A stretch of 4,577 bases of DNA from the IMG/VR virus record IMGVR_UViG_2734482555_000008; one strand, written 5' to 3'. The translations under genes and the position numbers were made by a program. Source of the DNA: a virus (lineage: Duplodnaviria > Heunggongvirae > Uroviricota > Caudoviricetes). Below the pieces are notes generated by a model. That model was given only the letters and a program-made list of their open reading frames with translations, was not told the DNA's origin and did no database searches. Below are positions 1 through 4,577 of the stretch, one piece after another. Every line of letters begins with the position of its first letter. The stretch's first letter is position 1.

Positions 1-161
1 GCTTTGAACTCTTTAGAGTAACGTTGGGTTTTTCTGCTCATTATTAGCTCCTTCTGATGCCATTCTATTTCAGGAAGGAGTGTCCGTTAAACTCAGGCTA
101 CCTCAGGTTATTCGCTTCTGGGCATGGGCGGATCAACAAATGATAGACGGTAATGCAGATT

Positions 162-180
162 GTAACGCTCGCGGCGTTAC
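162..180. repeat. Inverted repeat GTAACGC-N5-GCGTTAC
   Basis: GTAACGC at 162..168 and GCGTTAC at 174..180, read directly. Lies inside the N-terminal coding part of the O-like gene. Confidence 0.6.
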
Positions 181-370
181 AAAAAGTGCAATAGATCGCA
201 TCACTTTTATGTCTGGTTTTGCTGATGCGTTAATTCAGGTTGGATGGCTGGTCGAAAATGACGGAGGGCTTTCTCTACCTAACTTTGAACGTCATAACGG
301 AAAAAGCTCTAAAAAAAACGGGCGGTTACAAACGAGCGAGTAACAAAAATACGCGAACTGAAACGAAAAG

Positions 371-389
371 GTAACGCTGCCAGCGTTAC
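371..389. repeat. Near-perfect palindrome GTAACGCTG-C-CAGCGTTAC
   Basis: 9 bp arms at 371..379 and 381..389, read directly. The same heptamer core recurs at 406..412 (GCGTTAC) and 18..23 (GTAACG), with degenerate copies at 323..329 and 338..344. Confidence 0.6.
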
Positions 390-414
390 ACAAACGGATC
401 AAAAAGCGTTACCA

Positions 415-432
415 GAGGAAGAGGAAGAGGAA
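415..432 (+). repeat. Tandem hexamer (GAGGAA)x3 encoding an acidic tract
   Basis: Three perfect GAGGAA copies at 415..432. Encodes the EEEEEE run in the linker of the O-like gene. Confidence 0.8.
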
Positions 433-788
433 GATCTAAATACTGATCTCCCCCTCGCCAAAAACGAGCGTCTAAAAAATTCGAGCCGGAGGCTATTGAG
501 CTGCCCGATTGGTTGCCGGAAACACTCTGGCATGAGTGGGTCCGGTTCAGACAGGCATTGCGAAAACCGATTCGAACGGAGCAGGGCGCTAACGGGGCGA
601 TACGGGAACTGGAAAAATTCCGTCAGCAGGGTTTTACACCTGAGCAGGTGATTCGACACAGCATCGCCAATGAATACCAGGGCCTGTTCGCGCCGAAAGG
701 TGTTCGGCCTGAGACGTTGCTCCGACAGGTTAACACCGTCTCGTTGCCGGACAGTGCGATCCCGCCAGGCTTCAGGGGGTAACGGACC

Positions 789-1574
789 ATGAAAAATATT
801 GCGACAGGCGGCGTTCTGGAACGCATCCGCCGACTGACCCCGCCACATGTAACCGCCCCATTCAGAACGGTAGCGGAGTGGCGCGAGTGGCAACTTGCTG
901 AAGGCCAGAAACGTAGCGAGGAGATCAACCGCCTGAATCGCCAGTTGCGGGTGGAAAAAATTCTGAATCGCTCAGGCATCCAGCCGTTGCACCGTAAATG
1001 CTCGTTTGCGAATTACCAGGTGCAGAACGACGGCCAGCGATACGCGTTAAGCCAGGCGAAATCCATCGCCGATGAACTGATGACCGGGTGTACAAATTTT
1101 GCGTTCAGCGGAAAACCTGGTACCGGGAAGAATCACTTAGCGGCAGCTATCGGGAATCGCCTGCTGAAAGACGGTCAGACAGTGATTGTGGTTACCGTGG
1201 CTGATGTTATGAGCGCCNNNNNNNNNNNNNNNNNNNNNNNNNNNNNNNNNNNNNNNNNNNNNNNNNNNNNNNNNNNNNNNNNNNNNNNNNNNNNNNNNNN
1301 NNNNNNNNNNNNNNNNNNNNNNNNNNNNNNNNNNNNNNNNNNNNNNNNNNNNNNNNNNNNNNNNNNNNNNNNNNNNNNNNNNNNNNNNNNNNNNNNNNNN
1401 NNNNNNNNNNNNNNNNNNNNNNNNNNNNNNNNNNNNNNNNNNNNNNNNNNNNNNNNNNNNNNNNNNNNNNNNNNNNNNNNNNNNNNNNNNNNNNNNNNNN
1501 NNNNNNNNNNNNNNNNNNAGTTTCAGGAGGATTTATGGCGAAACCTTTTACTCCCGAACAGCGGGAAGAACTGA
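789..1574 (+). CDS. DnaC/P-like replicative helicase loader (AAA+ ATPase), prophage replication protein
   Basis: ATG at 789 with AGGGGG about 10 nt upstream. The visible 143 aa include Walker A FSGKPGTGKNHLAAAIG and the DnaC-like N-terminal region (NRSGI..CSF.NY). The middle and C-terminus are hidden by N-block 1218..1518. The end at 1574 is only the first stop in frame if the N-block length is exact, and it would overlap the next gene by 40 nt, so the 3' end is uncertain. Confidence 0.85.
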   Translation: MKNIATGGVLERIRRLTPPHVTAPFRTVAEWREWQLAEGQKRSEEINRLNRQLRVEKILNRSGIQPLHRKCSFANYQVQNDGQRYALSQAKSIADELMTGCTNFAFSGKPGTGKNHLAAAIGNRLLKDGQTVIVVTVADVMSAXXXXXXXXXXXXXXXXXXXXXXXXXXXXXXXXXXXXXXXXXXXXXXXXXXXXXXXXXXXXXXXXXXXXXXXXXXXXXXXXXXXXXXXXXXXXXXXXXXXXXFQEDLWRNLLLPNSGKN

Positions 1575-1957
1575 AGACGCGAATTGTGGAACTCGTGCAT
1601 CAGGACGGTCGGGTCACGATTCGGCAGTTGTCAGATGAAACAGGTATCAGTCGTGCGTCTGTCGGTCGCTTATGCATAGAACTGGTCGCAAGTGGTGATG
1701 TATATAATTCTGGCTACGGCTTATTCCCGTCTGAACAGGCTCGCAAGGACTGGCAAAGCGCCCGCAAAAAACTCTCGAGAGTAAAGGTGAGGAAACCGGT
1801 TGTTGTTGATCCGGACCTTATCTGGTCATTACCTGACGGAGAAATACGCCGCTACGACAGGCGCCTGAATATAATCTGTCGCGAGTGCCGGAAGAGCGAA
1901 GCTATGCAGCGTGTACTGGCTTTCTATCAGGGTAATTTTCAGGAGGCGATACTGTGA
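1535..1957 (+). CDS. Hypothetical prophage protein with N-terminal winged-helix/HTH-like segment
   Basis: ATG at 1535 preceded by AGGAGG (1525..1530). The 140 aa ORF has even, protein-like composition. The segment RVTIRQLSDETGISRASVGRLCIELVASG resembles a winged-helix DNA-binding motif. Stop TGA 1955..1957 directly abuts the next ATG. Confidence 0.7.
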   Translation: MAKPFTPEQREELKTRIVELVHQDGRVTIRQLSDETGISRASVGRLCIELVASGDVYNSGYGLFPSEQARKDWQSARKKLSRVKVRKPVVVDPDLIWSLPDGEIRRYDRRLNIICRECRKSEAMQRVLAFYQGNFQEAIL

Positions 1958-2014
1958 ATGAAATTAGCTATCAGGCTTCAATTACCGCTGGCATTCGCAT
2001 CAAAGGAGAGGAGC

Positions 2015-2371
2015 ATGGAAATAAAACCAGAAGATGAGTTAAGCAATATCGTTTTATTTCCGGTAAAAGAGGATGACCCTCGTAATCAGGTTAATTTTCT
2101 TTATGAGCCATCGGAAAGACCATATTGCCATCACGCCTCTGTACGGGTTGACGAAAAAGAGCGTCAGGTCCGCTGTAAAATCTGCGGTGCGGTTGTGGAG
2201 CCGTTTGACTGGATGCTCTCTGTGGCAAAAAGAGAAACCAGACTGGCAGATGATGTAAGGCTATTGCGCCAGGAGGAACAGGAAAGGCGGAGAAATATAG
2301 AAAAGCTGATACAGATTGAGCGTAACGCGAAAGCGCGGATACGCAGGGCGACAAAATCCAGAACTGAATAA
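2015..2371 (+). CDS. Hypothetical zinc-ribbon protein with basic coiled-coil C-terminus
   Basis: ATG at 2015 preceded by strong SD AAAGGAGAGGAG (2002..2013). An alternative start is ATG 1958 (TGA-ATG junction with the previous gene, AGGAGG 1941..1946 at 11 nt spacing). Contains C-H-H ... C-x-x-C (PYCHHASVRVDEKERQVRCKIC), followed by a highly charged helical tail. Stop TAA 2369..2371. Confidence 0.65.
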   Translation: MEIKPEDELSNIVLFPVKEDDPRNQVNFLYEPSERPYCHHASVRVDEKERQVRCKICGAVVEPFDWMLSVAKRETRLADDVRLLRQEEQERRRNIEKLIQIERNAKARIRRATKSRTE

Positions 2372-2518
2372 TTAAATTTAGCACTGTTAAAAATTTAATC
2401 CTTAACCGGAGGGATTTCTGCACCCTCAAATCATCAGGAGACCACCCGAAAGGGCGGGGAGCAGTCACACATCTGTTTCCGATAGCCCCGTTCTAATGCT
2501 ACACTCTTTGATATTTTT

Positions 2519-3205
2519 ATGACCCCAATAAACATATTTATGACAGTTGCTGATTTCAAACGGCCCAAATTGGAGCTCCCAAACGGGGCAAACAAACTAC
2601 TACTGCACTCTTGCTGTGCTCCATGTTCCGGTGAGGTGATGGAGGCGCTTCAGGCCTCGGGAATCGACTACACCATCTTTTTCTACAACCCGAACATTCA
2701 TCCTCAGAAAGAGTATTTAATTCGTAAGGATGAGAATATTCGCTTTGCTGAACAACACGGCGTGCCGTTTATTGATGCTGATTACGACACAGACAACTGG
2801 TTTGAACGAGCCAAAGGAATGGAATGGGAGCCCGAACGAGGGATCCGTTGCACCATGTGTTTTGACATGCGTTTTGAGCGGACAGCGCTGTACGCCGCTG
2901 AAAATGGTTTCAGTGTGATCAGCAGTTCACTGGGCATTTCACGCTGGAAAAATATGCAGCAGGTTAACGACTGTGGGCGGCGAGCCGTCGCGCATTATCC
3001 GGGCATGGTGTACTGGGATTATAACTGGCGCAAGCAGGGCGGCTCGTCCCGTATGATTGAAATCAGCAAGCGCGAAAAATTCTATCAGCAGGAATATTGT
3101 GGCTGTGTGTATTCTCTGCGCGATACCAATCTACACCGCAAATCTCAGGGACGCCCTCTTATCAAAATTGGTCAACTCCACTACGGTAAAGAAGAGAAGG
3201 AGTGA
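2519..3205 (+). CDS. queH: QueH-like protein (DUF208 family, epoxyqueuosine reductase-like Fe-S enzyme)
   Basis: The 228 aa ORF carries the family-typical HSCCAPCS motif (codons from 2606) plus further conserved-looking Cys motifs CTMC and CGC. There is no recognisable Shine-Dalgarno before ATG 2519 or the in-frame ATG 2540, so the start is uncertain and may be leaderless or downstream. A weak promoter-like TTCCGA-N17-TACACT lies at 2477..2505. Stop TGA 3203..3205. Confidence 0.8.
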
Positions 3206-3226
3206 TTTTATGGGGCACCTTTCTGA

Positions 3227-3256
3227 TTGATTTCATATTGGCGAGGTAAGTAGAAT
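3227..3256 (+). promoter_or_regulatory. Putative sigma70 promoter (TTGATT-N18-TAGAAT) firing into the masked block
   Basis: -35 TTGATT at 3227..3232, 18 nt spacer, -10 TAGAAT at 3251..3256. Same hexamers as the promoter at 3764..3791. Hexamer match only, no experimental support. Confidence 0.35.
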
Positions 3257-3700
3257 GACTGCGGGTGCTTGAGGCTATCTGCTTCAGGCATGAACACCAA
3301 AAGGCAGATAGAGAAAAGCCCCAGTTAACATTACGCGTCCGGCAAGACGCTTNNNNNNNNNNNNNNNNNNNNNNNNNNNNNNNNNNNNNNNNNNNNNNNN
3401 NNNNNNNNNNNNNNNNNNNNNNNNNNNNNNNNNNNNNNNNNNNNNNNNNNNNNNNNNNNNNNNNNNNNNNNNNNNNNNNNNNNNNNNNNNNNNNNNNNNN
3501 NNNNNNNNNNNNNNNNNNNNNNNNNNNNNNNNNNNNNNNNNNNNNNNNNNNNNNNNNNNNNNNNNNNNNNNNNNNNNNNNNNNNNNNNNNNNNNNNNNNN
3601 NNNNNNNNNNNNNNNNNNNNNNNNNNNNNNNNNNNNNNNNNNNNNNNNNNNNNNNNNNNNNNNNNNNNNNNNNNNNCATCCTCAACGCACCCGCACTTAA

Positions 3701-3750
3701 CCCGCCCATCGCTGTGATCTCTCAGCGTTTCGGCGGGTTTTTTGTTGTTT
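3701..3750 (+). terminator. Rho-independent terminator
   Basis: Stem CCCGCC (3701..3706) pairs with GGCGGG (3732..3737). Inner stem CGCTG (3710..3714) pairs with CAGCG (3723..3727) around an 8 nt loop. T6 follows at 3738..3743, then a T-rich tail. An in-frame TAA at 3698..3700 sits immediately upstream. Confidence 0.55.
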
Positions 3751-3763
3751 ATTTCCGGTGAAT

Positions 3764-3791
3764 TTGATTCGCGCACCTTCGCAGATAGAAT
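3764..3791 (+). promoter_or_regulatory. Putative sigma70 promoter for the downstream small-gene pair
   Basis: -35 TTGATT at 3764..3769, 16 nt spacer, -10 TAGAAT at 3786..3791. Lies directly after the terminator and about 80 nt upstream of ATG 3873. Confidence 0.4.
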
Positions 3792-3872
3792 CGACTCACT
3801 TAAGTAGCGCGCAGGGAGAAGAGGGATGGACCCCGAACAGGGGAGAGCTATTTATCTGGAAGGATTCTGAAG

Positions 3873-4160
3873 ATGAAAATCGAAGAATTGCGTGAAATTT
3901 TTAGTGAAAATGGCCTCTATGCTGTGCGCGTTGAGAATGGAGCGATTGTCAGCCATTGCCGCATTAGATGTTTGCAATCTCAACAAAGGAAGAGCGGTGC
4001 TGTGTTATTTTATTTTTGTAATGGACTTCTGACGGACGGTTTTATTTTGCGTGAGGACGAATTTGTCACATCATTACGGGTTTTGAAAGAGATTGGTTTT
4101 AAGGCTGGTTTTCTGCTTTTGCTGAAGAATAAACTCATCTACAATCTTGAGCAGGATTGA
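3873..4160 (+). CDS. Hypothetical small prophage protein (95 aa)
   Basis: ATG at 3873 with SD GGAAGGA (3858..3864) at 8 nt spacing. Protein-like composition. Stop TGA 4158..4160. Confidence 0.65.
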   Translation: MKIEELREIFSENGLYAVRVENGAIVSHCRIRCLQSQQRKSGAVLFYFCNGLLTDGFILREDEFVTSLRVLKEIGFKAGFLLLLKNKLIYNLEQD

Positions 4161-4198
4161 ACTCCTGCTGTGTAACACCGTGCCACCGGAGAAAGCCG

Positions 4199-4552
4199 AT
4201 GGCACATATACAACTGGTCAAACAAACCTCTTCCGGATTACTTCTCCCGGCGACGCCGGAGAGTTGCGATTTTCTGCATCAAATCAAAATAGGTGAGTGG
4301 ATACACGCAGACTTTAAGCGTGTGTGTAACTACGCATTCCACAAGCGTTTTTTCAAACTCCTGCAACTGGGTTTCGATTACTGGACTCCGGTCGGTGGGG
4401 CGATCACGCCTCGCGAACGAAAACTGGTGTCCGGTTTCGTTGATTACCTGTGTGAATCAGTAGGCCGGGAACATACGCCAGCTCTGAGCGAAGCCGCAGA
4501 GCAATTGAGGTGTACTGGCAATAGCGGACACTACCATTTGTTCTTTTTTTAA
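4199..4552 (+). CDS. Hypothetical prophage protein (117 aa from ATG 4199)
   Basis: ATG at 4199 with GGAG (4188..4191) at 7 nt spacing. The ORF track's TTG 4157 start would overlap the upstream gene and lacks an SD. Stop TAA 4550..4552. Confidence 0.65.
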   Translation: MAHIQLVKQTSSGLLLPATPESCDFLHQIKIGEWIHADFKRVCNYAFHKRFFKLLQLGFDYWTPVGGAITPRERKLVSGFVDYLCESVGREHTPALSEAAEQLRCTGNSGHYHLFFF

Positions 4553-4577
4553 GCAGCCATCTGATGATATTTTTCCC

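Follow-up and report, generated by a model that had tools for sequence, protein, structure and literature searches.

The window, i.e., the whole 4577-bp stretch of DNA that was analysed, comes from a Rac-like lambdoid prophage, of which it is the replication region. It carries, in this order, the remnant of an initiator gene, ydaV, a DUF977/Ren-like gene, a zinc-ribbon ORF and queH, followed by a second masked stretch and a DUF1367 gene; a tRNA search of the window found none. The features at its left side, which concern the N-domain- and linker-coding parts of the initiator gene and the loader gene next to it, are as follows.

1..105, minus strand: left end of an IS3-family insertion sequence, with the terminal TGAGGTAGCC... 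(TGAGG) ending at 105
105..782, plus strand: remnant (pseudogene) of a YdaU-like replication initiator of the phrog_2509 type, delimited by alignment with the intact 262-aa genes of loci L001 and L002
150..180, no strand assigned: N-domain site cluster, GTAATGC (150-156) and GTAACGC-TCGCG-GCGTTAC (162-180), with half-site starts 12 bp apart
296..370, plus strand: A-rich, purine-rich stretch between the clusters (73% purine, 60% A+T), with the A-run and its +2 frameshift inside
371..412, no strand assigned: linker site cluster, GTAACGC-TGCCA-GCGTTAC (371-389) and a terminal GCGTTAC (406-412)
414..434, plus strand: polypurine tract AGAGGAAGAGGAAGAGGAAGA, a 21-nt all-purine run one base past the terminal half-site and a candidate unwinding element
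789..1535, plus strand: ydaV, a DnaC-like helicase-loader gene and the initiator's partner, annotated as ydaV or ATP-binding protein in matching genomes

The 3' end of ydaV is approximate because positions 1218-1518 are N-masked; the L001 homologue of its product matches phrog_50 'DnaC-like helicase loader' (1e-82). At the opposite side of the initiator remnant, positions 1-109 share 99% identity with Stx2a phage records. The start codon of the IS orfA lies at 41 on the minus strand, and 41..1 translates as MSRKTQRYSKEFK; the matching locus (L031) encodes a 100-aa HTH_Tnp_1 protein (OrfA) and a 272-aa rve protein (OrfB). Alignment with intact ydaU-type genes places the beginning of initiator homology at position 105, at about codon 36, the IS having taken the place of an upstream palindrome and of the first ~35 codons (~100 bp) of the gene. 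The IS end is the cause of the initiator truncation and lies outside the site element proper. What remains of the initiator gene is split into three frame pieces (107-343, 319-450 and 450-782) by two additional A residues in the A-run at 311-318, as compared with the intact genes of L001 and L002, and by a 10-bp deletion at 448/449, between TCCCCCT repeats. The initiator gene of 80..343 in the initial annotation is accordingly a chimera of the IS end and the truncated gene, its start codon GTG-80 sitting within the IS terminus. Because of the IS replacement of its 5' end and the two frameshifts, the window initiator is a pseudogene and is unable to fire this copy.

The heptamer GTAACGC/GCGTTAC occurs six times in the window as against 0.39 expected, a number reached in none of 200 dinucleotide shuffles, and five of the six copies fall within positions 162-412. 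Four of these form the two inverted-repeat pairs described initially, which are perfect 19-bp palindromes, GTAACGCTCGCGGCGTTAC at 162-180 and GTAACGCTGCCAGCGTTAC at 371-389, both of the form GTAACGC-N5-GCGTTAC with an equal spacer length of 5 bp. The half-site reported at 406..412 is likewise an exact GCGTTAC, and starts 23 bp after the preceding half-site. A one-mismatch heptamer, GTAATGC at 150-156, precedes the first palindrome by 12 bp, and its counterpart in most relatives is an exact GTAACGC; the N-domain cluster (150..180) that it forms with this palindrome codes for the surface loop DGNADCNARGVT. A further copy had been proposed at 18..23, upstream of the gene start, and has to be withdrawn: it consists of GTAACG followed by T, a chance 6-mer that falls in codons Q-R-Y of the minus-strand transposase orfA of the IS3-family element and has no counterpart in relatives. 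What intact relatives do possess is a third perfect palindrome, GTAACGCTGCGAGCGTTAC, located in non-coding DNA 13-32 bp before the start codon and removed from the window by the IS. The window element is therefore a relic, in which the intragenic sites and the purine tract are intact while the upstream site and the gene start have been replaced; as judged from its sequence, it would need a co-resident prophage with an intact initiator of matching specificity in order to fire.

The arrangement seen in the window is widely shared. Across 27 genome loci found by protein similarity, spanning Enterobacterales, Planctomycetota, Saccharibacteria, Ignavibacteriae and Gallionella, heptamers occur at +148/+160/+172 and at about +337..+426 from the start codon, and in many of these loci also in non-coding DNA at -56..-20. 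The N-domain cluster is found as > > < (+148/+160/+172) or > < (+148/+160) in nearly all relatives. The initial annotation had left it to a wider search whether the motif is enriched at the initiator gene, and this is borne out by related loci: heptamer density in the fetched loci is 10.2/kb in the interval -100..+460 versus 0.13/kb in 200 kb of flanking DNA, i.e., an 80-fold local enrichment, and in a complete 38.7-kb Rac-like phage 8 of the 12 heptamers lie within 434 bp. The association also holds in the reverse direction, as 67 of 80 viral contigs found by the exact 19-bp palindrome alone proved to code for this N-domain and to hold the palindrome at its canonical offsets, with protein identities down to 35%.

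The sites had initially been regarded as about 200 bp apart and not forming a tight array, a description that does not survive the comparison with relatives, where they form a tight lattice of 11-12 bp, grouped into two or three clusters. Among 172 non-identical loci using GTAACGC, neighbouring heptamer starts are separated by 12 bp (448 cases), 11 bp (59), 22-24 bp (116) or 33 bp (34), in inverted (><, 323 cases) or direct (>>, 107 cases) arrangement. Each locus has on average 2.5 heptamers in the N-domain cluster and 3.0 (range 2-6) in the linker cluster, and about a third (56/172) have an upstream cluster of at least two copies. No single helical period fits the distances between clusters (189, 198-200, 207-210, 216-219, 228 and 240-246).

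A tract of at least 90% purine, with a median length of 27 nt, begins 0-2 nt past the last half-site in 132 of 155 loci. It remains purine while the encoded peptide shifts from EEEEEE to EKRREE, a comparison made on annotated proteins, as frameshifted pseudogenes confound the classification. In an intact locus a local minimum of duplex stability at +410..+440 coincides with the purine tract; this tract is 57-60% A+T and its dip is no deeper than that of several other 30-bp windows in the locus, so that no single clear unwinding element stood out from the stability profile.

The intact L001 homologue (262 aa) matches phrog_2509 'replication initiation protein' (1.2e-89, 1-262 of 277 profile positions), and the C-terminal part of the initiator matches phrog_6451 'primosomal protein' and phrog_678 'replication initiation O-like'. 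Pfam and NCBIfam contain no family for the window-type initiator, apart from a faint match to a DnaT-like C-terminal tail, and related proteins are numerous and mostly metagenomic (1,205 and 3,085 clusters at 90% identity from two queries). An AlphaFold2 model of the intact initiator, built from 97 sequences, places a helical N-domain with a beta-hairpin, modelled with confidence, at residues 1-100, and joins it through a disordered linker (residues 123-159, pLDDT below 50) to a helical C-domain; within the N-domain, the loop of residues 47-60 has pLDDT values of 61-71, compared to more than 90 in the flanking helices. The N-domain is predicted to be winged-helix-like, on fold evidence that is generic. 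According to the same model, the site-coded peptides are located in the low-confidence loop and in the disordered linker, i.e., in segments that would tolerate an imposed sequence.

The C-terminal domain differs between enteric and metagenomic members of the family, and the gene downstream of the initiator may encode a DnaC/IstB-like loader, a lambda-P-type loader or a DnaB helicase. An initiator gene followed by a helicase-loader or helicase gene was found in the loci checked, the latter being the DnaC-like ydaV in the window, L017 and L020, a DnaB gene in L022 and L027, and a lambda-P-type gene in L013. Only the N-domain appears to be co-inherited with the sites, and together they behave, as far as sequence comparison can tell, as one exchangeable module. 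Two circular extrachromosomal records carry the initiator module with its sites, an observation that concerns carriage and does not in itself show the origin in use.

In translation, the palindromes inside the gene give [G/S/C]-N-A-x-[S/G]-V-T. Within this motif Asn is encoded by AAC in 122 of 122 cases, as against 57% elsewhere in the same genes, and Val by GTT in 121 of 122 (38% elsewhere), the P-values of this codon test being inflated by kinship among loci that were found by protein similarity; Ser is encoded by AGC or AGT, as the heptamer demands. The pattern persists across phyla of differing base composition, and the codons flanking the NAxSVT sites vary freely. Moreover, the terminal half-site is translated in a different frame, as K-A-L-P. 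The fixed AAC and GTT codons, the other-frame terminal half-site and the non-coding upstream copies thus point to a constraint acting on the DNA and not on the protein.

The heptamer itself is not invariant. In 187 non-identical loci from Enterobacterales, Planctomycetota and other phyla, GTAACGC is used by 175, while variant heptamers are found as CTAACG (5 loci), GTCACG (1), GTCACA (2) and GTGACGC/GCGTAAC (1). The variant lineages carry the changed heptamer in both intragenic clusters, at unchanged positions, and the direct-repeat copies switch jointly with the palindromes. A viral-contig search with the single divergent L028 protein found no relatives, and the TGTCAC/GTCACA class comprises two loci.

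From these comparisons we infer both that the N-domain would bind the sites and that the origin would fire. The predicted binder is the initiator's own N-domain, since the heptamers switch in concert, the neighbouring genes and the C-domain vary, and YdaU of the K-12 Rac prophage shares the C-domain only. The heptamers are probably, in our judgement, the recognition half-sites of the phage initiator, which together with the adjoining purine tract would constitute a replication origin inside the initiator gene. The initial proposal of a lambda-like origin in the linker-coding DNA, beside a purine-rich tract, is strongly supported by the conserved positions of the sites, the constraint on DNA, the concerted switches and the helicase or loader gene downstream, while several of its particulars fall away, namely the copy at 18-23, the reading frame at 80-343, the loose scatter of the sites and an intact gene in this prophage.

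Several other explanations have to be weighed against this origin. It is scarcely credible that the repeats are due to chance, or a by-product of a peptide motif (NAxSVT) required by the protein. Both window palindromes do share a reading frame in the intact gene, encoding xNAxxVT; nonetheless, the synonymous positions are fixed (AAC 122/122, GTT 121/122), upstream copies lie in non-coding DNA and the terminal half-site in another frame, and the peptides fall in the low-confidence loop and the disordered linker. Chance is excluded by the shuffles (0/200) and the 80-fold local enrichment, and the peptide motif, as far as sequence analysis can decide, by the codon choice and the upstream copies outside the coding sequence. 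RNA hairpins or cruciforms with a 7-bp stem and a 5-nt loop, governing translation, processing or termination, are very improbable, even though every palindrome is able to form such a stem, the linker palindrome and a T-run score as terminator-like on the minus strand, and the joint change of both arms in variant lineages preserves pairing. Direct repeats make up about one in four neighbouring pairs (>> at 12 bp, 107 cases; << at 11-23 bp), and such repeats, like lone half-sites, are unable to pair; furthermore, one sequence is common to all hairpins of a locus, the direct-repeat copies switch with it, pairing-preserving changes private to a single hairpin do not occur, and the window has no Rfam family match.

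The remaining two alternatives accept the sites as protein-binding DNA. Recognition by another protein (a host factor, the CII-like YdaT or the DUF977/Ren-like winged-helix protein) for a purpose unrelated to the initiator could be entertained because the E. coli version has genes for several DNA-binding proteins in its neighbourhood, but we regard it as rather improbable: the sites persist across phyla despite differing neighbours and C-domains, with the N-domain as the sole constant, a host factor having one 7-mer specificity in Enterobacterales, Planctomycetota and Saccharibacteria would be surprising, and the joint switching of heptamers within single lineages agrees with a binder encoded at the locus itself. 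Alternatively, the sites might be operators only, through which the initiator or another phage regulator represses or roadblocks transcription or translation of the replication operon, with the real origin at another place. A non-coding palindrome immediately precedes the initiator Shine-Dalgarno sequence in intact loci, inverted repeats are the classic autoregulatory operators of iteron-plasmid Rep proteins, and the oriJ qPCR primers from the literature map in ydaV. However, the upstream site is absent in ~60% of loci whereas the intragenic clusters are nearly universal, and a consensus scan of L001 (3100-4800), admittedly a weak test, revealed no sigma-70-like promoter at the upstream site; nor would operators be expected to lie beside a conserved polypurine tract, or to form 3-6 phased half-sites deep in the coding region, where lambda has its iterons. 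A role as operators alone is thus unlikely.

If the heptamers are half-sites of an intragenic origin, as we favour, initiation might proceed as follows. Initiator dimers would bind the 19-bp palindromes, and more subunits would then occupy the flanking half-sites with a period of 11-12 bp, so that a nucleoprotein complex could assemble on the linker cluster, for which the N-domain cluster, ~200 bp before it, and in some loci the upstream cluster could provide auxiliary sites. This complex would strain or melt the adjoining purine-rich tract, and the C-terminal domain would recruit the helicase via the partner encoded downstream, i.e., the DnaC-like YdaV here and a lambda-P-type loader or a phage DnaB elsewhere. 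The non-coding upstream palindrome, which lies beside the ribosome-binding site, might also serve autoregulation, a possible role that would be additional to that of the origin.

Whether these elements represent a phage origin class of their own is a more general question, on which our opinion is evenly divided. Such a class, undescribed so far, would extend across several phyla and combine a winged-helix initiator without a Pfam family with half-sites in its own coding sequence. With the same even balance of belief and doubt, the half-sites would follow the 11-12 bp lattice, their clusters would occupy the DNA-binding-domain loop and the linker, and the GA-polypurine tract would be the unwinding element. 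It could, just as evenly, be the sites that force the NAxSVT peptide, with at least five specificities having arisen via concerted change of all copies. Intragenic origins of the lambda-like kind are already known; the GTAACGC site family has, as far as we found, not been described previously, as the literature yielded no earlier description of it, including as iterons.

If the sites do mark an origin, it would become locatable from sequence alone for a large and almost wholly unannotated initiator family, which covers common Rac-like prophages of E. coli, Shigella, Salmonella, Klebsiella, Yersinia and Serratia, and the origins of thousands of uncultured phages would become predictable in the same way. 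The locus would also represent a case of overlapping constraints, in which the gene of a DNA-binding protein spells its own predicted sites and thereby fixes codons and a peptide motif, and a natural system in which to follow the co-evolution of a protein with its embedded binding sites. For annotation, this would account for the 'NAxSVT' and 'ALPEEEEE' motifs conserved in otherwise variable, disordered segments, and would flag relic origins such as that of the window, which a co-resident prophage might activate in trans. Finally, the lambda principle of an origin in the initiator gene, with the N-domain and the sites as a module, would be extended to a family with an unrelated initiator fold.

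Among the closest known systems is the ydaU-ydaV region of the K-12 Rac prophage, which has an equal operon layout (cro-like, cII-like ydaT, ydaU, ydaV) and whose YdaU is 81% identical in the C-domain from residue 139, directly past the purine tract. In contrast, the N-domain of K-12 YdaU is an unrelated DUF1376 domain (residues 22-104), profile comparison aligns the C-domain only, and the linker-coding region of K-12 ydaU contains a different repeat, TGTTCAAACA, in five copies at +353..+469. An assignment of the window gene to the K-12 DUF1376-type YdaU/oriJ module was rejected, given that it has no Pfam match and that N-domain and repeats differ. No base-level mapping of oriJ was found in the literature searched, the only coordinates there being those of a qPCR amplicon inside K-12 ydaV, not ydaU. 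As the K-12 module has a different type of N-domain, Rac oriJ, the only Rac origin known from experiment, offers no validation of the GTAACGC sites.

The winged-helix Rep proteins of iteron plasmids bind one short sequence as direct and inverted repeats, an inverted repeat upstream of rep serving autoregulation. Direct and inverted arrangements are common to the present sites and to iteron-plasmid replicons (Rep/RepA of the pPS10, P1, F and R6K types), and the upstream palindrome here abuts the ribosome-binding site. The two systems differ in that the sites here lie within coding sequence, that their period is 11-12 bp instead of ~22 bp, that no promoter was detected over the upstream palindrome by a consensus scan of one locus (L001), and that the initiator possesses a distinct C-terminal domain, with a loader or helicase gene as its partner.

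There is also a close resemblance to the origins of lambdoid phages, which consist of O-binding iterons and an A+T-rich tract in the middle of gene O (PMC7466680). In lambda and in the Stx phages P27 and 933W the origin lies inside the initiator gene, where the inter-domain linker is encoded; in the lambda record four 18-bp iterons occupy +349..+433 of O, the A-rich purine stretch after them being the regional stability minimum, and the linker sites of an intact relative of the window gene are found at +367..+408. Common to both are repeated sites of ~18-19 bp with dyad symmetry, a tract after them that is purine-rich on the coding strand and coincides with a stability minimum, here a local one, a helicase-loader gene next downstream, and an N-terminal domain that behaves with the sites as an exchangeable specificity module. 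On the other hand, the present element has 7-mer half-sites in direct and inverted orientation on an 11-12 bp lattice instead of four tandem 18-bp iterons, extra clusters within the stretch that codes for the DNA-binding domain and also, for a third of loci, ahead of the gene, and a GA-rich adjoining tract of 57-60% A+T, as opposed to 77% A+T in the lambda region. Since the initiator has no sequence similarity to lambda O in BLASTP (best E = 1.5), the element appears to be an analogue of ori-lambda that stands outside the O/ori-lambda lineage.

An IS3-family insertion sequence borders the initiator gene of the window with its left end, at about codon 36, and the ORF at 80-343 is a chimera in which the IS terminus is fused to the truncated initiator gene. 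The remnant shows two further lesions, A8 in place of A6 (+2) at 311-318 and, at 448/449, the loss of 10 bp between direct repeats of TCCCCCT; as judged from one sequence, they may be real or may be homopolymer/assembly errors. The insertion sequence and the masked parts of the window are located as follows:

1-105, minus strand: left end of the IS3-family insertion sequence, whose full copy (related locus L031) has OrfA (HTH_Tnp_1) and OrfB (rve)
1218-1518: N-masked stretch within ydaV
3353-3676: N-masked stretch, the counterpart of which is the hokD toxin region (7352-7507) in L001, a related locus with an intact initiator gene

A single GTAACGC is also present at 2322-2328, within a zinc-ribbon ORF, and the equivalent place is occupied in the related loci L001, L003 and L004; as it has no partner half-site, it is probably a chance occurrence.

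In the linker cluster of four related loci (L021, L234, L235 and L246), the sites have switched to CTAACG, yet the last half-site often still reads GCGTTACC. This half-site is the one adjoining the polypurine tract, and the terminal half-site of the cluster may be under a separate constraint in the CTAACG lineages. When read on the minus strand, L001 4265-4283 (corresponding to window 371-389) presents the linker palindrome followed by CTTTTCGTTT and receives an intrinsic-terminator-like score; this score could arise incidentally, from the A-richness of the coding strand.

Just past the polypurine tract, a common variant of the initiator (P0011-P0058, 376-380 aa, from E. coli and Salmonella) carries a linker insertion of ~114 aa (GRIDIVVTDRNG...IELD...) with no Pfam match; either a domain or a mobile element could have been inserted here, at the putative origin. 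The C-terminal domain of the initiator in enteric members differs from that of metagenomic members, and genes of several kinds are interchangeable 3' of the initiator across the family, encoding a DnaC-like loader, a lambda-P-type loader or a DnaB-type helicase (L013, L022 and L027 versus window 789-1535). The initiator and its sites at canonical offsets are also found on two circular "plasmid" records, E. coli pE16EC1016-8 (L280, CP088505.1, 52 kb) and the Pusillimonas sp. T7-7 plasmid (L281, NC_015459.1, 41 kb), which are perhaps phage-plasmids, or else phage genomes that have been circularised.

In YdaU of the E. coli K-12 Rac prophage, the N-domain is DUF1376, and TGTTCAAACA occurs five times, in both direct and inverted orientation, in the linker-coding region of ydaU (L279 2972-3088, +353..+469). 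Homology of K-12 ydaU to the window-type gene begins directly after the purine tract (residue 139), so that the site array ends where the recombination boundary lies.

Follow-up and report, generated by a model that had tools for sequence, protein, structure and literature searches.

A queH gene predicted to encode a cobalamin-independent epoxyqueuosine reductase on lambdoid prophages and plasmids of Enterobacteriaceae

Introduction

Queuosine tunes the decoding of Asn, Asp, His and Tyr codons. The final step of its formation, the conversion of epoxyqueuosine (oQ) to queuosine (Q) on tRNA, can be carried out by QueG or by QueH. The metal centre of QueH consists of a [4Fe–4S] cluster and an adjacent iron and contains no cobalamin, whereas QueG (YjeS) has an unrelated fold and uses cobalamin together with two [4Fe–4S] clusters. 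E. coli has no de novo cobalamin synthesis and must import vitamin B12. QueH proteins function as epoxyqueuosine reductases (PMC5372724, PMC5615194), QueG catalyses the same step, and E. coli makes oQ-tRNA (PMC5372724). According to the account of Frey 1988 given in PMC4646009, the reduction of oQ to Q is cobalamin-dependent in both E. coli and Salmonella. Staphylococcus aureus possesses both QueG and QueH, which are differentially expressed, and the authors of that study invoke cofactor availability (PMC13443448); the two enzymes also occur together in 755 Streptococcus strains (PMC12632869).

The structurally described QueH is that of Thermotoga maritima (TmQueH; PDB 7LC5, 7LC7 and 9DEU; PF02677, COG1636), which converts oQ34-tRNA to Q34-tRNA without cobalamin. 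A survey published in 2019 found no QueA, QueG or QueH homologs in the viruses analysed (PMC6884629), and our literature search found no paper in which queH is described from E. coli prophages or from plasmids of enterobacteria. Morons of lambdoid phages, such as bor and lom of lambda and hok/sok of Stx phages, are single accessory genes that have a predicted promoter and lie between modules beside other cargo.

Here, we describe a queH gene in a stretch of 4,577 nucleotides of Caudoviricetes DNA (IMG/VR record IMGVR_UViG_2734482555_000008), referred to as the window. The enzyme family, the reaction, the structure and the RefSeq name are all known, and it is the mobile context that is under-described; the locus is not a new system.

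Family assignment, ligand residues and predicted fold

A first-pass annotation of this DNA, made by reading the sequence without database searches, had assigned the ORF to the QueH family on the basis of its cysteine motifs. The assignment holds: the protein matches the Pfam QueH profile PF02677 with 220.6 bits (gathering score, 23.5; E = 1.9e-65) over profile positions 1–174 of 175. In a sequence search of the PDB, TmQueH (7lc5) is the top match with E = 5e-22 and an identity of about 31%, and the T. maritima QueH entries are the only solved relatives. An AF2 model of the 221-aa protein is only moderately confident (mean pLDDT 74, pTM 0.74), and its top five matches in the PDB are all TmQueH, with TM scores of 0.78–0.81 normalised by target length (0.80 for 7lc7 and 7lc5) and an rmsd of 2.9 Å for four of the five entries. 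PP-loop/TtuA-type proteins follow next in the fold search, their E-values being weaker by a factor of about 1e5. By profile, ligand residues and predicted fold, therefore, the ORF is a full-length QueH, sharing with TmQueH the entire domain, and the reaction of TmQueH is likely to be that of the prophage protein as well.

Alignment to 7lc5 places Cys25 and Cys26 of the prophage QueH at Cys9 and Cys10 of TmQueH and Cys29 at Asp13, and all six TmQueH cysteines (C9, C10, C87, C90, C169 and C171) are matched by cysteines (Table 1). The metal-ligand residues expected from the motifs are thus intact, with Cys29 at the Asp13 position, as in every other QueH compared. The PDB includes C9S and D13N mutants of TmQueH, and the deposition of the D13N mutant suggests that the Asp13 position is important. 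Which QueH residue binds which metal was reportedly worked out by Li and co-workers in 2021, and the titles of the PDB entries are consistent with the metal centre given above. Judged by the aligned copies, Cys29 does not represent the loss of a ligand: cysteine is normal at this position in all other copies, and the Asp of Thermotoga is the exception. The sequence H[ST]CCAPCS is present in 97 of 97 matching loci, and HxCCAPCS is also found in diverse copies from an S. aureus contig, from an Acinetobacter-labelled contig and from several gut contigs of Firmicute-like origin. The prophage QueH differs from TmQueH in a conserved N-terminal extension of 19 residues, in a basic C-terminal tail of about 28 residues, and in being borne by a prophage rather than placed in a chromosomal Q-pathway context.

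RefSeq already labels the protein epoxyqueuosine reductase QueH. An NCBIfam scan of the protein matched no model, so the RefSeq name is not explained thereby. The PHROGs match is phrog_3217, annotated as "unknown function"; its profile begins at Met41 of the ORF and so does not include the CCAPC motif. This start reflects old mis-called start codons, and the match is functionally uninformative.

Table 1. Features of the window. Positions are those of the 4,577-nt stretch; residue numbers refer to the 221-aa protein.
Feature	Position	Strand	Remarks
O-like replication initiator	80–782		split over three frames
DnaC/YdaV-like ATPase	from 789		partly masked
DUF977 protein	1535–1957
Small zinc-ribbon ORF	1958–2371
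Conserved queH leader	2469–2539	+	left edge of sequence common to different prophage types at 2469
Candidate −35 hexamer TTCCGA	2477–2482	+	weak; 3 of 6 matches; 17 nt upstream of the −10; prediction
Predicted extended −10, TG-c-TACACT	2497–2505	+	from comparative conservation
queH ORF as first called	2519–3205	+	228 aa from the first ATG
queH CDS, predicted epoxyqueuosine reductase (QueH/DUF208)	2540–3205	+	221 aa and stop; Pfam, PDB, fold, RefSeq WP_012421537.1
H-S-C-C-A-P-C-S motif	2606–2629	+	His23, Cys25, Cys26, Cys29
C-T-M-C motif (in RCTMC)	2849–2860	+	Cys104 (2849–2851) and Cys107 (2858–2860), equivalent to TmQueH Cys87 and Cys90
C-G-C motif (in YCGCV)	3098–3106	+	Cys187 (3098–3100) and Cys189 (3104–3106), equivalent to TmQueH Cys169 and Cys171
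sok RNA	equivalent of 3263–3438		Rfam RF01794, 117 bits; unmasked FDAARGOS_944 locus
N-masked stretch	3353–3676
hokD	equivalent of 3433–3588		from near-identical genome
Small ORF	3873–4160
DUF1367 protein	4157–4552

Start codon of queH

The start of the protein is almost certainly the ATG at 2540 and not the first ATG of the ORF at 2519, as judged from a comparison of copies. In the Salmonella, Klebsiella and Enterobacter copies, the triplet equivalent to 2519 is not a start codon but reads ATT, ATA or otherwise, and in E. coli A10, translation from the first ATG would run into an in-frame stop before reaching the second. ATG 2540, in turn, is universal among the compared copies, and the RefSeq CDS WP_012421537.1 likewise begins at its equivalent. 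Since ATG 2519 is unconserved and ATG 2540 is universal, the protein would have 221 residues. No Shine–Dalgarno sequence precedes the gene on inspection of the window and of the E. coli-type copies, which agrees with what had been noticed from the window at first reading.

Prophage neighbourhood

According to ORF calls, Pfam and PHROGs, the window comes from a lambdoid prophage and corresponds to its early-right region. Its closest match among public sequences is E. coli FDAARGOS_944, with 99.9% identity over 2372–3352 and 100% over the queH ORF. The element has inserted there next to ybhA, close to the gal–mod region, as a prophage longer than 32 kb; the stretch analysed comprises 32 kb, from the integrase to the baseplate genes, and ends inside the prophage.

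The gene had been described as standing alone between two gaps. A gap of 147 nt does precede its first ATG, but the 667 nt downstream of the gene (3206–3872), which had been taken as a gap of about 670 nt, are occupied: the equivalent region of FDAARGOS_944 contains a hok/sok module, most of which is masked in the window. An Rfam scan of the window itself gave no match because the hok/sok region is masked by N, and the module was therefore read from the equivalent unmasked locus.

The GC content of queH is 48.6%, compared with 54.8–57.4% in the two replication ORFs, 51.1% in the DUF977 gene, 45.7% in the upstream ORF and 39.6% in the downstream ORF. The early impression that queH is more AT-rich than the replication genes is thus correct, but the gene is not a compositional outlier within the window, the mean of which is 48.7%.

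Boundaries of the cassette and a putative promoter

In a blastn comparison of 178 loci, homology begins exactly at 2469 in 69 of them and extends farther upstream in 12 loci of the same prophage type. Most E. coli matches begin at query position 98, which corresponds to 2469 of the window. The right edge of the shared sequence lies at about 3209–3212, a few bases past the stop codon, in loci without hok/sok. These boundaries suggest a mobile unit of about 740 bp, spanning approximately 2469–3210 and containing one ORF and a predicted promoter.

The promoter-like element, which lies within the 71-nt leader, was recognised in an alignment of 11 sequences, namely copies from prophages, a phage, Salmonella IncF plasmids, Klebsiella IncF/IncR plasmids and Enterobacter chromosomes, in which the core of the element (A-T-G, then A) is invariant, the remainder is mostly near-invariant, and the flanks diverge. 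Of the 88 E. coli-type copies, 87 have the sequence TGCTACACT at position −43 relative to the ATG, and all four copies at 85–93% identity have either TGCTACACT or TGCTACAAT at the same position. Around the candidate −35 hexamer, the block TTCCCGATAGC is kept among E. coli, Salmonella and Klebsiella copies. The element TGcTACACT resembles an extended −10 promoter of the sigma-70 type, which would be active from a predicted start near 2512 and would give an AU-rich 5′ untranslated region of about 28 nt that has no Shine–Dalgarno sequence.

A simple promoter and terminator scan left the −10 and −35 elements unflagged, owing to the weakness of the −35, and returned chance-level sites only. The same scan found no terminator-like site in 2300–3352. 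With neither a Shine–Dalgarno sequence nor a terminator of its own, queH could be expressed at a low level, or its transcript could read into hok.

Distribution in E. coli, phages and plasmids

At 90–100% identity, queH is present in 995 of 5,426 complete E. coli genomes, nearly always as a single chromosomal copy, and is thus accessory, whereas queG is core, being found in all 5,426, including every queH carrier. The statement that enterobacterial hosts normally use QueG is accordingly true for E. coli. A phage-borne QueH had also been called unexpected, which is too strong for a gene that occurs in so many E. coli genomes, is named in RefSeq and is chromosomal in other Enterobacterales.

The gene always occupies a slot just after the replication module (YdaU/YdaV, DUF1627, DUF977), followed by variable cargo and then by nin/Q-like genes. 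The same slot is used in E. coli 042 (Rac position, by trkG), in O157:H7 (Z1768), in an ST131 strain, in A10 and in one record deposited as a plasmid; the prophages concerned are of the Rac, Qin and lambda-att types, and the neighbours of queH vary among them. The cargo beside queH is hok/sok, an NgoMIV-type restriction–modification system or a DUF1971 gene. That queH might belong to the common core of this phage family and have a different assigned function is contradicted by its frequency: it was found in about 1,017 places as against about 5,014 for the adjacent DUF977 gene, and since the latter is about five times more common, queH is accessory within the prophage class.

These data support the placement of queH as a moron, as the first-pass annotation had proposed, in that the gene is accessory, lies between conserved modules, is present or absent among related prophages and has a sharp boundary at 2469. 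Two other hallmarks of morons are missing, namely a terminator of its own in the interval scanned and a deviant base composition. The queH cassette differs from the lambdoid morons in both respects and also in its product, which is a tRNA-modification enzyme of the housekeeping type and not a surface, virulence or exclusion factor.

In IMG/VR, queH is carried by at least 189 viral contigs, the best 80 of which match at 99–100% protein identity. In the GenBank phage collection, 25 records contain a homolog, and Escherichia phage HannyBb, in which the gene is annotated as "hypothetical protein", is the only credible isolated phage among them. The other 24 records are mostly short unverified faecal contigs. 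Two large records were rejected as evidence of carriage by phages, as both look mislabelled: in "Acinetobacter phage MD-2021a" (328 kb), the neighbours of the homolog are bacterial chromosomal genes, and the bacterial-looking "Staphylococcus phage SA 1306 Kay" (282 kb) bears the flag UNVERIFIED_ORG.

Homologs are also found in 295 plasmid records, of which 99 are from Klebsiella and 62 from Escherichia. In three IncF/IncR plasmids of Klebsiella and Salmonella that were inspected, queH stands alone among unrelated cargo, with no phage genes in the flanks shown.

Purifying selection on prophage copies

All 88 E. coli-type copies have intact ORFs with an ATG start. They represent 20 alleles with a median pairwise dN/dS of 0.023, and dS reaches 0.31 between prophage alleles; the dN/dS values are confined to E. 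coli-type alleles, as dS between genera is saturated (about 3). Among these 20 alleles, 45 codon columns vary only synonymously whereas 9 change the amino acid, and His23 and all seven cysteines are invariant. Comparison of the alleles indicates that QueH is under strong purifying selection and is kept functional while resident in prophages.

A neutral passenger acquired by recombination and heading for decay might have been expected from the constant redundancy with queG and from the state of the host elements, since some of the prophages look defective and the O-like gene of the window itself is frameshifted. However, the intactness of all 88 copies, the low dN/dS at appreciable dS and the invariance of the ligands argue against a decaying passenger, and the promoter element is kept across very different replicons. 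This explanation is therefore very improbable.

Chromosomal relatives and origin

Hundreds of Enterobacterales species encode proteins 78–86% identical to the prophage QueH. The gene has ordinary chromosomal neighbours in Providencia, Photorhabdus and Lysobacter. Clustering of the neighbours at 80 species loci shows lineage-specific synteny in Erwinia/Pantoea, in Serratia, in Rahnella/Ewingella and in Pectobacterium/Dickeya/Lonsdalea, and the surroundings of queH are also syntenic in Sodalis/Acerihabitans and in Proteus. QueH is therefore not foreign to Enterobacterales: in Erwiniaceae, Serratia/Rahnella, Pectobacteriaceae and Proteus/Providencia, its gene is a stable part of the chromosome. 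In contrast, the queH loci of Escherichia, Shigella, Enterobacter, Kluyvera and Scandinavium have no common neighbours, and among these, genes of the prophage described here are found only at the E. albertii and Shigella loci.

The chromosomal proteins of Erwinia, Pantoea, Serratia, Rahnella, Pectobacterium, Proteus, Providencia and Photorhabdus have the same length and motifs as the prophage protein. They differ in context, being encoded in conserved neighbourhoods, whereas the Enterobacteriaceae copies have no conserved neighbours and are carried on prophages and plasmids. Moreover, most copies at a nucleotide identity of at least 85% share their own extended −10 element. Chromosomal Enterobacterales QueH is the likely source of the mobile copy. 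These comparisons are read most simply as the capture of queH, a vertically inherited housekeeping gene in several Enterobacterales families, by mobile elements circulating in Enterobacteriaceae.

Proposed role in the lysogen

Taken with the invariant ligands, the conserved promoter-like element and the mobile distribution, the protein is probably a functional, cobalamin-independent QueH, carried on a mobile cassette of promoter and ORF, that lets lysogens finish queuosine without B12. The cassette would be transcribed from its own predicted extended −10 element, with a start near 2512, and read-through from the early-right operon would add to queH transcription during lytic growth. The short AU-rich leader, which has no Shine–Dalgarno sequence, would be followed by translation from ATG 2540, and the host would supply the Fe–S cluster to the 221-aa protein. 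QueH would then reduce the epoxide of oQ34 to give queuosine on the host tRNA-Asp, tRNA-Asn, tRNA-His and tRNA-Tyr, so that a lysogen could complete queuosine with or without a supply of B12. Such independence would follow from the need of QueG for cobalamin and the inability of E. coli to make cobalamin de novo. The proposed pairing of QueH with QueG in a lysogen has a parallel in the back-up pair MetE/MetH.

Since queG is present in every carrier genome, QueH is never strictly needed. In the literature searched, no phenotype is reported that would distinguish E. coli with oQ-tRNA from E. coli with Q-tRNA, and any selective benefit of the cassette is therefore hypothetical. A further-reaching idea, which we put forward tentatively and consider doubtful as it stands, is that the queH cassette on lambdoid prophages, at least one viable phage and IncF/IncR plasmids acts as an epitranscriptome conversion factor: by uncoupling the oQ-to-Q step from cobalamin, it would alter the decoding of NAU and NAC codons in B12-poor niches and, with it, Q-dependent traits such as biofilm formation, stress responses and phage resistance. 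If so, a phage would for the first time be seen to provide a Q-specific step of tRNA modification.

Should the proposed function of the cassette hold, a prophage would enable about one in five E. coli genomes to finish queuosine without B12, numerous plasmids of Klebsiella and Salmonella would confer the same ability on their hosts, and strain differences in tRNA modification would arise that are invisible to studies of K-12. It would also revise the notion that the deazaguanine-pathway genes of phages are limited to the preQ0/DNA-modification half. If QueH merely duplicates QueG without a phenotype, it would be a routine accessory metabolic gene. The frequency of the cassette on mobile elements, the conserved predicted promoter, the strong constraint and the constant co-occurrence with a B12-dependent isoenzyme make it of interest, and the presence or absence of the 740-bp cassette, combined with the presence or absence of B12, offers a simple genetic handle on the functional difference between oQ and Q.

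Gene content and codon usage of the prophage

Defence-type cargo, namely the NgoMIV-type restriction–modification system and hok/sok, occurs in the same slot of related prophages, and 7-deazaguanine chemistry occurs in phage DNA (PMC6884629). These observations would fit a protein that has moved off tRNA to 7-deazaguanine DNA modification or to another epoxide or nucleoside, with a function in anti-restriction or counter-defence, and a phage nucleic-acid modification or counter-defence role had been raised for the gene at the outset. However, the annotation of the 32 kb of the FDAARGOS_944 prophage lists no gene for DpdA/TGT-like proteins, QueC/D/E, preQ0 synthesis or any other deazaguanine function, and neither DpdA/TGT-like nor preQ0-synthesis genes are annotated in the 13 kb around queH of HannyBb. 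The nucleic-acid-modification proposal therefore finds no supporting pathway genes between integrase and baseplate, and nothing tested points to counter-defence. In addition, the survey cited above (PMC6884629) describes no epoxyqueuosine-type DNA modification. The protein is 78–86% identical to housekeeping QueH, and all ligands and the bulk of the core are unchanged, which leaves little room for a new substrate. We give a role away from tRNA hardly any credence.

Alternatively, QueH could serve the phage itself: produced from the early-right transcript, it would shift oQ to Q so as to aid phage translation or reshape the host response during lytic growth. The position of queH between the replication and Q-antiterminator genes of the early-right operon would lead to early transcription, and according to a preprint on Shewanella glacialimarina, queG is expressed more strongly upon phage infection and oQ is shifted to Q, so that the step is dynamic in infected cells (bioRxiv 10.64898/2026.03.05.709803). 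The prophage also bears tRNA genes, but these are specific for Ile, Arg, Thr and Gly, and none is a Q-tRNA. The same cassette, including its predicted promoter, is present on the IncF/IncR plasmids described above, away from phage genes in the flanks shown. A phage-serving role is thus unlikely, and codon usage points in the same direction: the ratio NAU/(NAU + NAC) is 0.540 in the early and 0.541 in the late prophage genes, compared with 0.533 in a K-12 region, indicating no bias in the codons concerned.

Terminal additions of QueH and start codon assignments

Comparison with QueH of Thermotoga maritima, whose structure has been solved, has shown that the enterobacterial QueH proteins have a 19-residue N-terminal extension (window 2540-2596), in which R8, L13 and P14 are invariant. 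At the C-terminus they end in a basic tail some 28 residues long (window 3119-3202), where R194, D195, N197, R200 and R205 are invariant. These N- and C-terminal additions could be involved in the binding of tRNA or of a partner. PHROG 3217, which consists of 188 positions and is annotated as 'unknown function', starts at the internal Met41 of the 228-aa ORF, thus covering window 2639-3205, and the CDS annotated as 'putative prophage protein' in CAKLQH020000001 also starts at the equivalent of Met41. Since both start at this internal methionine, they lack the CCAPC motif. The Met41 starts are historic mis-calls and hide the assignment to the QueH family.

The latter record (L102; CAKLQH020000001.1) is labelled 'Acinetobacter phage MD-2021a', is 328 kb long and has soxR, cynX and tadA as neighbours. 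The record labelled 'Staphylococcus phage SA 1306 Kay' (L099; OR844989.1) is 282 kb long and is flagged UNVERIFIED_ORG. Both GenBank records look like bacterial chromosomal contigs, not phages. In the locus from the record titled Pseudomonas lundensis strain I31 (L067), queH has the same neighbourhood, with gene clusters 40-41-17-29 / 25-30-26, as in loci of Serratia species, suggesting that this assembly is mislabelled or contaminated.

Genes on either side of queH

The ORF between DUF977 and queH (see the table) shows a weak match to a TFIIB-type zinc ribbon, under the Pfam cutoff. This ORF is confined to the prophage type of the window; in the other prophage types DUF977 is followed directly by the queH cassette.

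Features next to queH, with coordinates in the window and in L001, a near-identical E. coli FDAARGOS_944 prophage
Feature	Window	L001	Position	Remark
137-aa ORF	1958-2371		between DUF977 and queH	PHROG 1621 match (unknown function)
hok/sok type I toxin-antitoxin module	3263-3588	20892-21217	directly 3' of queH	read from L001

In L001 the module comprises hokD and a sok RNA, the latter matched by Rfam RF01794 at 117 bits. An Rfam scan of the window gave no match; there the hok/sok copy lies mostly under an N mask (3353-3676, the hokD region). The other of the two N runs, 1218-1518, covers part of the YdaV/DnaC-like gene, and ORFs called across either run are artefacts. In a related prophage, that of E. 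coli O157:H7 Z1768 (L015), a DNA cytosine methyltransferase and an NgoMIV-family restriction endonuclease (6872-8882) lie directly after queH, where hok/sok would be. The slot after queH is a hot spot where accessory and defence genes are carried as cargo. The queH-carrying prophage L001 also has a tRNA cluster (Ile, Arg, Thr and Gly; 23423-23733) 3' of the Q-like gene, and none of these four is a queuosine-bearing tRNA.

Replication initiator and left end of the window

The O-like replication initiator (window 80-782) is divided into three reading frames, the outer two being 80-343 and 513-782, with a middle part between them. In L001 the corresponding gene, 98.8% identical, forms one continuous CDS of 789 nt, and the alignment of the two contains 12 gap positions, apparently at A-runs. 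Either the prophage is defective and the gene a pseudogene, or the split results from an assembly error. Window 1-104 has no alignment beside the O gene in L001, and in the Shigella flexneri locus L020 its match lies about 5.5 kb away, an arrangement that points to a mosaic joint at the window's left end.

Follow-up and report, generated by a model that had tools for sequence, protein, structure and literature searches.

A masked transcription unit in an IS600-bounded prophage remnant is very probably a complete hok/sok-family type I toxin-antitoxin locus

What is carried by a transcription unit whose two ends can be read and whose middle is a run of Ns? In this study, we analysed a 4,577-nt stretch of viral DNA (the window), in which a promoter and an intrinsic terminator enclose such a masked block. 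An earlier sequence-only reading had treated the content between them as an unknown cassette; it is indeed masked, but it corresponds to a known system. With high confidence, we assign positions 3227-3743 to a hok/sok-family type I toxin-antitoxin locus that is complete and of the hokD/hokW type; it lies in the IS600-bounded remains of a Rac/Qin-like lambdoid prophage. This locus is already known and annotated, and its exact allele is named hokD in RefSeq. Direct reading of the window located every sequence feature that the earlier reading had listed, each in its place. What that reading did not contain was the antisense RNA, and a minus-strand Sok-like RNA is the key feature of the locus; nor had it recognised its 8-bp hairpin and the sequence before the terminator as parts of the hok mRNA switch (tac, ucb and fbi).

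The visible ends of the locus

The elements that can be placed on the window are as follows.

3227-3256, plus strand: promoter of the hok mRNA, -35 TTGATT (3227-3232), 18-nt spacer, -10 TAGAAT (3251-3256); from a consensus scan
3263-3743, plus strand: full-length mok-hok mRNA, nominally 481 nt with the N run, about 447 nt in the exact-match genomes
3263-3274, plus strand: tac, GGGUGCUUGAGG, the 5' end of the mRNA; from folds and a shuffle test
3275-3311, plus strand: 5' leader hairpin of 10 bp (the 8-bp hairpin of the earlier reading); from folding, and part of the RF01794 consensus structure
3316-3322, plus strand: ucb, AAGCCCC, the upstream complementary box (anti-SD), partner of tac when the 5' fragment folds alone and of the mok SD in the full-length fold
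3308-3384 (nominal), minus strand: Sok-like antitoxin RNA, about 77 nt; from alignment to the annotated K-12 sokC ncRNA
3353-3676, no strand: masked block; real content 289 nt, identical in five genomes
3680-3692, plus strand: fbi, CCUCAACGCACCC, pairing with tac over 12 bp with one bulged C (3686)
3699-3743, plus strand: intrinsic terminator, outer stem AACCCGCC/GGCGGGUU, inner stem CGCUG/CAGCG, then U6 (3738-3743); from folding

The sigma70-like promoter TTGATT-N18-TAGAAT, which had been noted before, is present and begins 22 nt past the QueH stop codon (3203-3205). The consensus scan called exactly two promoter-like sites on the plus strand of 3100-3950, against 0.5 +/- 0.6 expected from shuffles. 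The predicted transcript start is G3263, and position 1 of the Rfam sok model (RF01794) aligns there. Across 50 distinct hok loci the -10 TAGAAT is nearly invariant and the sequence upstream of it is variable. In four of the loci (L021, L027, L062 and L071), the upstream sequence of the window is found with 9 extra nt before the -10, and TTGGCG serves as the -35 at a 17-nt spacing. The same TTGGCG lies only 7 nt from the -10 in the window (3238-3243), where TTGATT at 18 nt replaces it; this displacement indicates that the promoter of the window allele was remodelled by a small deletion.

The second promoter with identical hexamers, TTGATT-N16-TAGAAT at 3764-3791, was also found. The suggestion of co-regulated or duplicated cassettes did not survive the comparison of the two promoter regions, which are identical at 17/80 positions outside the hexamers, as in random sequence. 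Duplication was therefore rejected; the second promoter belongs to rem, and hok and rem are neighbours.

At the 5' end of the transcript, CTATCTGC (3275-3282) is complementary to GCAGATAG (3304-3311), as had been described, and folding lengthens this hairpin to 10 bp (3275-3284 with 3302-3311). At the other end, the intrinsic terminator expected after position 3700 was borne out by folding: a stem at 3699-3739 is followed by U6, and the fold of 3695-3750 has an energy of -22.8 kcal/mol (z = -4.9; 0/200 shuffles as good). A generic terminator scan with a loop limit of 8 nt did not call it because the loop of the hairpin is longer than 8 nt. Most relatives have a compact terminator, CCCGC-UUCG-GCGGG-U6. 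The window allele has a 23-nt loop insertion, CATCGCTGTGATCTCTCAGCGTT (3707-3730), which forms the extra inner stem and which was found among the 50 aligned loci only in L001 and L009 (alignment columns 458-480).

The unit thus bounded had been expected to give a separate plus-strand transcript of roughly 480 nt. It is a unit of its own, from promoter to terminator, but its real length is shorter by the amount discussed below. The TAA at 3698-3700, located between fbi and the terminator stem, had been called in-frame; the window has no readable frame there, and in unmasked relatives hok ends 75 nt before this TAA and in another frame. A small protein gene is carried, as had been considered, but its stop lies within the mask, 53 nt before the mask ends, and not at 3700.

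Even with the interior masked, a whole-window Rfam scan matched RF01794 to 3263-3322 on the plus strand (model positions 1-58 of 157, E = 2.3e-10, 53.9 bits). This score is just below the gathering score of 59 because the alignment ends where the Ns begin and the rest of the model falls under the mask. On an unmasked relative, the model aligns end to end (positions 1-157) at 117 bits. No family other than sok was found in the E-value scan of the whole window, and in the relative the only other match was the snoRNA ceN48 at chance level (E = 0.62, 18.4 bits against a gathering score of 70). Since sok was the sole credible Rfam match in both, a riboswitch or another, free-standing sRNA gene was rejected. 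The option of a structured non-coding RNA was right about the structure, which is strong (z = -8.4 for the full-length mRNA), and wrong about the type of gene.

The masked interior in relatives of the window

The masked content can be inferred, on sequence grounds, from genomes that agree with the window at every visible base. The N run occupies 3353-3676 (324 N), and a second one lies at 1218-1518 (301 N). A Rac/Qin-like prophage of E. coli FDAARGOS_944 (L001) shares 99.9% identity with the window. Assemblies encoding exactly the DUF977 protein of the window, which has a lineage-specific substitution, were also retrieved. Two complete genomes among them (L092 and L093) match all three visible segments of the window exactly, i.e., 3952 visible bases with both IS600 junctions included. 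The interior is 289 nt long and identical in L001, L090, L091, L092 and L093, with all elements intact. In a joined-flank megablast both flanks occurred in only 2/5426 E. coli genomes, both of which had the 289-nt interior. The distance from tac to fbi is 349-379 in 74 relatives versus 414 in the window, and a search for a copy with the spacing of the window (flank-N{310,338}-flank) gave 0 matches in the genome, metagenome and viral contig sets.

In the genomes that are identical at every visible base, the first N run is therefore 35 nt longer than the real sequence (324 vs 289 nt), and the second differs as well (301 vs 316 nt); the interior under the second mask is also 316 nt in Shigella flexneri L006. 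As both N runs differ from the real lengths, the masks do not preserve length, the coordinates within 3353-3676 are nominal only, and any argument about frame or length across the Ns of the window is unsafe. Below, interior positions are used; a nominal window coordinate is 3352 plus the interior position (left-anchored).

Interior 12-15, plus strand: mok SD, GAGG; read in unmasked relatives
Interior 24-26, plus strand: mok ATG; read in unmasked relatives
Interior 32, minus strand: 5' end of Sok; from alignment to K-12 sokC
Interior 39-44, minus strand: sok -10, TAACCT; by homology
Interior 62-67, minus strand: sok -35, TTGCCT; by homology
Interior 66-71, plus strand: hok SD, AAGGAG; read in unmasked relatives
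Interior 81-83, plus strand: hok ATG; read in unmasked relatives
Interior 234-236, plus strand: shared mok/hok stop, TAA; read in unmasked relatives
Interior 237-289, plus strand: 3' UTR of 53 nt with a GC-rich hairpin; read in unmasked relatives

ORF and covariance-model searches on the unmasked interior, which the sequence-only reading had suggested, were run on the relatives and returned ORFs of 70 and 51 aa together with the 117-bit match to RF01794. The 70-aa ORF is the mok frame, which consists of MLCTCRLASYMPKGKEKQA plus Hok, is in frame with hok and has GAGG 8 nt upstream of its ATG. This arrangement is homologous to K-12 mokC, whereas mok of plasmid R1 is out of frame with hok. Hok itself, an ORF in the 289-nt interior of the exact-match genomes, has 51 aa (MKQQKAMLIALIVICLTVIVTALVTRKDLCEVRIRTGQTEVAVFVDYESRK) and matches Pfam PF01848 (HOK_GEF) with 81.1 bits against a cut-off of 22; this Hok/Gef product is a predicted membrane toxin. 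The RefSeq/PGAP name of the gene between the two flanks in L001 is ‘type I toxin-antitoxin system toxin HokD’, and in phage Rac records mok, hok and rem are annotated at the same position as in the window.

A TACG motif at the Tyr47 codon of hok (L001 4672-4675, masked in the window) is invariant in 50/50 aligned loci, and the neighbouring bases vary. A-to-I editing of hokB codon 29 by TadA, which turns Tyr into Cys, is reported together with a similar event in hokC, hokD and hokE at the cysteine numbered 46 (bioRxiv 10.1101/2025.08.07.668861). Tyr47 of the window-type Hok probably corresponds to this edited site of hokC/D/E.

Projection of the annotated sokC places the Sok-like RNA at 4485 to 4409 in L001, which equals 3384 to 3308 in the window. 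Its 3' 45 nt, comprising half of the terminator hairpin and the U tract, are visible at 3308-3352, and its 5' 32 nt are masked. The hairpin has a folding energy of -30.2 kcal/mol (z = -5.0) and is followed by CUUUUCUCU, the U tract lying at window 3308-3318. The single-stranded 5' tail, GCAAAGCAUGAAAU, is complementary to the region of the mok start codon. The putative sok promoter, TTGCCT-17-TAACCT on the minus strand, lies within the 5' region of mok, with the aligned 5' end of Sok 6 nt downstream. A generic sigma-70 scan of the minus strand did not call this promoter, whose -10 TAACCT scores 3/6; it is a candidate identified by homology to sokC only.

Folding of the mRNA and conservation of the unit

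The names of the elements (tac, ucb, fbi and the metastable hairpin), the mechanism and the pairing of the two ends of hok mRNAs through tac and fbi are taken from earlier work (PMC9841398). In the window, tac has three mutually exclusive partners, all of which are visible: 3281-3291 (giving the metastable hairpin), ucb at 3316-3322 and fbi at 3680-3692. The tac-fbi pairing has an energy of -21.1 kcal/mol, and in a test that used the visible flanks of the window alone, 0/2000 shuffles of the 3' flank were as good. Conversely, of the 3882 visible 12-mers, none pairs better with the 3' segment than the one that begins exactly at 3263. The minimum free energy (MFE) fold of the full-length mRNA (L001 4364-4809) reaches -189.6 kcal/mol (z = -8.4) and includes the tac-fbi helix; in it, the mok SD region (CUGAGGC) pairs with ucb, and the mok AUG pairs with the CAU directly before fbi (3677-3679). 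For the isolated 5' 60 nt (3263-3322), the MFE structure equals the Rfam consensus, with a tac-ucb stem around the 5' hairpin. In the 3'-truncated mRNA, the 5' end refolds with the sequence immediately downstream, which matches the metastable hairpin of R1 (PMC9841398). The tac-ucb stem is absent from the MFE of this truncated form, where the metastable hairpin takes its place, and MFE alone cannot decide the active conformation.

To place these folds in a wider set, 80 hok loci were collected from viral contigs and 50 distinct units were aligned. The conserved stretch runs from the -10 to a point past fbi or the terminator, and the flanks are unrelated; a conserved block between unrelated flanks indicates that the hok/sok unit is a self-contained module. 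Of the pairs predicted from L001, 92% of the cells were paired in the 50 loci versus 33-41% with the partners slid, a percentage that is inflated because L001, the source of the structure, is itself in the alignment. Two pairs of the 5' hairpin showed compensatory changes (AU in 31 and GC in 16 loci; CG in 44 and UA in 5). The helix between ucb and the mok SD (helix 5) was paired in 99.1% of cells and the tac-fbi helix in 98.8%, the few variants of the latter falling on the bulged C or giving G-U. No two-sided changes were found in tac-fbi among the 50 loci of this subfamily, where the helix is nearly invariant. The tac-fbi helix is thus supported by conservation and the shuffle test and not by covariation.

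Near-identical enterobacterial hok/sok was also present in a Xanthomonas pisi contig of 431 nt (L004), a Candidatus Scatousia MAG (L007) and a soil Proteobacteria MAG (L008). These occurrences most likely reflect contamination or mis-binning of those assemblies.

Could the signals above be explained without an intact hok/sok locus that is expressed from its own promoter? The most serious challenge is that the locus is a relic which is non-functional in the source genome, for example through an insertion or duplication of 35 nt under the mask that disrupts mok/hok or sok. The excess of the N run over the 289 nt of all relatives would fit such an event, the surrounding prophage is decaying (IS600 truncates it on either side and indels split the replication-initiator gene), and the hok loci of K-12 are inactivated by IS elements or truncation. 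However, the second N run is likewise off in genomes identical at all visible bases, which points to a mask that alters length rather than to two private indels exactly beneath masks, and the interior is 100% identical, with every element intact, in five genomes of different lineages. We therefore consider a relic improbable.

The account favoured by the sequence-only reading, i.e., a plain small-protein gene or a structured non-coding RNA with its own promoter and terminator, free of antisense control and possibly co-regulated with the next cassette, is right that the promoter and the terminator are real and that their hexamers recur at 3764-3791. Nevertheless, Rfam, Pfam, PGAP and the homology to sokC, mokC and hokC all point to hok/sok, sok is the only credible Rfam match next to the chance-level ceN48 (E = 0.62), and the two promoter regions are unrelated outside the hexamers, so that this account is very improbable. 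Hardly any credence is left for expression of hok mainly by read-through from the upstream QueH gene in an early prophage operon, with 3227-3256 as a chance match to the consensus. It would be in keeping with the terminator scan, which found no terminator between the QueH stop (3205) and 3263, with the -35 region, which is unconserved among hok loci, and with the suboptimal 18-nt spacer of the window. Yet 50 loci whose upstream genes are unrelated have the -10 TAGAAT and the exact 5' end, GGGUGCUU, almost unchanged, the best partner of fbi begins exactly at 3263, and a transcript extended at its 5' end would not put tac at the 5' end, where the family model has it (PMC9841398). An intact hok/sok locus with its own promoter thus remains our preferred interpretation, and all of its parts are, as far as the sequence allows us to judge, present, correctly placed and intact.

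Prophage context, known systems and a possible role

Positions 1-104 and 4506-4577 of the window are the two ends of IS600 (IS3 family) in direct orientation, 100% identical to annotated copies. Between them lies a 4.4-kb prophage fragment (105-4505) with QueH, hok/sok, rem and replication genes, which is cut at the replication-initiator gene (105) and at a DUF1367 gene (4505). The window resembles an entire short-read contig delimited by IS copies, and the same IS600-bounded arrangement is present in the complete genomes L090-L093. In S. flexneri L006, IS600 is inserted 75 nt further into DUF1367. The replication-initiator gene (lambda O-like, window 80-782) is split into ORFs 80-343 and 513-782. 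Compared with the intact 789-nt gene of L001, an A run (311-312) is 2 nt longer and 10 nt are missing from a GAGGAA repeat (448/449); the gene, which IS600 truncates as well, is a pseudogene.

Downstream of hok/sok, the second promoter and a conserved leader precede rem, the 95-aa ORF at 3873-4160 being Rem (PF27490). Other prophages, and Qin of K-12, have the same -10 and leader (TAGAATC...ACTTAAGTAGCGCGCAGGG) in front of rem, and hok and rem are conserved neighbours in Rac, Qin (K-12) and the window-type prophages alike. Directly upstream lies a prophage-borne gene for QueH, an epoxyqueuosine reductase (2519-3205; Pfam 220 bits). The prophage of the intact relative also has four tRNA genes (Ile, Arg, Thr and Gly) downstream.

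Among the characterised systems, hokW-sokW of Sakai prophage 5 (the Stx2 phage Sp5) of E. coli O157:H7 is particularly close. Takada et al. (2021, PMC8621323) showed that it is a type I toxin-antitoxin system in which sokW counteracts HokW and which helps phage release on induction. The published hokW-sokW primers match our locus L032 exactly. Sp5 is likewise a lambdoid prophage; HokW is identical to the window-type Hok at 50/51 residues, with E50 in place of R50, and the unit from tac to fbi is 92% identical at the DNA level and agrees in tac, ucb, fbi, the mok frame and the sok region. Immediately downstream of fbi, the Sp5-type copies (L026, L029 and L032) diverge and have no aligned CCCGC...GCGGG-U6 hairpin, whereas the window has the terminator with its 23-nt loop insertion. 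Moreover, unlike that of Sp5, the window's copy lies in a 4.4-kb remnant that has no lysis genes, so the phage-release role cannot apply to it as such.

The hokD (relF) locus in Qin of K-12 shares the PGAP name, a near-identical hok coding region, an identical fbi and rem downstream, and its terminator is of the compact form. However, its homology to the window-type locus reaches no further than about 14 nt upstream of the hok ATG, and relBE replaces the promoter, tac, ucb, the Sok target, the mok start and the sok promoter, all of which the window retains. The hokC/mokC/sokC (gef) locus of K-12 aligns base for base with the window-type locus from the -10 to the 3' UTR, and mok is in frame with hok in both. 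Its sokC ncRNA is 59 nt long compared with the 77 nt of the window's Sok, in which an 18-nt insertion lengthens the hairpin, and K-12 hokC is cut by IS186 just past the coding region, which leaves it without fbi and the terminator. The hok/sok system of R1 is located on a plasmid and the window's locus in a prophage, but both have the same parts and logic, i.e., tac/fbi, ucb on the mok SD, a metastable 5' hairpin, mok-hok coupling and a Sok promoter inside mok (PMC9841398). R1 Hok and the HokW-type toxins have just 44% identity (PMC8621323).

These similarities suggest how the locus may work. The promoter at 3227-3256, which is of a constitutive type, would drive a mok-hok mRNA of about 447 nt from G3263 to the terminator at 3699-3743. 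In the predicted full-length fold, tac-fbi closes the mRNA, ucb sequesters the mok SD and the mok AUG is paired next to fbi. By analogy with R1 hok/sok and Sp5 hokW/sokW, this form would be stable and untranslatable; slow trimming of the 3' end would then remove fbi, whereupon tac would re-pair with ucb, freeing the mok SD and the Sok target. For as long as the unstable Sok is synthesised, it would bind there and RNase III would cut the duplex. If its synthesis stopped, owing to loss of the element, prophage induction or the shut-off of transcription by an infecting phage, mok would be translated, and hok with it by coupling, and Hok may then depolarise the inner membrane and kill or lyse the cell. 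The 3' processing, the cleavage of the Sok duplex by RNase III and killing on loss of Sok were shown for R1 hok/sok (PMC9841398) and in part for the 98%-identical HokW/sokW (PMC8621323).

For a locus in an IS600-bounded remnant that has no lysis genes, we infer that the likeliest role would be selfish retention of the segment or abortive infection. A more specific idea is that the 4.4-kb fragment stays in Shigella-type genomes since cells that lose it are killed by hok/sok, or that it even moves as a composite IS600 unit with its own addiction module; we regard this as unlikely. Several chromosomal hok loci failed to mediate post-segregational killing in earlier work, as summarised in bioRxiv 10.1101/2025.08.07.668861, according to which hok is over-represented in prophages and about 80% of Enterobacteriaceae genomes carry it. 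The family is among the best-studied type I toxin-antitoxin systems, and the presence of a member here matters little beyond annotation. Within these bounds, the pairing of the mRNA ends that defines the locus can be recognised even with its gene masked, and the window's locus represents the intact form of the truncated hokD of K-12.
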